Shown: in pieces, positions 1-64,000 of the stretch
How the letters are laid out: each line of letters begins with the position of its first letter
Position numbering within the stretch: position 1 is the first letter of the stretch
Source: Candidatus Gastranaerophilales bacterium
Lineage (GTDB): Bacteria > Cyanobacteriota > Vampirovibrionia > Gastranaerophilales > Gastranaerophilaceae
Direction of reading: 5' to 3'
DNA length: 64,000 nt
NCBI GenBank assembly: GCA_944324305.1
Contig: CALUVV010000006.1
Location: 90,655-154,654, forward strand
Program-made: the position numbers and the translations under genes
Notes under the pieces: model-generated
What the model was told of the DNA's origin: nothing
Databases searched by the model: none
Seen by the model: only the letters and a program-made list of their open reading frames with translations

Positions 1-1
1 A

Positions 2-589
2 ATGCTTGCTTCTGTTAAGGAAAAGTTTGATGTTCCTATTTTAACGGATATTCACACACCCGATCAGGCCGAACCTGTAAGTAAAGTTGCAGATGTTTTG
101 CAAATTCCTGCATTTTTATGCCGCCAGACTGACTTGCTTGTTGCGGCAGCTGAAACTGGAAAAATAGTTAATATTAAAAAAGGCCAATTTTTAGCACCTC
201 AACAAATGGATAATCTTGTTAAAAAGGTTGAAGAATGCGGAAATAATAAAATTTTGCTCACGGATAGAGGATGTTCGTTCGGGTATGGTAATTTGATTGT
301 GGATTTCAGAGCTGTACCGATTATGCAATCTTTCGGTTATCCTGTTGTATTTGATGCTACACACAGTGTTCAGCTTCCCGGGGCAAACGGAACTTCATCA
401 GGCGGTGACAGAAGATTTGTTCCTGTTCTTGCAAAAGCTGCAATGGCAGCAGGTGCTAATGCTTTATTCTTTGAAGTTCATCCGGATCCTGATAATGCTA
501 AATCCGATGGACCAAACATGATTCCGCTTGAAAAGGCAGAAGAAGTTTTCAAAATATGCAGCGAGATTTTCAAATTGGTGAGAGCATAA
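2..589 (+). CDS. kdsA: 2-dehydro-3-deoxyphosphooctonate aldolase (KDO-8-P synthase), 5' end cut by window edge
   Basis: Translation carries KdsA hallmarks ([33 protein letters not shown]). The ORF runs off the left edge. Confidence 0.9.
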
Positions 590-1206
590 TGATAATAAAG
601 CAATTTATAGCAGGACAATTAGAAAATAATATGTATCTTGTCATGGATGAAAGGACAAAAAAAGCTGTCCTTATAGATGCTTCTGCTTTAATCCCCGAAA
701 TTACAAGTACAATTAAAGAGCTTGGTGCGGATGTAGAATACATTCTTTTAACTCATGGACATTTCGATCATATTATGGGTTTGAATTCTTTAAAACAAGC
801 TCTCGGTGCTGAGGCTGTAATTTGTAAGGATGATCTTGTAATTTCCGATAATATAAATGAATTTACAAGATTGTTCGGATTTCCGGACAGCACCCCGCCT
901 GTTTATGAGAAATATATAAAAGACGGTGATATTATTCATGTCGGTGATATGGAGATACAGGTTATTCATACTCCGGGACATACTGAAGGCGGGGTTTGTT
1001 ACTTAATTGAAGATAAACTGTTTTCGGGAGATACTTTGTTCAGGCAGAGTGTGGGAAGAACTGATTTGTTCGGCGGGAGTTTTGAAAAGTTATCAGACAG
1101 TATAAAAAATAAATTATTTAAACTGGATGAAAATATAACAGTTTTTCCGGGACATGGTCCTGCAACAACTATTGCTTATGAAAAAAAATATAATGAAATA
1201 ATATAA
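589..1206 (+). CDS. MBL-fold metallo-hydrolase (glyoxalase II-like)
   Basis: HGHFDH metal motif and TPGHTEGG. The ATG at 589 overlaps the kdsA stop (ATAATG), so I prefer it to the ORF-track start at 556. Confidence 0.8.
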   Translation: MIIKQFIAGQLENNMYLVMDERTKKAVLIDASALIPEITSTIKELGADVEYILLTHGHFDHIMGLNSLKQALGAEAVICKDDLVISDNINEFTRLFGFPDSTPPVYEKYIKDGDIIHVGDMEIQVIHTPGHTEGGVCYLIEDKLFSGDTLFRQSVGRTDLFGGSFEKLSDSIKNKLFKLDENITVFPGHGPATTIAYEKKYNEII

Positions 1207-1222
1207 AATATAGGTAAAAGAA

Positions 1223-2257
1223 ATGAAAGAACAACTGGAAAAAATATATTCAAATGCTGCTGAGGACTTATCAAAAGCCTCATCAATTGCTGATATTGAA
1301 GAAATCAGAGGAAAATATTTGAGCCGTAAGGGAGAATTTAACGAAATTAAGAAAAATCTTAAAAATTTGTCTGATGAAGATAAAAGGGTTGTAGGCTCTC
1401 TTGCAAATGAAATTACTCAAAAACTTGAAAACGCATTAAAAGAAAAACATCAGGAATTCTACAAAAAAGAATTGAATGAAAAATTGAAAAACGAAAGAAT
1501 TGATGTGACATTACCCGGGAAATATGTTCCTCGCGGCAGAACTCATCTTTTGACATCTACTACAAATGAAATTGTACAGATATTTCAAAATTTGGGATTT
1601 TCAGTTGTTCCTCAAGAAAATTCTCCTGAAGTTGAAACTGAATATTATAATTTTGATGCTTTAAATGTTCCAAAAGACCATCCAGCTCGTGACGTTCAGG
1701 ATACTTTCTATACAGAAATTGCCAAAAATGTTGTATTGCGCAGCCAGACATCAGGTGCACAAATTCACGCAATGGAAGGCAAAAATCCTCCGATAAGAGT
1801 TGTTTCTCCGGGCAGAGTTTACAGGAATGAAAATATTAATGCCCGCAAAAATAATTTCTTCCATCAAATTGAAGGTCTGTATGTTGATAAAGATATAACT
1901 TTCGGAGATTTGAAAGGTGTTTTAAATGAATTTATCAGAGTTTATTTCGGAACGAGCCGTCCGACACGTTTCAGAAGCAGTTTCTTTCCGTTTACCGAAC
2001 CTTCTGCGGAAGTTGATGTTCAATGTATAATGTGTGAAGGGAAAGGATGCAGAACTTGTTCAGGTACCGGCTGGCTTGAAATTCTCGGATGCGGAATGGT
2101 TGACCCGAATGTATTACGAGATGTCGGGATTGATCCTGATGTTTATTCGGGATTTGCTTTTGGAATGGGTGTTGAGCGTCTGGCAATGCTTAAATACGCA
2201 GTGGACGATATAAGGCTTTTCTTCAATAACGACGAAAGATTTTTAAAACAATTTTAA
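1223..2257 (+). CDS. pheS: phenylalanine--tRNA ligase alpha subunit
   Basis: Class II aaRS motifs (FRSSFFPFTEPS, GFAFGMGVERLAM). 344 aa, typical PheS length. Confidence 0.95.
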   Translation: MKEQLEKIYSNAAEDLSKASSIADIEEIRGKYLSRKGEFNEIKKNLKNLSDEDKRVVGSLANEITQKLENALKEKHQEFYKKELNEKLKNERIDVTLPGKYVPRGRTHLLTSTTNEIVQIFQNLGFSVVPQENSPEVETEYYNFDALNVPKDHPARDVQDTFYTEIAKNVVLRSQTSGAQIHAMEGKNPPIRVVSPGRVYRNENINARKNNFFHQIEGLYVDKDITFGDLKGVLNEFIRVYFGTSRPTRFRSSFFPFTEPSAEVDVQCIMCEGKGCRTCSGTGWLEILGCGMVDPNVLRDVGIDPDVYSGFAFGMGVERLAMLKYAVDDIRLFFNNDERFLKQF

Positions 2258-2261
2258 TAAT

Positions 2262-2918
2262 TTATTTTTGAATCATTTCATAATTTAAAGTATTGCCTAT
2301 TATAGCATCATAGAAGTCGCCTTGAAATTGAATAAATTTTTCAGGTTTTACAATAAAAGAAAAAGTGTCCGCACCATATTGGTTCGGGCCTTTTTCTCCA
2401 TTGGTGTCGAAAAATATTAGTCCGCATTGATTACTATAATTATAAATTGGATTCCCATCTGCATCAGTTGTTCCTGAATCAAATTTAGACAGACAATTCC
2501 CACCGACATTTCGTGTGTTATAAGAATTTATAGCAATAGTTGAACCGTCTACAAGTATAGCTTTTGCCATAGCATGTGAACTGTAAAAGGTGTAACTTTC
2601 CTCTGAATTTTTTTGTGGTTTGGTTTCTTTTGCCCAACATCCTGTTTTAGTCCCACAATTTTGTGTCACTTGTATATACCTTGTCAAATCATTTAATATT
2701 TGTTCGCTTGAATTTTCAAAAATTCCTGAATAGTCACTATATCCGGATTCAGCCTTTAACATATTAAAGGCGTTTGAGATTAAAGAGAAAGTTCTTTTTG
2801 ATTGATTAAGTAATACTTTATCTTTGTATTTACCTACTAAAGCAGGCATTGTCAGAGCAGCAACTATTCCTATAATCCCGAGAGTTATAAGAACTTCTGC
2901 AAGGGTAAAACCATACAA
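2262..2918 (-). CDS. type IV prepilin-like protein (locus L1); body ORF, true start probably ATG 3013 after a frame change in the C-run
   Basis: N-terminus YG|FTLAEVLITLGIIGIVAALTMP is a prepilin cleavage/methylation motif. The ORF-track start is a TTG only 2 codons before the cleavage site. Confidence 0.85.
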   Translation of the reverse strand: MYGFTLAEVLITLGIIGIVAALTMPALVGKYKDKVLLNQSKRTFSLISNAFNMLKAESGYSDYSGIFENSSEQILNDLTRYIQVTQNCGTKTGCWAKETKPQKNSEESYTFYSSHAMAKAILVDGSTIAINSYNTRNVGGNCLSKFDSGTTDADGNPIYNYSNQCGLIFFDTNGEKGPNQYGADTFSFIVKPEKFIQFQGDFYDAIIGNTLNYEMIQK

Positions 2919-2945
2919 ACACCTGCTAGTTTTCTTAAAAGCCTT

Positions 2946-2973
2946 GATATGGCGGGTTAAGCGGCTGCGCTTG
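2946..2973 (-). repeat. GC-rich hairpin motif copy (AAGCG-CAGC-CGCTT followed by AACCCGCCATATC) inside the L1 leader
   Basis: Stem 2959-2963 pairs with 2968-2972. About 24 of 30 nt are identical to 59531-59562, and it is similar to 41222-41243. Confidence 0.6.
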
Positions 2974-2975
2974 CC

Positions 2976-2985
2976 GGGGGGGGGG
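2976..2985 (-). repeat. homopolymer C10 on the coding strand (G10 as given) in the L1 leader; putative slipped-strand phase switch
   Basis: Counted 10 G at 2976-2985. ATG 3013-3011 with GGAGG at 3019-3023. ATG-to-pilin-frame offset is 95 nt (mod 3 = 2). Confidence 0.65.
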
Positions 2986-3031
2986 CAATTCTAAATGCTT
3001 TGATATCAATCATTTTTACCTCCTTAATTTT

Positions 3032-4090
3032 CTATTTTACAACTTTATCCAAACCATGCGGTTTGTCAACATTTCTGCCTAAAACGATTGCGGTTTCAAG
3101 TGCCAGCAGCTGTGCTGCGACAACAATACAAAAGGACTTTACAATCTCGCTTTCGCAATTAATATCAATATTATATTTTGTATCTATTTTATTATTACTA
3201 CAGCCCAAAATACATAAAGGCGGTTTATATTCTTCCTCAATTTTGTTTAAATTTCTAATTGCTGTATAGCTTAATTCATTTATCGAAATATGTATCATTG
3301 CCGGTTTGTTATTTAAAATTGCAACGTGCCCGTGCATAAACTCTCCGAGAATATTTGAATAAACATTTATGTAAGATGTTTCTTTAATTTTTAAAGAAGC
3401 TTCTTTAGCTATTGCATAGGATATGCCGTCAGCAGTTACAACTATATTTTTGTATTTGGCGAGAAATTTTGCCATTTCTTTAATTTCCGGCTGCAGTTTG
3501 TATGTTTTTTCGATATATGAAGCTAAATTTTTCAGTTCTTTTAAGTATGCCGAAATATCAATACCTTTATGTGCTGCATATTTCAATACAAGTAATGTAC
3601 AGCATAGCATTTGAGTTGTGAGTGATTTGGTTGCGGCAATACTTTTTTCTTCTCCTGCGCGGCAGTCAATTTTAAAGTCAGAGGCTTCCCAGATTGTTGA
3701 CCCTTTTTTGTTTGTAATGCACAGCGTTTTCATTCCGAACTCTTTTGCTTTTTTAAGTGCGGAGTTGGTATCTGATGTTTCTCCGGATTGGGTAATAAAG
3801 ACATATAAAATGTCATTATCATGAGGTACTGCAGATTTCAGAAGAAATTCGCTTGAGTAAATTGCTCTAGCTTCCATACCTGCAATATTGCCGAAAAGGT
3901 CAGCGGCAAATCTTGCACAATGGTAAGATGAGCCGCTTGCCACAAGTACAATTTTTTGAATATCTGCAGGTATGTCAAATAATATGTAATCATTATCATT
4001 GACATGAGTGCTTAACAGTTTGTCAAGGACTTCTGCCTGTTCAAAAATTTCGGTTTCCATGCTGGTTTTTTGTTTATCTTTAAAAAACAT
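3032..4090 (-). CDS. SIS-domain sugar phosphate isomerase, GlmS isomerase-domain-like without the glutaminase domain
   Basis: Two SIS modules (SGSSYHCARF, ITQSGETSDT) and a GlmS-like C-terminus (NVDKPHGLDKVVK). 352 aa. Confidence 0.75.
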   Translation of the reverse strand: MFFKDKQKTSMETEIFEQAEVLDKLLSTHVNDNDYILFDIPADIQKIVLVASGSSYHCARFAADLFGNIAGMEARAIYSSEFLLKSAVPHDNDILYVFITQSGETSDTNSALKKAKEFGMKTLCITNKKGSTIWEASDFKIDCRAGEEKSIAATKSLTTQMLCCTLLVLKYAAHKGIDISAYLKELKNLASYIEKTYKLQPEIKEMAKFLAKYKNIVVTADGISYAIAKEASLKIKETSYINVYSNILGEFMHGHVAILNNKPAMIHISINELSYTAIRNLNKIEEEYKPPLCILGCSNNKIDTKYNIDINCESEIVKSFCIVVAAQLLALETAIVLGRNVDKPHGLDKVVK

Positions 4091-4102
4091 CAGACCTCAC
4101 AA

Positions 4103-5545
4103 TTAATCCAATAATTCTTTTAGAATTTCATTAACTGCTTTCGGGTTAGCTCTGCCTTTAGTTTCTTTCATAACTTGTCCGACAAAGAAACCTAACAGTT
4201 GAACTTTACCGTTTTTGTATGCAGTAACCTGATCCGGGTTTGCATCAACTACTTTTTGTGCGATTTCTTTAATTGCACCTGTATCAGAAATTTGGCTTAA
4301 GCCCTTTTTCTCGACGATTTCAGAAGCTTTTGTACCGTCTTTCATCATATCGATGATAATCTGTTTACCGATATTATTTGAAATAGTATTTTTTTCGATA
4401 AGAGCAATTAGTTCCGCAAGATTTTCAGGAGTTAATTTAGTTTCATTAATTTCTAATTTTTCTTCCTTCAAATAAGCTGCAATTTCACCCATAATGAAGT
4501 TTACTGCAATTTTCGGCGATGCGCCTAATTTTAATACTTCATCAAAGAATAATGCAAGCCCCATTTGTTCAACGATAACACAGGCATCATATTCGCTTAA
4601 ACCTAAGCTCATATAGCGTTCACGTTTAGCTTGCGGAAGTTCCGGCATTGTATCTTTAATTTGTTGAACCCATTCTCTTGAAATTTTCAAAGGCATTAAA
4701 TCAGGTTCGGGGAAATATCTGTAATCATGAGCATCCTCTTTACCTCTCATAGAACGTGTTTCCCTGGAGTTGTCATCCCAGAGTCTTGTCTCCTGGACAA
4801 CTTTTCCGCCTTCTTCTACAATTTCGATTTGTCTGTCAATTTCGTATTCGATTGCTCTTTGTAAAGCAGAGAAACTGTTTACGTTTTTAATTTCTGCACG
4901 TGTTCCGAATTCTTTTGAACCTTTAGGCATAATTGAAATATTAGCATCACATCTCATTGAACCTTCTTCAAGGTTTCCGTCGCAAACTCCTATGTAACGT
5001 ACGATATTTCTTAATTCTTCCATATAATTTCTTGCTTCTTCGGAAGACCTCATGTCAGGTTCGGATACTATTTCAAGAAGCGGAGTACCTGCTCTGTTAA
5101 GGTCTACAAGAGAATAACTTGAACCTGCAAGCCCGTCAGCACCGGCGTGAACAAGTTTTCCAGCATCTTCTTCAAGGTGTGCGCGTGTAATCCCTATTCT
5201 TTTGCCTTTAACGTCTAAATAACCGTTTATGCAAATAGGTTCATCGAACTGTGATATTTGATAACCCTTTGGAAGGTCAGGATAAAAATACTGTTTTCTG
5301 TCAAATTTACATCTTTCTGGAATTTCGCAGTTTAGCGCAAGACCTGTCAAAATCCCCATATTGACTGCTTCTTTATTCAAAACAGGTAAAACTCCCGGCA
5401 TACCAAGAGTAATAGGGCTTGTTTCAGAGTTCGGCTCTTTCCCGAATTCACAGCCGTCGGGCGCGAAAATTTTTGATTTGGTTTTTAATTGAGCGTGAAC
5501 TTCCAAGCCGATAACAACTTCATATTTATCTCTTAAACTTTCCAT
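4103..5545 (-). CDS. gatB: Asp-tRNA(Asn)/Glu-tRNA(Gln) amidotransferase subunit B
   Basis: GatB N-terminus (YEVVIGLEVHAQL) and full-length 480 aa with a GatB/YqeY tail. Confidence 0.95.
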   Translation of the reverse strand: MESLRDKYEVVIGLEVHAQLKTKSKIFAPDGCEFGKEPNSETSPITLGMPGVLPVLNKEAVNMGILTGLALNCEIPERCKFDRKQYFYPDLPKGYQISQFDEPICINGYLDVKGKRIGITRAHLEEDAGKLVHAGADGLAGSSYSLVDLNRAGTPLLEIVSEPDMRSSEEARNYMEELRNIVRYIGVCDGNLEEGSMRCDANISIMPKGSKEFGTRAEIKNVNSFSALQRAIEYEIDRQIEIVEEGGKVVQETRLWDDNSRETRSMRGKEDAHDYRYFPEPDLMPLKISREWVQQIKDTMPELPQAKRERYMSLGLSEYDACVIVEQMGLALFFDEVLKLGASPKIAVNFIMGEIAAYLKEEKLEINETKLTPENLAELIALIEKNTISNNIGKQIIIDMMKDGTKASEIVEKKGLSQISDTGAIKEIAQKVVDANPDQVTAYKNGKVQLLGFFVGQVMKETKGRANPKAVNEILKELLD

Positions 5546-5609
5546 TTTTCTTCTAATCTCCTTATTTATGGGATTATTTTACCATAAACAAAGATTTATA
5601 GTAAAGAGA

Positions 5610-6377
5610 TTAATAAGTCATTCTCCAGCCGTCTTCCATAATTCTGGCGGCACAACCGTCACCGCTGACATTTTCCGGAGCATCTTTAAGAATGCCTTCT
5701 CCTGCACAAAGAGAAGCATTTGTTCTCCAGTAATTACTTCCTGATGCACTTCCGTATAAAGCTTTTGCGTAATCGGCACCGTACATTGGGTATAAATGAC
5801 CGTTTTGTGCAACTATAAATTTAAATAAATCGCGTCCGTATTGATTTGGAGCACGAAGGCTGTTAACATCCATCGTAACTTCGGCGCATAGATTTTTTAT
5901 AGTGCTGAGATTAGGATTTGCAACGTCGTTACAGCCTTTTGGCACTACAAGATACATTGCGCCGTCGGGTGTCATAAATTTAAATCCTTCCGTGGATCGC
6001 CAGTCTACATCTTCTGCCAAAGTCGTATTTTTCGGTTTAAGAGGGGCAGAATTCAATCCCGGCATCATAGCTGTACCGTTTTTGGCTATTTTAATAATTT
6101 TTATGGATTTTGTAATTTCTTTTTCAAACTTATCGTTCCAGGCGGCATCTGTAACACTTCCGTCAAACGCTCCAGCACAGACAATATCTGTACATTCGTG
6201 TCTTACCATAATATTTTGCATTGCCTGTTCAAATTGGCTCAGAGATTTTTCAAGCTGTGAAACATAAACTTTAACTTTATAATTTGAAATAAGACCTGGC
6301 ATAGTTAACGCTGCAACTACGCCTATTATTGAAATAGTTAATAAAACTTCTGATAATGTAAAGGCTTTTTTTATCAA
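5610..6377 (-). CDS. type IV prepilin-like protein (L2), no G/C tract
   Basis: MIKKA|FTLSEVLLTISIIGVVAALTMP. TTG start with GGAG 8 nt upstream. C-terminus ...DGWRMTY is related to the WEMTY family. Confidence 0.85.
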   Translation of the reverse strand: MIKKAFTLSEVLLTISIIGVVAALTMPGLISNYKVKVYVSQLEKSLSQFEQAMQNIMVRHECTDIVCAGAFDGSVTDAAWNDKFEKEITKSIKIIKIAKNGTAMMPGLNSAPLKPKNTTLAEDVDWRSTEGFKFMTPDGAMYLVVPKGCNDVANPNLSTIKNLCAEVTMDVNSLRAPNQYGRDLFKFIVAQNGHLYPMYGADYAKALYGSASGSNYWRTNASLCAGEGILKDAPENVSGDGCAARIMEDGWRMTY

Positions 6378-6407
6378 AACAGACTCCGATTATAAACTTA
6401 TTATAAC

Positions 6408-7535
6408 CTATTTTTCAAAATTTTCAAGTAAGTTTAAAAGTTTTTTGTGAAGTGCTACATTATGAACTCTTATGTAATCAACTTTATGATTTATTGCTAA
6501 GGCATTCAGGGCTAGTGTGTAAATATCTTTTACATAATTATCCTCGTTATTCATGCCAAGAAGGCTTTTGCGGGAAATCCCGAGCATTATCGGACAGCCG
6601 AGTGAATGTAATTCGTCAACCCGTTTAATTATTTCAAAATTATCTTTTTGTGTTTTCCCGAAGCCTATTCCGGGGTCTGTAATAATGTTTTCAACACCTT
6701 TTGAACGTGCAATATTTATTTTATTTTTGAGCTCTAAAAATATTTCTTCCATTAAGTCATTATATTTCGGTGAGTTTTGCATGTTTTCGGGCGTTCCCTT
6801 TGAGTGCTGAATAATTACGGGCACATTATATTTTGCAATAACATCGGGCATTTTTTCGTCGTAATCAAATCCTGATACATCATTTATTATGTCTGCACCT
6901 GCCTTAATACATTCTTCGGCAACAACGGAACTTCTGGTATCAATGCTTAATTTTATTTTACCTCCGGCAAAATCAATAACGGGCAATAATTTTTCTAACT
7001 GCTTTTTAACAGGAACGGCTGATGAGTATGGTTTTGTGGATTCCGCACCTATGTCAATAATGTCTGCACCTTCATTTATCATTTGAAGAAGGCGTTCTTT
7101 TGCTTTTTCAAAATCATTGTACAAACCGCCGTCAGAAAATGAATTTTCGGTAAGATTAAGTATTCCCGCCAGTTTTACCCTGTGTTCGGTTTTACATCCT
7201 GCAAGAAGCTTTTGCCCGAGTTCTTTTAACTTAAACGGCTGAAATTGTAATTTTTCTGCAATTTTTTTTATCTGTGAGCTGCTGGCGCCTAAAATACAGT
7301 CAGATTTTTCAATTTTACCTGTAATGACTTCTCTATGCGTTGCACAATCAGCCCCGACAGAAATTGCTGTTTGTTTTATAATATTTGCCTGAGCAGGAGT
7401 TAAGGAATAGATTTTAATATTTTTATAATCAAATTTTTCAACGGCTTTATGTACATAAGATCTGTCAAAGCCTATGCGGTTTAATTCCGTCTCCATATCT
7501 GTATTTTTCAGTTCTCGCAAAATAAAATCGTGCAT
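6408..7535 (-). CDS. folP: dihydropteroate synthase with an N-terminal extension of about 110 aa
   Basis: DHPS signature GILNLTENSFSDGG and pterin-binding barrel motifs (DIGAESTKP, DPGIGFGK). Confidence 0.9.
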   Translation of the reverse strand: MHDFILRELKNTDMETELNRIGFDRSYVHKAVEKFDYKNIKIYSLTPAQANIIKQTAISVGADCATHREVITGKIEKSDCILGASSSQIKKIAEKLQFQPFKLKELGQKLLAGCKTEHRVKLAGILNLTENSFSDGGLYNDFEKAKERLLQMINEGADIIDIGAESTKPYSSAVPVKKQLEKLLPVIDFAGGKIKLSIDTRSSVVAEECIKAGADIINDVSGFDYDEKMPDVIAKYNVPVIIQHSKGTPENMQNSPKYNDLMEEIFLELKNKINIARSKGVENIITDPGIGFGKTQKDNFEIIKRVDELHSLGCPIMLGISRKSLLGMNNEDNYVKDIYTLALNALAINHKVDYIRVHNVALHKKLLNLLENFEK

Positions 7536-7573
7536 AAGCTTAGCTTAGCACGATTTTATATATTTAACAACTT

Positions 7574-8056
7574 TTAGTCAGCCACTTTGCTTTCAACCAT
7601 TTCAGTCGTAACTTTTCCGATATCGGATAATCCTGATACAAGAGTTACAAATCCGAACAGATAACCCAGACCGCCTGCAAACAATTTAAATGCCTTACTT
7701 TGAACAAGCGGTCTTATAAGTTTCATATTTTTAAATTTGGCACCCCAGTTAAGTATTTTGGTTTTAGCCCATTTTGCATTTCCAACTATTTTGGGCCATA
7801 AACCTTTTGATTGTTTTGCGACGCTTGTAACTGTTTTGGTAGTTTCGGTTACGCCTTTAATTCCTTTAGCGGCTTTTTCCGATGTACTGAAAAGATCAAC
7901 TCCTGATTTCATCGCTTTGGAGCGTGCGGCAGCAGTAGTAGCCGCAACAGCACCACCGCCTGTTACAACTTTTTTTTCGGCATCTTTTTTGTCATTTTCG
8001 GTTTTATTAGCGGGCTGAGCCGTAAATGTTATTCTTTCGTTTAAAGAAACAGCCAT
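7574..8056 (-). CDS. hypothetical Lys/Thr-rich protein with a C-terminal hydrophobic helix
   Basis: 160-aa ORF tandem with 8059..8754. No family recognised. Confidence 0.5.
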   Translation of the reverse strand: MAVSLNERITFTAQPANKTENDKKDAEKKVVTGGGAVAATTAAARSKAMKSGVDLFSTSEKAAKGIKGVTETTKTVTSVAKQSKGLWPKIVGNAKWAKTKILNWGAKFKNMKLIRPLVQSKAFKLFAGGLGYLFGFVTLVSGLSDIGKVTTEMVESKVAD

Positions 8057-8058
8057 TA

Positions 8059-8754
8059 TTATTTATCTCCCGCTTCATCTTGTTCTTTTAATGTAGTGAC
8101 ACCTGAAGCTACACCGCCTGATGCTCCTACAAAATTAACAGTAGCTTTTTCGTAGGTTTCTTTTTTTACGCCTTTAATTTTATCCATTATATGATTAAAG
8201 CCTTTTTTAATTGTGGTAAAGATATTTTTGATACCTTTTCCTATTGCTTTAAAGAATTTCGAAATCGGAGAACCGATTTTTGTTTTCGAGAATTTTTTCA
8301 AAGCGTTTGCAGGCATAGTGTATGCTTCCGAGGCTTTGAATTTAGTTTTAACGGTTCTTGCAGAATCAATAATAAAACTGTTTGTAGCTTTAATATGTTT
8401 TTTGAAACTCTGAACAGGAGCTGATTTTGCAATTTTAGACATAGCCTGGATTGATTTTTTGGCTCCCCAGCCTGTAGCCATACCGCCCAACAAACCCGTA
8501 GTAACGACAGCACCGCCTTTAATCATTGTTTGAGCGGGTTTAGGCAGCTTTATTTCATCGTTATCAAGAATTTCTTTTAAATCTTCTTTTTGTTCAAGTA
8601 ATTCCTGTCTTGTTTCATTATATTTTTTTTCTTCAAGTTCTTCCGGTGTTAACTTGCGTGTCTGTTTTTTTTGAGCACCGAACGCAGGACCGTAATTGTT
8701 AGAAAGTTTAGGCTGTATTGATAACATATGTGTCTCCGTTAAAAAATTTTTCAA
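8059..8754 (-). CDS. hypothetical Lys-rich protein with a Gly-rich hydrophobic segment
   Basis: 231-aa ORF containing GGAVVTTGLLGGMATGWGAKK. No family recognised. Confidence 0.5.
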   Translation of the reverse strand: MKNFLTETHMLSIQPKLSNNYGPAFGAQKKQTRKLTPEELEEKKYNETRQELLEQKEDLKEILDNDEIKLPKPAQTMIKGGAVVTTGLLGGMATGWGAKKSIQAMSKIAKSAPVQSFKKHIKATNSFIIDSARTVKTKFKASEAYTMPANALKKFSKTKIGSPISKFFKAIGKGIKNIFTTIKKGFNHIMDKIKGVKKETYEKATVNFVGASGGVASGVTTLKEQDEAGDK

Positions 8755-8864
8755 GATACCTAACGAGCGTAAAGAATTTTTGTTGCTGGTATAAACGACT
8801 TTTGTTAAAATTTTGTTACATTCTTTTTCGCACTTCTACGCAACATATTATCGCATATAAACTC

Positions 8865-9791
8865 TTATTTGTAAATAAATTTACTGCCCTGATGTGAAGA
8901 CCTTTTAATAAATTCTCTGTCGATTTTGTTAAGGCAGTCAAATTTTTTGCCGAGCCATTGCGGCGCAATTAATTCTGAGCTTAAACCGTTGCCTGCAAGA
9001 CGGTGAATAGTTATAGTTTCGGGAAGATATTCGAGAAAGTCGCAGACTGTTTGAACGTATTCGTCTTCGTTCATAAATTCAATTCCGCCGCTTTCGTATA
9101 TTTGCGCAAGTTTTGTATTTTTCAGGGCGCATAACATGTGGATTTTAACCCCGTCAACTTCCAGTTCTGCAAGTTTTTTTGCAGTTTCCATAATCTCGTC
9201 ATGCGTTTCCCATAGACCGAAAATAACATGGACACATACGTTTATGCCTGCGGATTTTGTTTTTTCATAAGCCTTTAAAAAGCATTCAAAATCATGACCG
9301 CGGTTAATTTTTTTTAATGTTTTGTTATGAACGGATTGAAGCCCGTATTCCACCCATGTGTAATAGTCATCTTTAAATCCTGATATAAGTTTAATTTTTT
9401 CATCATCTATGCAATCAGGGCGTGTACCTATGGAAATTCCAACAATATCTTCGTGATTGAGCGCGGAATTGTATATTTTTTCCAATTCTTTAGCAGGTTT
9501 GTAGGTATTTGAATAAGCCTGAAAATATGACATAAATTTTTCGGCTTTAAAGCGTTTTTTTAGGCTTTCCGCTCCGCTTATAACCTGTTCTTCCACTGAC
9601 AGGAGATTTGAATGAGCTTGGGAGAAGCTTCCGCCTTCGTCGCAGAAAATACAGCCGCCTGTCGAAATTGTGCCGTCGCGGTTAGGGCATGAAAAACCGG
9701 CATCAAGTGTTATTTTATAAACCTTAACGCCGAATTTATTTTTCAAATGAGCGCTGAATTGATTATAGCGCTTATCGGTATTATTAAACAT
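8865..9791 (-). CDS. radical SAM protein, TIGR01212 family
   Basis: N-terminal ITLDAGFSCPNRDG...GGCIFCDEGG cluster motif typical of the TIGR01212/YhcC family. Confidence 0.85.
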   Translation of the reverse strand: MFNNTDKRYNQFSAHLKNKFGVKVYKITLDAGFSCPNRDGTISTGGCIFCDEGGSFSQAHSNLLSVEEQVISGAESLKKRFKAEKFMSYFQAYSNTYKPAKELEKIYNSALNHEDIVGISIGTRPDCIDDEKIKLISGFKDDYYTWVEYGLQSVHNKTLKKINRGHDFECFLKAYEKTKSAGINVCVHVIFGLWETHDEIMETAKKLAELEVDGVKIHMLCALKNTKLAQIYESGGIEFMNEDEYVQTVCDFLEYLPETITIHRLAGNGLSSELIAPQWLGKKFDCLNKIDREFIKRSSHQGSKFIYK

Positions 9792-9793
9792 AA

Positions 9794-9967
9794 TTATGAA
9801 TTTTTATTATCTTCTTCTTCATAAATCGGATAAACATAATGTTCACCGCAGTTAGGGCATACAACTTCCTGCTGTTTACCGTCTTCGAGCTTTGCTACTT
9901 CAAACAGAGTTTTGCATCCTGATTGCACGCATCTTATTGCCCAGCTCGGTCTTATTAATCTTGCCAT
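9794..9967 (-). CDS. small zinc-ribbon protein (57 aa), absent from the ORF track
   Basis: My translation: MARLIRPSWAIRCVQSGCKTLFEVAKLEDGKQQEVVCPNCGEHYVYPIYEEEDNKNS. GAGGAA RBS upstream. The stop lies 3 nt before the radical SAM start. Confidence 0.5.
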   Translation of the reverse strand: MARLIRPSWAIRCVQSGCKTLFEVAKLEDGKQQEVVCPNCGEHYVYPIYEEEDNKNS

Positions 9968-10115
9968 AAAACTTTCCTCTTAATTATTCTGTATTACAAG
10001 AATATTTTAGCATTGTAAGGTTTTTTGTGCAAGTCCGTAAAGATTGATTGACTGTTTAATTTAATATATGAAGCAGAGAGTTAGAATATTTATTGTTTAG
10101 AAAGGAGAATTGTAT

Positions 10116-10418
10116 ATGAAAAAATCATTAATCTTTCTTTCAATATTTATAGTTTCGTTTATAGCATTTATAGATGCTAAAGACAGAATTAAAGAACTTG
10201 ATGAAGTGGCAGCTAATACACCTTCACAGGTTGAAATGAAGCAAATGATTAATAAACCTGATGAACAAATGAAAAACCAAATACCTGATTATAAAAACAA
10301 TAGTCAAAAAAATGGCGAAACATTACAGGATAAAATGAATAACAGTAATAAATACAGGCAAAATCAGCTTGATAATGTTGATAAACGCAGAGATACAATA
10401 AATAAAACGGTTAATTAA
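10116..10418 (+). CDS. small secreted hypothetical protein
   Basis: Signal-peptide-like MKKSLIFLSIFIVSFIAFIDA. GGAG lies 8-9 nt before ATG 10116 (ORF-track start is TTG 10110). Confidence 0.55.
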   Translation: MKKSLIFLSIFIVSFIAFIDAKDRIKELDEVAANTPSQVEMKQMINKPDEQMKNQIPDYKNNSQKNGETLQDKMNNSNKYRQNQLDNVDKRRDTINKTVN

Positions 10419-11215
10419 ATTCCGTAAATCATTTCTCCGTAAAATTCTTCATTATTTTGATTTTCTTTTTTAGGTTTTTCGGGGATATTTCTGTCAAATT
10501 TAAGCGCGCCTCCGCTGTTTTCTTTAATCTCTCTTTCAACAGGCCTGATAGCTTTCGGGTAAAAACGAAGAATAACATTTTGTGATATACTTGCTGCAAC
10601 TGCAGTTTTTGAATATAACTTCAGCTTCTCCAGCTGCCCGTTTGCCTGCGCATAATTTTCAGCTTTAAACGAATTGTTATTATCTCCGGGGTTTATTGAA
10701 CAGCTGCCGCTCCACATTACAAGATTTGCTGACGTGTCGAGGAGAACTGCGGATGTTTCAAGCTTAAAAGGATAAGTAACATTGAAATCCGATGAAACTT
10801 CAAGGACTTCCCAAACACTTCTTTTTAAAGAATTTTTTTCTGTACTAACAGAGCTTGTTAAAACTAAAACATACTTATGCGAGAAATCTTTTCCTATCCG
10901 CTTGAATGCTTCGTAATCAATACTGTTTATGTTTTTATATTTATCTAAAGCTTTTTGTGCTTCGTTTTTTAATTCGGGATTTTGATTAAATTTTGCTCTG
11001 ATTTCGTACAAACCTAAAGATTTTATTTTGCCGTTTGACCTGTTGAAATTATTAATTACATCATTTGCAATAATTTCTGACATTTCATCAAAATTATAAT
11101 AGTTTTCTTTTGTTGACAGCAGGTCTGCAGGCAGAACAAGAACATCAAAAGCCGAGGCACAGGCAGGAGATATTAAAAACGCAAGAATAACCAAAATTTT
11201 TACTAAAGCTTTCAT
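10415..11215 (-). CDS. secreted hypothetical protein
   Basis: Signal peptide MKALVKILVILAFLISPACASA from the internal ATG at 11215 (ORF track extends to 11233). Confidence 0.6.
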   Translation of the reverse strand: MKALVKILVILAFLISPACASAFDVLVLPADLLSTKENYYNFDEMSEIIANDVINNFNRSNGKIKSLGLYEIRAKFNQNPELKNEAQKALDKYKNINSIDYEAFKRIGKDFSHKYVLVLTSSVSTEKNSLKRSVWEVLEVSSDFNVTYPFKLETSAVLLDTSANLVMWSGSCSINPGDNNNSFKAENYAQANGQLEKLKLYSKTAVAASISQNVILRFYPKAIRPVEREIKENSGGALKFDRNIPEKPKKENQNNEEFYGEMIYGI

Positions 11216-11285
11216 AATGTAATTATAGCACAATATCCTTTACTTAAAGGATTATATTTTTTTTATTATGAAGTAAAATTTCCGT

Positions 11286-11669
11286 ATGAACTACGAAGAA
11301 ATGATAAAATTGGCGGAAAAAGCCTCTGAAAATGCTTATGTCCCTTATTCTCACTTCCCTGTCGGAGCCTGCATATTAACCGAAGGCGGTAAAATTTATA
11401 CTGGATGCAACTTTGAAAATGCAAGTTTCGGCTTAACTATTTGTGCCGAAAGAAATGCTGTAGGTTCGGCAATTGCTGACGGAGAAAGAAAAATAAAAGC
11501 AGCTGCAATTTTTTCTCCGAAAATGGATAACTGCACGCCGTGCGGAGCATGCAGACAGGTTTTGCGTGAATTTAAATCTGACGAAGGGCTTGATATTATT
11601 ACAAAAGTCCCCGACGGTATAAAAGTTTATCCGATTGAGGAATTACTGCCGCAGTCTTTTATTCTGTAA
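11286..11669 (+). CDS. cdd: cytidine deaminase
   Basis: Zinc motifs CAERNA and PCGACRQVLREF. 127 aa. Confidence 0.92.
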   Translation: MNYEEMIKLAEKASENAYVPYSHFPVGACILTEGGKIYTGCNFENASFGLTICAERNAVGSAIADGERKIKAAAIFSPKMDNCTPCGACRQVLREFKSDEGLDIITKVPDGIKVYPIEELLPQSFIL

Positions 11670-11672
11670 AGT

Positions 11673-11903
11673 ATGTATTTAATAGAGCTGGTTGTTAAAT
11701 TATTTTCAAGAAAAAAGAAAGTTGAAGAGGTTTCATTTGATCCTTTTGCACAGGATAATCTTGAAACCTCTGAAGATTGTAAACATATCTTTCTGCCTGT
11801 GGACAGCACCGGAGAAATTCTTGCATGTTCAAAATGCGGGCTTGTCGTAAACAAAAAAGATTTAAGAGATATTAATATATTTAAAAGAAACTCTAAAATC
11901 TGA
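11673..11903 (+). CDS. small hypothetical protein, possible Cys-containing ribbon
   Basis: ATG 3 nt after the cdd stop. The CKH...CSKCG spacing is only weak support. Confidence 0.35.
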   Translation: MYLIELVVKLFSRKKKVEEVSFDPFAQDNLETSEDCKHIFLPVDSTGEILACSKCGLVVNKKDLRDINIFKRNSKI

Positions 11904-12522
11904 GAGGATAATCTTTCGGTATTTGCCAGCCCTCATATTGAATAAGTTTAGCGCAAAATGCATGATATTCTTCCGCGCAGCCATATTTGTTACCGTTTTT
12001 TAATAGTTTTTCACGTGTGCCGTCCCAACTATATGTGTATGGTTCAAATGTTGGTTTTACTGTATACTTATTAACGCTTTCTTCCTGCCCTGTTACTAAT
12101 ACGGGATTAAAACGAAATGCAAAATGATTTACTCCGGCTTTCTTATTTAGTAAAGCTTTTTTATTAACATAAAACCCCATATCGTATATGTAATTTGTAA
12201 CTTCAAGTATTCCGCCGTCATTTAAATAAATACGGAAAACATCTTTATCCTTCTCTAAAGATGCTATCTGTAAGTGTTTCCCTATATATGTATTAAACCA
12301 TACTATTGTTTCATCTGTGCTGCAAGTTGAAGAGCCGGATTGCCCACAGTCCATTGCCCATGATTCAACATCTCCGTATTCGGCAACAGAAGCATTAATA
12401 GCCTGGTTCATCACAGAATAAACCTTTTTTAATTTCGTAACAACTTCTTGTTTTTTGTGATTGGCAATTAATGCGGGCATTGTTAAAGAAGCAACAACAC
12501 CGATAATACCGAGAGTAATCAA
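11893..12522 (-). CDS. type IV prepilin-like protein (L3); body ORF lacking its own processing motif
   Basis: The ORF-track TTG start falls inside the ...A|FTLAEV LITLGIIGVVASLTMP helix. The FTLAE codons lie just upstream at 12540-12526. Confidence 0.8.
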   Translation of the reverse strand: MITLGIIGVVASLTMPALIANHKKQEVVTKLKKVYSVMNQAINASVAEYGDVESWAMDCGQSGSSTCSTDETIVWFNTYIGKHLQIASLEKDKDVFRIYLNDGGILEVTNYIYDMGFYVNKKALLNKKAGVNHFAFRFNPVLVTGQEESVNKYTVKPTFEPYTYSWDGTREKLLKNGNKYGCAEEYHAFCAKLIQYEGWQIPKDYPLRF

Positions 12523-12753
12523 TACCTCAGCCAGAGTAAAAGCGGTTGAGCGGCTAAGATGATAAGCGGCTAAGTTAAAATGACGAAAACGACTTAACTT
12601 CTTAGCTGCTTCGTCTCCCGGCTGCTTGTTAACGTGCGTAAAATCTCTGACAGAGCCAGAAAAAGTTTCACGAAAGTCGTGTTGCGGGGCTACGTGCGTA
12701 GCACCTTCAGCTAATGTAAATCCCTTTAACCCCTTCTGCCAAGCGACCTTTGC

Positions 12754-12763
12754 GGGGGGGGGG
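12754..12763 (-). repeat. homopolymer C10 on the coding strand (G10 as given) in the L3 leader; putative phase switch
   Basis: Counted 10 G. ATG 12791-12789 preceded by a GGAGG RBS. Offset to the pilin frame is 269 nt (mod 3 = 2). Confidence 0.65.
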
Positions 12764-12811
12764 CAACCCTTAACGCTTTGAAATTAAACATTTCAACCTC
12801 CTTTTTTTCTT

Positions 12812-12840
12812 ATTATATACTATATGAGGTTAAATTACAA
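12812..12840 (-). promoter_or_regulatory. sigma70-like promoter for the L3 leader (TTGTAA-N17-TATAAT)
   Basis: Read on the minus strand: -35 at 12840-12835, -10 at 12817-12812, about 20 nt upstream of the RBS. Confidence 0.45.
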
Positions 12841-12850
12841 TATTGCAGAA

Positions 12851-14104
12851 TTATTTTTTACTTATCATCATTTTGGAAAGAATATTTTTTGCCGCCTGCA
12901 GCTGTGCGTCATTATGAGTTTTTACGTCTTTAAGGCTGAATTCTACTTTAATATCCGGAGTAATTCCTTTTTTATTAATATCTGTACCTTTAGGAGTTAA
13001 ATATTTTGCTATGGTAAGATTTAAGCCTGTTTCGTTAGGCATCGGAATAATTTTTTGAACCATACCTTTGCCGTAAGTTTTTGTTCCGAGCAATTTAGCT
13101 TTATTATAATCTTTTAAGGCTCCTGATAAAATTTCGCTTGCACTTGCGGAATTACCGTCAACGAGAACAATTGTAGGTTTCTTTACACCGAACTCGGTAT
13201 CCTGTGCGTTAATATCATATTTATAGCCGTTTCTGCCGACAATGCTTACAATGTTGCTTCCTTCAGGCAGAAAGAGGTTTGCGATAAATATTGCGTTCGG
13301 TAAAAGTCCGCCCGTGTTACCTCTCAAATCAAGGATTAAACCTTTAGTATCTTTGGTTTTTTCGAGAGCTTCCAAAAATTCGTTGGGTGTGGTTGAACCT
13401 ATAAAGCTTGTAATCTGAATATATCCGATATTTTTATCAACCACGGAGCTTTTTACTGTTTTAATTTTAATTTCTTTACGCATAACTCTTTTTAAGAGTT
13501 TATCTTTATTTCTTAAAATCGTGATATTTACAAAGCTGTTTTCAGGTCCTCTCACAAGGTTTGCAACTTCCGAAAGCGCAAGCCCGTTAACTTCTTTCCC
13601 GTCAATGGCAAGGATAATATCATCGGGCAGAAGGTTTGCAAATTGCGCGGGGGTGCCGTCCATAACATTTACAATATGAATTTTACCTGCTATTGATGTG
13701 ATGTTTACACCTATGCCTGTTATTTTTGAATTTATTGAATTATTTTGCTCAAGATATTCGGTTTTTGACATGTATCTTGAATATGGATCATTTAAGCTTG
13801 CAAGCATTGTATCAATGGCAACTTTAGCATCCTCATCATTTTTTATTTGTCCGCGGTAATGCTCTTTCCATCTTCCCCAGGCTTGATTATTAAGTTCTGC
13901 ATCATAGTAGTTATCTCTGATAATTTTCCAGCTGTTGTCAAACAGCCTTTGTGAAGATATATGGTCATGGTCAACCATTTCCGGCATCTCTGACACTTCG
14001 TAATTACTTACACCCATAAAAATTTTATTAAGTGTAAAAAGTGTTAAAACCAGAAGTATAAATATGATTAACTGACTTCTCTTCATACGAATATTTAACA
14101 TCAA
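12851..14104 (-). CDS. ctpA: S41 family carboxy-terminal processing protease
   Basis: PDZ plus S41 core (RGNTGGLL, SASASEI, TYGKG) and an N-terminal membrane anchor. Confidence 0.88.
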   Translation of the reverse strand: MMLNIRMKRSQLIIFILLVLTLFTLNKIFMGVSNYEVSEMPEMVDHDHISSQRLFDNSWKIIRDNYYDAELNNQAWGRWKEHYRGQIKNDEDAKVAIDTMLASLNDPYSRYMSKTEYLEQNNSINSKITGIGVNITSIAGKIHIVNVMDGTPAQFANLLPDDIILAIDGKEVNGLALSEVANLVRGPENSFVNITILRNKDKLLKRVMRKEIKIKTVKSSVVDKNIGYIQITSFIGSTTPNEFLEALEKTKDTKGLILDLRGNTGGLLPNAIFIANLFLPEGSNIVSIVGRNGYKYDINAQDTEFGVKKPTIVLVDGNSASASEILSGALKDYNKAKLLGTKTYGKGMVQKIIPMPNETGLNLTIAKYLTPKGTDINKKGITPDIKVEFSLKDVKTHNDAQLQAAKNILSKMMISKK

Positions 14105-14156
14105 GAGATTTTTTTAATCAATATACTTTATAAGTAGTTTAGGAGATTAATCCGTA

Positions 14157-14846
14157 TCACAGATCTTCAAACCCGGGAGAGGTTGACGGAAGGTTTTTAT
14201 AACCTTCATTGGACATTACGGTTTTCTTAATATATTTGTTAGAGTATCCTCCGCGTTCAAATAATTTCTTTAATGTATTTTCCCTGACGACCAGCGGGTG
14301 AAGCTCATCATTGCTTTCGGGGTACAATTTAACAATTTCATACCATACCGATGCTTCCATAGTCCAGGCATATGTTTCTTCCGCAAGAGAATTGTATTCA
14401 TCCTGATGGAGAGCTTCATGCGACAGCAGGGCAGCAAGAGCGCCCGGAGGAGCGTCTTTATGACGCGGATTAATGAAGATAAAAAGCTGTTTATTCTTTT
14501 TCCAGCCAAGTGCATCGAATTTTGCATAGTCAGGGTTAATTGTTCCCAAATCTCTGAATTCTATTTTTACGGGACGACCGGAAAGGTTATTCCCTAAAAT
14601 TGCGTTTCTGGAAAATTCTCCGTTAGTACCCTTTAGCATGTCCAGTGCAACATAAAATACTTCATCTTTCCCTACGGATTTATACATTGGCGTAATTTGT
14701 TTAACATACTGCGAAGTATATTTTGCGGGATATGTTTTAGGCATTTCTATCAGTTCTTCATTTTTCTTTGCCGATAATGCGGGCAATTGGAGTGCCAGAA
14801 CTGTTGTTGTAATAAATAAAATCTTTTTTAATTGTTTACTATCCAC
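14157..14846 (-). CDS. secreted hypothetical protein with an HExxH motif (possible zinc peptidase)
   Basis: Signal peptide, and HEALH within LLSHEALHQDE. Confidence 0.55.
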   Translation of the reverse strand: MDSKQLKKILFITTTVLALQLPALSAKKNEELIEMPKTYPAKYTSQYVKQITPMYKSVGKDEVFYVALDMLKGTNGEFSRNAILGNNLSGRPVKIEFRDLGTINPDYAKFDALGWKKNKQLFIFINPRHKDAPPGALAALLSHEALHQDEYNSLAEETYAWTMEASVWYEIVKLYPESNDELHPLVVRENTLKKLFERGGYSNKYIKKTVMSNEGYKNLPSTSPGFEDL

Positions 14847-14930
14847 TAATCTTCTCCTATAATATTAATTAAAAACTACAAATGTAGCAGATACTTAATA
14901 TTATAATTATATTAATTCCGACGTCAAATT

Positions 14931-16505
14931 TTATTTTGATTTTCTGTTTAAAGAAGCCAGTTCTTTATACAGAATTTTGTATTCGGTATTTCCCGAAATG
15001 CTTTCAGCTTCTTTAATGTATTCAAGAGCTGTTTTGTAATCTTCTTTTTCTCTGTAAATTTTACTCATTTGCGCATAATATTCGGCATTATTTACGTCAT
15101 ACATAATTGCGCGTTTCATACATTCAATAGCTTCTTCGTAATCTTTTTCCGTCACTCTTACGAGTGCTAAGTAATAATAGCCTGCCGCAAAATTCATATC
15201 AATTGATATTGCCTGCTGCGCAAAATTCTTTGCTTTTTCATAATCTCCTGATGCAAAAGCCGCTTTTGCCCCTGTTGTGTATGCGGAAATATAGTTTTCA
15301 TTCTCACTCAGAATTTTATCCGTAATTTCTAAAGCATTGTCATATTTTTTTTCCGCAATATAAATTTCTGCAAGCTGACATTTGTAATTCAGGCTTTCAG
15401 GCGTTTGTGAAATAACTTTTAAAATAGTGTTTTCTGCCTTTTCAAAAAGCGCGAGTTCTCTGTAAACTTTAGAAAGAGCAGCGAGTGTAAAATTATCTTC
15501 ACAGCCTTCTTTAATGTTATTTTCAAGTTCTTCCTGCGCGCCAAGAAAGTCTTTTTTCTCGAATTTCAAAAGCGCATTCAAAACATGAGCAAGTTTGTAA
15601 TCGGGATTGTGTTCTAATATATAATCAACTTCTTTTTGTGCTTTTTCAAAATTTTTCTGCTCAAAATAAAGATATGCAAGCGAATATCTGTACCCCGGAA
15701 CATCAGGGGCAAGGCATATTGCTTGCAAATAAGCCTGTACGGCTTCTTTAAACCATCCGTTAAAGAAATATGCATTTCCGAGATTATAGAAATAACGCGG
15801 GTTATTTTTGTTTTTAGATGATGCCTTTGAAAAATATTTAACAGCATCAACAAACTTCATATCTTCAAGCGCAAACAAACCAAGATAATTTAAAATTTCA
15901 GGATTTTCGGATGTCTTAGAAAATGTGTTAAAAATATTTTTTGATTTTTCAAATTCGTTTTCATCAAAGTATATTTTCCCGAGAAGTACAAGAGCGTCTT
16001 CATTTTCAGGATTAAGCTCCAATGTTTCTTTTAATTTAGTTTTAGCTTCGTCAGGCTTTCCGTTATCGTAATATGCTTTTGAAATTCCGTATAAAATTTC
16101 ATCATTTATAATGTCAGAGCATTCAAATTTTTTAATTTTGCCCAAATCTCCTGTTACTGAAGAAATATGTATCAACTCAAGAAGATTTTGTGTATTTTTT
16201 TCAATATTAAAAACTTTTTCTGCTGTTTCATATGCATTGGTATAATCACTTGAGAACATATAAATTTTTTCAAGAATTTTCAATGCTTCAATATGCTTAT
16301 CATTTTTTAAAAGAACTTTTTCAAGATAGCTGACAGCTCTTTGGAAATTATTCAATAAAAAGTAAAGTTCTCCGAGCTGGAACAGAATTTCAATATTGTC
16401 ACTTTCTTCTTCAAGTGCTTTATAAAGCATCTCAATTGCCTGTTTATAACATTTTTGCGCCTTCAAATCAAATGCTTGTTTAATATATTCCAAAGTTTCC
16501 TGCAT
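14931..16505 (-). CDS. tetratricopeptide (TPR) repeat protein
   Basis: Repeated 34-aa A/Y/L periodicity along the full 524 aa. Confidence 0.8.
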   Translation of the reverse strand: MQETLEYIKQAFDLKAQKCYKQAIEMLYKALEEESDNIEILFQLGELYFLLNNFQRAVSYLEKVLLKNDKHIEALKILEKIYMFSSDYTNAYETAEKVFNIEKNTQNLLELIHISSVTGDLGKIKKFECSDIINDEILYGISKAYYDNGKPDEAKTKLKETLELNPENEDALVLLGKIYFDENEFEKSKNIFNTFSKTSENPEILNYLGLFALEDMKFVDAVKYFSKASSKNKNNPRYFYNLGNAYFFNGWFKEAVQAYLQAICLAPDVPGYRYSLAYLYFEQKNFEKAQKEVDYILEHNPDYKLAHVLNALLKFEKKDFLGAQEELENNIKEGCEDNFTLAALSKVYRELALFEKAENTILKVISQTPESLNYKCQLAEIYIAEKKYDNALEITDKILSENENYISAYTTGAKAAFASGDYEKAKNFAQQAISIDMNFAAGYYYLALVRVTEKDYEEAIECMKRAIMYDVNNAEYYAQMSKIYREKEDYKTALEYIKEAESISGNTEYKILYKELASLNRKSK

Positions 16506-16515
16506 TTATGCTCCG

Positions 16516-16920
16516 TTATTTCTTCTTATGATTTTTTTTGTGTTTATTTTTTTTCTTCTTAATGTTTTGCTGCTGATTGTTATTAATAAGGATTAAAACT
16601 TCATCTTCCCCTGCCATTTTAAGGTTGTTTCTTGCAATACCCTCAAGGCTGGACATCGAAGAAAACATTTTTATGTCCTGTTTTAATTCTTGGTTCTGGT
16701 TTTCTGCGGCATCTCTGATTTTTGTCAGAGTTGATATTTTAGCCCTGTAAGAAATTGTTTTCGAAATATTGAGTATAGCCCCGAAACCTATCTGTATAAG
16801 GCAGAACAAGAGAACAAGCGTCAAAAAAGAATAGTAAAACCCTGTTTTATTTTTGGATTTTACGGACGCAAATCCGGTAACTTCTTCCCGTGTATTATCC
16901 TGTTCAGTATTTTCAGCCAT
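16516..16920 (-). CDS. septum formation initiator (FtsB/DivIC-like)
   Basis: Single TM helix, coiled coil, and LEGIARNNLKMAGEDEVLI, which is typical of the DivIC family. Confidence 0.6.
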   Translation of the reverse strand: MAENTEQDNTREEVTGFASVKSKNKTGFYYSFLTLVLLFCLIQIGFGAILNISKTISYRAKISTLTKIRDAAENQNQELKQDIKMFSSMSSLEGIARNNLKMAGEDEVLILINNNQQQNIKKKKNKHKKNHKKK

Positions 16921-16981
16921 AAAACCTCACACCTGAATTATAAACGAAATAAGCAGTTAAAACAACAATATTAGAATAAAT

Positions 16982-17875
16982 TTACAATTTAAATTTTGTT
17001 GAAAAATTAAGTTCTGTTTTAGTTGTAACATTATCCGCGTATATAGTCTGTTTGGCTCCAATTTCAAATCTCAGGCGGTCTGTGTCTTTTTTCCCGAACG
17101 GGTTAATTGAAAATATTAATGCTCCTGACTTTCTGTTGCGGGTAATATCAGCTTTATACTCATTTTTAATTGACATATAATTGTTTAATTTGAATTCGGG
17201 AGCAAGCGAAATTGTGTCATAAAACAGGTTGTAAGTTGTATTTAAATTCTTTTTGTAAGTTGTGCTTAAAGCGAACCTGCTTTTTTCGTATTTGGTAAAC
17301 AAACCCGTTTCTGATTCCAGCATTGCTATGTTGTCGACTTCGTTTCCGTACAGCGCGCCGAATGTAAAATTTCCTCTTGTTTCAGATGCTCTTATTGAAT
17401 TCGGTGCAATCTTATACTCGTCATTTTTGTATCTGTTAATTGTTTTTGATGATGAGTGTTTTGTTAAGTTTAAGCCTTCGGAAGCGGATATTTTCTGGGG
17501 AACTTTTAAATTCACTACGAAATTGTTATTGTCATCTTTTAAATAAATAGCTTCGGCATCTTCAATATATTCGGCATAACCTTTAAGAACGGTTGCACCG
17601 AGAACAACTTCGTCATCATTTTCTGCGGACATATCAAGCATAATTTCTTCTTCGGTGTTTTCATCGGATGAAACAGATTTTTCATTAACATAATTATTTT
17701 CGTCTGCATCTGTTTCTTCCTTTGTTTCTTCTGGGGCTGAGTCCGGAATTTTATAAATAAATATATTCGGAAGGTCATTTTCTCCTCCCGATGACGGCAG
17801 CATTTTTTTGTTAAGCGAAAATGCAGGGATTTGCAAAACCATTAGTGATAATAAAAGTAATAAAACCTTCCTCAT
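16982..17875 (-). CDS. secreted/outer-membrane-like hypothetical protein
   Basis: Signal peptide, acidic linker, and a C-terminal half with alternating beta-strand pattern. Confidence 0.55.
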   Translation of the reverse strand: MRKVLLLLLSLMVLQIPAFSLNKKMLPSSGGENDLPNIFIYKIPDSAPEETKEETDADENNYVNEKSVSSDENTEEEIMLDMSAENDDEVVLGATVLKGYAEYIEDAEAIYLKDDNNNFVVNLKVPQKISASEGLNLTKHSSSKTINRYKNDEYKIAPNSIRASETRGNFTFGALYGNEVDNIAMLESETGLFTKYEKSRFALSTTYKKNLNTTYNLFYDTISLAPEFKLNNYMSIKNEYKADITRNRKSGALIFSINPFGKKDTDRLRFEIGAKQTIYADNVTTKTELNFSTKFKL

Positions 17876-17937
17876 ATAAATATTTTAAAACTTTATAAAA
17901 CTTAGTCAAATTATAAACAAATTTTCAGGTTAATCGG

Positions 17938-17966
17938 TTGAAAACTTTTATAAAATTTGTTATATT
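17938..17966 (+). promoter_or_regulatory. sigma70-like promoter for the L4 leader module (TTGAAA-N17-TATATT with an upstream TG)
   Basis: -35 at 17938-17943, -10 at 17961-17966, about 35 nt before ATG 18002. Confidence 0.45.
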
Positions 17967-18022
17967 AAAAAAGGATATATATATTTTGAAAGGAGCTAGT
18001 TATGAAAAGATTTAACAATGTC

Positions 18023-18032
18023 GGGGGGGGGG
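18023..18032 (+). repeat. homopolymer G10 in the L4 upstream leader module
   Basis: ATG 18002 (MKRFNNV) followed by G10. Offset to ATG 18133 is 131 nt (mod 3 = 2). Confidence 0.65.
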
Positions 18033-18086
18033 CGTTTTAGGGCTTTTTCCTTGTTATTTTAGGGGTTGTAAAAAAAATCAAAACTG

Positions 18087-18119
18087 TTATAATAGTGATA
18101 TAGCGCATCACTATTATAA
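18087..18119 (+). promoter_or_regulatory. 13-bp perfect palindrome TTATAATAGTGAT-N7-ATCACTATTATAA (operator-like or hairpin); each arm holds a TATAAT box
   Basis: Arms at 18087-18099 and 18107-18119 are exact reverse complements. TGTTATAAT lies at 18085-18093. Confidence 0.5.
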
Positions 18120-18132
18120 TGAGGTTTTAAAT

Positions 18133-18783
18133 ATGAAAAAGGCATTTACGTTAGCAGAAGTTTTGGTCACTTTAGGTATTATTGGTGTAGTGTCTGCAAT
18201 GACTGTACCTTCTTTGATGCAAAATCACCAGAGAAAAACTTATGTTACACAGTTACATAAAATATATAACGAGTTACAGCAGGCAAGCCTGCAATATATG
18301 ACCGACAATAATGCAATTAATATGAAAGAAGCGGGGATAATCAGCGATGATGCAGCTTCCGATTTTATAAAAAAGTATTTTAAAGTTGTGCAGGATTGCG
18401 GTGCAGATAAATCTCCCTGTTTCCCCGAACACACTGTATACAAAAAGTTGTCAGGAGCTGAAAATAGCGTCTGGGTTGGGAAACGTCATTTTGTTCTGGC
18501 AAGCGGAGCTTCCGTTTCTACATATTATCATCCGGAAGATGAATTGCTTCTTGAATTTTGGGTAGATATAAACGGACAAAACGGACCTAATATAATAGGC
18601 AGAGATTTGTTCGGGATGTATATGTCTGTAGACGGTGTTCTTGATGATTTAGCTTATAAATTTCCTTTATCAAAAGAAGAAAGAGAAAATAAATTTAATA
18701 CAGTCTGTAACGCCACTAACCAAGGAAACTTACATGGCTGTTTCGGTAAAATTCTTAACGATAACTGGGAAATGACGTATTAG
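18133..18783 (+). CDS. type IV prepilin-like protein (L4), WEMTY family, with its own ATG
   Basis: MKKA|FTLAEVLVTLGIIGVVSAMTVPSLMQNHQRK. GAGG RBS at 18121-18124. C-terminus CFGKILNDNWEMTY. Confidence 0.88.
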   Translation: MKKAFTLAEVLVTLGIIGVVSAMTVPSLMQNHQRKTYVTQLHKIYNELQQASLQYMTDNNAINMKEAGIISDDAASDFIKKYFKVVQDCGADKSPCFPEHTVYKKLSGAENSVWVGKRHFVLASGASVSTYYHPEDELLLEFWVDINGQNGPNIIGRDLFGMYMSVDGVLDDLAYKFPLSKEERENKFNTVCNATNQGNLHGCFGKILNDNWEMTY

Positions 18784-18856
18784 GGCTGTACTTGAAATCA
18801 AATCTTGCTCGTGGTATCCTTTTTGTGCTGATTTATAAATAAGAAAGAAGGAAAAA

Positions 18857-20326
18857 ATGACAGACGTAAGAGTCAGAATTGCTCCGTCACCAAGCGGAAA
18901 TTTGCACATAGGTACGGCCAGAACGGCTTTATTTAACTATTTGTTTGCTAAAAAAAATAACGGAAAGTTTGTTTTAAGAATTGAAGATACCGATGCCGAA
19001 CGTACAAGCCAGGCTTATATCGATAATATTTTTGACAGCTTAAAAGCTTTAGGCTTAAACTGGGATGAAGGTCCCGATGTAGGCGGTCCTTACGGTCCTT
19101 ATACACAATCGGAAAGATTTGACATTTATCCTAAATATGTTCAAGAGCTTCTGGATAAAGGTTTTGCGTACGAATGTTACTGCACGCCCGAAGAACTTGA
19201 AGCAGAAAAGAAAGAAGCTGCTGAAAATAAAAAACCTTATGTTTATACAAAAAAATGTTTAAACTTAACAGATGAAGAAAAGGCAAAATTAAAAGCTGAA
19301 GGCAGAAAACCCGCTATAAGATTTAATATTGCCAAAGCGCAAAAAGCTTTCCACGAAACTTCAATGCTGACTTTTGATGATATGGTTAAAGGCGAATTGC
19401 ATGTTGATACAAATCTTCTCGGCGACTTTGTTATTATGAAGTCAAACGGAACTCCTACTTACAACTTTGCTGTTGTAATTGATGATATGTTAATGAAAAT
19501 TTCACATGTTATCAGAGGTGAAGACCATATTTCAAATACTTTCAAACAGATTTTAATATTTGAAGCTTTAGGTGCTGAAGTTCCGAAGTTCGGACATTTG
19601 GGCATGATTTTGGCTCCAGACAGAAGTAAACTTTCAAAACGCCACGGCGCAACTGCCGTTTCAGAATTCGTTGAAAAAGGTTATTTGACCGACGCTTTGA
19701 TTAACTTTGTTGCACTTCTCGGCTGGTCGCCTTCTGACGGTCAGGAAATTAAAACCGTAGATGAAATTGCACAGGATTTCAGAATTAACGAAATTTCTTC
19801 ATCAAATTCAATTTTTGAATACGACAAATTGAACTGGATGAACAGCCACTACATTAAAATGCTTTCTATTCCCGAATTGAAGGAAAGATTAAAACCGTAT
19901 TTGACAAAATATGATTTGAATGAATTAACAGATGCTCAATATACACGTATGGTTGAAATTACATACGAACCTTTGACGCTTTTATCTGATATTACTGATG
20001 CCGTCCCTTATTTCTTCGGACAGGATGTGGAATTTGACGAAAAAGCAAAAGAAACGCTTGATACAGAAGTATCTCAAGATGTTTTAAAAACATTTATGGA
20101 GCAGGCTCAGGACTGGGAGTGGACAGAAGAAAATCTTCATGAAAAACTTGAAGCTTTCAGAGCATATTACAAAGAAAAAGGCGTTAAACCGAAAGTTACA
20201 ATGTGGGCAATAAGAGCAGCTGTAACAGGAAGAATTTGCGGTGCGGATATGACAGCAATTCTTGCAATTATCGGCAGGGAAAAAACATTCCGCCGTGTAA
20301 AAGCCGCAATGAAACAGACTGTATAG
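18857..20326 (+). CDS. gltX: glutamate--tRNA ligase
   Basis: Class I motifs: HIGT context (PSGNLHIGTARTALFNY) and KLSKRHG. Confidence 0.95.
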   Translation: MTDVRVRIAPSPSGNLHIGTARTALFNYLFAKKNNGKFVLRIEDTDAERTSQAYIDNIFDSLKALGLNWDEGPDVGGPYGPYTQSERFDIYPKYVQELLDKGFAYECYCTPEELEAEKKEAAENKKPYVYTKKCLNLTDEEKAKLKAEGRKPAIRFNIAKAQKAFHETSMLTFDDMVKGELHVDTNLLGDFVIMKSNGTPTYNFAVVIDDMLMKISHVIRGEDHISNTFKQILIFEALGAEVPKFGHLGMILAPDRSKLSKRHGATAVSEFVEKGYLTDALINFVALLGWSPSDGQEIKTVDEIAQDFRINEISSSNSIFEYDKLNWMNSHYIKMLSIPELKERLKPYLTKYDLNELTDAQYTRMVEITYEPLTLLSDITDAVPYFFGQDVEFDEKAKETLDTEVSQDVLKTFMEQAQDWEWTEENLHEKLEAFRAYYKEKGVKPKVTMWAIRAAVTGRICGADMTAILAIIGREKTFRRVKAAMKQTV

Positions 20327-20346
20327 CCTTAAAAAATAACTCAGAT

Positions 20347-20387
20347 AAAAACGGGTTTGATAAAAATCAGATCCGTTTTTATTTTTT
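20347..20387 (+). terminator. rho-independent terminator after gltX
   Basis: Stem 20351-20361 pairs with 20366-20376 (two G-U pairs), followed by a T-run. Confidence 0.6.
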
Positions 20388-20692
20388 AATAAATATTTAC
20401 AAATTAGAAAAATTTTTAAAGAAAATTCTATTTAGTCCGTAAATGTTTATATATATGTATTGTTAATTATTTGGGGTTGATTATGGTTGATATCTACATT
20501 ACTTCTAATGAGATAAAAAAATATATTTTTATGATAGTTTTGTTCAACGCAATTTTTCCAAAGGTATTGGAGCAGAGCGGAATGATGATAAATATCGAAG
20601 ATGCCGAAGACTCCGGTTATATTTGCAGGATGCCGTATAATAATTTTATTGACAGGTATGATATGTACGGATTAAATCAGATTGCAGAATAA

Positions 20693-20857
20693 TTAGATTT
20701 CGTCGCGTTTCTTGTCGCTTTTGGTGATAATAAGTTTTCCGGCTTCAACTGTATATTCAACTAAATCTGTTTCAGGATTAACTTTTAACAGTTCAAGAAT
20801 TGTCTTGTTAACTGTAATTGCCCAGCCGTTACCGTTTCTGATTAATTTTCTGTACAT
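20693..20857 (-). CDS. AbrB/MazE/SpoVT-type DNA-binding protein (54 aa), absent from the ORF track
   Basis: My translation: MYRKLIRNGNGWAITVNKTILELLKVNPETDLVEYTVEAGKLIITKSDKKRDEI. It fits the swapped-hairpin SpoVT-AbrB pattern. Confidence 0.55.
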   Translation of the reverse strand: MYRKLIRNGNGWAITVNKTILELLKVNPETDLVEYTVEAGKLIITKSDKKRDEI

Positions 20858-20885
20858 TATAAAAACCTTAATACTTACATTTAAC

Positions 20886-20915
20886 TTGACAATATAATAT
20901 TGTATGTGGTATTAT
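20886..20915 (+). promoter_or_regulatory. strong sigma70-like promoter (TTGACA-N18-TATTAT with TGg extended -10) upstream of rsmH
   Basis: TTGACA at 20886-20891, TGGTATTAT at 20907-20915. Confidence 0.5.
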
Positions 20916-20975
20916 TTTTCTAATCTTACAATGTATCTAATAAAATCAGATACATTCAGATGGCTTCTACAACTG

Positions 20976-21004
20976 AGAGCAGACACCCCACGTCTGCTCT
21001 TTTC
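20976..21004 (+). terminator. terminator-like hairpin in the rsmH 5' leader (possible attenuator or end of a small RNA)
   Basis: AGAGCAGAC-ACCCCAC-GTCTGCTCT perfect 9-bp stem followed by TTTC, 17-20 nt before ATG 21021. Confidence 0.4.
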
Positions 21005-21020
21005 ATGTTACAATTCTTTT

Positions 21021-21956
21021 ATGGAAGAATTTACTCATTATACGGTTATGAAAAACGAAGCCGTTGACGCGCTGGAATGCAAATCAGGCAAAATATACGT
21101 TGATTGTACTCTTGGCGGCGGCGGGCACAGCGGCTTAATCTTAAGCCGTATTCAGCCTGACGGAAAACTGATTGCTTTTGATGTCGACGAGGACGCAATT
21201 AAGGCGGCTTCTGAACGTCTAAAAGATTACAATAACTTAACAATAGTTAAAAATTCTTATACTAATATTAAAAAAGTTTTACATGAACTCGGTATTCAAA
21301 AAATCACGGGCGGTGTACTGTTTGACCTCGGAGCATCATATCACCAGTTCCATAAAGGCGAAAGAGGTTTTTCGTTTTCAAAAGAAGCCCCGCTTGACAT
21401 GAGATTTAATCAAGATGCGGATTTTTCGGCTTATGATGTTGTTAATACTTACTCCGAACAGGATTTGGTCAGAATTTTCTCTGAATACGGTGAAGAAAGA
21501 TTTTCAAAAAGAATTGCAAAAAAAATTGTTGAACAAAGAAACGTGAAAAAACTTGAAACAACTACGGAATTGGCTGATTTGATAGTAAACTGCACCCCTC
21601 ATGTAAAATCATCAATTCACCCTGCAACACGTGTTTTTCAGGCAATTCGCATAGAAGTAAACCAAGAGTTAACAAATGTAAAAAATACTCTGAACGATGT
21701 GTTGGATTTGCTCGACTTTGGTGCTATAATAAGTGTAATAAGTTTTCACTCGTTAGAGGATAGGTTAGTGAAACACTTATTCAAGTATCACTCGCAGAGG
21801 TGCCATTGTGATAAATCGCAGATGATATGCCACTGTCCGCCTCCGATACTGGAATTGGTTAATAAAAAACCGATTACTGCGGGTGATGAGGAGATAAAAA
21901 TTAATCCTCCGTCGAGAAGTGCCAAACTTAGAATAGCAAGATGCATAAGGCACTGA
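21021..21956 (+). CDS. rsmH: 16S rRNA (cytosine1402-N4)-methyltransferase
   Basis: MraW motifs (HYTVM, VDCTLGGGGHS, FDLGASYHQF). I prefer the internal ATG 21021 to ORF-track 20904, whose extension overlaps the promoter and hairpins. Confidence 0.9.
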   Translation: MEEFTHYTVMKNEAVDALECKSGKIYVDCTLGGGGHSGLILSRIQPDGKLIAFDVDEDAIKAASERLKDYNNLTIVKNSYTNIKKVLHELGIQKITGGVLFDLGASYHQFHKGERGFSFSKEAPLDMRFNQDADFSAYDVVNTYSEQDLVRIFSEYGEERFSKRIAKKIVEQRNVKKLETTTELADLIVNCTPHVKSSIHPATRVFQAIRIEVNQELTNVKNTLNDVLDLLDFGAIISVISFHSLEDRLVKHLFKYHSQRCHCDKSQMICHCPPPILELVNKKPITAGDEEIKINPPSRSAKLRIARCIRH

Positions 21957-21981
21957 TTACGCAGAAACTGGGGTAGAAGAA

Positions 21982-22452
21982 TTGAATACAGCAAGAGTAA
22001 GAAAATTAGAATTAGAAGTTTCGGAAGAGAAATATTCAAACCAATCATACGTAAATAATCCGATAAGAGAAGAAAATCAAGTTATTGAAGGTTATTTTCA
22101 AAAGGAGATTTCGCAAAAAGCCATGGCTATCAGAAAAGTAAATAAAACTTTATGCGGTTTACTCGGCGTTGCGGTGTTTATTGCATTCGTAGGCTATTAC
22201 TTTGCGATGTCAAATGAGCTTACTCTTAATAAATTAAGCCGCCAAATTACTACTCTTAATGACGAAAATGCTGAATTGCAAAATCAGTTAGACAGATTAA
22301 AATCATTCAATAACGTTGACAGTAAAATGATGCAGTATAATATGCTTCAAAAAGCCGCTAAAGTTATTGAGGTTCCTGCTGTAACTTCGGCTGTTTCGAT
22401 TGATAATAAACCCGAAAAAACAGCTTCTTTTAACTGGGCTGTAGGTTATTAA
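21982..22452 (+). CDS. ftsL: cell division protein FtsL-like
   Basis: Directly downstream of rsmH. Single TM helix followed by a coiled coil (LNDENAELQNQLDRLK). Confidence 0.55.
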   Translation: MNTARVRKLELEVSEEKYSNQSYVNNPIREENQVIEGYFQKEISQKAMAIRKVNKTLCGLLGVAVFIAFVGYYFAMSNELTLNKLSRQITTLNDENAELQNQLDRLKSFNNVDSKMMQYNMLQKAAKVIEVPAVTSAVSIDNKPEKTASFNWAVGY

Positions 22453-22568
22453 TTATACTTTTGTTTGAAATTTCCCATACTAAAGTATGAATTTTTGTAA
22501 AATTCATTAAAGTTTTTTTCATACTGTGCCGTAATAAATTTTGAAGGCATGTATGTAAGGAAAATTTC

Positions 22569-23819
22569 ATGAAAAACGAAGAGAATAAAAATGGTGTGTC
22601 ACTCTTTTCACAATCTGATTACCTTGTAGGGCAGGATCCGATTGAAGAAATTTTTGCGCTTAATTTAGGTGACTTTATCGCGGAAAATCTTATTTCTGAG
22701 GATTTGGCGAGAAAAATAGGAAACAGCGTTAAAGATAAAAAAGCCGGTTTAATTAATCAGCTGAAAGAACTTATTTCCATATATTCATTGCAAAATACAT
22801 TATGTGTATTGAGTTTTGATAAATCAGAAGAACGTGCAATTTATGCATCTATTGCGCAATCAGTAAAACAAATGTTGGAAATTAAGGCATGCCGTATTTA
22901 TCTTGAAAAAGAAAATGAATTAATTCTTGCAGGGGCGACTTGCGACTGTGATATTAAATATCCGATTGATGAAAATTCTGCAGCCGGCAGGGCTTTTATT
23001 TCGCAAGAAACTGTTTATGGTGATTTAACGGCAATTCCGATGTATTGTAATATAAAATCTACAGGGGTAATTGTTTTAGATAATGATGCTCCCGTAAATA
23101 AAGAATATATTGATCTTGTTGAAAGCATTGCAATTCTTTTTGCTACTTCAATGACTTTACAGCATGTAATTGATGAAGCAAATAAGCTTATCGATGATGA
23201 ACATTCAACTGTTGGTGATTTACAGCACATAAGAGCTGAACTGACAGCCTTAATCGGCGATTTATGCGACTATCAGCAAAGTTTTGTAGAACATCTTGCC
23301 TATGCCGTTGATACAAAAGGGCAATACACAGTATCGCATTCAAAAAATACGGCAAAACTTGCAAGGCTTATTTGTAAACAACTCGGTTTAAATGAAAAAA
23401 CAACCGATTTAATATATTATGCCGGCTTATTGCAAAATATCGGTAAAATTGCACTGCCTGAAAGGATTTTTGCCGCTAACGGAAAACTTTCTCCTGAAGA
23501 ATTGAAAAAAATTCAAGAACATTCAAATATCGGCGTGCATTTGCTGATGAACATTAACTTCCTGTCAGAAGTTGTTCCTTATATAACTTATCAGAAAGAA
23601 AGATATGACGGTTCGGGAGAACCTGAAGGCTTAAAGGGACAATCAATTCCGTTCGGTTCAAGAATTATTGCCGCTGCAGACGCTTACTCCGCAATGACAT
23701 CCGACAGACCTTACAGAAAGGCAATGCAGGCTGAAAAGGCACTAGAAATTATGAAATCGGAAGCAGGTTCAAAGTGGGATCCCGTTGTCGTAAATGCTCT
23801 GGCAGAAATAATAAAATAA
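22569..23819 (+). CDS. GAF-domain HD-GYP phosphohydrolase (putative c-di-GMP phosphodiesterase)
   Basis: HD context (VSHSKNTAKLA), ERYDGSGEPEGLKG and AADAYSAMTSDRPYR. Confidence 0.85.
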   Translation: MKNEENKNGVSLFSQSDYLVGQDPIEEIFALNLGDFIAENLISEDLARKIGNSVKDKKAGLINQLKELISIYSLQNTLCVLSFDKSEERAIYASIAQSVKQMLEIKACRIYLEKENELILAGATCDCDIKYPIDENSAAGRAFISQETVYGDLTAIPMYCNIKSTGVIVLDNDAPVNKEYIDLVESIAILFATSMTLQHVIDEANKLIDDEHSTVGDLQHIRAELTALIGDLCDYQQSFVEHLAYAVDTKGQYTVSHSKNTAKLARLICKQLGLNEKTTDLIYYAGLLQNIGKIALPERIFAANGKLSPEELKKIQEHSNIGVHLLMNINFLSEVVPYITYQKERYDGSGEPEGLKGQSIPFGSRIIAAADAYSAMTSDRPYRKAMQAEKALEIMKSEAGSKWDPVVVNALAEIIK

Positions 23820-23838
23820 TCAGCAATTTCATATATAA

Positions 23839-23873
23839 AGAGCCGCCATATATAATGGCGGCTCTGCTTTTTT
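23839..23873. terminator. bidirectional terminator between convergent genes
   Basis: AGAGCCGCCAT-ATATA-ATGGCGGCTCT perfect 11-bp stem followed by a GCTTTTTT run. Confidence 0.7.
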
Positions 23874-24165
23874 ACTGAACGATGCTGAATGAAACGATTT
23901 TATCAATTGAAATATTAAGCCAGTCATATTTAAAACAGACATAATCATTACACTTGCATTCATCATCATCGCATGTGCAGTAATCAGAAAGTCTGCACAC
24001 TAATGCGTTTTCTAAAGTGATAAAGTCTTCATGGCATTCTTCACATTTTCCCTCGGGCATAAATAAGTTACCGTCAATTTTTAAATGTCCGGTAAAAATC
24101 GTAATTTTGTCAGTTCCGCTTTCTTCAATAATTTTTCCGATAGATTTTAACAGATGTTTAGACAT
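23872..24165 (-). CDS. Cys-rich hypothetical protein
   Basis: 97-aa ORF with CEEC and C.CDDDECKC clusters. No family recognised. Confidence 0.45.
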   Translation of the reverse strand: MSKHLLKSIGKIIEESGTDKITIFTGHLKIDGNLFMPEGKCEECHEDFITLENALVCRLSDYCTCDDDECKCNDYVCFKYDWLNISIDKIVSFSIVQ

Positions 24166-24240
24166 AAAATACTCCTTTAAGTTTTACAAAGAATACTATA
24201 AAGGAGATTATAAATTTTTTAATTGCTCACAAGGCTATTA

Positions 24241-25056
24241 TTACGGCTTAAACCCGGAAACTTTAGCCGCAATTTCCCTGTAATCAGGCAGTTTATCCAT
24301 AGTTAAAATATACAATGACGGTGATGCGCCGTCCCCTATATTCGGAAACATATTTGCGTCGTCGCATCCGCCCTGAAGATAACTTTCCATAGAGCATAAT
24401 CCCTTTGTAACCTGAGCAGGAAAAGTATTGCTTATGAAAGGAAAAATATCTTTTTGAGTAGATATACATATATTTGTTAACTCTTCTGAAATATCTCCGC
24501 ATCCGACGGTAAACGTGTGAACATCTTTGCCAAATCTGTTGGGACCTTTTCTGCCGTTTGTATCAACAAGCACCTTAAAAGCATTCGCATCAACATCGAC
24601 ATTTAATACCATGCCGTCAGGCAGTGCATAAAAACAACCTATTCCTGTTCTGTTAACCATTCCATAGCCGTTTGAAACCTGATCTCCGTAATAGTTATAA
24701 CTCACATCAGGAACCCAGCTTCCTGCAGAAGCCCCGTCAGGAGCCATTTCTACATATTTCATTTTTTTAGCGACTTCGGCAAATGCGTCGCAGTTATTGT
24801 CACCATAGCCCATGCCTTCTATACAGGTCGCAATATCTATCCCTTCGCATCCCTGATCGGCCTTAAACATAATAATGGCGTTGGAAAAATTGGAATATAA
24901 TTTTTTAAACGCAACAACATATTGTTTGTTATTATGCTCATTGACAAGCGAAGGCAGCGTCATCGCCGCGACAACACCTATAATCCCGAGAGTTATAAGA
25001 ACTTCCGCAAGAGTGAATGCCGATATTTTTTTTATAAAGTAATTTTTGAACACCAT
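24241..25056 (-). CDS. type IV prepilin-like protein (L5), no G/C tract
   Basis: MVFKNYFIKKISA|FTLAEVLITLGIIGVVAAMTLPSL with an intact ATG and leader. Confidence 0.85.
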   Translation of the reverse strand: MVFKNYFIKKISAFTLAEVLITLGIIGVVAAMTLPSLVNEHNNKQYVVAFKKLYSNFSNAIIMFKADQGCEGIDIATCIEGMGYGDNNCDAFAEVAKKMKYVEMAPDGASAGSWVPDVSYNYYGDQVSNGYGMVNRTGIGCFYALPDGMVLNVDVDANAFKVLVDTNGRKGPNRFGKDVHTFTVGCGDISEELTNICISTQKDIFPFISNTFPAQVTKGLCSMESYLQGGCDDANMFPNIGDGASPSLYILTMDKLPDYREIAAKVSGFKP

Positions 25057-25179
25057 TTATCTTATAATAGAGTATTTTTTTATACTTTTCAAGTAGTTAA
25101 GTTCTGTTAATTTTTGTCATAAATTCGTCAAATGAATATGTTTATGTTACAATATTGTCAAGGGAATTAGACTAATTAA

Positions 25180-27741
<2,562 letters not shown>

Positions 27742-27742
27742 T

Positions 27743-27770
27743 AAAAAGTCCCGTTTAAGGGACTTTTTAT
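27743..27770 (+). terminator. rho-independent terminator after gyrB
   Basis: AAAAGTCCC-GTTTAA-GGGACTTTT followed by T. Confidence 0.7.
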
Positions 27771-27962
27771 TTGAACAAAATTTTTTCTTGATGTAATATG
27801 ATTACATAAATTAGACGAAAGAGCTTGTAGGTTAGGATACTTACCCCACAAATGTTAAATAAAAAACTTGTAAAAAAATTTTTGCTACCTGATTATATAT
27901 TTTTACAAAATAGCAAATTTTTTTTTTAAGATGTTTTAACTTCCTTGTGAAAGGAGATATAA

Positions 27963-28454
27963 ATGTTAATAGGAAATCATTACAAGCAGCGAAACACCTT
28001 TAATGTTTCAACAAATATGACGACTTCTAACCCGATGAAAAGAAATGCTCAAGCTCAAGTAGCAGACAGCATTTCTTTCAGAGGTAACCATATAGGTGAA
28101 CTGACAGAATTTGTAAACAAATACTCAAAACGGATACCTGTAGAGCAAATATGCGGAGATGATATTAATTTAACGTTTTTCGGAGTCAGAAAAATTGGCG
28201 AACCGCCTATAGAAAAATTTAAAAACTTAGCAGAACCTATAAAAGCTATGCTGGATAAACGTAATGGTGAAGTCTCATACATAGAACTGGGACCTGTTTT
28301 TGATAGTCAGGGGACTGCACTTCAAACAATGGGACTCGGACATTTATTAGGCGAATGGAAAGTTCTGTCTCCAGATACCGTAACCGGATTTCTTCCTGCA
28401 GAAGTAAAAAAACACTTGGCAGGTATGGGAATGGTAACTATAAAAAATATATAG
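27963..28454 (+). CDS. hypothetical protein
   Basis: 163-aa ORF with GGAG upstream. No family recognised. Confidence 0.5.
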   Translation: MLIGNHYKQRNTFNVSTNMTTSNPMKRNAQAQVADSISFRGNHIGELTEFVNKYSKRIPVEQICGDDINLTFFGVRKIGEPPIEKFKNLAEPIKAMLDKRNGEVSYIELGPVFDSQGTALQTMGLGHLLGEWKVLSPDTVTGFLPAEVKKHLAGMGMVTIKNI

Positions 28455-28528
28455 CATAGCCTGATTATCCATTTACTGCACCTGTATTTTCACATGAGAT
28501 AAAATATTACGGCAATGCAGAAAAGTCC

Positions 28529-28556
28529 GTGGGTTGGGCATACCTGCCCAACCCAC
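28529..28556. other. orphan GC-rich perfect hairpin (12-bp stem, 4-nt loop)
   Basis: GTGGGTTGGGCA-TACC-TGCCCAACCCAC, with no T-run on the plus strand. Confidence 0.6.
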
Positions 28557-28717
28557 TAACTTAGCCAAATACGCAGCAACGGCTTTTAAGCAGGCGGCAA
28601 AAATTAACTGTTGCCTTATTAATTTTATAGTTTTTTTAAGCTTATAACATTGAAATATAGTCTTAATTGTAGTACAATCAAAGCATAGGATATTAAAAAG
28701 AAGAAAAGAGACGAGAA

Positions 28718-29380
28718 ATGATAAAAAAAGAACTTATATTTTTAGGACCTCCTGCCTGCGGTAAGGGTACACAGACAAACAAATTAGCTGAATACTTACA
28801 TTTTCCTCACGTTGACACAGGCTCATTATTGAGAGCTGAAATTAAAGGAGAAACTGAAGCAGGAAAAGAAGCTAAAGCTTATATCGATAAAGGACAGCTT
28901 GTTCCTGTTGAATTAGTTACAAGAATTATTAAAAACAGACTTTCTCAGGAAGATTGTAAAAACGGTTATATTTTAGACGGTTTCCCGAGAAGCGTTGAAC
29001 AGGCAGAAGAACTCGAAAAAATGAATGCAGAAATCGATAACGATATTGATACAAAATTCATTGCTGTATACTTTGATATTGACACGAGCATTCTTGTTGA
29101 AAGAATTGTTAACCGCCGTTCCTGCCCTGTATGCGGGGAAATTTATAACCTTGAATTTAAACCGCCCAAAGTTGAAGGGCATTGTGATAAAGACGGTGCG
29201 GAACTTACCCAGCGTAAAGATGATACAAGAGAAGTTGCGCAATCAAGATTTGATACATATAATAAAGAAACAGCTCCGTTAATTGATTACTATACTAAGA
29301 AAGGCGTTTTAAAATCAATTGACGCTAACGGCTCAATTGACGAAGTCTGGGAAAGATTATTGAAGGTAATAAATGATTAA
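28718..29380 (+). CDS. adk: adenylate kinase (zinc-lid type)
   Basis: P-loop GPPACGKGTQ. Lid with CPVCG...C.KDG. Confidence 0.95.
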   Translation: MIKKELIFLGPPACGKGTQTNKLAEYLHFPHVDTGSLLRAEIKGETEAGKEAKAYIDKGQLVPVELVTRIIKNRLSQEDCKNGYILDGFPRSVEQAEELEKMNAEIDNDIDTKFIAVYFDIDTSILVERIVNRRSCPVCGEIYNLEFKPPKVEGHCDKDGAELTQRKDDTREVAQSRFDTYNKETAPLIDYYTKKGVLKSIDANGSIDEVWERLLKVIND

Positions 29381-30125
29381 TCGAAAATCACGTGATGAAA
29401 TTAAAAGAATACGTCATGCAGGCCATATTGTTGCTCTCGTGCATCAAAAGATGAGAGAAGTTATCGAACCAGGAATAAGCACAAAAGAACTTGACAATAT
29501 TGCGTATTCTATTATTAAGAAAGAACGTGCAATACCGACATTTTTAGGATATCACGGTTTTCCGGCATCTATCTGCGCATCAATTAACGAGCAGGTAGTC
29601 CACGGAATTCCGCATGAAGATGTGAAAGTTAAAGAAGGCGATATAATAAGTATTGATGTCGGTGCAACGTATGCGGGTATGGTCGGAGACGGTGCCTGGA
29701 CTTACCCTGTCGGAAAAATCAGTGATGAATGCAGGAGGCTTTTAAAAGCAACCGAAGAAGCTCTTTTTGCAGGTATTGCGCAAATGAAAGCGGGAAATGT
29801 TCTTGATGATGTATCAGGAGCAATTGAGGCTGTTGCTGTCAGAGAAAAATTAGGTATTGTCCGTCAATACGGCGGTCACGGTGTAGGGCATGAAATGCAT
29901 GAAGAACCGTTCTTATTTAACTATAAAGTCGGCGACAGAACATTGCTTAAACAGGGTTATGCAATAGCAATAGAACCTATGTTAAATTTAGGCGGTGATG
30001 CTGTAGAAGTTGCAGATGATGAATGGACTGTAAGCACAACAGATAAAAGACCTTCGGCACACTTTGAACATTCCGTTCTTGTGACTGACGATGGACCTGT
30101 AATAATTACGCAGCTTATGGCGTAA
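29373..30125 (+). CDS. map: type I methionine aminopeptidase
   Basis: MetAP motifs (VVHGIP, DVGA, GHGVGHEMHE, IEPM). Overlaps adk by 8 nt. Confidence 0.95.
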   Translation: MINRKSRDEIKRIRHAGHIVALVHQKMREVIEPGISTKELDNIAYSIIKKERAIPTFLGYHGFPASICASINEQVVHGIPHEDVKVKEGDIISIDVGATYAGMVGDGAWTYPVGKISDECRRLLKATEEALFAGIAQMKAGNVLDDVSGAIEAVAVREKLGIVRQYGGHGVGHEMHEEPFLFNYKVGDRTLLKQGYAIAIEPMLNLGGDAVEVADDEWTVSTTDKRPSAHFEHSVLVTDDGPVIITQLMA

Positions 30126-30135
30126 GGAGAATTTT

Positions 30136-30759
30136 ATGAATTACTATATAGGCTTATCGCTTGCGGCTTCATCGGGAATGGACAGCGGTATTGCGGTATT
30201 AGACGAAGATAACACTCTTATTCTTGTGGATAAATTATACACAATGAATGATGTAATGTTCTTTTTCGATAATTTTCCTTCGCTGAAATATTCGAAAGTT
30301 TGTGTTTCTCTTGTATGGGACAGAACAATGCTTAACGGGAAATGGCGTATACTCGGTAAGCCTTATCAAATGGTTGCTACAAATCCCTTAATCCCCAATC
30401 GTGAAGGCTGGACGCAGAGATATTCGACACGCGGATGCGAATATTTTAAATCATTGTCGGAAAAAGGTGTTGAAGTTAACCGTTTTGAATTATATTTGAC
30501 AAGGCAAAGCATGCATTTAAATTCTTGCTACAAAGAACGTTCGCCCGCTGATTGCAAATTTCTTCAGCAAACTTTAAAAAATGAGTGGCAGCTTGATTTA
30601 CCGTTAAATATGATGCCTATGTCACAGCTTGAAGCAATTGTGGGGGCTCTTTTAGCTAAAGAAAATACTAAAAATCCCGATAATATAAAAATATTATCAC
30701 ATTTTAGAAATGCTGATGTAATTGATGTAATTGATAAGCCTAAGCTGCTTGCGGTTTAA
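30136..30759 (+). CDS. hypothetical protein (N-terminus faintly RNase H-like/DUF429-like)
   Basis: 207-aa ORF coupled to map. IGLSLAASSGMDSGIAVLD at the N-terminus is only a weak fold hint. Confidence 0.5.
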   Translation: MNYYIGLSLAASSGMDSGIAVLDEDNTLILVDKLYTMNDVMFFFDNFPSLKYSKVCVSLVWDRTMLNGKWRILGKPYQMVATNPLIPNREGWTQRYSTRGCEYFKSLSEKGVEVNRFELYLTRQSMHLNSCYKERSPADCKFLQQTLKNEWQLDLPLNMMPMSQLEAIVGALLAKENTKNPDNIKILSHFRNADVIDVIDKPKLLAV

Positions 30760-31281
30760 TTATTCCCTGCTTGTAAGTAATCCGAGTGCCAGACCTATTG
30801 CTGCGCCAATTCCTGCACCCCATTTAAATTTAGTTCTTTTCACAGCCCTGAATGCTTCATTTGAGGTGTTGTCCATTAAGCTCGGGTTCTTTTTAAAAGT
30901 GTCGAAATTTTTTACAAAATCATCTTTTAAATTTTTCACAGATGTTTTGTCATTAATTTTTTTATCAAGTTCAATACATTTTTGCGTAATCGCTTTTACG
31001 TCTTGCGGCAAGCCCATTTCCTGCAAAATCATTTTACTTTCCGTTGTTAGTGATTTGTTATCAACTTCTTTTGCTATTTTAGCAAGCGTTGCAATTTGGG
31101 CATTTGTTTTTTCCTTGGTAATATCAATAGCTCTTTGAACGAACAAATCTTTATTAACAGGAAGGTAATATGCATTCATTCCTATAAGAGCTCCTGCCAT
31201 CATAGCACCGATTTTTCTTTTTTTTGCTGCTGCAGGATTGGGCTGGTAATATGTCATTGACGGATTTATTTGTGAAGCCAT
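30760..31281 (-). CDS. hypothetical protein with a C-terminal glycine-zipper membrane helix
   Basis: 173-aa ORF containing KWGAGIGAAIGLALGLL. I prefer it to the antisense ORF 30731..31138. Confidence 0.5.
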   Translation of the reverse strand: MASQINPSMTYYQPNPAAAKKRKIGAMMAGALIGMNAYYLPVNKDLFVQRAIDITKEKTNAQIATLAKIAKEVDNKSLTTESKMILQEMGLPQDVKAITQKCIELDKKINDKTSVKNLKDDFVKNFDTFKKNPSLMDNTSNEAFRAVKRTKFKWGAGIGAAIGLALGLLTSRE

Positions 31282-31345
31282 AAGTCTGCCTTATAATTTT
31301 AACCTTGTTATGTATAAATCCCGTAAAAAATTTTTTTGCTATTTA

Positions 31346-31374
31346 TTGAAAAATGACTTAAAATTTATTATAAT
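31346..31374 (+). promoter_or_regulatory. near-consensus sigma70 promoter for the L6 leader (TTGAAA-N17-TATAAT)
   Basis: -35 at 31346-31351, -10 at 31369-31374, 35 nt before ATG 31410. Confidence 0.55.
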
Positions 31375-31430
31375 AATTATGGTTAATAATTTTATGAAAG
31401 GAGCTAGTTATGAAAAGATTTAATAATGTC

Positions 31431-31440
31431 GGGGGGGGGG
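31431..31440 (+). repeat. homopolymer G10 in the L6 leader; putative phase switch
   Basis: ATG 31410 (MKRFNNV), G10, then TAG at 31446. Offset to the pilin frame is 74 nt (mod 3 = 2). Confidence 0.7.
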
Positions 31441-31483
31441 CACTTTAGCAGCTCCTAAACCTGCTTTTACGCTTGCAGAAGTA

Positions 31484-32140
31484 TTGGTAACATTAGGTAT
31501 CATCGGTGTAGTATCTGCCATGACCGTACCGACTTTGATGCAAAATCATCAAAGAAAAACTTATGTAACTCAGTTGCATAAAGTTTATAATGAAGTTCAG
31601 CAAGCGGCTTTACAGTATATTACTGAACATAATGCTGTAAACCTTAGAGAAGCAGGTATTAACAGTGATGAGGCCGCAGCAGATTTTGTTAAACAATATT
31701 TTAAAGTTGTGCAAGATTGTGGTACTGACCAAACTCCTTGTTTCCCTGCTACAGAGACATATAAAAAACTTTCAGGAACAACTATTACAAATTGGTTTGG
31801 GAAACGTCATTTTGTATTGGCTGATGGAGTTTCTTTAGCAACATATTATGTATCTTCAGCGTCTCAAGTAATAGAATTTTGGGTTGATATTAACGGGCAA
31901 AAAGGGCCTAATATTGTAGGTAGAGATTTGTTTGTTATGTATATGTATAATAATGGAATATTAGATGAGCTGGCTGGAAAGAGTAGTGCTGATGATGATA
32001 GTGAGGTGGCTGCTAATATTCCAATGTCATCAGAGCAAAGAGAAAAAAGGTTTAATAATTATTGTATGTCTGATAGTCCTGTGAATTACCACGGCTGTTT
32101 CGGAAAGCTTCTTAATGACAATTGGGAAATGACATATTGA
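31484..32140 (+). CDS. type IV prepilin-like protein (L6), WEMTY family; body ORF, processing motif lies upstream and out of frame with the ATG
   Basis: The ORF-track TTG start is inside the helix (VTLGIIGVVSAMTVPTLMQNHQRK). PA|FTLAEV is encoded at 31460-31483. Confidence 0.85.
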   Translation: MVTLGIIGVVSAMTVPTLMQNHQRKTYVTQLHKVYNEVQQAALQYITEHNAVNLREAGINSDEAAADFVKQYFKVVQDCGTDQTPCFPATETYKKLSGTTITNWFGKRHFVLADGVSLATYYVSSASQVIEFWVDINGQKGPNIVGRDLFVMYMYNNGILDELAGKSSADDDSEVAANIPMSSEQREKRFNNYCMSDSPVNYHGCFGKLLNDNWEMTY

Positions 32141-32165
32141 TAAATTAAAAAAAATAGTCTATAAT
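32137..32165 (+). promoter_or_regulatory. sigma70-like promoter for the L7 leader (TTGATA-N17-TATAAT), embedded in the L6 stop codon and terminator
   Basis: -35 at 32137-32142 overlaps the L6 TGA. -10 at 32160-32165 lies in the hairpin. Confidence 0.45.
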
Positions 32166-32185
32166 TACTATAGACTATTTTTTAC
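32146..32185 (+). terminator. AT-rich terminator hairpin after L6
   Basis: AATAGTCTATA-ATTAC-TATAGACTATT (32153-32179), flanked by an A-run and a T-run. Confidence 0.5.
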
Positions 32186-32221
32186 GAAAGGAGCACAAAA
32201 TGACAGAATTTCAAACAATTC

Positions 32222-32231
32222 GGGGGGGGGG
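32222..32231 (+). repeat. homopolymer G10 in the L7 leader; putative phase switch
   Basis: ATG 32200 (MTEFQTIR), G10, then TAG at 32239. Offset 74 nt (mod 3 = 2). Confidence 0.7.
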
Positions 32232-32273
32232 CGTAATCTAGGCTCAGCTCCTGCTTTTACGCTTGCGGAAGTA

Positions 32274-32927
32274 TTGGTAACATTAGGTATCATCGGTGTG
32301 GTTTCTGCCATGACGGTACCGTCTTTGATGCAAAATCATCAGAGAAAAACTTATGTAACTCAGCTGCATAAAGTTTATAATCAGGCTCAACAAGCGCTGC
32401 TTCAATATCAGACCGATAAAAATGCCGTTGATTTGAATGAAGCAGGATTGGGTAATACAGCTTCTCAAGTTGAATTTATAAAAACTTATTTTAAAGTTAT
32501 TCAGGATTGCGGAACAGATCCGTCACCATGTTTTAGTGATAATTATAAAAAACTTTCAGGAACATCAGTAACTGCCGGAGGTGCAGAACATTTCTTTGTT
32601 CTTGCTGATGGTTCAGCAATCGCTACAAATGCTTTTTCAAATAACCAAACCAGAAATTTAGTAATGGAAATTTGGGTTGACACAAACGGGGCAAAAGGTC
32701 CTAATATAGTAGGCAGAGATTTTTTTATTATGTATGCTTACAAAAACGGTGTTATAGATGATATTAATTTTGAGGAACAGAATGGCGAGAATAATGCAAT
32801 TGTAAATGTTCCTTTGGAGCCTGACTACAGAGAGCGTATGTTTAATACATACTGTAAAGGAAGCGGAGGACAGCTGAGAGGTTGTTTTGGTAAAATTCTT
32901 AATGACAACTGGGAAATGACTTATTAA
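32274..32927 (+). CDS. type IV prepilin-like protein (L7), WEMTY family; body ORF
   Basis: Same N-terminal block as L4/L6/L8. PA|FTLAEV is encoded at 32250-32273. C-terminus CFGKILNDNWEMTY. Confidence 0.85.
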   Translation: MVTLGIIGVVSAMTVPSLMQNHQRKTYVTQLHKVYNQAQQALLQYQTDKNAVDLNEAGLGNTASQVEFIKTYFKVIQDCGTDPSPCFSDNYKKLSGTSVTAGGAEHFFVLADGSAIATNAFSNNQTRNLVMEIWVDTNGAKGPNIVGRDFFIMYAYKNGVIDDINFEEQNGENNAIVNVPLEPDYRERMFNTYCKGSGGQLRGCFGKILNDNWEMTY

Positions 32928-33522
32928 TCGTTTTAATAACTTCGTTATGAATTTCTTCAATTGATTTTGCTGCATCAAGAACCTTAATTCTTTGAGGTTC
33001 TTGTTTTGCAAGCTCAAGATAACCGTTACGTACACGGTTATGGAAATCTATCCCTGCGCTTTCCATTCTGTCTTTTTCCTTGCCGACACGTTTCATTGAA
33101 GTTTCTACATCAATATCAAAAACGAATGTTAAATCAGGTTTGCGGCCGTTAGTTGCAATATTATTGAGCATATTAATTCTTTCAATGTCCAATCCTCTGC
33201 CGTAACCCTGATATGCAACGGTAGAATCAATATGTCTGTCACAAAGAACTATTTTTCCTTCATCAACTGCCGGATTAACTATGATATCAATATTTTGCGC
33301 TCTGTCTGCCAGAAATAAAAAGGATTCGCATCTGTCTGACACATCGCCTTCGTAGTTTAGAAGAATTTCCCGAACTTTTTCGCCAAGTCCTTTACCACCG
33401 GGTTCACGCGTAAGCACGACATCTTCTCCGCTCTTTTTCAAATATTCTGCCAATAACTTCATCTGGGTTGTTTTACCGCAGCCGTCTGCTCCCTCAAATG
33501 TAATAAATAGTCCCTTTTTCAT
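32899..33522 (-). CDS. tmk: thymidylate kinase
   Basis: P-loop FEGADGCGKTTQ and DRH lid region. The 3' end overlaps the L7 3' end by 29 nt. Confidence 0.93.
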   Translation of the reverse strand: MKKGLFITFEGADGCGKTTQMKLLAEYLKKSGEDVVLTREPGGKGLGEKVREILLNYEGDVSDRCESFLFLADRAQNIDIIVNPAVDEGKIVLCDRHIDSTVAYQGYGRGLDIERINMLNNIATNGRKPDLTFVFDIDVETSMKRVGKEKDRMESAGIDFHNRVRNGYLELAKQEPQRIKVLDAAKSIEEIHNEVIKTINKSFPSCH

Positions 33523-33612
33523 TTTCTAACCTCTTTACTTAATTATATCAAAAAAATGTTATTTGTGTTTTACCGTATATTATGCTAAAATTCACCTATG
33601 AGGAGAGCCTGT

Positions 33613-34827
33613 ATGGAAACAAAAATTACTGAACTTAAAAATAAAATAGAATTTGCTTATAAAAGAAACCCGAATACGCCGAGAACTGCTTTTTATTTGA
33701 ACTTCTCGATTAATAACCATCCCTGTAATCCGGGAATGTATTCGCTTATGGTGCGCTTGTTTATGCAGGGTACCAAAAATCGTACGGCTCAACAGCTTTC
33801 AGAGGAATTAGACAAATACGCAATTGAATTTACCGCGGAATTAAAACTTGATTATATTAAATTTAAGTTTGTATGTTTGAACGAAGATTTTGAAAAAGCT
33901 CTGGAAATATTCACGGATATAGTGAAAAATACTACGTTTGAAGAGTTTGAAAAAGAACGTACAAAACTTCAGGGAGAAATTATTGCGGAGCTGGATTCCC
34001 CGCGTGCAAAAATTATAGACAGCTATTATAAAAATATTTATGAAGGACATAATTACGGCTACACAAATACAGTTATACTTGATAACTTAAAGAATATTAA
34101 AAAGCAGGATGTAATCGATGCTTATAAAAATATTATCGAAAACAGCAAGAAAGTTATTGCATTTGTCGGAGATTTGGATTTTGAGAAGGTAAAAGGCCTT
34201 TTGGAAGAAAATCTCGGAGATATTGCTCCGTCAAATCCCGAACTTGCCCAATTAGCTAAACCTGTGCTTGCAAAAGCCAAAAATACGGAAGTTATTCAGC
34301 CTGATTTAAATCAAGCGCATATTTTAAAAGGCTGGATGGTTGATTCGGCAGATAGCGATGATTATGCCTCTATTGCTTTGTTAAATATTATTCTTGGTGC
34401 AAGCGGTTTGTCTTCGAGACTATTTTTGGAACTCCGCGACAAAAAAGGACTTGCTTATGTTGTAAGAAGTGCTTATGATGTTGCAAGACTTTCCGCTAAC
34501 TTCTCCATATATATTGCAACAGAACCCAATAATATCGAAACTTCTTTAAAAGGCTTTGACGAAGAAATTCAAAAGATTAAAACAATTCTTGTCAGCGAAG
34601 AAGAACTTGAAAATGCTAAAAATAACATATTCGGCAAATGGGCATTTATAGGCGAAACAAATTCACAGCAGGCAAATTGGCTTGCGCATTACGGAATTAT
34701 GGGATTTGGTTTTGATTTCCATGAAAAAGCCGTTGAAAAGATTAAAAAAGTTACACCGCAGGACATTATCAACTGTGCTAACAAGTACTTTAACGATACT
34801 TATGTATTGTCTGTCTTAAAGCCGTAA
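33613..34827 (+). CDS. M16 (insulinase/pitrilysin) family protein, probably the non-catalytic type
   Basis: M16 fold pattern without a clear HxxEH. GAGGAG lies 7 nt before ATG 33613 (ORF-track start is 33598). Confidence 0.7.
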   Translation: METKITELKNKIEFAYKRNPNTPRTAFYLNFSINNHPCNPGMYSLMVRLFMQGTKNRTAQQLSEELDKYAIEFTAELKLDYIKFKFVCLNEDFEKALEIFTDIVKNTTFEEFEKERTKLQGEIIAELDSPRAKIIDSYYKNIYEGHNYGYTNTVILDNLKNIKKQDVIDAYKNIIENSKKVIAFVGDLDFEKVKGLLEENLGDIAPSNPELAQLAKPVLAKAKNTEVIQPDLNQAHILKGWMVDSADSDDYASIALLNIILGASGLSSRLFLELRDKKGLAYVVRSAYDVARLSANFSIYIATEPNNIETSLKGFDEEIQKIKTILVSEEELENAKNNIFGKWAFIGETNSQQANWLAHYGIMGFGFDFHEKAVEKIKKVTPQDIINCANKYFNDTYVLSVLKP

Positions 34828-34884
34828 CCTTATCAGGTAATGATATGCTCTTGAATATAAGAAATAATATTCAGGAGGCGGGCT

Positions 34885-35418
34885 TTGAGAAAAATTTATC
34901 TGCTAACTTTAATTTTAATATTATTTTTTTGCACCGGATTTTCAAATCCCGTTGCGGATATTTCTGTGTCATACCAGCCGAACGTTGATAAACTCGAAGA
35001 AATTTTTAAAGCTTACCTTCCTTTAAACAAAAATGACATTACTTTTACCAAAGTTCCGCGGGGGCTTATCGTGAGTATAAACGAAGAATGTTTTTTTAAT
35101 GAAGCTGAAGCAAGAATTAAGGAAAGTTCACTCTGTGTACTTGACACAATAATAATGCTACTGCAAAAACTCCCAAATTATTGTGTTGTTGAAGACCATA
35201 CGGAAGAAAACAGCTATTATGACGAAAATTGGGAATTATCTCTTGCAAGATCCGCAAATATTGTGGAATATATGATTACCTGCGGAAAACTTCCTGCCTC
35301 GCAGCTTTTTTCCCTGGGTTACGGGCAATATATGCCTTTCAGGGATAATGTATCTCCAAAAAACGGAATGAATAACAGAATTGACTTTGTAATATTGGAA
35401 TACGAAGCTAAGCGATAA
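34885..35418 (+). CDS. OmpA/MotB-like domain protein
   Basis: C-terminal OmpA-like motifs (NWELSLARSANIVEYM, GYGQYMPF, NNRIDFVI). TTG start after GGAGG. Confidence 0.7.
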   Translation: MRKIYLLTLILILFFCTGFSNPVADISVSYQPNVDKLEEIFKAYLPLNKNDITFTKVPRGLIVSINEECFFNEAEARIKESSLCVLDTIIMLLQKLPNYCVVEDHTEENSYYDENWELSLARSANIVEYMITCGKLPASQLFSLGYGQYMPFRDNVSPKNGMNNRIDFVILEYEAKR

Positions 35419-36247
35419 TGCTTTGACGAAGTCTTGTTGTTCTGTTTTCGCTTAAAATATTTTTCAACTTCATAATAGCCTGAGCATGAAGCTGGCAGAC
35501 ACGTGATTCCGACATATTTATCGTTTCGCCGATTTCTTTCAGGGTCATGTTTTCCTGATAGTATAAAACCATTATGATACGTTCTCTTTCGGGTAATCTT
35601 CTTAATGCTTTTTCAAGTTCCTGCTTAACATTTTTTTCTTCGGCCTGTTCTTGAGGGTTCAGTTTATTTGTATCCTGAATAGTGTCAATTATTTCTACGC
35701 TGTCATCGGTTGAACCTTTTTTGTCATAAAGAGAGGTCATTGTCGTATCTTCAGACAGTATTTGTGTAACCTTTTCAGGATCCATATCAAGAAAACCGGC
35801 AACTTCCTGAGTGGTCGGCATGCGTCCGAGTTCTTGCTTCAGGTGTTCTTGAGCATTTTTAATATCTTTTATTTTCTTTCTCACACTTCTCGGAAGGAAG
35901 TCTTGAGAACGAATTCTGTCAAGAATTGAACCTCTTATTCGGATAAGAGCATAAGTTTCAAACCTTGTATTTTTCTGCGGAGAATATCTTTCTATGGCGT
36001 TAATAAGTCCTTCAACACCGTAGCCTGCGATATCCTCAACCGATATAGTTGCGGGGAGAGTAACTTTAACACGTCCGACAACATATCTTATCAGATAAAT
36101 ATATTGAACAATTAAAGTGTCGCGAACGGCTTTATTTGATTTATCTTTAAGGTACTCCTGCCATAATGCCGCAAGCTCATCCTCCGTCAGTCTTTTTATA
36201 TTATTATATGATGTAAAATCAAAACCTTGGCTCATTAAACTTCCCAA
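35408..36247 (-). CDS. fliA: FliA/WhiG family RNA polymerase sigma-28 factor
   Basis: FETYALIRIRGSILDRIRSQDFLPRSVR (typical of FliA) and a region 4.2 HTH (LKEIGETINMSESRVCQLHAQAI). Confidence 0.88.
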   Translation of the reverse strand: MGSLMSQGFDFTSYNNIKRLTEDELAALWQEYLKDKSNKAVRDTLIVQYIYLIRYVVGRVKVTLPATISVEDIAGYGVEGLINAIERYSPQKNTRFETYALIRIRGSILDRIRSQDFLPRSVRKKIKDIKNAQEHLKQELGRMPTTQEVAGFLDMDPEKVTQILSEDTTMTSLYDKKGSTDDSVEIIDTIQDTNKLNPQEQAEEKNVKQELEKALRRLPERERIIMVLYYQENMTLKEIGETINMSESRVCQLHAQAIMKLKNILSENRTTRLRQSIIA

Positions 36248-36359
36248 TATTGTTCAAATATCTTACATATCTATTCTATACAATATAGGTTTGGCTGCAT
36301 CATTTAAAAAGAGGAAATGTTTAAAAAATACTAAAGTCTGCGTAGTAATTTACCATGCT

Positions 36360-37730
36360 TTAGCTTTGCTGTTTCTGCTGTTCGCTGCTTTCCTCTGTTG
36401 TTTCCTGTTCGGTTCTGATTATTTCAAGCTTGGTAATTCTTGCACCGTCAACTTCTTTTACAACGAATGTAAGGTTATTAAGAGTAACTTTATCGTTAAC
36501 TTCCGCAAGACGCCCTAAAAGCTTAACTACAAGTCCGCCTATTGTGTCTATATCTTCATCATCAATTTCTTTTTCGTTAATTTGGAAAAATTCCGCAAAT
36601 TCGTCAAGACGCATCATTGAATTAGCAAGGTATGTATTCGGTGCAACTTCAATAATATCTTCTTCCTGTTCTTCTTCTTCGTCAAATTCGTCCTGAACAT
36701 CTCCGAATATTTCCTCAATAACGTCTTCAAGGGTAATAAGTCCGGAAGTTCCGCCAAATTCATCAATAACAACAGCCATTTGCCCTTTGCGTTTTTTGAA
36801 TTCAAGAACAAGATTATCCATTGTTATAGTTTCGGGAACCATAAGAATTTCTCTTTGTATATTTTCAATAGGACAAATTTCGTCTTTTAAAGACAGTGAG
36901 TATAAATCTTTTACGTGTACAAGACCTGTTATATGATCAATATCATCTTCATAAACAGGGTATCTCGTATATTGGCTTTCTGCTGCAAGCTTATTTAATT
37001 CTTCCAAAGGCATGTTACTGGGGATGCAGACCATGTCGGTTCTAGGCACCATAACCTGTTTTGCGGTAAGGTCGGAAAATTTAAATACATTATGGAGCAT
37101 TTCTTTTTCTGTTTCGTTCAGCACACCTCCGTTATAACTTGCATTAACCAGCATATCCAGTTCTTCCGTAGAGTGAACAAGCGCACCCTTATGAGAATGA
37201 GGGATATTTAAAAGTTTTAAAACAAAGTTTCCGAAACCGTTCAACAGCCATATAAAAGGATTGAATATAAATGTTAAAAACTGCATCGGACGTGCAACCC
37301 ATAGCGCAGTTTTTTCAGTATATTCAAGAGCAATTGATTTGGGAATAAGTTCTCCGAGTACAACATGGAAAAATGTAATCAATGCAAATGATATAGATAC
37401 CGACATTGTATGTGTGGCTATATTTTGGCTTATTCCCGGAAGGAAAGCGAATACAGGCTCAATAATATGAGCAAGCGTACCTTCTCCGACCCATCCTAAG
37501 CCGATACTTGATATTGTAACACCGAGCTGAACGGCAGCTATAAATTTATCTAAATCTTTTAAAGCTTCCAATGCTATTTTTGCATTAAAATTTCCCTCAT
37601 TAACGAGCTGCTCAATTCTGGTCTTTCTGACCTTTACCATAGCAAATTCGGAAGCTACAAAAAAGCCGTTTGAAAATAATAAGAAAGCTATTACAAACAA
37701 ATTGAGTATTGTATTACCGGATTCATCCAT
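36360..37730 (-). CDS. hemolysin/CNNM family protein (DUF21-CBS pair-CorC_HlyC)
   Basis: N-terminal four TM helices, CBS pair, and a C-terminal transporter-associated domain. Confidence 0.85.
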   Translation of the reverse strand: MDESGNTILNLFVIAFLLFSNGFFVASEFAMVKVRKTRIEQLVNEGNFNAKIALEALKDLDKFIAAVQLGVTISSIGLGWVGEGTLAHIIEPVFAFLPGISQNIATHTMSVSISFALITFFHVVLGELIPKSIALEYTEKTALWVARPMQFLTFIFNPFIWLLNGFGNFVLKLLNIPHSHKGALVHSTEELDMLVNASYNGGVLNETEKEMLHNVFKFSDLTAKQVMVPRTDMVCIPSNMPLEELNKLAAESQYTRYPVYEDDIDHITGLVHVKDLYSLSLKDEICPIENIQREILMVPETITMDNLVLEFKKRKGQMAVVIDEFGGTSGLITLEDVIEEIFGDVQDEFDEEEEQEEDIIEVAPNTYLANSMMRLDEFAEFFQINEKEIDDEDIDTIGGLVVKLLGRLAEVNDKVTLNNLTFVVKEVDGARITKLEIIRTEQETTEESSEQQKQQS

Positions 37731-37797
37731 TATATTTTATTTCCTTCTATATCAGTTTTAAGTGTAATTATAATATTATTTAGAAAAAATTGCAATC

Positions 37798-38616
37798 CTA
37801 TTCTTTCCGTTGCGGCATCTCAACTTCTTTAAGCTCCGTATAAATCATAGGAGAAAACCCTCTGGTTGTAGTTACGGTAATAACTTTATAAACAGGCGGA
37901 GTACTTAACAAAGTCGGAGATGTAATATGATAAACACCGTTTCTCATAATTTCGCTGTTTGTGTGTAAATGCCCCGCAATAATTGAGACTACATTATTAT
38001 TAGTATCAAGGATATCAAAATATTTTTCTTTTTGATAAACCGTATGCGTAGGTCTTTCTTTTGCTGCTATTAACGGAAAATGCTGGAAAATTATTACGGG
38101 ATTTCTTTTATATTTTTTTAACTGCTTTTCGAGCCAGTTTAGCGTATCATCTTTATAGTATCCTATTGAGCCGGGTATAACTTCTTTTGCTCCGTCAAGC
38201 ACTATAAAGACAAACCCGTTTTTCTTAAAAACATAATTAGGTTTTTTATACTTATAGAAACAATTATTATCCCTTACAATTTCCAAATAATGTTCTTTGG
38301 ATAACCCGTTATTTTTAAATACATCATGATTTCCTATAACAAGATAATAAGGAACGTTAAGTTTGTTTATTATGTTTACAAACCCTGGAAGGTAAGCTTC
38401 TTTGGGCGAATCAAGGTTATCTCCGGTAAAAACAACGAATGATACATCTTTTTCTTTGTTAATGCTTTTCACCGTTTGTTTTAGAACTTCTGTTCTGTAT
38501 TCATCTTTAGCAATAAAATGGCTGTCAGTTACCTGAACAAATTTAATAACACCTGCAAAAACAGTATTTTGCAACAATAAAATTGAAAGTAAAGTTAAAA
38601 ATATATTTTTTTTCAT
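37798..38616 (-). CDS. secreted metallophosphoesterase
   Basis: Calcineurin-like motifs (VTDSH, GDNLD, GNHD, GHLH) plus a signal peptide. Confidence 0.85.
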   Translation of the reverse strand: MKKNIFLTLLSILLLQNTVFAGVIKFVQVTDSHFIAKDEYRTEVLKQTVKSINKEKDVSFVVFTGDNLDSPKEAYLPGFVNIINKLNVPYYLVIGNHDVFKNNGLSKEHYLEIVRDNNCFYKYKKPNYVFKKNGFVFIVLDGAKEVIPGSIGYYKDDTLNWLEKQLKKYKRNPVIIFQHFPLIAAKERPTHTVYQKEKYFDILDTNNNVVSIIAGHLHTNSEIMRNGVYHITSPTLLSTPPVYKVITVTTTRGFSPMIYTELKEVEMPQRKE

Positions 38617-38677
38617 TCGTTTTTATGCCCTCTGGACAAATTATAACATAAATTATAATATATATAAAGGAGAAGAC

Positions 38678-38923
38678 ATGAGATTAGATAAGTTTTTAAA
38701 AGTTTCAAGGCTTATAAAACGCCGAACAGTGGCAAACGAAGTTTCCGATATGGGGCGTGTATATGTTAACGGTAATTCCGCAAAGCCGTCCAAACAAATT
38801 AAAGAAGGCGATGAAATCAGAATTGAATACTCAAACAGAACAGTTTCCGCCCGTGTTTTAAGGGTTCCTTTGAATAATGTAAGCGTTCAGGAAGCCTCAT
38901 CTCTTTACGAGATTATTGAATAA
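38678..38923 (+). CDS. RNA-binding S4 domain protein
   Basis: MRLDKFLKVSRLIKRRTVANE... is a typical S4 fold. 81 aa. Confidence 0.85.
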   Translation: MRLDKFLKVSRLIKRRTVANEVSDMGRVYVNGNSAKPSKQIKEGDEIRIEYSNRTVSARVLRVPLNNVSVQEASSLYEIIE

Positions 38924-38944
38924 CTACGTAAAATATGGTATAAT
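38916..38944 (+). promoter_or_regulatory. sigma70-like promoter for the L8 leader (TTGAAT-N17-TATAAT with TGg extended -10)
   Basis: -35 at 38916-38921 overlaps the S4-gene stop. -10 at 38939-38944. Confidence 0.5.
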
Positions 38945-38996
38945 TATTATGTATATACACGAAAGGAGGACAAAATGACAGAATTTCAAACAATTC

Positions 38997-39006
38997 GGGG
39001 GGGGGG
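38997..39006 (+). repeat. homopolymer G10 in the L8 leader; putative phase switch
   Basis: ATG 38975 (MTEFQTIR), G10, then TAG. Offset to 39049 is 74 nt (mod 3 = 2). Confidence 0.7.
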
Positions 39007-39048
39007 CGTAATCTAGGCTCAGCTCCTGCTTTTACGCTTGCAGAAGTA

Positions 39049-39669
39049 TTGGTAACATTAGGTATCATCGGTGTGGTTTCTGCAATGACGGTACCGTCTT
39101 TGATGCAAAATCATCAGAGAAAAACCTATGTAACCCAATTGCATAAGGTCTATAATGAACTTTCTCAAGGTTTAATCCGTTATCAGACAGATAGAAATGC
39201 ACTTAATCTGACAGAAGCCGGACTAAGTGTAGATACCTTTTCTGATTTCCTAAAAAGTTACTTTAAAGTAGTTCAGGATTGCGACAATGAACAAACACCT
39301 TGTTTTGCGGATTCTTACAAGAAAATTGCAGGTGTTGCGACTTTATTTAAATGTGATGGAGCCTGCATGGTTCTTGCAAATGGTGCAGCTATAGGAGTTT
39401 ATAAAGCCAGCGCGGGATATACAAATATGATTGCAGAGATAGTGGTTGATATTAATGGGCAGCAGGGACCTAATATTTTTGGCAGAGATGCTTTTGCTTT
39501 ATTTTTGTACAAAGACGGAACTATAGATGATTACTCTACGTCAGGTGTTATCCCTATGACTGAAGAACTGAGAGAACAACGTTATCAGGCAGCATGTATA
39601 GACAACAGTAATAAGTGGGATGGCTGCTTTGGTAAAATCTTAAATGATAACTGGGAAATGACATATTAA
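39049..39669 (+). CDS. type IV prepilin-like protein (L8), WEMTY family; body ORF
   Basis: Same N-terminal block and the CFGKILNDNWEMTY C-terminus. The processing motif is encoded upstream of the TTG. Confidence 0.85.
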   Translation: MVTLGIIGVVSAMTVPSLMQNHQRKTYVTQLHKVYNELSQGLIRYQTDRNALNLTEAGLSVDTFSDFLKSYFKVVQDCDNEQTPCFADSYKKIAGVATLFKCDGACMVLANGAAIGVYKASAGYTNMIAEIVVDINGQQGPNIFGRDAFALFLYKDGTIDDYSTSGVIPMTEELREQRYQAACIDNSNKWDGCFGKILNDNWEMTY

Positions 39670-39788
39670 TATTGACTTTTTAATAAAAATCATTAATTTT
39701 CATGACACCTAATACAAACGGATGATTTTATAAAAAATAATTGATTATTATACAAAATTATCCGATTGTATCAGAAAAAGAGGTAGAC

Positions 39789-40487
39789 ATGATAATTAAC
39801 GGCGGAATAAGGTATTGTGAAAAAGGCTTAACAACCTCGCTCAGAGCTATGCATGTTCAGAGCGAGTTAATAGGCATGTACAACGAAAATGTAACGGGAT
39901 TTGATAAAATCGGTTATCAGAGAAAAGATCCTGTAGTATCCTCTTTCACGGAATATATCGGTGTACACGGGCTTTCTCAAACTGTTGATGATAAAGTCGG
40001 CCGTATTGCAATGTCTGATAATCCGCTTGATTTGGCTTTGGCTAATAAAGGCTATTTTCAAACGCAAAGCGTTGACGGAATTAAGCTGACGCGTGACGGT
40101 AGATTTAAGCTTGACAAAGAAGGCAATCTGTTAACACTTGATGATGCATCCGTTCTTTCAAGTGCAGGAGTGCCGATTAAGCTGCCTGTTGTACCGGAAA
40201 AGATTGAGGATGTAAAAATTAATTCCAAAGGGCTTGTAAGTGTTTTTAACAGAAATACAAACAAGCTTGAAAATGTTGCATTTCTCGGAGTAGTAGATGC
40301 AAACGGCGTTGTTGTCATGGATCCTCAGGTGAAACAAGGATACAATGAGTATTCTAACGTTGCATTGCAAAATGAATTCATTTCAATGATGCCGATTATC
40401 AGAAATTTTGAAGCAAACAGACAAATTTTCATGATACAAAACCAAAACCTTCAAAAAGTAATTTCACAGTTGGGAACAACATCATAA
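39789..40487 (+). CDS. flgF: flagellar basal-body rod protein (FlgF/FlgG family)
   Basis: Rod-protein N-terminal pattern and DGRFKLDKEGNL. AGAGG RBS before ATG 39789 (ORF-track start is 39741). Confidence 0.7.
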   Translation: MIINGGIRYCEKGLTTSLRAMHVQSELIGMYNENVTGFDKIGYQRKDPVVSSFTEYIGVHGLSQTVDDKVGRIAMSDNPLDLALANKGYFQTQSVDGIKLTRDGRFKLDKEGNLLTLDDASVLSSAGVPIKLPVVPEKIEDVKINSKGLVSVFNRNTNKLENVAFLGVVDANGVVVMDPQVKQGYNEYSNVALQNEFISMMPIIRNFEANRQIFMIQNQNLQKVISQLGTTS

Positions 40488-40507
40488 TAAAAAGTGAGGA
40501 ATAAATT

Positions 40508-41221
40508 ATGTACAGTATGCAAGGTATAGTGAGAAAAAGCGTAAACAACGTAACAACACAGTTTGAAAAACTCGGTTATGTTGCTAACAGTCTTGCTAAC
40601 TTAAATACCCGCGGTTATAAGTCTGTAAGTTTTGAACAAATGCTTACTGAAGACGGTTATTTGACAGGAGCTGTAAGAACGGATTATAAACAGGGTTCTA
40701 TACAAATTACAAGTAATCCGTATGATGTTGCCATTAACGGTACAGGATTTATTCCGGTTGTATCTCCTGATGGACAGGTCGCATATACACGTGACGGAGC
40801 TTTCAGGCAGGGCAAGGACGGTTATCTTGAAACTTCCGACGGATGGCTTGTAGGAGAAGGTATTAAAATTCCTGCTAACTGCTACAAATTTGAAATAAAA
40901 CCGGACGGGAAAGTTCTGGCATATGACGGAAAAAATGTTGCTCCGCGAAATCTCGGAACTATACCTCTGGTTCGCTTTCCATCTCAGGAAAATCTTGAGC
41001 AGGCAGGCATGAATAAACTTCTACCTACTGCAGATTCCGGAGAACCGCAGCTGATAAGAGACCATGATTGCTTCTGCCAAAATAACCTTGAAAATTCAAA
41101 TACAAATATTTATTCTTCAACTTCGGAAATGCTAAGGCTTAATGCCTCGCTTCTTGCCAGTACACGTATGATGAAAGTAGTTGATGATATGTACAATAAG
41201 GCAATTAATATAAGAGAGTAG
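40508..41221 (+). CDS. flgG: flagellar basal-body rod protein FlgG-like
   Basis: NSLANLNTRGYK, YTRDGAFRQGKDGYL, and C-terminal rod heptads. Confidence 0.8.
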   Translation: MYSMQGIVRKSVNNVTTQFEKLGYVANSLANLNTRGYKSVSFEQMLTEDGYLTGAVRTDYKQGSIQITSNPYDVAINGTGFIPVVSPDGQVAYTRDGAFRQGKDGYLETSDGWLVGEGIKIPANCYKFEIKPDGKVLAYDGKNVAPRNLGTIPLVRFPSQENLEQAGMNKLLPTADSGEPQLIRDHDCFCQNNLENSNTNIYSSTSEMLRLNASLLASTRMMKVVDDMYNKAINIRE

Positions 41222-41243
41222 GGAGCGCAGCCGCTCCACCCGC
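41222..41243 (+). repeat. GC-rich hairpin motif copy (GGAGCG-CAGC-CGCTCC-ACCCGC), intergenic between flgG and flgB
   Basis: Stem 41222-41227 pairs with 41232-41237. Same core and tail as 2946-2973 and 59535-59557, with swapped outer base pairs. Confidence 0.6.
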
Positions 41244-41285
41244 AGCAGGAAGTTTAAAAAACTTCTAAAGTAGAAAGGTTTAATA

Positions 41286-41633
41286 ATGTTCACACCGCTT
41301 GACAATATGGGTAAAGTTACATTGATGATGGATCTGATAACGCAAAGACAAAGAGCGTTAGGTTCTAACCTTGCAAATATTGATACCCCAGGCTATGTAC
41401 GCCGTGATATTAATTTCGGAGATTATCTTGGATCAATGAACAGCCCTCTGGAAACTAAATTATCCGAAAAGCTCGGTCCGTCAGGTGTTATTGAGCAAAA
41501 AACTTATGAGGAAATTGACCCCGCAAATGAGTTAATGGAATTACAGCAAAATTCACTTCTTTATACGATGGCAACAAGAAGAATGTCAAATATAATTACA
41601 GAAATGAAAACAGTAATTAACGTCGGAAAGTAG
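41286..41633 (+). CDS. flgB: flagellar basal-body rod protein FlgB
   Basis: NLANIDTPGYVRRD motif. 115 aa. Confidence 0.88.
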   Translation: MFTPLDNMGKVTLMMDLITQRQRALGSNLANIDTPGYVRRDINFGDYLGSMNSPLETKLSEKLGPSGVIEQKTYEEIDPANELMELQQNSLLYTMATRRMSNIITEMKTVINVGK

Positions 41634-41640
41634 GTTTTTT

Positions 41641-42084
41641 ATGAGTATTATGGAATCAATGAATATCGGATCAAATGCCTTAAAAGCACATGGCTTAAGG
41701 CTGGATATTCATGCGAAAAACGTTGCAAACGTTGATACTCCAAATTACGTAAGAAAAATTCCTATTCTAAATGCTACAGAAGATATTTCTTTTCATGGTT
41801 TGATGAATACTATGAAAGAAGATGTTTTCGGTGTCGGAACTTTACCGTATCTTCAAGGCGGTGTAGTTTTTAACGGCTGCATTGAAGACCCTACACTCGG
41901 TGATAAAATTTACCGCCCGGGCCATCCCGATGCCGATGCCAACGGTTATATAAGAGCTTCAAATGTTAACCCTGCCGTTGATATGGCAGATGCTATTCTT
42001 GCTCAAAGAGCTTATGAAGCTAACCTTGCTTTAATTAATATTACAAAATCCATGGCTCAAAAAGCAACTGAAATCGGAAGATAA
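41641..42084 (+). CDS. flgC: flagellar basal-body rod protein FlgC
   Basis: NVANVDTPNYVRK and the C-terminal AQRAYEANL motif. Confidence 0.9.
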   Translation: MSIMESMNIGSNALKAHGLRLDIHAKNVANVDTPNYVRKIPILNATEDISFHGLMNTMKEDVFGVGTLPYLQGGVVFNGCIEDPTLGDKIYRPGHPDADANGYIRASNVNPAVDMADAILAQRAYEANLALINITKSMAQKATEIGR

Positions 42085-42106
42085 AATTTTATGCTATAAT
42101 CAATTT

Positions 42107-43072
42107 ATGATTAAGCTTTCAATAATTATTCCGGTTTACAATGTCGAAAAATACATTTCTCTTTGTTTGGAAAGCATTCTTAAACAATCATTTAAGGATT
42201 ATGAAATTATCTGTGTTAATGACGGTTCTTCAGATAATTCTCTGTCAGTTTTGCAAAACTTCAAACAGAAAGATAACAGAATTACGATTATAGATAAACA
42301 GAACGAGGGTTCAGGGATTGCACGTAATACTGCTCTGGCAATTGCTAAAGGCGAATATGTATACTTCGTTGACGGAGATGATTGGCTTGAAGATAATGCA
42401 CTTGGAAAAATGATTTTAAAAGCTGATGAATTAAATACGGATATTTTGATTTTCGGCGGTCTTTCATATTATGAAACTCAAGGCAGGAAAGGCGGATACA
42501 GCGCGGATAAATTGCCGAAAAAGTATTTTAACAAAGTTTTTGCTTCCAAAGATATAAAAAAAGATGTTTTTAAATTCCCCTCAACGGCCTGGACAAAATT
42601 ATACAGACGCGATTTTCTGATAAAAAATAATATTAAATTTCAAAATATCAAAGTCGGTCAAGATCAGCTTCCGTTCTTTCACTCGATGATTACCGCAGAA
42701 AAAATTGCTATTTTGCCTGAAAACTTATACTGTTACCGTAAAAACCGTAAGGGTGCGGTGACTGCTGTTAAAAAGAAAAAGAATTTTTCTCCGATTTATG
42801 TTTTTTACGGAATAGAAGAAATGTTGAAGTCAGAAAATTTGCATGATGAATACAAATCAATTTTTGTCAGTAAATATTTTTCCAAAGCAACTTCTTGGCT
42901 CGGCAAATTCCAGGATGATTTAAAACACGAATATTATATTGAATATGTAAAACTTTTAGAACACGTAAAAAAAGAATATCCTTTTGGCTGGTGGGTAGAA
43001 TTTAATCCGAAAGAAAAAGACGGATACTGGAATTTAAAACTAAAACAAAGTTTTTCTAAAATTATTTTTTAG
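42107..43072 (+). CDS. family 2 glycosyltransferase
   Basis: IIIPVYNVEKYI...VNDGSSD and the DGDD motif. Confidence 0.88.
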   Translation: MIKLSIIIPVYNVEKYISLCLESILKQSFKDYEIICVNDGSSDNSLSVLQNFKQKDNRITIIDKQNEGSGIARNTALAIAKGEYVYFVDGDDWLEDNALGKMILKADELNTDILIFGGLSYYETQGRKGGYSADKLPKKYFNKVFASKDIKKDVFKFPSTAWTKLYRRDFLIKNNIKFQNIKVGQDQLPFFHSMITAEKIAILPENLYCYRKNRKGAVTAVKKKKNFSPIYVFYGIEEMLKSENLHDEYKSIFVSKYFSKATSWLGKFQDDLKHEYYIEYVKLLEHVKKEYPFGWWVEFNPKEKDGYWNLKLKQSFSKIIF

Positions 43073-43129
43073 ACTAATTTATCAAATGAATTGCTAACTA
43101 AATTATACTTATATTCATTATGGATTTCA

Positions 43130-43297
43130 TTAAAATTTACCATCTTTAACTTTTTCTATTAGTTGAAATTGTTTATCTAAAATGCTATTTTCAGTTTTGC
43201 TAATAGACGCTCTTAATTGTTTTAGAGCATGCGTTTGTATAAATTTCCCGTTAAAATTTTGACCATAATTTTTATATGAAACATTGTTGATTTGCAT
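43130..43297 (-). CDS. possible small hypothetical protein (55 aa)
   Basis: Only the part of ORF 43130..43384 downstream of the tRNA, starting at internal ATG 43297. No family recognised. Confidence 0.25.
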   Translation of the reverse strand: MQINNVSYKNYGQNFNGKFIQTHALKQLRASISKTENSILDKQFQLIEKVKDGKF

Positions 43298-43330
43298 AAC
43301 ACGTAATTCCCGGTTTAAAAATGAAAAAAA

Positions 43331-43411
43331 TGTCGACGGGGGGACTTGAACCCCCACAGCTCTCGCCACATGCACCTCAAGCATGCGTGTCTACCATTCC
43401 ACCACATCGAC
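43331..43411 (-). tRNA. tRNA-Leu (anticodon GAG), long variable arm, CCA not encoded
   Basis: Hand-folded. Acceptor GTCGATG/CGTCGAC, anticodon stem CATGC/GCATG with loop TTGAGGT, 13-nt variable arm, T-arm GGGGG-TTCAAGT-CCCCC, discriminator A. Confidence 0.9.
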
Positions 43412-43494
43412 AGGGTTGAGAACATGAATTATTTTAACATAAATATTTTTATTTGTAAATTTAAATTTTTTGATGTTTGTGCATAAATAATTGT

Positions 43495-43842
43495 ATGAAC
43501 AAAAATGAATTGATAAAACGCTGTTTAAGATTTGAAGATGCGGTTGAAACGTATCCTTTTAAAGATAAAACTTATGAGGAGTATGCCGTTTTGCGTCATA
43601 AAAGCAACGGAAAGTGGTTTGGACTGATTTTTTATCTTGACGGTAAACTGTGCATTAATTTAAAGTGTAATCCTGTTGATTCTGCGATTTTGAGAGATGA
43701 ATATAAATTTATTACACCGGCATGGCATATGAATAAAACACATTGGATTATGGCTGATGTAAACAAGTCTCCGAAAGATTTACTTGATGCTCTTATTGAA
43801 GCAAGTTTTAATTTGACCGCTCCGAAAAGAAAGATAAAATAA
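43495..43842 (+). CDS. MmcQ/YjbR family DNA-binding protein
   Basis: YPFKDKTYEEYAVLRHKSNGKWFGL and the WHMNKTHW motif. ATG 43495 preferred to ORF-track 43477. Confidence 0.8.
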   Translation: MNKNELIKRCLRFEDAVETYPFKDKTYEEYAVLRHKSNGKWFGLIFYLDGKLCINLKCNPVDSAILRDEYKFITPAWHMNKTHWIMADVNKSPKDLLDALIEASFNLTAPKRKIK

Positions 43843-43878
43843 ATTTGAATTTCCTTTTTTACATGTAATAATGATGTT

Positions 43879-46716
43879 ATGCTAGACACGATTATTATAA
43901 AAGGCGCAAAAGAACATAATTTAAAAGATATTTCGCTTCAATTGCCGAAAAATGAGCTGATAGTATTCACGGGTGTATCAGGTTCGGGAAAATCTTCACT
44001 TGCGTTTGATACGATTTTTGCGGAAGGCCAGAGACGTTATATAGAAAGCCTTTCGACCTATGCAAGGCAATTTTTGGGTCAGATGGATAAACCCAATGTT
44101 GATTATATTGACGGACTTTCTCCGGCTATTTCCATTGACCAGAAATCAACCAGCAACAACCCGAGATCAACTGTCGGAACTGTTACGGAAATTTATGATT
44201 ATTTAAGGCTTTTATACGCACGTGTCGGAACTCCTTACTGTCCTCAATGCGGTGAAAAGATTAAGCCTCAAACAATAGATGAGATTGTCGCAAGTATTAT
44301 GAAGCTTAGCGAAGGGACTAAAATACAAATTCTTGCACCCGTTGCAAGGGGGAAAAAGGGAGAATTCAGCTCAACTTTTGATGAACTGAGGCAGGAAGGT
44401 TTTGTCCGCGTAAAAGTTGACGGTGAAATTTATAATCTTGATGAAGATGAAATTACTCTTGCAAAAACAAAGAAACATGATATTTCTGTGGTTGTTGACA
44501 GAATTGTCGTAAAAGAAGCCGCTCAATCACGTATCGCGGATAGTGTTCAGATAGCATTGAAAAAGGCAGACGGGGTTGCGGTAGTAGATGTTATAGGCGA
44601 TAAAGAAATTATTTACAGTGAAAAACTTGCCTGTCCGAAGTGTAATTTGAGTTTTGAGGAATTGGCTCCGAGAATATTTTCATTTAATGCACCGTACGGT
44701 GCCTGTGAAAGATGTTCCGGACTTGGTGCCGATTTTGTAATTGACCCTGATTTGATAGTTCCGGACAGAAAAAAATCTTTAAAAGACGGGGCAATTTATC
44801 CCTGGTCAAAAACTTCCACATCGTATTATGAAGATGTTTTGAAATCAGTTTGTACACATTTTAATATAAATATGGAAAAACCGTTTGAGGAATTGTCTGA
44901 AAAGGAACAAAAGATAATTCTTTACGGAAGCGATGATATTGTAAAATTTACCGTAATGCGTTTCGGTACACACCGTTACGAAACAAAATACCGCAAGTTC
45001 GACGGCGTAATTCCGTTTTTGGAAAAGCGTTACAACGAATCAAACGGAGAGTATTGGCGTGAAGAAATTGAAAAATACATGACGACAACACCTTGCCCTG
45101 CTTGTCACGGTGCAAGATTAAAACCTTTTCCGCTCGCGGTAAAAATTAAAGATAAGAATATTTATGAGTTTACCCTAATGCCTATTGACGAGGCATTGGA
45201 ATTTGTAGCTGATTTGTATCTTGAGCTTAACGAATTTCAAATGCATATTGCAAAACAAATTCTTGATGAAATCAGAGCCCGTTTAAGATTTTTAAAAGAT
45301 GTTGGGTTAAGTTATCTTGACCTTGCAAGAAGGGCGGGAACTTTATCAGGCGGAGAAGCGCAGCGTATAAGACTTGCAACGCAAATCGGAAGCGGTTTGT
45401 CAGGAGTTTTATATGTTCTTGACGAACCTTCAATCGGCTTGCATCAGAGAGATAACGACAGATTAATTAAAACTCTTATAAAACTCAGAAATCTCGGTAA
45501 TACGCTTATAGTTGTCGAACATGATGAAGATACAATAAGAAATGCTGATTATATAGTTGATATCGGACCGAAAGCGGGTGTTAACGGCGGAAAAGTTATA
45601 GGCTGCGGTTCTGTTCAGGATATTATTAATGCAAAAGGTTCTATTACGGGAAAATATCTGAGCGGTGAAAAATATATTCCTATTCCCGAAAAAGTCAGAG
45701 AAGGAAACGGAAATTTTCTCCATGTAAAAAATGCACATATAAATAACTTAAAAAATATCGATGTAGATATTCCGCTTGGAAAAATAGTTTGCCTGACAGG
45801 CGTATCAGGGTCGGGAAAATCTTCTTTGATGCAGGATTTAATCTATGAGTATGCGGTTCACAAACTTCGCGGCAACAAGCCTAAACCGCAGGGTGTAGAT
45901 GAAATTACGGGATTTGAAAATATAGATAAAATAATTGCAATCGACCAATCTCCGATAGGCAGAACTCCGCGTTCAAACCCTGCAACCTATACGGATTTAT
46001 TCACCCATATAAGAGATTTATACTCAAAAACCAATGAGGCGAAATTACGCGGTTATAAACCCGGCAGATTTAGTTTTAACGTAAAAGGCGGAAGATGTGA
46101 GGCTTGCAAAGGTGATGGTGTAATAAAAATCGAGATGAACTTTTTATCCGATGTATATGTGAAATGTGATGTGTGTAAGGGCAGACGCTACAATCGTGAA
46201 ACACTGGAAGTCAAATACAAAGGAAAAACAATTTCCGATGTTTTGGATATGAGCGTCAAGGAAGCTCTTGAATTTTTTGACAGCATTCCGTCTATAAAAA
46301 ATAAATTGCAGACTTTAAACGATGTAGGACTTGATTATATGAAACTCGGCCAGAGTGCAACAACCTTATCGGGCGGCGAAGCTCAAAGAATTAAGCTTGC
46401 ATCCGAACTTAATAAACGTTCAACAGGCAAAACTCTTTATCTGCTGGATGAACCTTCTGTAGGATTGCACTGGTATGATTTGGATAAGCTTATAAAAATT
46501 CTCCAGCAGCTTGCCGACCAGGGTAATACAATTCTTGTAATTGAACATAATCTTGACTTTATAAAAATTGCGGATCATATCATAGATTTAGGGCCGGAAG
46601 GCGGCATCGGCGGCGGCCAGATAATTGCACAGGGAACGCCGCTTGAAGTTTCAAGATGCAAAAAATCATATACAGGCCAGTACCTTAAACCCATGTTGAC
46701 AAATAAAGTAAAATAA
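43879..46716 (+). CDS. uvrA: excinuclease ABC subunit A
   Basis: Two ABC modules ([10 protein letters not shown] twice, LSGGEAQRI twice) and zinc-finger CxxC pairs. 945 aa. Confidence 0.97.
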
Positions 46717-46730
46717 TTTATCTTTTTGTT

Positions 46731-47366
46731 ATGAAAAATTTTTATCTTTATTGTTTATTAATTTTAGGAATGCTTGTACAGCCCGCTTTTGCAAAAACAA
46801 TTCCTGTTCAGGCTCTGGATGATTTTACTACCGAAAAACCTTCTCATACTTTGCAGGTAAAAATACTTGAAGGTATAGTTTTGGATGAAAATTTGATGTT
46901 CGAAAACGGCTATATTGTCGAGGGACGAATAGTTGATGTTAAAAATCCGAAAAGATTAAAGAGAAATGCAACATTTTCCTTTGTTCCGACAAGCTTTACT
47001 GATGAAAACGGTAAAATAACATATATTAAAGGTTATTATCCCGCAAAATATACTACCAAAATAAACAAAGGCCAGCTTGCAAAAAGTGCGGCTTTAGGCG
47101 TGGGCAATTTTTTTGTAAAAGGACTTTCAATGGGCTACAGTGCTGTTGAAGGTGCTGTTAAGAATGAAAAAGATAATCGTTTTAAATCCAGTGTAAACGC
47201 TGTTTACGAAGATTCTCCTTTTTCGTACGTTGAAAAGGGCGGAGAAATAGTTATTCAAAAAGATCAAAACTTTTTTCTTAACTTTAAGGTGAAAGATGAA
47301 CCTGATGAAGACGATGCACCTAATTATGAGTATGTGGAATTAGATCCTCAGGAACCTGCCAATTGA
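46731..47366 (+). CDS. secreted hypothetical protein (paralog A)
   Basis: Signal peptide. The mature N-terminus AKTIPVQALDDFTTEKPSHTLQVKILEG parallels the next gene. Confidence 0.6.
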   Translation: MKNFYLYCLLILGMLVQPAFAKTIPVQALDDFTTEKPSHTLQVKILEGIVLDENLMFENGYIVEGRIVDVKNPKRLKRNATFSFVPTSFTDENGKITYIKGYYPAKYTTKINKGQLAKSAALGVGNFFVKGLSMGYSAVEGAVKNEKDNRFKSSVNAVYEDSPFSYVEKGGEIVIQKDQNFFLNFKVKDEPDEDDAPNYEYVELDPQEPAN

Positions 47367-47450
47367 CTTATATAACACGTATATAAGGTAATTGACGGAT
47401 TTATTAAAGTATGTTATTATTCACATTGTAACAATCGGAGAAATGTAATA

Positions 47451-48083
47451 ATGAAAAAGATATTGTTTATAATTGCATTATTAATGGGTCTTACAACTGT
47501 TTCTGCTTACGCTAAAACGGCACCTGTACAAACTCTGCAGGATTTTTCGATAGCAAAGCCTTCACAAACTTTGCTGGTTAAAATTTTGTCAAATGTTCAA
47601 TTGAATAAAAATTTAATGCTTCATGAAGGCTACTACGTTCTCGGGCAGATAATGGATGTTTCAAATTCCACCTTTGTATTTATGCCTGTTAAATATCAGA
47701 ATTTTCATAATGAAGTTTATGATATAAACGGCAATTACCCTGCAAAATTTGTAGAAATGATTGACGGGGCAGGCAAAACTCCGGCTCAGGGATTAATTCC
47801 AAAGGATTCAAAATTCCTTTTAGATTTTGTTATGGTTGATGAAGCGCAAAATAATGAAGTCGGTGCAAAATATCAAAACGCAGGAACTCCGGAAAACGGT
47901 ATTTCTTCTCTTGTAAATCAGTCTGAAGCTGTTATATATGATGGTTCTATCCCTCAGACTATAAAAGAATTCCCGGGAATTAAACTGAATTCTTTTGATA
48001 ACGGCAGCAATTTTAATATTCCTGAAAATCTTATTATTGAAACTGAAAAAAGAGACAGTAATATAAATTCTTTAAAATATTAA
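47451..48083 (+). CDS. secreted hypothetical protein (paralog B)
   Basis: Signal peptide, then AKTAPVQTLQDFSIAKPSQTLLVKILSN, matching the preceding gene. Confidence 0.6.
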   Translation: MKKILFIIALLMGLTTVSAYAKTAPVQTLQDFSIAKPSQTLLVKILSNVQLNKNLMLHEGYYVLGQIMDVSNSTFVFMPVKYQNFHNEVYDINGNYPAKFVEMIDGAGKTPAQGLIPKDSKFLLDFVMVDEAQNNEVGAKYQNAGTPENGISSLVNQSEAVIYDGSIPQTIKEFPGIKLNSFDNGSNFNIPENLIIETEKRDSNINSLKY

Positions 48084-48350
48084 ACTGCTTCAACAGCAGC
48101 TTTTATTTCGCCTTCTCCCTGAAGGATAATTTCGGTGTCTTTACCGTTTTCAGAGATGATTAAACGTGTTTTTTCAACGTTGTTTTCAACAAAACGTGTA
48201 ATTTCTTTTACTTTTAAATCACTCATATATAACCCTTTCAAGCTTGTATATTATATGATAACAGATTTTACGGGAATTTCAACCCTCTCCGGAATAAAAA
48301 ACAAAAAATAAATTTTTTTGATATAATCTTAATTGGGGAAAGGGATTTAT

Positions 48351-49433
48351 ATGTTCGGAATTAAAAAGAGTTTCTTATTTACCGTAATTATAGTTTTTAT
48401 TTTACTGACACTCTGTGCTCAGACTGTTCCTAAAATGCAGTATTATTCCAGAGTTAAGCAAAGCAATCAGGCAGAACTGGAAATGCTCGTAAAAAAATAT
48501 CCTTCATACCCTGAAGCTTACATTGTTTTGGGTGAAAAGTACAGTAATACTAATCCTGAAAAAGCTGTTGCCTGCTATGAAAAAGCTGCTGAAATAGTTA
48601 ATAACAAAAATTTTGAAGCCGCAATGGATGAATATATTGCTACCGCCTATTTGAAAAACGGCAACGCAGTATCTGCAGTTAAATATTATTCAAATCCTAT
48701 ACTTGTAAAATATAATTTAACAACTAACCTTATGCTTGCTAATATATTGCGTATAACGGGAAGATTTGACGAGGCAATAAATGTACTGGATTTGTTTGAA
48801 AAAAATGCTTTTCTTTTAATAGCAAGTGCAGAACCGGATATGTTTACGCGTCTGCGTTACGAATTTTTTTATAATATACTGTCTTCCGTTGAAAATGCGT
48901 ATGCTGTAAAAAATTCTCTGCTGCTTGCAAAGGCCGTTATTTACTGCGAAAAAAAAGATTATAATAAATCTCTCGAACTTTTGAACAGGTATATGAAAGC
49001 GTCAAACAAAATTCCTGTATCATTATTCTTACGCATTTATACTGCTAAAGGTGACTTAAAATCCGCAAAAAAGTATTATGATATGCTCGATGAAGATAAA
49101 AAAAATAATACTGTTGCAGATAATTTCTCAAAAGGGTTGTATTTCATTGCTGCAGGGGATTACAAGGCTGCTGAAAATATTTTTATCCCTATGGCACAAG
49201 ATTATAAACTTAATAAAACACCAAAAGAATTGTATGGATTATACGGATTAGGCCTTGTGAATATGCACCGCGGAAATTATAAATCATCAATTAAATATTT
49301 CTCTGACGCCCTGGTAATAAGGCCTTATTCATATGAGCTTACTGTTAAACTTGCGGAATGTTATAAAAAAACAGGCGATATAAAAAGTTATAATAAATTG
49401 AACTTAAAACTGAAAGCACTGTTAACATATTAA
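48351..49433 (+). CDS. TPR repeat protein with an N-terminal membrane anchor
   Basis: TPR periodicity. ATG 48351 preferred to the TTG at 48333. Confidence 0.7.
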   Translation: MFGIKKSFLFTVIIVFILLTLCAQTVPKMQYYSRVKQSNQAELEMLVKKYPSYPEAYIVLGEKYSNTNPEKAVACYEKAAEIVNNKNFEAAMDEYIATAYLKNGNAVSAVKYYSNPILVKYNLTTNLMLANILRITGRFDEAINVLDLFEKNAFLLIASAEPDMFTRLRYEFFYNILSSVENAYAVKNSLLLAKAVIYCEKKDYNKSLELLNRYMKASNKIPVSLFLRIYTAKGDLKSAKKYYDMLDEDKKNNTVADNFSKGLYFIAAGDYKAAENIFIPMAQDYKLNKTPKELYGLYGLGLVNMHRGNYKSSIKYFSDALVIRPYSYELTVKLAECYKKTGDIKSYNKLNLKLKALLTY

Positions 49434-49468
49434 AAAAAGACCGATTATTATAATCGGTCTTTTTTTTA
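49432..49468. terminator. bidirectional terminator between the TPR gene and tsf
   Basis: AGACCGAT...ATCGGTCT stem flanked by an A-run and a T-run. Confidence 0.7.
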
Positions 49469-49484
49469 CAGTTAATAAAAAGAA

Positions 49485-50348
49485 TTAACCTTTAATTTGG
49501 CTCATTACTTCATCAGCAAAGTTTTCCTGACGTTTTTCCAGGCCTTCGCCAAGCATATATCTTGTGAATGCTTTTACTGTTAATTTGCCTTCAATAAGCT
49601 GTCCGACAGTTACGTCCGGATTTTTGATGAACGGCTGTTCCAATAATACTTTGCCTGATAAAAGTTTATTAACTCTGCCTTCAACAATTTTAGCTCTGAT
49701 TTGCTCGGGTTTCTTTTGAAGGTCTTCTTTACCCATTTCGATTTCTGTTTCATGATCGATAACAGATTGAGGTATTTCATCTCTTGAAATAAATTCAGGA
49801 GCGGATGAAGCAATATGTAAACAAATATCGTTCATTAATTCTTCATCTTTGTTATCAGTTTGAATTAATACACCGATTTTACCGTTGTGAATGTAAGATG
49901 CAGTGTTGCCTTCATAGCGAACAAATCTTCTGAAAGTAATTTTTTCGCCGATAGAAGCGATTTTTTCTTTAATAACTTCAGAAATAACTTTACCGCATTT
50001 TTCGCAAGTTGAAGCCAAAAGTGCATCATTATCGGCAGGATTTGTTTTTGCAACGCATTCTGCCAGACCGTTTGTTAATTCTTTGAATTCTTCATTTTTA
50101 GCAACGAAGTCTGTTTCGCAGTTAACTTCAACCATAGCACCGCAATCAGCCTGAATAGAAGCAGCTACCAAACCTTCGGCAGCAATTCTTCCCATTTTTT
50201 TGTCAGCAGATGCAATACCTTTTTGGCGAAGAACTTCCATTGCTTTTTCCATATCTCCGTCAGTTTCAACAAGTGCTTTTTTAGCATCCATCATGCCTGC
50301 ACCTGTTTTGTCGCGGAGTTCTTTTACCATTTGAGCTGTAATGTTCAT
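49485..50348 (-). CDS. tsf: translation elongation factor Ts
   Basis: N-terminal ITAQMVKELRDKTGAGMMDAKKAL. Downstream of rpsB. Confidence 0.95.
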   Translation of the reverse strand: MNITAQMVKELRDKTGAGMMDAKKALVETDGDMEKAMEVLRQKGIASADKKMGRIAAEGLVAASIQADCGAMVEVNCETDFVAKNEEFKELTNGLAECVAKTNPADNDALLASTCEKCGKVISEVIKEKIASIGEKITFRRFVRYEGNTASYIHNGKIGVLIQTDNKDEELMNDICLHIASSAPEFISRDEIPQSVIDHETEIEMGKEDLQKKPEQIRAKIVEGRVNKLLSGKVLLEQPFIKNPDVTVGQLIEGKLTVKAFTRYMLGEGLEKRQENFADEVMSQIKG

Positions 50349-50419
50349 TATAATTCTCTCCTTTTTACCGGTGAAAGAGAGGACAGAAATATTTTCCGCC
50401 CTCTATCACCAAAGCTTAA

Positions 50420-51211
50420 TTATTCTGCAACTGTTTCTGTTTTTTCTTCTGAAGCGGCAGCTTCTGCTGAAACGCCTGCATCTTCAGGTTTAATGTCCTC
50501 AAGTTTTTTAGCGTTTGCATTAGCTTCTCTTAACTGTTTTCCTTCTAAAATAGCATCTGCTAATTTTGAAGTGATTAATTTAATAGAACGGATAGCATCA
50601 TCGTTACCCGGGATGATGTAATTAATTCCGTCCGGATCAGCATTTGTATCGGCTAAGCAGATAACGGGAATATTAAGTTTATTAGCTTCCTGAATAGCGA
50701 TATCTTCTTTTTTCTGGTCTACGATGAAAATTAAATCGGGTAAACCTCTCATTTCTTTGATACCGCCTAAAGTTTTGCTTAATTTACCTAATTCTCTGTT
50801 CAATTTAGCGATTTCTTTTTTAGGTAATTTTTCAGCGTGTCCGGAGTTAATAAAATCTTCCAATTCTCTTAATTTATTAACACGTCCTCTGATAGTTTCG
50901 AAGTTAGTAAGCATACCGCCTAACCATCTTCTGTTAATATAATAAGCTCCTGCTCTTACAGCTTCTTCAGCAACAACTTCAGCAGCTTGTTTTTTTGTAC
51001 CTACGAATAAGATATTTTTGTTTCTTGCCGCAAACTCTCTTACAACAGCATAAGCTTCATCAAGCAAATCTGTAGTTTTGCGCAAATCCAATACATAAAT
51101 ACCGTTTCTTGCACCGTAAATATACGGTTTCATTTTAGGGTTCCATCTTTGAGTCTGGTGTCCGAAGTGTACACCTGCTTCTAAAAGTTCAATCATAGAT
51201 GCTACCGGCAT
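50420..51211 (-). CDS. rpsB: 30S ribosomal protein S2
   Basis: [19 protein letters not shown] signature. Confidence 0.97.
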
Positions 51212-51459
51212 CGTTTTTCTCCTTTATTTTAACTTGTTGTACTACGGGTTATACTGTCTCATTTTTAAAATAATTAAAAACTAGGGCAAAACCTATCAGA
51301 CCAGTGTAACCAATTATATAATAATACAAACATGCCTTTATGCAAATTTATTATTGCGTTTTATTACATAAAAAAAACGGACTTTCTATCAAGATAGATT
51401 GCCCGGTATTTCATTTTCTGAAACAAAAAGGATTTACATTAACTTATATTGTGTTAAGT

Positions 51460-51993
51460 CTAGTATTCAATGCCCTGTCTTGCCATAACACCCGTATCAA
51501 AGTAATGTTTGATAGGTTTCATTTCAGTTACAAGATGAGCCATTGCTTTTAATTCAGGGTGTGCATAACGCCCTGTTAATACGATTTCAAGGTTTTCGGG
51601 TTTGTTAAGCAGTGCTTCTTTAACATCCGAAACTTTAATCATATTCATTGCTGTGCAAATATTAATTTCATCAAGAATAATTAATTGGTATTCTCCCGAG
51701 TTAATAGCTTTTTTCGCGAATTCCCAGCCTCTTTTAGCTTCTTTATAATCTTCCATGCAAACGTTGTGGGAATAACAAACTCTGTCCATTCCGAATTGAA
51801 CTACGTCAAGGTTCGGAAGAAATTTTGAAGAAGAAACAATTTCTCCGTATGAAGTTGCGCTGTCACCTTTTGTAAATTGAATAATAAGAACTTTCCAGCC
51901 GTGTCCCAATGCTCTTAAAGCCAATCCCAGAGAAGCTGTTGTTTTACCTTTGCCGTCTCCTGTGTAAATTTGAATATAACCATGTTCTAACAC
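51460..51993 (-). CDS. cobO: cob(I)yrinic acid a,c-diamide adenosyltransferase (CobO/BtuR type)
   Basis: YTGDGKGKTTASLGLALRALGHGWKV...FTKG. GTG start 9 nt after GGAGG. Confidence 0.85.
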   Translation of the reverse strand: MLEHGYIQIYTGDGKGKTTASLGLALRALGHGWKVLIIQFTKGDSATSYGEIVSSSKFLPNLDVVQFGMDRVCYSHNVCMEDYKEAKRGWEFAKKAINSGEYQLIILDEINICTAMNMIKVSDVKEALLNKPENLEIVLTGRYAHPELKAMAHLVTEMKPIKHYFDTGVMARQGIEY

Positions 51994-52532
51994 GACTCAC
52001 TACCTCCAATAAAATGATAAGTTCCTCTACCCTTATTTTAACGAATTTTTCTCACTGTTTTAATCGTTCCAAAGGTGGATAATTACTCGAGCAAAAGATG
52101 GATAAATGTATCTATCCCCTGCTCCCAAGATTTGTATATTCATCATAGAACTAAATTAAAAAAAATAAATAACTTTTTCCGCGTCCATGCCAATCTTTTT
52201 ACAATTAAATTTTTGCAAAATCTATATATTGGCAGTAGGTCTAATTTTTGAGAAAAAAATACATTCTTTAAAAAATTTACATAATTTTTGTAAACTAATT
52301 GTTAAAAATACTTGCATAGTTTTGAACATGTCTTATATCAAGAGTTCATGCCATATTAAAAATGTGAATGTTGTTAATATTAAGATTTTGAATTTTTTAA
52401 TAAAAATATGGGTATAATAAGATTAGGTCGATATGTTTAAGTGTTAACTTATGTAACAAAATTGTATATTATTGAAATTCGTTGATTTTCAAAGTGTTTA
52501 CATGTTTAAGAGTATAAAAACCGAGAGAGAAC

Positions 52533-53732
52533 ATGAGCAGTATCAATAAACCCGGATTGGCAAAATTGAATACTCAAAGCACTACGCTTGGCAGCGCGTC
52601 GTTTAAATCAACGACCGCTAATAAGCTTGCATCCTCAACTCGTTCCGGACAAAGTTACGGAATAATGGCTCAGCGTTCTGCTGTCGGTTCAGGCGCAATT
52701 TTTAATGTTAAACGTTATAACAGTGCGTCGATAAGTGCTCAAAGACATGCATTAAATGATAACAGAGCGGTTATCCGCAATAATAATATAGTTGCACCGC
52801 CGACTGCGCATAACTGCAGCGGCAATAACTCTATGAATAAATATGCCGCAGCACTTGCTATTACAGGAATGTTGACTAAGACATTAGGTTCAGTAGTTTC
52901 CGCATCAAAATCATCAAATGCAGCTCAAACATCTTCTGTTGCTAAAAACGGCACTGCAGGCGTAATAAATGAACTTGCAACGGCTAAAAATTCTGCAGAT
53001 ATCCAAAAAGGTTTAGCTAAAGTCGAAACAGAAATGAAAGATTATGAAACTAAGATTGCAAAAGCTGAAGAAACAATAAGCAAAGAAACAAAACTTAAAT
53101 CCGAAAATGAAAACAAGTTAAAAGATACCGAAACTCAAATAAGTGCACAAAAACAAAATATTACAAAGCAAGAGGGTACAATAACTAAACTTCAAAGTTC
53201 TATTCAAACTGATAAAATGACTTTAAGCACTTTAAAATCTCAGTTGAGTAGTGCAGGAGAATTGGCAAAAGTGTCTCTTCAATCGCAAATTTCTGAGCTT
53301 GAGGCAAAAATTAATCAAGAAGAAACTCAGCTTAAAGAAGCACAAGATTCTAAAGCTGAATCTGAAAAGAAATTAGAAGAACTCGGAAAGACTAAAGAAA
53401 ATCTAACAAATCAAATCTCAACTAATGAAAAGAATATTCAAGAGGCCGAAGCAGAAAAGAATTCTGCATCTTCGAAAAAGGATTCTCTTGAAGAAGCAAA
53501 AGTTAAATATACCAAAAAATTATCTGAAACTCAAAATAAAGAATCTAAAGAACTGTCAAAATTACATACCGAGATAGCTAATTACGCCAAAGAATTTCAA
53601 GAAACAACAGATGCTGATAAGAAAAGTAAGTTAGCTCAAAAATATGCAGGAAAAGCAAAAGAATATAACGAATTGGTAAGAAATTCAACAGTAAGCGGAC
53701 ATACTGAAGTCGGCCTTGATTTAAACAGTTGA
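52533..53732 (+). CDS. hypothetical protein: Ser/Thr-rich N-terminus plus a long coiled coil
   Basis: 399-aa ORF with a heptad-rich K/E/Q region. No family recognised. Confidence 0.6.
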   Translation: MSSINKPGLAKLNTQSTTLGSASFKSTTANKLASSTRSGQSYGIMAQRSAVGSGAIFNVKRYNSASISAQRHALNDNRAVIRNNNIVAPPTAHNCSGNNSMNKYAAALAITGMLTKTLGSVVSASKSSNAAQTSSVAKNGTAGVINELATAKNSADIQKGLAKVETEMKDYETKIAKAEETISKETKLKSENENKLKDTETQISAQKQNITKQEGTITKLQSSIQTDKMTLSTLKSQLSSAGELAKVSLQSQISELEAKINQEETQLKEAQDSKAESEKKLEELGKTKENLTNQISTNEKNIQEAEAEKNSASSKKDSLEEAKVKYTKKLSETQNKESKELSKLHTEIANYAKEFQETTDADKKSKLAQKYAGKAKEYNELVRNSTVSGHTEVGLDLNS

Positions 53733-53807
53733 TAACATATCGTAACATTACACTTTACTTTTAAATATGTGTAATTTATAATAAATACACAGACAGTATT
53801 GTCACTC

Positions 53808-53837
53808 AAAAAAGAACGGGAACCCCCGTTCTTTTTT
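53808..53837 (+). terminator. rho-independent terminator
   Basis: GAACGGG-AACC-CCCGTTC followed by TTTTTT. Confidence 0.75.
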
Positions 53838-53876
53838 ATCTAATATGGCTTGATAGAAAGGGTAAGGTTTATTTTT

Positions 53877-54359
53877 ATGAAACAGGAAATTAACAGACAT
53901 GATGTTCTGGAAAAGATTACACCGTTAATTGAAAATACTGCCATGCGTTTCGGGTATATTCCTATTGAAATCGAATTTGTAAAAGAAAATCACAGATGGT
54001 TTTTGCGTATTTACCTGTATTCAAAAGAAAAAGAGGTTACTCTTGACGATTGCGAAAAAGTTACAAGAAGCCTTTCTGATTTTCTTGATGAGCTTATACC
54101 CGTGAAATACTATCTGGAAGTGTCTTCTCCGGGGTTGGAAAGAAAGTTTAAGTCTGAAAAAGAATTTGTAATTTTTAACGGCAGAAGAATAAGCCTTAAA
54201 CTTAAAACTCCGCTTGAAGGAGAACAAGAAAAAATTTTTAAGGGAGAAATCCTTGACTACAGCGAAAATGAAGGTTTAAAATTCTTCAGATTTGACGACG
54301 GTAAAGAACTTCAAATTCCCAAAAGCAATATTCAATCAGCAAAACTATATATAGATTAA
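53877..54359 (+). CDS. rimP: ribosome maturation factor RimP
   Basis: LEVSSPGLERKF motif. Upstream of nusA. ATG 53877 preferred to ORF-track 53850. Confidence 0.85.
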   Translation: MKQEINRHDVLEKITPLIENTAMRFGYIPIEIEFVKENHRWFLRIYLYSKEKEVTLDDCEKVTRSLSDFLDELIPVKYYLEVSSPGLERKFKSEKEFVIFNGRRISLKLKTPLEGEQEKIFKGEILDYSENEGLKFFRFDDGKELQIPKSNIQSAKLYID

Positions 54360-54380
54360 TAAATATGAAAGGATAACATT

Positions 54381-55619
54381 ATGATTAAAATCGGAACAGC
54401 ACTTTTTGAAGCTTGTGAAGAACTTGAAAGAGAAAGAGGGATAGCTAAAGATGTTTTAATTGCGTCTTTGTGTGATGCAATGGTTGCTGCATATAAAAAA
54501 CATATGCATATTAAAGAAGCAACAAATATTGAAGCAATTCTTGATGAACAATCAGGGGAAATCGGTGTTTTCAGAACAAAACTCGTTGTTGACAATGTCG
54601 AAGATCCCGATACTCAAATTACACTTGCAGATGCAAAAGAAATTGCAGAAGATGTTGAAGTCGGTGACGAAATTAAAATTGAAGTTACACCTGATCAATT
54701 CGGCCGTATTGCTGCTCAGTCTGCTAAACAGGTTATTACACAGCGTATCAGAGAAGCTGAAAGAAACCTTGTTTTACAAGAATTCATGGATAAAAAAGGA
54801 ACCTTAACAACAGGTATTATCCAAAGAGTAGAAAATCGTAATGTTATTGTTAATATCGGAAAAACAGATGCGATTATGCCGCAGAAAGAACAAATTCCGG
54901 GTGAATACTACAAACCGGGCAACAGAATAAGAGTATTCGTTCTTAACGTTAAAGAAACAACAAGGCTGCCGCAGGTAATCGTTTCTCACGCGCATGCCGA
55001 AATCGTTAGAGAGTTGTTTGAACTTGAAGTCCCCGAGATTGAAGACGGAATTGTTGAAATTAAATCAATTTCACGCGAAGCAGGCTACAGAACAAAAATC
55101 GCAGTTTGGTCAAACGACCCCGAAGTTGACAGCGTAGGTGCCTGTATCGGACCGCGCGGAAGCAGAATTCAGACAATTGTTTCAGAATTGAAAAATGAAA
55201 AGATTGATATCGTAAGATATTCGGAAGACCCTGTAGAATATATAGTTAACGCTTTATCTCCGGCAAGAGTTGTATCAGTTGATATTCTTGCTGATGATGA
55301 GTATTCCCATGAAGCTATGGTTGTAGTTCCGGATGATCAGTTAAGCCTTGCAATCGGCCGCGAAGGTCAAAACGTAAGACTTGCTCATAAACTTACAGGC
55401 TGGAAAATAGATATCAAGAGCGTTTCTCAAATGGAAAGAGCCGAAGCTCAAAATATCAGCAACTATGAAGAAACCGCAGAAGAAATTGTTGACGATTCCA
55501 TTGAAGAAGTCGATGAACTTCAACAGGAAATCGAAGAAGAAATGAACCAGCAGGCTCTGGATGAAGAAGACCTTCAGCAAGATGACGCCGCAGAAGAAAT
55601 CGATGAAATGGAAGAATAA
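54381..55619 (+). CDS. nusA: transcription termination/antitermination factor NusA
   Basis: NusA N-terminus, S1 and two KH regions (GACIGPRGSRIQ, AIGREGQNVRLA), and an acidic tail. Confidence 0.95.
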   Translation: MIKIGTALFEACEELERERGIAKDVLIASLCDAMVAAYKKHMHIKEATNIEAILDEQSGEIGVFRTKLVVDNVEDPDTQITLADAKEIAEDVEVGDEIKIEVTPDQFGRIAAQSAKQVITQRIREAERNLVLQEFMDKKGTLTTGIIQRVENRNVIVNIGKTDAIMPQKEQIPGEYYKPGNRIRVFVLNVKETTRLPQVIVSHAHAEIVRELFELEVPEIEDGIVEIKSISREAGYRTKIAVWSNDPEVDSVGACIGPRGSRIQTIVSELKNEKIDIVRYSEDPVEYIVNALSPARVVSVDILADDEYSHEAMVVVPDDQLSLAIGREGQNVRLAHKLTGWKIDIKSVSQMERAEAQNISNYEETAEEIVDDSIEEVDELQQEIEEEMNQQALDEEDLQQDDAAEEIDEMEE

Positions 55620-55637
55620 AATATTGATTTTATTTTT

Positions 55638-55669
55638 AAAACGGGACTGTAATATACGGTCCCGTTTTT
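55638..55669 (+). terminator. rho-independent terminator after nusA
   Basis: ACGGGAC...GTCCCGT stem followed by TTTT. Confidence 0.7.
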
Positions 55670-55677
55670 ATATTCGG

Positions 55678-55707
55678 TTGACAAAAAATATTGAGCAAAT
55701 ATTATAT
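55678..55707 (+). promoter_or_regulatory. sigma70-like promoter for tuf (TTGACA, 17-19 nt spacer, TATATA/TTATAT)
   Basis: TTGACA at 55678-55683. An AT-rich -10 candidate lies at 55701-55707. Confidence 0.4.
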
Positions 55708-55770
55708 ATTATATGGCTTAAAATACCAAATTAGTATTGTAGTATAAGTAGAAAAAAGGAGATTAATCTC

Positions 55771-56979
55771 ATGGCTAGAGAAAAGTACGAACGTACCAAA
55801 CCGCACGTTAACATCGGTACCATTGGGCACGTTGACCACGGTAAAACAACATTAACTGCAGCTATTACAGCTGTATTGGCTGCTCAAGGACAAGCTGCTT
55901 TGAAAAAATTCGATGAAATCGACGCAGCTCCTGAAGAAAAAGCAAGAGGTATTACTATCTCTACAGCTCACGTAGAATATGAAACAGCAGCCAGACACTA
56001 TGCTCACGTTGACTGCCCGGGCCACGCTGACTATGTTAAAAACATGATTACAGGTGCTGCTCAAATGGACGGTGCTATCCTTGTAGTTGCTGCTACTGAC
56101 GGTGCTATGCCTCAGACTCGTGAACACATCTTGTTAGCTCGTCAGGTTGGCGTTCCTAACCTTGTTGTATTCTTAAACAAATGTGATATGGTTGATGACC
56201 CTGAATTGTTAGAATTAGTTGAAATGGAAGTTAGAGAACTTCTTTCTTCTTACGAATTCGACGGTGACAACATTCCGTTCATCCACGGTTCAGCTTTAAA
56301 AGCTCTTGAAGCTGCTCAAGCTAATCCTACAATCGCTCGCGGTGCTGACAAATGGGTTGATAAAATTTGGGAATTGATGGATGCTATCGATTCTTACTTC
56401 CCGACTCCGGAACGTGATTTGGACAAACCTTTCTTGATGCCTGTTGAAGACGTATTCTCTATCACAGGTCGTGGTACAGTTGCTACCGGCCGTGTAGAAC
56501 GTGGTATCGTTAAAGTTGGTGACGAAGTTGAATTAGTTGGCTTAGGCGAAACTAAGAAAACTACAGTTACAGGTGTTGAAATGTTCAGAAAATCTCTTGA
56601 CCAAGGTCAAGCAGGTGATAACATCGGTGCTTTATTACGTGGTATCGATAAAACTGAAATCCAACGCGGTCAAGTACTTGCTAAACCGGGTACAATTCAC
56701 CCTCACACTAAATTCACTGCTAACGTTTACGTATTGACTAAAGAAGAAGGCGGACGTCATACTCCGTTCTTCCCCGGATACAGACCTCAGTTCTACATCA
56801 GAACAACTGACGTAACCGGTTCAATCAAATTCGACGGTCAAATGGTAATGCCTGGTGATAACGTTGTAATGGAAGTTGAATTAATCGCTCCTGTTGCAAT
56901 CGAAGAAGGTATGAGATTTGCAATCCGTGAAGGCGGCCACACAGTTGGTGCCGGTGTTGTTGACAAAATTATTGAATAA
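55771..56979 (+). CDS. tuf: translation elongation factor Tu
   Basis: [15 protein letters not shown] and NKCD G-motifs. The sequence is notably cyanobacteria-like. Confidence 0.98.
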
Positions 56980-57000
56980 TAATTTTATATAAACATCAGC

Positions 57001-57033
57001 AAAAAAACAGGTTCTTTTAAGAACCTGTTTTTT
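57001..57033 (+). terminator. rho-independent terminator after tuf
   Basis: ACAGGTTC-TTTTAA-GAACCTGT followed by TTTTT. Confidence 0.75.
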
Positions 57034-57049
57034 ATGTTAAAATTTTTGT

Positions 57050-57853
57050 ATGAAAAATAAGCTAATTACTAATTTAATAGACTTAACTATTAAAAATATG
57101 GATAACCCTGATTTACCATATATTAATTTAATAGAGAATGATAAATCTTTTTGTAAATATTCTTATAAAGGCTGGGTAGATAATTTTTATCTTAGAGATG
57201 TAAAGAGTAATTCTATAGTCAGACTTGATTTAAGAAAAGAAAAAGATTTGTTTTTATTATTTGTTCTTGCATCATCATGGTCTAAAAATACCAGATGGGA
57301 AAATGCAGTATTTTTTGTTACTAATTTTATATTAATGGATGATTTTAGTATTAGCGATTGGTCAAATGAAGATTTCCTTAATGAAAAAATTGCATGCCGC
57401 TCAAAAGATTGTTTTGATATTCAAACGAAGGTACAGGGCTTATGTTCACGTATTAAGTTATCTTTTAAAAGCGATTTTTATCCCAGTGTAAAGGTATTAG
57501 CTGATTCTTGGGAAAATATCAAAGCACAGCTCGAGTATTCAAGTAGGACTGCTAATTGGATTGCTTTTATAGATTATATGTCCACAATAGAGGGATTGGG
57601 AACTGGTAAAAAGAAAATGCGTATAAAGATTCCCCTTTTATTGAGAGAATTAAGGTGCCAAAATATATTCAATAATATTGATGGTAAATATTGTTGTGTA
57701 GCTGATAAAAGAGTAAGGGAAGCATATAATACTTACTTAAATAAAGGTTTACCGGGTAATTATCTTAAAGCATCCGAAGTTATTTGGAATGATTTTGGAG
57801 AATTATATGATATTCCGCCTTTTGCATTTGAGGATTTAAAGCAATTTATGTAA
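57050..57853 (+). CDS. hypothetical protein (very AT-rich accessory-type gene)
   Basis: 267-aa ORF. Only a faint helix-hairpin-helix-like stretch (IEGLGTGKKKMRIKIPLLLRELR ... VADKRVREAY). No family claimed. Confidence 0.55.
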   Translation: MKNKLITNLIDLTIKNMDNPDLPYINLIENDKSFCKYSYKGWVDNFYLRDVKSNSIVRLDLRKEKDLFLLFVLASSWSKNTRWENAVFFVTNFILMDDFSISDWSNEDFLNEKIACRSKDCFDIQTKVQGLCSRIKLSFKSDFYPSVKVLADSWENIKAQLEYSSRTANWIAFIDYMSTIEGLGTGKKKMRIKIPLLLRELRCQNIFNNIDGKYCCVADKRVREAYNTYLNKGLPGNYLKASEVIWNDFGELYDIPPFAFEDLKQFM

Positions 57854-57857
57854 TAAT

Positions 57858-57886
57858 AAAAAAGTCTGCCTAACCAGCAGACTTTT
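57858..57886 (+). terminator. rho-independent terminator
   Basis: AAAGTCTGC-CTAACCA-GCAGACTTT followed by T. Confidence 0.6.
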
Positions 57887-57959
57887 ACAATTCTTTTTCC
57901 CCTAAAAATTTTTTACCTTTTCCCAAAAATAATCTTGACCTTGACCTTATTGGCAGTAA

Positions 57960-58121
57960 TTATTTAACTGCTTGAAGTGATTGAAATTTTGTTGTTTCTT
58001 TTGATTTCTGCAAATATTTAACCAGAGATTTTGCAACTAATTCAGAACGTCTTTTGTTTTCTTTATCAAGTATTTCAAAGTATTCGTCCAGTGATGACAT
58101 AATGTATTCTGTATTTTCCAT
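57960..58121 (-). CDS. small ribbon-helix-helix-like protein (53 aa), absent from the ORF track
   Basis: My translation: MENTEYIMSSLDEYFEILDKENKRRSELVAKSLVKYLQKSKETTKFQSLQAVK. It parallels FLDEIDKVAGNENRTRSELIREALRTYM of the upstream gene. Confidence 0.45.
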   Translation of the reverse strand: MENTEYIMSSLDEYFEILDKENKRRSELVAKSLVKYLQKSKETTKFQSLQAVK

Positions 58122-58179
58122 TTCTTTTTCCCCTTTTGTGACTATTATAAACCAATTCTTTTTTTATTTCCAATTAATT

Positions 58180-58368
58180 TTAACCTAACAGAGCATCCAA
58201 TATTTCTGCATTTTTTGTTGCTTTTTTAGAGTTTCTGACTTGATTTCTGTACATATATGTTCTGAGAGCTTCTCTGATTAATTCTGAACGTGTGCGATTT
58301 TCATTTCCTGCAACTTTATCAATTTCGTCTAAAAATCTTTCAGGCATTGATATTAACACTCTAGCCAT
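58180..58368 (-). CDS. CopG/ribbon-helix-helix family DNA-binding protein
   Basis: MARVLISMPERFLDEIDKVAGNENRTRSELIREALRTYM is a typical RHH beta-alpha-alpha pattern. Confidence 0.75.
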   Translation of the reverse strand: MARVLISMPERFLDEIDKVAGNENRTRSELIREALRTYMYRNQVRNSKKATKNAEILDALLG

Positions 58369-58499
58369 ATTTTTTCTCCTTTTTTAATTATTCCCTTTGT
58401 AATTCCCCTTGTATTTATATAAAGGAAATTATTAATTAAAAATTGCGTAAAGTGTATATATTTTTTATAAACTTCTTAATAAAAGTTAATATTTAAACC

Positions 58500-59198
58500 T
58501 TAAAACCTTCGTACATAATAGTTCGGGTCATTTTTTAAATCCGTTTTTAATTTTGAGAGTTCAGGAATATCATTTATTTTAGAAAGAATTTTTGCGGTTT
58601 TTTCTCTTATAGTATATTCCCTGATATTCTTAGTTTCTGTCAGAATTTCGGTAAGCTTGCGTTTGTCAATAAATTCATGGAATTCGCTTATGGTTTCAAG
58701 ATACCAGTAAAGTTTAAAAACTTCTTTGTTAATTTTATATTTTCCGTCTTGAAAATCAAAGTCTTTAATTGGTTCTATTAACTCTGATGTTCTTTTTGCA
58801 AGCATATTACAAAATTGATTTGTGAATTTTGGAATATTTTTAAGACTTTTTATTGCTTCTATAGTATTTCTGCAAATATTTCCGTTTATATCTATAACAG
58901 CATCAAGCAGAATTTCTGAAAATTCGGTAAAGAATTCAGGGGTAGACGGTATAAACTCTTTTAGCCTGAATGATACGGCTTCCCGTATTTTTCCGTCACA
59001 ACCGGTTAAATTTTGAATAAATATTTTTGCTTCGTCAATAGAATTTATTTTATCAAGCTTTAATGCTGCAGCTTGTTTTTCGGCTACAGAGCCTTGTTTT
59101 AAAAACTCAATAAGATGTTCATGTGAATATGAATTTTCATATATATTTAAAGCTGTATTAAAATCATTATTATATTTTTCTGTAAGAATATCGTTCAA
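58500..59198 (-). CDS. HEAT-repeat-like protein
   Basis: Helical repeat pattern with a PBS-lyase/HEAT-type motif (NDPNYYVRR). Confidence 0.55.
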   Translation of the reverse strand: MNDILTEKYNNDFNTALNIYENSYSHEHLIEFLKQGSVAEKQAAALKLDKINSIDEAKIFIQNLTGCDGKIREAVSFRLKEFIPSTPEFFTEFSEILLDAVIDINGNICRNTIEAIKSLKNIPKFTNQFCNMLAKRTSELIEPIKDFDFQDGKYKINKEVFKLYWYLETISEFHEFIDKRKLTEILTETKNIREYTIREKTAKILSKINDIPELSKLKTDLKNDPNYYVRRF

Positions 59199-59323
59199 AT
59201 TTTGCTCCTAAGGTCGTTATATCAATAATATAACATAAACTACAATGTTTTTTTAAGTCAAAATAGTTTTAATGAATGATATAAATTTTGGATATTAGAT
59301 TATAATAATTTTAGGAGAACATC

Positions 59324-59503
59324 ATGAAAGAAATTCTTACGTTTTTTAAAGACATCTTTATGCTGAGTGATGAAAATTCAAAGGTAAAAATAGGTTTATC
59401 ACAGTTTAAAGAAGAAGATATTCAGGAGAAAAAAAAGGCTAAAAAAGTTTCAAAAATTCAGAAAGAAGTAAAAATTTCTGATTTAATGAGAAGAAGTGCT
59501 TAA
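59324..59503 (+). CDS. small Lys-rich hypothetical protein (59 aa), absent from the ORF track
   Basis: ATG 59324 with GGAG 8 nt upstream and TATAAT at 59301-59306. My translation starts MKEILTFFKDIFMLSDENSKVKIGLSQFKEEDIQEKKKAKK... Confidence 0.45.
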   Translation: MKEILTFFKDIFMLSDENSKVKIGLSQFKEEDIQEKKKAKKVSKIQKEVKISDLMRRSA

Positions 59504-59534
59504 ATTTTTTTATTAGATTTATGGAAAGGAGCAG

Positions 59535-59557
59535 CCAGCGTAGCCGCTGGACCCGCC
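59535..59557 (+). repeat. GC-rich hairpin motif copy (CCAGCG-TAGC-CGCTGG-ACCCGCC) upstream of the L9 leader
   Basis: Stem 59535-59540 pairs with 59545-59550. The flanks match the L1 leader motif. It is preceded by a duplicated RBS block (59521-59533 equals 59590-59602). Confidence 0.6.
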
Positions 59558-59631
59558 ATATCTGGTGTTGTATAATTTTATTGAAAATTATGGAAAGGAG
59601 CAATTATGAAAAGATTAAAACTTAAAACGTC

Positions 59632-59642
59632 GGGGGGGGGGG
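59632..59642 (+). repeat. homopolymer G11 in the L9 leader; putative phase switch
   Basis: ATG 59606 (MKRLKLKTS), G11, then TGA at 59663. Offset to GTG 59685 is 79 nt (mod 3 = 1), so G10 or G13 would fuse the frames. Confidence 0.7.
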
Positions 59643-59684
59643 TTAAGCACTCTATTATGTCTTGAAAGTTCATTCAAAACATTC

Positions 59685-60413
59685 GTGTCGGGTCAAGCGG
59701 CACGCTTGGGTTTTACTTTAGCAGAGGTATTGTTAACTTTAGGGATTATCGGTGTTGTTTGCGCCCTGACTTTGCCGTCTTTGATTGCAAATCATAAAGA
59801 AAAGGAAACTGTAACAAGATTAAAAAAAGCCTATTCAACTTTATCTAATGCCTACACAGGTGTATTAAACGAATATGGTTCGCCCCCTGATTGGAATGTC
59901 GAAAGTTGGGACGATGTTGTAGTAATGTTTTCAAAATATATTCAAAATGTACGTGTTTGTACTTTGATGCAAGGCGGATGTTTTTTCTCTGAAGTAAGAA
60001 AGGATTTGAGGAATAATAAGGTTGACCAGATGGCTTCTATGTCTTCTCTGGTAATGAGTGACGGTATTGTTATGGGTATCGGACATCAGATAGGTGTGGA
60101 ACAGGCATTACCCTGTGAAAATTTAAATTATTGTTTTCAATTTGAAGTTGATATAAACGGTGATAAACGTCCAAATCGTTGGGGCGAAGATACATTTACT
60201 TTTGTTGTCACAAAAGATAAAGTAATTCCGCGTGGAGGGAAAGATACTCATGGCAGACAGAAAATGTGTGATCCTTCTGCTTCTTCAACTTCAGCCGGCT
60301 GGTATAACGGGTCAGGATGCGCAGCATGGGTTATACAATCGGAAAATTTAGATTATCTTAAATGTGTAAAAGGTAATCAGAAATATTGTAATAAAGATTA
60401 TTATTTTAATTAA
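59685..60413 (+). CDS. type IV prepilin-like protein (L9)
   Basis: ...QAARLG|FTLAEVLLTLGIIGVVCALTLPSLIANHKEKE. The ORF-track start is a GTG with no RBS. The natural start appears to be ATG 59606. Confidence 0.85.
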   Translation: MSGQAARLGFTLAEVLLTLGIIGVVCALTLPSLIANHKEKETVTRLKKAYSTLSNAYTGVLNEYGSPPDWNVESWDDVVVMFSKYIQNVRVCTLMQGGCFFSEVRKDLRNNKVDQMASMSSLVMSDGIVMGIGHQIGVEQALPCENLNYCFQFEVDINGDKRPNRWGEDTFTFVVTKDKVIPRGGKDTHGRQKMCDPSASSTSAGWYNGSGCAAWVIQSENLDYLKCVKGNQKYCNKDYYFN

Positions 60414-60991
60414 TATTCAATCCCTTTTCTTGCTGCAATCCCTGTATCCCAGTAGTGCTTAACAGGTTTGATTTCAGATACAAGGTGGGCAATATCTATA
60501 ATTTCCTGCCTTGCATTTCTGCCTGTAAGTACAATTTCCATTTCTTCAGGCTTGTTCCTCAGAACTTCAAGCATATCATTAATATCAATGAACCCTAAAT
60601 CAATTGCAATATTAGCTTCATCGAGAATTATGAGATTGTATTCATCATTTTTAATTGCTTTTTTTGCAAGTTCCCAGCCTTTTTTTATTTCTTCGGCATC
60701 ATCTTGAGTTTTGTTGTCTGAATATACAATTCTGTCAAGACCGGCTTGAACAATTGTCAGGTTTTTTGAAATTTCAGGCGACAGATTTCTGAAAGAGTTA
60801 AGTTCTCCGTAATCATCCCCGCCCTTTGTAAACATTATAATAAGAACTTTCCAGCAGCGTCCTAAAGCTCTCATTGCAAGTCCGAGTGACGCCGTTGTTT
60901 TACCTTTGCCGTCACCTGTATAAACCTGTATATATCCGTGTTTTGCCCAATTCGGATTTATTAAATTGTTGTTATCGCAATTGTACGTCAT
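60410..60991 (-). CDS. cobO: cob(I)yrinic acid a,c-diamide adenosyltransferase paralog
   Basis: VYTGDGKGKTTASLGLAMRALGRCWKV...FTKGG. Second copy in the window. Confidence 0.85.
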   Translation of the reverse strand: MTYNCDNNNLINPNWAKHGYIQVYTGDGKGKTTASLGLAMRALGRCWKVLIIMFTKGGDDYGELNSFRNLSPEISKNLTIVQAGLDRIVYSDNKTQDDAEEIKKGWELAKKAIKNDEYNLIILDEANIAIDLGFIDINDMLEVLRNKPEEMEIVLTGRNARQEIIDIAHLVSEIKPVKHYWDTGIAARKGIEY

Positions 60992-61015
60992 TTGTATTTA
61001 TTATATATTAAAAAC

Positions 61016-61528
61016 ATGGATAGTAAAATTGACTTACGGATTAGGGCTAAAAGTATAAGAAAAAATTTAGATATGCAGTCAATAAGTGCTTCTGCCGCTG
61101 CTAAAATCAGACAACTTGATTTTTATAAATCGGCAGAAAATATTTTAATATTCTATCCTATGAAAAATGAGATTAATTTGCTCGAATTGATGAATGATGA
61201 TAAGAACTTTTATCTTCCGAAAGTCTGTGGTGATAAACTTTTTGTCTGTCCTTTTCAAAAGGGGGATAAGCTTGAAAAATCCTGCTTTAACACGGATGAA
61301 CCCTGTACAAATCCTGTAAGTTCCGATATTTTGGATTTAGTATTTCTTCCTGCTCTTATGGCTGACTGTGAAGGTTACAGGTTGGGTTATGGCGGCGGTT
61401 TCTACGACAGATTTTTATCTGAAAATCCGTCAGTGTTTTCAGTTTTGCCTATTCCAAAAGAATTACATGTCGAAAAGCTCCCGCGAGAATATTTTGATAT
61501 AAAAGCTGATACTGTTATCATGGTTTAA
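61016..61528 (+). CDS. 5-formyltetrahydrofolate cyclo-ligase
   Basis: GYRLGYGGGFYDRFL motif. ATG 61016 preferred to ORF-track 60992. Confidence 0.85.
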   Translation: MDSKIDLRIRAKSIRKNLDMQSISASAAAKIRQLDFYKSAENILIFYPMKNEINLLELMNDDKNFYLPKVCGDKLFVCPFQKGDKLEKSCFNTDEPCTNPVSSDILDLVFLPALMADCEGYRLGYGGGFYDRFLSENPSVFSVLPIPKELHVEKLPREYFDIKADTVIMV

Positions 61529-61535
61529 CAAGGTT

Positions 61536-61566
61536 AAAAGGAGTTCACTATTAAGTGAACCCCTTA
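61536..61566. terminator. hairpin between convergent genes (T-run on the minus strand)
   Basis: GTTCACT-ATTA-AGTGAAC stem. The minus-strand reading is followed by TTTT. Confidence 0.5.
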
Positions 61567-61606
61567 CAGGTTAGTTAAGGATAGGATGTATTAAGTAAAA
61601 ATTCTA

Positions 61607-62122
61607 TTAGTATTCAGGTTTCCACATTTTTATTTCGTTTTCTTCACCCTGTTTACATGCTTCGTATTCTTGTTCAAGAAGTTTTAATTGAGTTTCAAGT
61701 TTTACTTTTTCTTGTTGAATTTGTTTTTCCTGTTCGTTAAGAAGTTTTGCTTCTTGTTTTCCCATTCTTTCACGTTCTTGATCATAAAGATTTTTAAAGA
61801 TCCATTGCTGATACATCATTTGCATATTAGGATCTTGCATTTGCTGCATTTGCATTGCTATCATCGGCTGCATCATACCGAATTTTTGCTGCGCACCGAA
61901 TAATGCTCCGTTATGAGCATATTGCATAAACATCATTTGACGTCCGAACATTGAACTTGGAGTATTCATCATATCGTTCATTGAAACAGAACCGTCAGCT
62001 ATATTTGCTGCATACTGCTGCAAATCAGATAACTTTCTGGTCAGGTTCATCAAACGATACTGAAGTTCGTTCTTTCGATGAATAATGTCTAATTTTCGGT
62101 ATGCGAAAATTAATAGACCCAT
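61607..62122 (-). CDS. hypothetical Gln/Met-rich coiled-coil protein
   Basis: 171-aa ORF. No family recognised. Confidence 0.5.
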   Translation of the reverse strand: MGLLIFAYRKLDIIHRKNELQYRLMNLTRKLSDLQQYAANIADGSVSMNDMMNTPSSMFGRQMMFMQYAHNGALFGAQQKFGMMQPMIAMQMQQMQDPNMQMMYQQWIFKNLYDQERERMGKQEAKLLNEQEKQIQQEKVKLETQLKLLEQEYEACKQGEENEIKMWKPEY

Positions 62123-62186
62123 TGTCGTTTCTCCTACCTTTAATTGTTAAACTAACCTTTGTAACCTTTTAACCTTACATGAATAT

Positions 62187-62220
62187 AAAAACATGCAACT
62201 CCTTGGAATTGCATGTTTTT
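62187..62220 (-). terminator. rho-independent terminator after clpP
   Basis: AAAACATGCAA...TTGCATGTTTT stem. T-run on the minus strand. Confidence 0.65.
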
Positions 62221-62246
62221 GACTGTTTTGTTAAGTTATGTTACAT

Positions 62247-62861
62247 TTATCTGTTTTCTTTAGTAATAACTTTGTCAATAAGACCGTATTCTAAAGCTTG
62301 TTGTGCTGTTAAGAAGTGGTCGCGTTCACAATCTTCTTTAACTTTTTCAATAGGCTGACCTGAATTATTTGCAATAATTTCAATCAACATATCTTTCATT
62401 CTTAAAATTTCTTTAGCTTCGATTTCTATATCCGTAGCCTGACCTTTAGCACCTCCGAGCGGCTGGTGAATCATTACTCTTGAATTCGGCAGAGCCATTC
62501 TTTTTCCTTTTGTACCGGAACAAAGAAGGAATGCACCCATTGATGCCGCATCGCCCAGACAAATTGTTGATACATCAGATTTTATTAACTGCATTGTGTC
62601 ATAAATTGCCATACCTGCGGTGATTACTCCTCCGGGGCTGTTAATATATAACATAATATCTTTTTCGGAATTTTCACTGTCTAACAGTAATAGCTGCGCA
62701 ACAACCGAATTTGCAACATCATCATCAATTTCTGTTCCGAGGAAAATAATTCTCTCTCTAAGCAAGCGCGAAAATATATCAAAAGAACGTTCTCCGCGTG
62801 ATGATGCTTCTATAACAGTGGGTACGTAACCCATTATTTTCATATAAGTTTCCTGATCCAT
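62247..62861 (-). CDS. clpP: ATP-dependent Clp protease proteolytic subunit
   Basis: Catalytic contexts [11 protein letters not shown] (Ser) and MIHQPLGG (His). Confidence 0.97.
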
Positions 62862-63029
62862 TTTTCTCTCCTATATAATATATATATTATATTACAAAAA
62901 TAAAATACATCCTATTAAAGAATTAAATTCTAATATTAACAAATGTAACAAATTGCCTTCATGCTGAAATCAGACTTATACATAATTGTTTATATATGTA
63001 AGAGAGCTTAAAAAGAGAGGACGAGAGAG

Positions 63030-63419
63030 ATGGCAATTTCTAATATTCATGAAACATTGTTGCTTTATACAAAACAAAAATCATTGATTAATGATAAATT
63101 GTCAACTAATATGATGAATTTATTGAATTCGTCTAAGCAAACAGCTGAAAATCAGGCTAAGTATAACGATCAGATGGATAATATTTACTATAATTACTAT
63201 GAAGATGATCCTGAAACTTATGAATTGTTAACAGAGCAGCTTGAACAGGAACATGAACTGGAACTGGCTAATATAAACTCCTGGGAACAAGAGTTGGAAT
63301 TAGAAAAAAATAACTTAGAAACACAATTAAATGAAATAAATACTTTTGAATCCAGTTGGACTAAATTATTACAAACTAATATTAAGAGCGACTTTTCATA
63401 CGGAGGTGTACAACAGTAA
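63030..63419 (+). CDS. hypothetical coiled-coil protein
   Basis: 129-aa ORF with GAGAGG upstream. E/L/N-rich heptads. Confidence 0.5.
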   Translation: MAISNIHETLLLYTKQKSLINDKLSTNMMNLLNSSKQTAENQAKYNDQMDNIYYNYYEDDPETYELLTEQLEQEHELELANINSWEQELELEKNNLETQLNEINTFESSWTKLLQTNIKSDFSYGGVQQ

Positions 63420-63445
63420 GTTAACACAATTAAATAGCGGATTTC

Positions 63446-63474
63446 AAAAAAGCGGGTTTAGACCCGCTTTTTTG
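63446..63474 (+). terminator. rho-independent terminator
   Basis: AGCGGGT-TTAG-ACCCGCT followed by TTTTT. Confidence 0.75.
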
Positions 63475-63489
63475 TTGTATTATAAATAT

Positions 63490-64000
63490 ATGCTTGATAA
63501 TGGAGAAAAACTCGGAGCTTTTATTGTTCCTACAGGGATTGGTGCTTCAATCGGCGGATATGCCGGTGATGCATCGGCTTATGCCGCCAAATTTTCCGAA
63601 ATTTCAAGACTTATTGTAAATCCTAACGTTGTAAATGCGGGATGCTTTTCGGGAATTAACAAAAACATGTTTTACGTTGAAGGGTATACAATTGATGAGT
63701 TTTTTAAAGGTAAAGTGAATTTAATACCATCTGTAAAGAATAAAATAGGTGTAGTATTTGATAAAGCTATACCCGAAGATGTATTAAACATTCATATAAA
63801 TACTATAAATGCCGTTAAGTGTGTTTACGGTACAGATATTCGGCAATGGGTTATTACATCGCAAGATGTCGGAGTTGAGTTTAAAATTGAGGCTAACGGT
63901 ATTTCTACAGGAAGTGTGCGGAATATAAAAACAATTCTTGAAGCTTCAAAAAAACTTTTAAGTTGCGGTTGTAATGCAATTGCGCTTGTTTGCCTGTTTG
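63490..64000 (+). CDS. DUF3326-like protein, 3' end cut by window edge
   Basis: My translation starts MLDNGEKLGAFIVPTGIGASIGGYAGDASAYAAKFSE... and stays open to the window end. This pattern is recalled from a cyanobacterial/plastid-lineage family. Confidence 0.6.
   Translation, partial: MLDNGEKLGAFIVPTGIGASIGGYAGDASAYAAKFSEISRLIVNPNVVNAGCFSGINKNMFYVEGYTIDEFFKGKVNLIPSVKNKIGVVFDKAIPEDVLNIHINTINAVKCVYGTDIRQWVITSQDVGVEFKIEANGISTGSVRNIKTILEASKKLLSCGCNAIALVCLF

Follow-up and report, generated by a model that had tools for sequence, protein, structure and literature searches.

The pilin-like gene L3, on the minus strand of a Candidatus Gastranaerophilales genome, raises a simple question: why does a single leader contain two copies of the sequence coding for the prepilin cleavage motif FTLAE, with 165 nt between them? 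The window, i.e. the whole stretch of 64,000 nucleotides analyzed here, corresponds to G000:C6:90655-154654, where G000 is the source genome. The sequence-only reading had proposed a recombination or insertion scar exactly at the FTLAE-coding sequence, left either by cassette exchange between pilin loci or by a small inserted element. Every motif that it listed (two sites coding for FTLAE, palindrome, hairpin, short repeats) is present at the position given. The features of the locus, in window coordinates, are as follows.

12812-12817, minus strand: TATAAT box, read from the sequence
12797-12801, minus strand: GGAGG ribosome-binding site, read from the sequence
12764-12791, minus strand: ATG (12789-12791) and eight further codons; pre-tract leader MFNFKALRVA
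12754-12763, minus strand: C10 homopolymer (G10 on the plus strand), with the L3 frame off by one base
12721-12753, minus strand: post-tract leader AKVAWQKGLKG, 33 nt, in the pilin frame
12706-12720, minus strand: FTLAE1, TTTACATTAGCTGAA, the original cleavage-site motif of the leader, now a stub without a hydrophobic helix
12541-12705, minus strand: segment between FTLAE1 and FTLAE2, 165 nt
12643-12705, minus strand: repeat unit 1, 21 codons
12686-12705, minus strand: head of unit 1, GGTGCTACGCACGTAGCCCC
12689-12702: palindrome GCTACGTGCGTAGC in unit 1
12669-12681: hairpin CACGA-AAG-TCGTG in unit 1
12632-12642, minus strand: second, partial head, TTTACGCACGT, coding for F-T-H-V
12632-12640 and 12692-12700: ACGTGCGTA, two copies in the segment
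12573-12631, minus strand: L3-specific segment of ~60 nt, KQPGDEAAKKLSRFRHF, with no copy found elsewhere
12541-12572, minus strand: insert tail with CTTAGCCGC twice as a direct repeat, ending with Ala at -1 (…LSRSTA)
12550-12558 and 12566-12574: GCGGCTAAG, direct repeat in the tail
12526-12540, minus strand: FTLAE2, TTTACTCTGGCTGAG
11893-12540, minus strand: pilin-like protein of 215 aa (FTLAE2, hydrophobic helix and body), stop TAG at 11893-11895

As assembled, with ten C, the frame from the ATG at 12791 stops at a TAA at 12726-12728. The pilin frame is closed upstream by another TAA (12784-12786), and it contains no ATG, GTG or TTG between 12783 and 12522. Since the run is C10 and the frame stops early, reading the long leader requires 11 C (or 8 or 14); the long open frame claimed earlier thus exists with 11 C, while the gene in the assembly is out of frame. 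The leader predicted with 11 C has 84 residues, 24 to the first motif and 60 more. Its two motifs are not equivalent. FTLAE2 reads ...STA/FTLAEVLITLGIIGVVASLTMP, with Phe at +1, Glu at +5, a hydrophobic helix and Ala rather than the usual Gly at -1, and it is matched by TIGR02532 at 16.9 bits against a cut-off of 16.3. The FTLAE1 stub is followed by GATHVAPQHDFRETF and no hydrophobic helix, and the profile search gave no pilin-domain match for it. The body of the protein is intact, with DUF6613 in its C-terminal part, and the source genome has a gene for a peptidase of the A24 family (G000:C1:103267-103659).

A gene that is one base out of frame might be a decaying one: L3 could be a pseudogene, or the product of a single illegitimate recombination, with a frame that is open by chance. 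Apart from the C10 run, the central ~60 nt of the segment, which are unique, are consistent with such an origin, as is the 7% of shuffles of this composition in which 55 codons stay open. We consider this explanation very improbable, beginning with the fact that the missing base is shared by the family. The source genome (2.2 Mb, 16 contigs) encodes 185 pilin-like N-termini, and in 132 of them the leader contains a run of G or C. For 124 of these 132, the run has exactly 10 bases and one more is needed for the frame; only five are in frame (four with G11, one with G8). As nearly all tract-bearing paralogs are one base short, C10 is the normal state of the family. The TATAAT/GGAGG layout also recurs in about 130 paralogs. 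Neither the intact body with the domain of its family nor the comparisons with relatives described below are as expected of a pseudogene.

The segment between the two motifs is richer in G+C (48.5%) than its flanks (about 30-39%) and the genome (34-37%), and the pilin frame is the only one open across it, the other five holding 2-5 stops each; the sequence-only reading was correct as to the G+C content and the lack of stops in the pilin frame. It had also found the segment full of small structures, and this holds in part. Direct 9-mer repeats exceed chance (three observed against 0.04 expected, P about 0.002), while the number of 5-bp hairpins does not (P 0.22) and the fold of the whole segment is marginal (z = -1.76, with 11 of 200 shuffles folding as well). 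What does fold stably is a hairpin at the head, which is a 6+6 palindrome. The structures noticed are mostly hallmarks of a repeat family, namely the palindromic head, the second partial head and a hairpin common with the element E described below, and not parts of one folded RNA. The enrichment in G+C, the local hairpins and the stable hairpin at the head could also be taken as signs of a structured 5' regulatory RNA, a riboswitch or an attenuator, with the pilin starting at a non-canonical codon near FTLAE2. We give this possibility next to no weight. Besides the marginal fold, Rfam gave no relevant match either for the whole window at gathering thresholds or for the region at permissive ones (E up to 10); no in-frame ATG, GTG or TTG lies between 12783 and 12523; and the segment is open in the pilin frame alone. 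Throughout the family, moreover, the units are in frame and have Ala or Gly at -1 with a free wobble position.

Comparison with relatives shows where the extra DNA lies. In a different species of the same genus (G002), the gene at the same position, downstream of the S41 peptidase gene, has a ribosome-binding site, an ATG, C10 and AKVAWDKGFNG/FTLAE, followed directly by the helix, with no insert. Its single FTLAE-coding site is identical to FTLAE1 of L3 at 14 of 15 nt, and L3 thus carries 180 extra in-frame bases relative to this ortholog. The same is seen within the source genome, where pilin leaders are modular. The L3 leader belongs to a type ("C-type, 33-nt") that is also found in 14 paralogs, and all 14 proceed from ...KG/FTLAE straight into the helix. 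The closest paralog (G000:C2:196386-196482), which has no insert, shows 93% identity to L3 across the 97 nt up to the first FTLAE. The proposed scar is therefore an insertion exactly after the Glu5 codon, as suggested; it is not a unique event, because the same junction occurs more than 200 times in the genus.

Other relatives differ in what precedes the same body. A second ortholog (G022), whose body and 3' synteny are common with L3, has a leader that reads ...RLSSNLKG, FTLAE, one 15-codon (45-nt) unit GATHVVMLNNQRRFG, a second motif and the helix; the RLSSNLKG module comes after the G10 run in paralogs of that genome, and the contig of this ortholog begins inside the leader. Two further genomes (G001 and G004) have the orthologous body joined to still other leaders, a homolog of the body in G021 has a short MVKKYG leader, and most members of the genus have no pilin gene at this site. 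At the L3 locus the number of units is thus zero (G002), one (G022) or, by the length reading given below, three (L3). Judging by these alignments, leaders before one pilin body are exchanged between species; the quite different leaders of orthologous bodies fit the cassette exchange between pilin loci that had been suggested. The presence of zero or one unit at the same point in orthologs also argues against a one-off scar.

At one syntenic site (L009, in G004:C120), the gap between the S41 peptidase and pilin genes contains ~400 extra bases with two small opposite-strand open reading frames resembling a toxin-antitoxin or XRE-type pair; the pilin there has a plain MKRIA leader.

We searched for the junction as the codons for L-A-E followed by GGTGCTACGCACGTAG, using the reversed pattern as a control (0 matches). 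The junction LAE/GGTGCTACGCACGTAG occurs more than 200 times, in 36 of the 60 genus genomes and up to 22 times per genome, so that other pilin loci do carry a unit at the same position; among the species genomes searched, it was found only in Gastranaerophilales/Melainabacteria records. Of 97 distinct junction copies sampled, 95 had an identifiable end. The distance from the head to the real FTLAE with its helix is 15 codons in 82 copies, 35 in ten and 55 in L3; these three classes comprise 93 of the 95, and inserts of 74 and 137 codons (one copy each) show that the 20-codon period is not universal. In all 95 the frame is open up to a regenerated FTLAE preceded by Ala or Gly. The canonical form, with a unit of 45 nt, is A/FTLAE/GATHVAHCDNxRKxA/FTLAEV..., and the module has a 60-nt period consisting of the head GGTGCTACGCACGTAG, a variable tail, Ala or Gly, and a fresh FTLAE. 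Tandem arrays are present in L032, L037 and L039, the last with up to 4-5 units. At -1 of the regenerated site only Ala and Gly occur, and the third base of their codons is free to vary; together with the constant frame, this constitutes the coding signature of the unit tail. The junction, the head, the second head and the length class of L3 match a family in which 95 of 95 copies are open, and this again is not what a chance-open pseudogene would offer.

The unit comes after very different upstream leaders: short standard ones, ones with G10, and ones that consist of other repeats and stay open for 40 to >290 codons. Within genomes unit tails have a mean identity of 80%, against 52% between genomes, and many pairs of units reach 93-100% identity in spite of unrelated gene bodies and upstream flanks; on these identities, copying of the unit appears to be recent or ongoing. 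The FTLAE-coding 15-mers flanking a unit are identical in 10 of 77 canonical copies, where 1.3 are expected and the maximum in 5000 shuffles was 7. Target-site duplications of 15-19 nt would be unusually long.

In other members of the genus (L048, L092, L031 and others) leaders are open for 100 to >290 codons. Their other modules include TTCAC-rich repeats (SRFTLHPSLKK), the hairpin CCCTCCCTAATCAGGGAGGG (PSLIREG) and repeats of the GTCATTGCGAG type.

How far does L3 itself conform to this module? Within the source genome and the 60 genus genomes, only the first 19-27 nt of the segment recur. For the L3-specific ~60 nt, matches in the source genome are at chance level and the 60 genus genomes contain none; an L3-specific 27-mer had no match in JGI metagenomes. 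As a whole, the 165 nt are not a repeated element. Further along the segment, the partial second head aligns with the second head of two-unit (35-codon) forms (L037, L086, L110 and L112), and the tail resembles a module of TTAGCTGC repeats located before FTLAE in L031 and L033. The head of L3 is intact (20 of 20 nt), while the remainder of the insert has diverged beyond recognition. FTLAE1 and FTLAE2 differ at 4 of 15 nt, from which the L3 copy looks old and a target duplication is not demonstrable for it; a simple target-site duplication in L3 was rejected on this ground. The insert has no terminal inverted repeats, the second head being in direct orientation.

Taken together, these comparisons point to a likely explanation, which we favor: the L3 insert is an in-frame repeat module similar to the Rickettsia palindromic elements, a diverged array of about three units, tolerated since the leader is cleaved off. 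The count of three units is suggested by the 55-codon length, the two heads and the tail module. Some observations stand against this explanation. The whole insert, and the central ~60 nt in particular, has no copy anywhere searched; L3 is out of frame in the assembly; no mobilizing enzyme was found, and L3 lacks terminal inverted repeats. In addition, a leader of 84 aa with Ala at -1 departs from the leaders of 6-26 aa with a critical Gly described for type IV pilins (PMC4471445).

The uniformity of the head invites a different interpretation of the same data. When G-A-T-H-V was searched with any codons, the head codons among the 150 matches listed were all GGT GCT and nearly all ACG CAC GTA, while the adjacent Ala and Glu codons vary freely; overall, the wobble positions of the head are invariant across 35 species. 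The head, and with it the insert, might therefore be a working cis-element and not a passenger, i.e. a site at which a recombinase, a regulator or an RNA-binding factor binds or cuts. Expression, leader exchange or slippage of the tracts would be coordinated by this factor throughout the pilin family, with the insert placing L3 under its control. The intact head in an otherwise diverged insert and its sharp left edge, to which many different sequences are joined, are in line with this proposal. We regard it as possible and on the whole doubtful: no partner protein or RNA was identified, no Rfam family matches, and copying, by homogenizing the units, could be sufficient to maintain a uniform head.

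The surroundings of the homopolymer runs bear on the same proposal. In the source genome the same palindrome (CTACGCACGTAG) recurs beside homopolymer runs, 4-5 nt away from G10 and with a single orientation on the G strand; its nine exact and about 28 degenerate copies include compensatory variants such as CTGCG..CGCAG. A serine-invertase crossover site, which two arms around a 2-bp core would fit, was also considered. The single orientation, the spacing of 4-5 nt and the compensatory changes favor a cis-acting role. Overall, however, the palindrome may precede or follow the tract and its distance varies, which speaks against such a role. The palindrome and a hairpin, CACAA-nnn-TTGTG, together form an element of 45 nt, E; in at least 22 further leaders of the source genome, E is directly adjacent to the G10 run. 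On the G strand, positions 12660-12703 in unit 1 of L3 can be aligned with E in 44 columns, of which 34 are identical; none of 300 controls with the palindrome kept and the flank shuffled reached this score. Relative to CACAA/TTGTG in E, the L3 hairpin CACGA/TCGTG carries a compensatory pair of changes. On the strength of this alignment, unit 1 of L3 would also be a copy of element E.

A role as a stimulator of programmed frameshifting was considered and rejected as a general one; the hairpin is 4 nt after C10 in some paralogs, upstream in others and 48 nt away in L3.

The head motif was also found outside pilin genes. A NagZ-like GH3 gene (G000:C2:236154-237167, locus L113) carries in frame the 27-mer GGTGCTACGCACGTAGCCCTGCAACAC, which it has in common with L3 and which consists of the head and about 11 bases after it. 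Ortholog alignment shows a clean in-frame insertion of 18 codons (54 nt) that immediately follows a native GGTGCTACG; five species have it, and at least 13 orthologs, including members of the same genus, do not. The left 9 nt of the 27-mer are native to the gene, and the rest of the insertion is unlike the pilin units, so this insertion could be a microhomology-mediated event and not the same module moving. The head motif has decayed in three of the five carriers; as no cis-acting role would be expected in such a gene, this decay agrees with a role of the head in pilin loci.

Returning to the repeat-module explanation, we considered which enzyme might have moved the unit. The palindrome contains GTAG and TAC-type junctions, and Y1 transposases were tested for this reason. 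Mobilization by IS200/IS605 or RAYT enzymes was rejected: the Y1 domain (PF01797) is absent from the source genome and shows no association with unit count. It is present in 17 of the 60 genus genomes, and units occur in 12 of these 17 and in 24 of the 43 genomes that lack it; the high-copy genomes G022, G061 and G056 have no Y1 transposase. In MEL.A1 (G044, CP017245) the head also occurs without a preceding FTLAE and in inverted orientation, and at one locus (L269, at about 238.6-239.4 kb) a pilin leader contains two inverted heads ~135 nt apart, an arrangement resembling that of a MITE. One end of a multi-copy ~150-nt element at this locus is shared with the head.

We propose the following course of events for L3. 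An in-frame insertion of 180 bases, just behind the Glu5 codon of the original cleavage motif, would have lengthened its leader; the inserted unit may have spread by duplication or short-patch recombination at the FTLAE-coding site. The insert would be translated only in cells with a run of 11 C. By analogy with characterized type IV pilins, the prepilin peptidase would then cut at the second site, which alone has the helix that this enzyme needs (PMC4471445), so that the 84-residue leader, and with it the insert, is probably discarded, leaving a mature protein that the insert would not alter. In this proposal, the insert is tolerated because the whole leader is removed at the second site, and removal of the leader would explain why units pile up in leaders. 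The palindromic head would be kept by some process at the DNA or RNA level.

A literature search found no publication describing such leader repeat units. The closest described parallel is provided by the Rickettsia palindromic elements, which are intragenic, in frame and about 150 bp long (PMC10969869). As with these elements and with intragenic MITE- or REP-like repeats, short repeats lie in frame within protein-coding genes and leave the frame open. Like the Rickettsia elements they are numerous, differ in their presence between orthologs and, for the head motif at the NagZ-like insertion, also occur in an unrelated gene. The palindrome in the head of the units may be a further likeness. 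In contrast to the Rickettsia elements, units in pilin leaders are only 45-63 nt long, are concentrated in pilin-like leaders directly after the cleavage motif, regenerate this motif each time and form tandem arrays with a 60-nt period. Unlike a MITE, the L3 insert has no terminal inverted repeats, and no mobilizing enzyme was identified, the Y1/RAYT type tested being absent from the source genome.

In the type IV pilin class III signal peptides of the systems studied, Gly at -1 is critical and leaders have 6-26 aa (PMC4471445). FTLAE2 resembles them in its small residue at -1, Phe at +1, Glu at +5 and helix, and the A24 gene is present; it differs in having Ala at -1 and a predicted leader of 84 residues, in which there is moreover another copy of the motif, lacking a helix, as well as a putative homopolymer frame switch. 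This C10 run, situated in the region that sets the frame and one base off as in the rest of the family, is reminiscent of slipped-strand phase-variable genes. The likeness concerns the tract and not the insert, which lies 48 nt downstream of it; since the G002 ortholog has the tract without the insert, the insert is not needed for the putative switch. In both genomes the run is C10 in consensus assemblies.

Coding minisatellites, tandem repeats that change in copy number by slippage or unequal exchange, are found in genes for bacterial surface proteins. The pilin units share with them the 60-nt period, orthologs with zero, one or three units and arrays of up to 4-5 (L039), and differ in being located in a leader that is predicted to be discarded and not in the mature protein. 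The same unit is present at dozens of unlinked loci with unrelated flanks, for which local slippage alone is insufficient.

A stronger version of the proposal can be formulated, although we think that it is probably not correct: the unit might be an active, sequence-specific module that targets the codons of the prepilin cleavage site and rebuilds the site at its far end, so that the host peptidase would "excise" it at the protein level, and its conserved head would have a second function, as a cis-acting signal in the recombination, regulation or slippage control of more than 100 switchable pilin genes.

If the repeat-module explanation is correct, the leader peptide that is cut off would be a safe harbor within coding sequence for repeat DNA, with the mature protein left untouched by virtue of a cleavage motif that the repeat itself carries. 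It would explain apparent double processing sites and leaders several times the textbook length in pilin-like genes of gut Gastranaerophilales. In annotation, the motif beside the helix should be taken as the real site. A head conserved as nucleotides, together with the adjoining G10 switches, would also offer a handle on how well over 100 switchable genes for surface fibers are managed.

Some further properties of the homopolymer runs and leaders of the source genome are worth recording. Among 179 G/C runs of at least 8 bases, 169 are exactly 10 long, a uniformity that is odd for free-running slippage; the G002 ortholog of L3 also has C10. Across contigs C1-C15, the G-rich strand of the runs is constant along most contigs (only C runs on C1, C2, C5 and C8; only G runs on C4, C6, C7 and C9) and flips once in C3 (between 122986 and 162873) and once in C10 (between 18757 and 38405), which looks like a tie to the replication strand. 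Finally, two pilin genes (window 59521-59602 and G000:C6:13300-13380) are preceded by a duplicated GAAAGGAGC ribosome-binding block with a short GC-rich stretch (…GCGTAGCCGCTGGA…) between its copies, and a related motif occurs in a leader at window 2946-2973.

Follow-up and report, generated by a model that had tools for sequence, protein, structure and literature searches.

Candidate phase-variable poly-G/C tracts in the leaders of type-IV-pilin-like genes of Gastranaerophilales

In Neisseria a poly-G run in the signal-peptide coding region of pilC switches the gene ON and OFF by slipped-strand frameshifting, several such loci act independently in one genome, and isolates differ widely in both tract length and ON state. 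The loci described here are similar in that poly-G stands where the 5' part of a pilus-associated gene encodes the secretion signal and in that several loci are present per genome. However, PilC is a pilus tip or assembly protein and the major neisserial pilin is varied by pilE/pilS gene conversion and not by tracts, whereas here the tracts sit on a family of pilin paralogues. A direct precedent from a gut commensal is the G-tract switch of Bifidobacterium breve. The sortase-dependent pilus of strain UCC2003 has an intragenic G-tract of 10-12 nt just after the part coding for the secretion signal, signal and body lie in two frames in the reference with an in-frame minority arising through replication slippage, and equivalent tracts are conserved across the genus (PMC9187656). 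A gut commensal as the host, a G-tract after the leader and two frames in the reference sequence are common to both cases. The differences are that B. breve is an actinobacterium with Sec/LPXTG sortase pilins and one or two loci per genome, while the proteins considered here are type-IV-pilin-like with a class III leader, are encoded by seven tract-bearing loci in 64 kb and by hundreds in one order within the cyanobacterial phylum, have tracts that are almost uniformly G10, and are known from sequence alone.

Tracts of about 9-10 nt are the modal length in Campylobacter and Helicobacter. The AT-rich genomes of these host-associated bacteria contain G/C tracts of 8-13 nt, varied in their position in the ORF and found mostly in genes for glycosyltransferases, flagellar or capsule modification and restriction-modification (PMC6321876, PMC8355987). 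There, as in our case, the tracts are the only long G/C runs and occur mostly in genes for surface structures, dozens of them in each genome; in contrast, ours belong to a stereotyped 5' module (SD, ATG, 7-9 codons, C-G10-C) on one protein family and are OFF in nearly all consensus sequences. A different use of homopolymers, productive transcriptional slippage, has been described for T. thermophilus dnaX, Shigella spa13/mxiE and IS elements (PMC5009743). Those genes share with ours a homopolymer of approximately the length of the RNA-DNA hybrid and a long-conserved out-of-frame arrangement, but they have A/T runs, while in our case the DNA length itself changes and in-frame and out-of-frame tracts coexist. 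Our literature search found no paper linking Melainabacteria or Gastranaerophilales to poly-G tracts or to phase variation of pilins. It looks as if a slippage switch familiar in pathogens is present on a large scale in a lineage for which we came across no such report. Members of the Gastranaerophilales inhabit the human and animal gut, have not been cultured, and interact with their hosts in ways of which little is known.

The window, i.e. the whole stretch of 64,000 nt that was analyzed, belongs to Gastranaerophilales (Ca. Stercorousia-like), in accordance with the Melainabacteria-like host proposed in a preliminary description of this DNA. It was also correctly stated there that only seven G/C runs of at least 8 nt are present; a threshold of at least 7 nt gives the same seven, and the next-longest run is a G6 inside a tRNA-Leu. 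All seven read G on the + strand (six G10 and one G11), so the two tract genes on the minus strand, 2976 and 12754, have C10 in their sense strand, and these two genes use a distinct leader family, M..KA(F/L)R(I/V)APPP. Base composition predicts approximately 0.002 G runs and 0.001 C runs of at least 10 nt, that is, about 0.003 in the window against seven tracts of 10-11 nt observed, which is far more than chance would give.

A frame check of 7/7 loci showed that each run is situated 7-9 codons past an SD and ATG and ahead of a type-IV-pilin-like ORF (Table 1), that the ATG frame ends at a stop 2-8 codons beyond the run, and that the pilin frame is open back through it. Six loci have a frame relation of 2 mod 3 and 59632 has one of 1 mod 3, and one additional base at the six, or one base less at 59632, gives a sensible fused leader, that of a prepilin whose ATG is served by an SD. 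Promoters close to the -35/N17/-10 consensus were recognized at 12754, 18023, 31431 (TTGAAA-N17-TATAAT, followed by an SD), 32222 (TTGATA-N17-TATAAT) and 38997; 59632 has a weaker one, TGGACC/TATAAT. All these features had been claimed before and were found again, as was the proportion of seven run-bearing genes among nine prepilin-like genes with FTL(A/S)EV. For orientation, the tract-free gene at 24241..25056 can be labelled a constitutive paralogue.

Table 1. Pilin-like genes in the window. Loci are named in the text by the first position of the tract; the arrow separates leader and motif.
Feature	Coordinates	Strand	ATG (leader)	Tract	Motif	Stop	In frame at
Pilin-like gene, C-type leader	2262..3013	-	3013	C10 2976-2985	G↓FTLAEV from 2912	2262	C11
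Tract-free pilin-like gene	5610..6374	-			FTLSEV type
Pilin-like gene, C-type leader	11893..12791	-	12791	C10 12754-12763	A↓FTLAEVL 12543	11893	C11
Long-leader pilin locus	18002..18783	+	18002	G10 18023-18032		short ORF, after GGGAF	G11
Tract-free pilin-like gene	24241..25056	-			MVFKNYFIKKIS↓AFTLAEV
Pilin-like gene	31410..32140	+	31410 (MKRFNNV)	G10 31431-31440	A↓FTLAEV 31463	32140	G11
Pilin-like gene	32200..32927	+	32200 (MTEFQTIR)	G10 32222-32231	A↓FTLAEV 32253	32927	G11
Pilin-like gene, paralogue of 32200	38975..39669	+	38975	G10 38997-39006	A↓FTLAEV 39028	39669	G11
Pilin-like gene	59606..60413	+	59606 (MKRLKLKTS)	G11 59632-59642	G↓FTLAEV 59709	60413	G10

Three loci have additional peculiarities. 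The 12754 gene has a first copy of the motif region, GFTLAE-GATHV (12723), and an insert of ~180 nt before the real motif, and the C-terminus of its product matches Pfam DUF6613. At 18023 the short ORF is followed by an internal promoter-like TTGTAA-N17-TATAAT and then by an SD with an ATG that belongs to the pilin itself (18133, MKKA↓FTLAEV), so this pilin is independent of the run; the pilin frame is open from the run to the pilin, and G11 would give a leader of 47 aa. At 31431 a second ATG, inside AATGTCG, is in frame at G9.

The proteins of the window bear what is recognizably a class III prepilin motif and may be called type-IV-pilin-like: a G or A precedes the processing site, F-x-L-x-E follows it, and neither F2 T3 L4 A5 E6 nor the hydrophobic stretch varies among 8 paralogues. 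With Pfam N_methyl PF07963 they score 16-23 bits at a cutoff of 21.2, two proteins being above it and the others just under, and PF07963 is already annotated on many homologues. One member of the cluster has the NCBI name 'type II secretion system protein'. An AlphaFold2 model (pLDDT 86) has an N-terminal helix of 52 residues followed by 5 strands, and Foldseek against the PDB gave no significant match, the best pilin matches being C. difficile PilA1 and PilW with E about 2-3. Genes for a prepilin peptidase or an assembly ATPase were not seen within the 64-kb window; PilA, B, C, T and D have been reported for Gastranaerophilales (PMC5877343). The coding frames of the pilins are, judging by substitution rates, under purifying selection (dN/dS 0.11-0.35, with dS above 1 and synonymous sites saturated), and the ORFs are intact at all loci and in all species compared.

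The combination of tract and leader is a design present throughout the order. Over 3,600 members of the pilin-like family were detected, more than a third of them, judging from the species genomes, with the poly-G/C module, and tract lengths of 9-12 were found across species. Among 72 leaders of the MKRF type in metagenome contigs, 64 have G10, six G9 and two G11; all 72 need G11 for frame, so that each of the 64 with G10 needs exactly +1 and a consensus ON state is rare (2/72). The GTDB species genomes give a similar picture: a G/C run of at least 6 nt is present within 330 nt upstream of 37/89 pilin genes, the tract is exactly 10 at 25/35 tract-bearing, frame-assignable loci, and +1 is needed at 22 of these 25. 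ON fusions do exist in relatives, for example MKRFSYVGGGGNRLSSYCKA↓FTLAEV in P0082, and further in-frame fusions of ATG, leader and pilin were found in P0103, P0037, P0092, P0085, L023, L026, L082, L150 and L180. In-frame G10 tracts at the same leader position are present in the sister assemblies of 59632 and in L023, L054 and L057. Just beyond the end of the window the same leader module, with an in-frame G10, heads a non-pilin gene of 659 aa.

The flanks of the tract are conserved as C-G10-C in G-type and G-C10-G in C-type leaders, and GCTCC(T) follows the tract in 15/37 G-type leaders, compared with 2% in the background. RNAalifold on 25 leaders gave 0 consensus pairs, i.e. no conserved RNA structure beside the tract. 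An SD/anti-SD hairpin enclosing the tract was considered and ruled out by this lack of a consensus helix, which leaves GCTCC(T) unexplained.

Comparison of orthologous loci in related genomes, which had been proposed as a check, revealed one-base differences in length at two loci and no decay of the frames. At 59632 the window and L104 have G11, and L096/L105, L106 and L107, from three other samples, have G10 in sequence that is otherwise identical; between L104 and L105 this one G is the sole difference in 3.1 kb. The ENA samples include SAMEA6814451 with G11 and SAMEA6814454 and SAMEA6814600 with G10. With G10 the locus is in frame and codes for a prepilin of 268 aa, and exact proteins of the locus are found in frame on 7 contigs and as an out-of-frame call on 11. 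The statement that every run is out of frame is thus true for this assembly but not for the organism, since this strain has an in-frame G10 at 59632 in a sister assembly. The second case is a related human-gut locus with G10 in L126 and G11 (ON) in L180, from different samples (ERZ779758 and UONZ01 for this locus); the two align over 3045 nt with 1 gap and no mismatch.

At the remaining loci the length is more uniform. The tract at 2976 is C10 in 6/7 independent contigs and C7TC, still out of frame, in L003, and 12754, 31431 and 38997 are always 10 in intact independent copies (12754 in L001 and the five Logan contigs L003-L007, 31431 in 4 further samples, 38997 in L099); 32222 has no independent copy. 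We also constructed 15 ON (G11/C11) proteins and looked them up by exact match in a collection of 15 billion proteins. Neither those of 2976, 12754, 31431, 32222 and 38997 nor those for 10 loci of other species were present as exact proteins, although variants differing in one residue would escape such a search; the blank look-ups put a limit on how often the ON state reaches consensus. Out-of-frame gene calls for two window loci were found on 19 contigs (31431) and 22 contigs. Contig breaks at the tracts were considered as a possible sign of heterogeneity and excluded, because the ends fall where the last 31-mer with a paralogue-unique base ends, or inside the shared FTLAEVLVTLG repeat, and are explained by 31-mer repeats common to paralogues.

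These loci probably undergo phase variation of their translation through slipped-strand mispairing, with the OFF state predominating in the consensus of the population. Each locus is a full expression unit consisting of a promoter, a strong SD, an ATG, 7-9 leader codons, G10/C10, the remainder of the leader and a pilin-like protein, and its tract would behave as a hypermutable simple-sequence repeat, to which replication slippage adds, or from which it removes, one G:C pair. Such a change would bring the pilin body into frame with the ATG or take it out again and thereby switch the gene ON or OFF at translation, and with many paralogues per genome the cells would differ in the pilin-like surface proteins they make. 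Since the in-frame length is 11 and the commonest length 10 at most loci, any one pilin would be OFF in most cells and ON in a minority, and assemblies of the consensus would accordingly read 'all OFF'. The original proposal of homopolymer contingency loci controlling pilin translation is supported by the lineage, the motif, the purifying selection, the ON fusions and the one-base differences between otherwise identical genomes. We infer the slippage mechanism, the switching and its rate, and a mixed state within populations; the biological role may be escape from antibodies or phages, or altered adhesion. A stereotyped poly-G/C switch would imply programmed cell-to-cell variation of surface fibres, which is known mainly from mucosal pathogens and lately from Bifidobacterium. 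The expressed state would then be hidden in consensus metagenome-assembled genomes, and because gene callers truncate or mis-start tract genes, the pilin repertoires of this lineage are probably systematically mis-annotated.

Several observations count against phase variation, namely the strikingly uniform length (64/72 and 25/35 exactly 10), the need for +1 at 22/25 and 64/64 of these, the constant length of the other window tracts in the intact copies read, the lack of exact ON proteins in the collection, the rarity of consensus ON states, and the conserved flanks, which simple slippage does not require. The uniformity could be attributed to programmed recoding, with G10/C10 as a selected signal of fixed length across Gastranaerophilales and most paralogues permanently one base out of frame, although we think this rather unlikely. 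The DNA would stay at G10/C10 and either RNA polymerase would slip and add one G/C or the ribosome would shift -1 on GGG_GGG_GGG/CCC_CCC_CCC; every paralogue would be expressed at a low, non-heritable level, and changes in DNA length would be occasional mutations and not control. It is in accordance with such a model that the out-of-frame arrangement is kept across species with saturated synonymous sites, that the arrangement of a 10-nt tract needing +1 is so uniform in MKRF-type leaders and species genomes alike, that consensus G11 forms are almost never seen, and that the tract is as long as the RNA-DNA hybrid, for which 9-10 bp is given in work on slippage (PMC5009743). However, some G10 tracts in this leader position are in frame, where slippage would only be harmful, and both the G9 loci (6/72) and the G11 loci needing -1 clash with a single direction of slipping. 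Wernegreen reportedly described in 2010 conserved poly(A) frameshifts in insect endosymbionts that are rescued by transcriptional slippage, which counts for recoding, but to our knowledge the documented cases of productive transcriptional slippage are mainly on A/T runs, which counts against it. The change between G10 and G11 occurs in DNA with identical flanks at two loci, no conserved stimulatory structure was detected by RNAalifold, and the zero-frame stop is 2-8 codons off and not adjacent to the shift site. Lengths of 9-12 together with the in-frame G10 tracts fit a switch better than a recoding signal. If recoding were nevertheless true, a large gene family would for the first time be seen to rely on productive slippage at G/C runs, with the change in DNA length secondary. 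The near-universal 'G10, needs +1' offers a concrete case in which existing metagenome and metatranscriptome data could tell heritable slippage of DNA apart from slippage during transcription.

It is also conceivable, but quite improbable, that the tract is chiefly the mark of a movable 5' expression module and of a junction for recombination; paralogues or alleles would then exchange either the leader-plus-tract cassette or the pilin body downstream, and length-dependent ON/OFF switching would be secondary. At the 2976 locus L004 and L007 have a different pilin of 194 aa, joined exactly at the tract and replaced to a few bases beyond the stop codon, and at 59536-59658 the whole leader module is unlike that of L097 while both flanks are homologous. 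P0082 and P0103 have a common mature pilin and differ in the leader after the tract, the 18023 and 31431 loci are 82% identical up to the tract and divergent beyond, and the same module heads the non-pilin gene mentioned above. These examples are, however, few; sharp mosaic borders are expected for any gene under diversifying selection with homogenized flanks, no recombinase or defined site was identified, and exchange of modules leaves the conserved length and frame relation unexplained. That the runs are assembly or sequencing errors (gap filling, poly-G read tails) or the genes frameshifted pseudogenes is very improbable: all seven runs do read G on the + strand, six are exactly 10 nt, a common scaffold-gap length, and Illumina chemistry has known problems with G-tracts (PMC9187656), but the same tracts recur in scaffold-free Logan k-mer assemblies, in several ENA studies and in many species and unrelated assemblies, which excludes 10-N gaps converted from N to G, and dN/dS of 0.11-0.35 with all ORFs intact argues against decay.

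The tract is on the G-rich strand in 34/43 cases, but coding-strand bias confounds this count, and the C-type loci are divided 7 to 5. For the ON state a junction peptide such as ...NNVGGGGTLAAPKPA is predicted, with N-methyl-FTLAEVL as the predicted processed end, and the predicted short peptides are MKRFNNVGGGAL and MTEFQTIRGGGVI.

Exactly seven G/C runs of at least 7 nt are present in the window (35% G+C), for which composition predicts about 0.003; the loci are named here by run start. All-frame translation agrees with the anatomy proposed in the preliminary description. Each run lies 7-9 codons downstream of an ATG with a strong Shine-Dalgarno (SD) sequence, the frame of this ATG reaches a stop 2-8 codons past the run, and a second frame, open back through the run, reads on into G or A followed by FTLAEVL(V/I/L)TLGIIG. 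As had been claimed, six loci have a frame offset of 2 mod 3 and 59632 has one of 1 mod 3, and our own scan reproduced the near-consensus -35/N17/-10 promoters 5' of five loci and the weaker candidate at 59632. It was also borne out that seven of nine prepilin-like genes carry a run. The proposed absence of any start ahead of the motif does not hold at 18023, where the pilin is provided with an SD and ATG of its own at 18133 (MKKA-FTLAEV), so the run is unnecessary for its translation. The + strand bears G in all seven runs, therefore the two minus-strand genes have C10 in the sense strand; they form a separate leader family, M..KA(F/L)R(I/V)APPP. In the window leaders and those of loci L016-L097, fetched from relatives or other samples, the tract neighbours are conserved as C-G10-C in G-type and G-C10-G in C-type leaders.

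Coordinates of runs, run-less pilin-like genes and 16-mer copies in the window
Feature	Position	Strand	Remark	Source
G10	2976		+ strand G; gene on minus, sense-strand C10	run scan
G10	12754		+ strand G; gene on minus, sense-strand C10	run scan
G10	18023	+		run scan
G10	31431	+		run scan
G10	32222	+		run scan
G10	38997	+		run scan
G11	59632	+		run scan
Pilin-like gene	24241-25056	minus	without run	window scan
Pilin-like gene	5610-6374	minus	without run	window scan
AGCCGCTTAACCCGCC-like 16-mer	2951-2966	-		
AGCCGCTTAACCCGCC-like 16-mer	21120-21135	-		
AGCCGCTTAACCCGCC-like 16-mer	41229-41244	+		
AGCCGCTTAACCCGCC-like 16-mer	59542-59557	+		
AGCCGCTTAACCCGCC-like 16-mer	59687-59702	-		

Some leaders possess additional features. 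At 18017-18022 and 31425-31430 a second ATG lies within AATGTCGGG (AATGTC before the tract) and matches the pilin frame at G9 or G12 (giving MSGGG...), so that these two loci are fully OFF, i.e. out of frame, only at G10 and G13; the MSGGG... database proteins are calls from this second ATG. Of 37 G-type leaders, 15 have an SD-complementary GCTCC(T) 10-20 nt 3' of the tract (background 2%); it falls in two different reading frames. In a long-leader class (window 18033-18135; L027, L028, L029, L033, L057, L059, L082 and L088) no stop interrupts the pilin frame for about 40 codons, across a conserved promoter-like stretch, TTG(T/C)AA-N17-TATAAT, read as ...CYNSD..., which suggests that the promoter is dual or that a long leader peptide is conserved.

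Among species-genome loci, 37 of 89 pilin genes had a G/C run of at least 6 nt within 330 nt upstream. In a separate scan of metagenome contigs, the 72 MKRF-type leaders with a pilin frame comprised 6 G9, 64 G10 and 2 G11, and the in-frame length was 11 in all 72; the two sets partly overlap, some genomes being from the same assemblies. In both surveys the common state is G10, which lacks one base for an in-frame fusion. The tract design is order-wide and very uniform.

Tract length and frame at species-genome loci with assignable SD-ATG and pilin frame
Length	Needs +1	In frame	Needs -1
9	1	0	1
10	22	3	0
11	1	2	2
12	0	1	2

Compared with the corresponding genes of two other species, which are likewise G10 and out of frame, the 31431 pilin gave dS > 1.3 and dN/dS of 0.11-0.13, while paralogue comparisons gave 0.2-0.35. 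In-frame fusions occur among database homologues (MKRFSYVGGGGNRLSSYCKA followed by FTLAEV in P0082, MRKISYVGGGTLKAPA followed by FTLAEV in P0103, and P0037, P0092 and P0085) and among fetched loci (L023, L026, L082). Plain pseudogenes with decaying frames, raised in the preliminary description, are excluded by these dN/dS values and fusions. Purifying selection together with the natural fusions indicates that the selected product is the ATG-leader-pilin fusion.

Tract length does change, at least at some loci. In a sister scaffold the 59632 tract is G10 and in frame, as had been predicted for this length, with 268 aa encoded, and is the sole difference from the window in 7.6 kb. Over 3.1 kb sample SAMEA6814451 (L104) matches the window exactly, G11 included, and G10 was found in SAMEA6814454 (L105), BRZ_C (L106) and SAMEA6814600 (L107); one G is the only difference between L104 and L105, and L106 has eight further substitutions, located 3' of the pilin gene. 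A collection of 15 billion proteins places the 59632 product on 7 contigs as the exact in-frame protein and on 11 as the out-of-frame gene call. When all fetched tracts were grouped by identical 30-nt flanks, L126 (G10) and L180 (G11, in frame, full prepilin), from two human-gut samples, differed by one gap and no mismatches in 3,045 nt. The comparison of run lengths between related genomes thus yielded variants at 59632 and L126/L180, and uniform length in the remaining 17 multi-source groups. By contrast, the constructed in-frame proteins of the five window loci that need 11 and depend on the fusion (2976, 12754, 31431, 32222 and 38997), and those of ten other-species loci, were absent from the same collection, in which out-of-frame calls of two window loci are on 19 and 22 contigs. 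For 31431, homology search likewise returned no full-length relative above 75% identity.

The simplest account is translational phase variation via slipped-strand mispairing, with 10 as the commonest tract length. The tract would slip to other lengths, the commonest being OFF for most genes; consensus assemblies would report OFF, and a minority of cells with 11 would express a given pilin. Such a population makes purifying selection compatible with an OFF consensus, and phase variation predicts occasional G9, G11 and G12 consensus states, as seen. At 59632 the consensus is often G11 (OFF), whereas elsewhere it is almost never G11 (ON), a contrast which suggests that ON is selected against in most cells. 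A rival reading, programmed slippage of transcription or a -1 ribosomal shift at the G10 tract, would also fit the uniform one-base deficit kept over saturated synonymous divergence, and the tract is as long as the 9-10 bp RNA-DNA hybrid (PMC5009743). However, RNAalifold found no consensus helix or conserved stimulatory structure around the tract, and length changes at the DNA level and in-frame tracts count against such recoding as the main mechanism, which we regard as improbable. Phase variation also accommodates the G10 tracts that are in frame (59632 in sister assemblies, L023, L054, L057 and a 659-aa gene that does not encode a pilin); a recoding signal at these sites would serve no purpose or do harm. 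Recoding and DNA phase variation could also act together. The 659-aa ORF (MVDKTPQVGGGAPLSGQQF...) lies just past the 3' end of the window (about 64,550-64,590) and starts with the same module (SD, ATG, 7 codons, gtcG10c), in frame in two strains; in L096 and L097 it is on the reverse strand, and its ATG precedes the run at 8169/8170 by about 24 nt. The module is thus not confined to pilins.

A third, unlikely, reading makes the tract the mark of a portable module and a recombination junction, and is based on a few mosaics. At the 2976 locus two other strains, L004 and L007, carry an unrelated 194-aa pilin behind an identical promoter, leader and C10; the replacement begins exactly at the tract and ends a few bases beyond the stop codon (window 2258-2975 vs L004 9804-10504, and L007). 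Between window 59536-59658 and L097 5334-5388 the entire leader module (promoter, SD, ATG, tract) differs, with flanks 93-99.7% identical, and an older SD (ATGGAAAGGAGCAGC) is left upstream of the module in the window. The GC-rich 16-mer occurs in 5 copies vs 0.15 expected; the 59542 and 59687 copies make up an inverted repeat of 13 nt around the entire promoter-SD-ATG-G11 module of locus 59632.

Assembly error, the other refutation envisaged, is contradicted by recurrence of the runs in independent contigs, fetched via neighbouring housekeeping genes and including Logan contigs, which are assembled from 31-mers without scaffolding. C10 was present in 6 of 7 contigs at 2976 (C7TC in one) and in all six reaching 12754 (L001 and five Logan contigs), G10 in four further samples at 31431 and one at 38997, and ENA scaffold ERZ28614680, scaffold_29, is 100% identical to the window over 34.7 kb. 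A converted 10-N scaffold gap is ruled out by the same unscaffolded contigs. Contig ends near runs do not reflect length heterogeneity, as they fall exactly where the 31-mer is no longer unique among paralogues, or in the shared FTLAEVLVTLG coding repeat. The C7TC belongs to Logan contig L003 (9785-9793, corresponding to window 2976-2985); at 9 nt this interrupted tract does not restore the frame of the ATG either, and it may represent a locked variant or an error of assembly.

The mechanism is of an already known kind, and the Neisseria pilC tract is a close precedent. The Campylobacter phasome (PMC6321876) is also close, and closest is the Bifidobacterium breve sortase-pilus G-tract, which lies between a signal-peptide ORF and the pilin body, annotated out of frame, switches by replication slippage and has its in-frame length enriched in vivo (PMC9187656). 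Literature searches that combined Melainabacteria or Gastranaerophilales with terms for phase variation, poly-G or pilins brought up no paper connecting them, in accordance with the preliminary description, which knew of no such system in this lineage. What is new in detail is the lineage, the reuse of one 5' module, the consensus-OFF design and the target, namely the class III leader in a large family of pilin-like paralogues.

Gastranaerophilales are reported to encode pilA, pilB, pilC, pilT and pilD (PMC5877343). An alignment of the window pilins, scanned against one genome per GTDB species, retrieved 577 relatives, almost all of the best 80 bearing the label Gastranaerophilales or Melainabacteria or belonging to mislabelled 'Clostridium/Brachyspira sp. 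CAG' bins; one cluster member is named as a Candidatus Stercorousia protein. Protein search gave 3,647 homologues at E < 1e-5, many already annotated PF07963, a family that scores 16-23 bits in the window proteins (cutoff 21.2); DUF6613 matches the C-terminus of one. F2-T3-L4-A5-E6 and the hydrophobic segment are invariant across eight paralogues. An AlphaFold2 model (pLDDT 86) has a 52-residue N-terminal helix followed by beta-sheet, a predicted order that is the pilin layout; Foldseek gave no significant PDB match. The FTLAE motif is duplicated at window 12543-12723 (-) and in L031, L039, L043 (two loci), L054, L056 and L077, in the order (G/A)FTLAE, a 17-mer (GAAGGTGCTACGCACGT, encoding EGATHV) conserved across species, a variable spacer of 30-180 nt and the real FTLAEVL. 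This duplication looks like a scar or target of insertion or recombination inside the prepilin leader.
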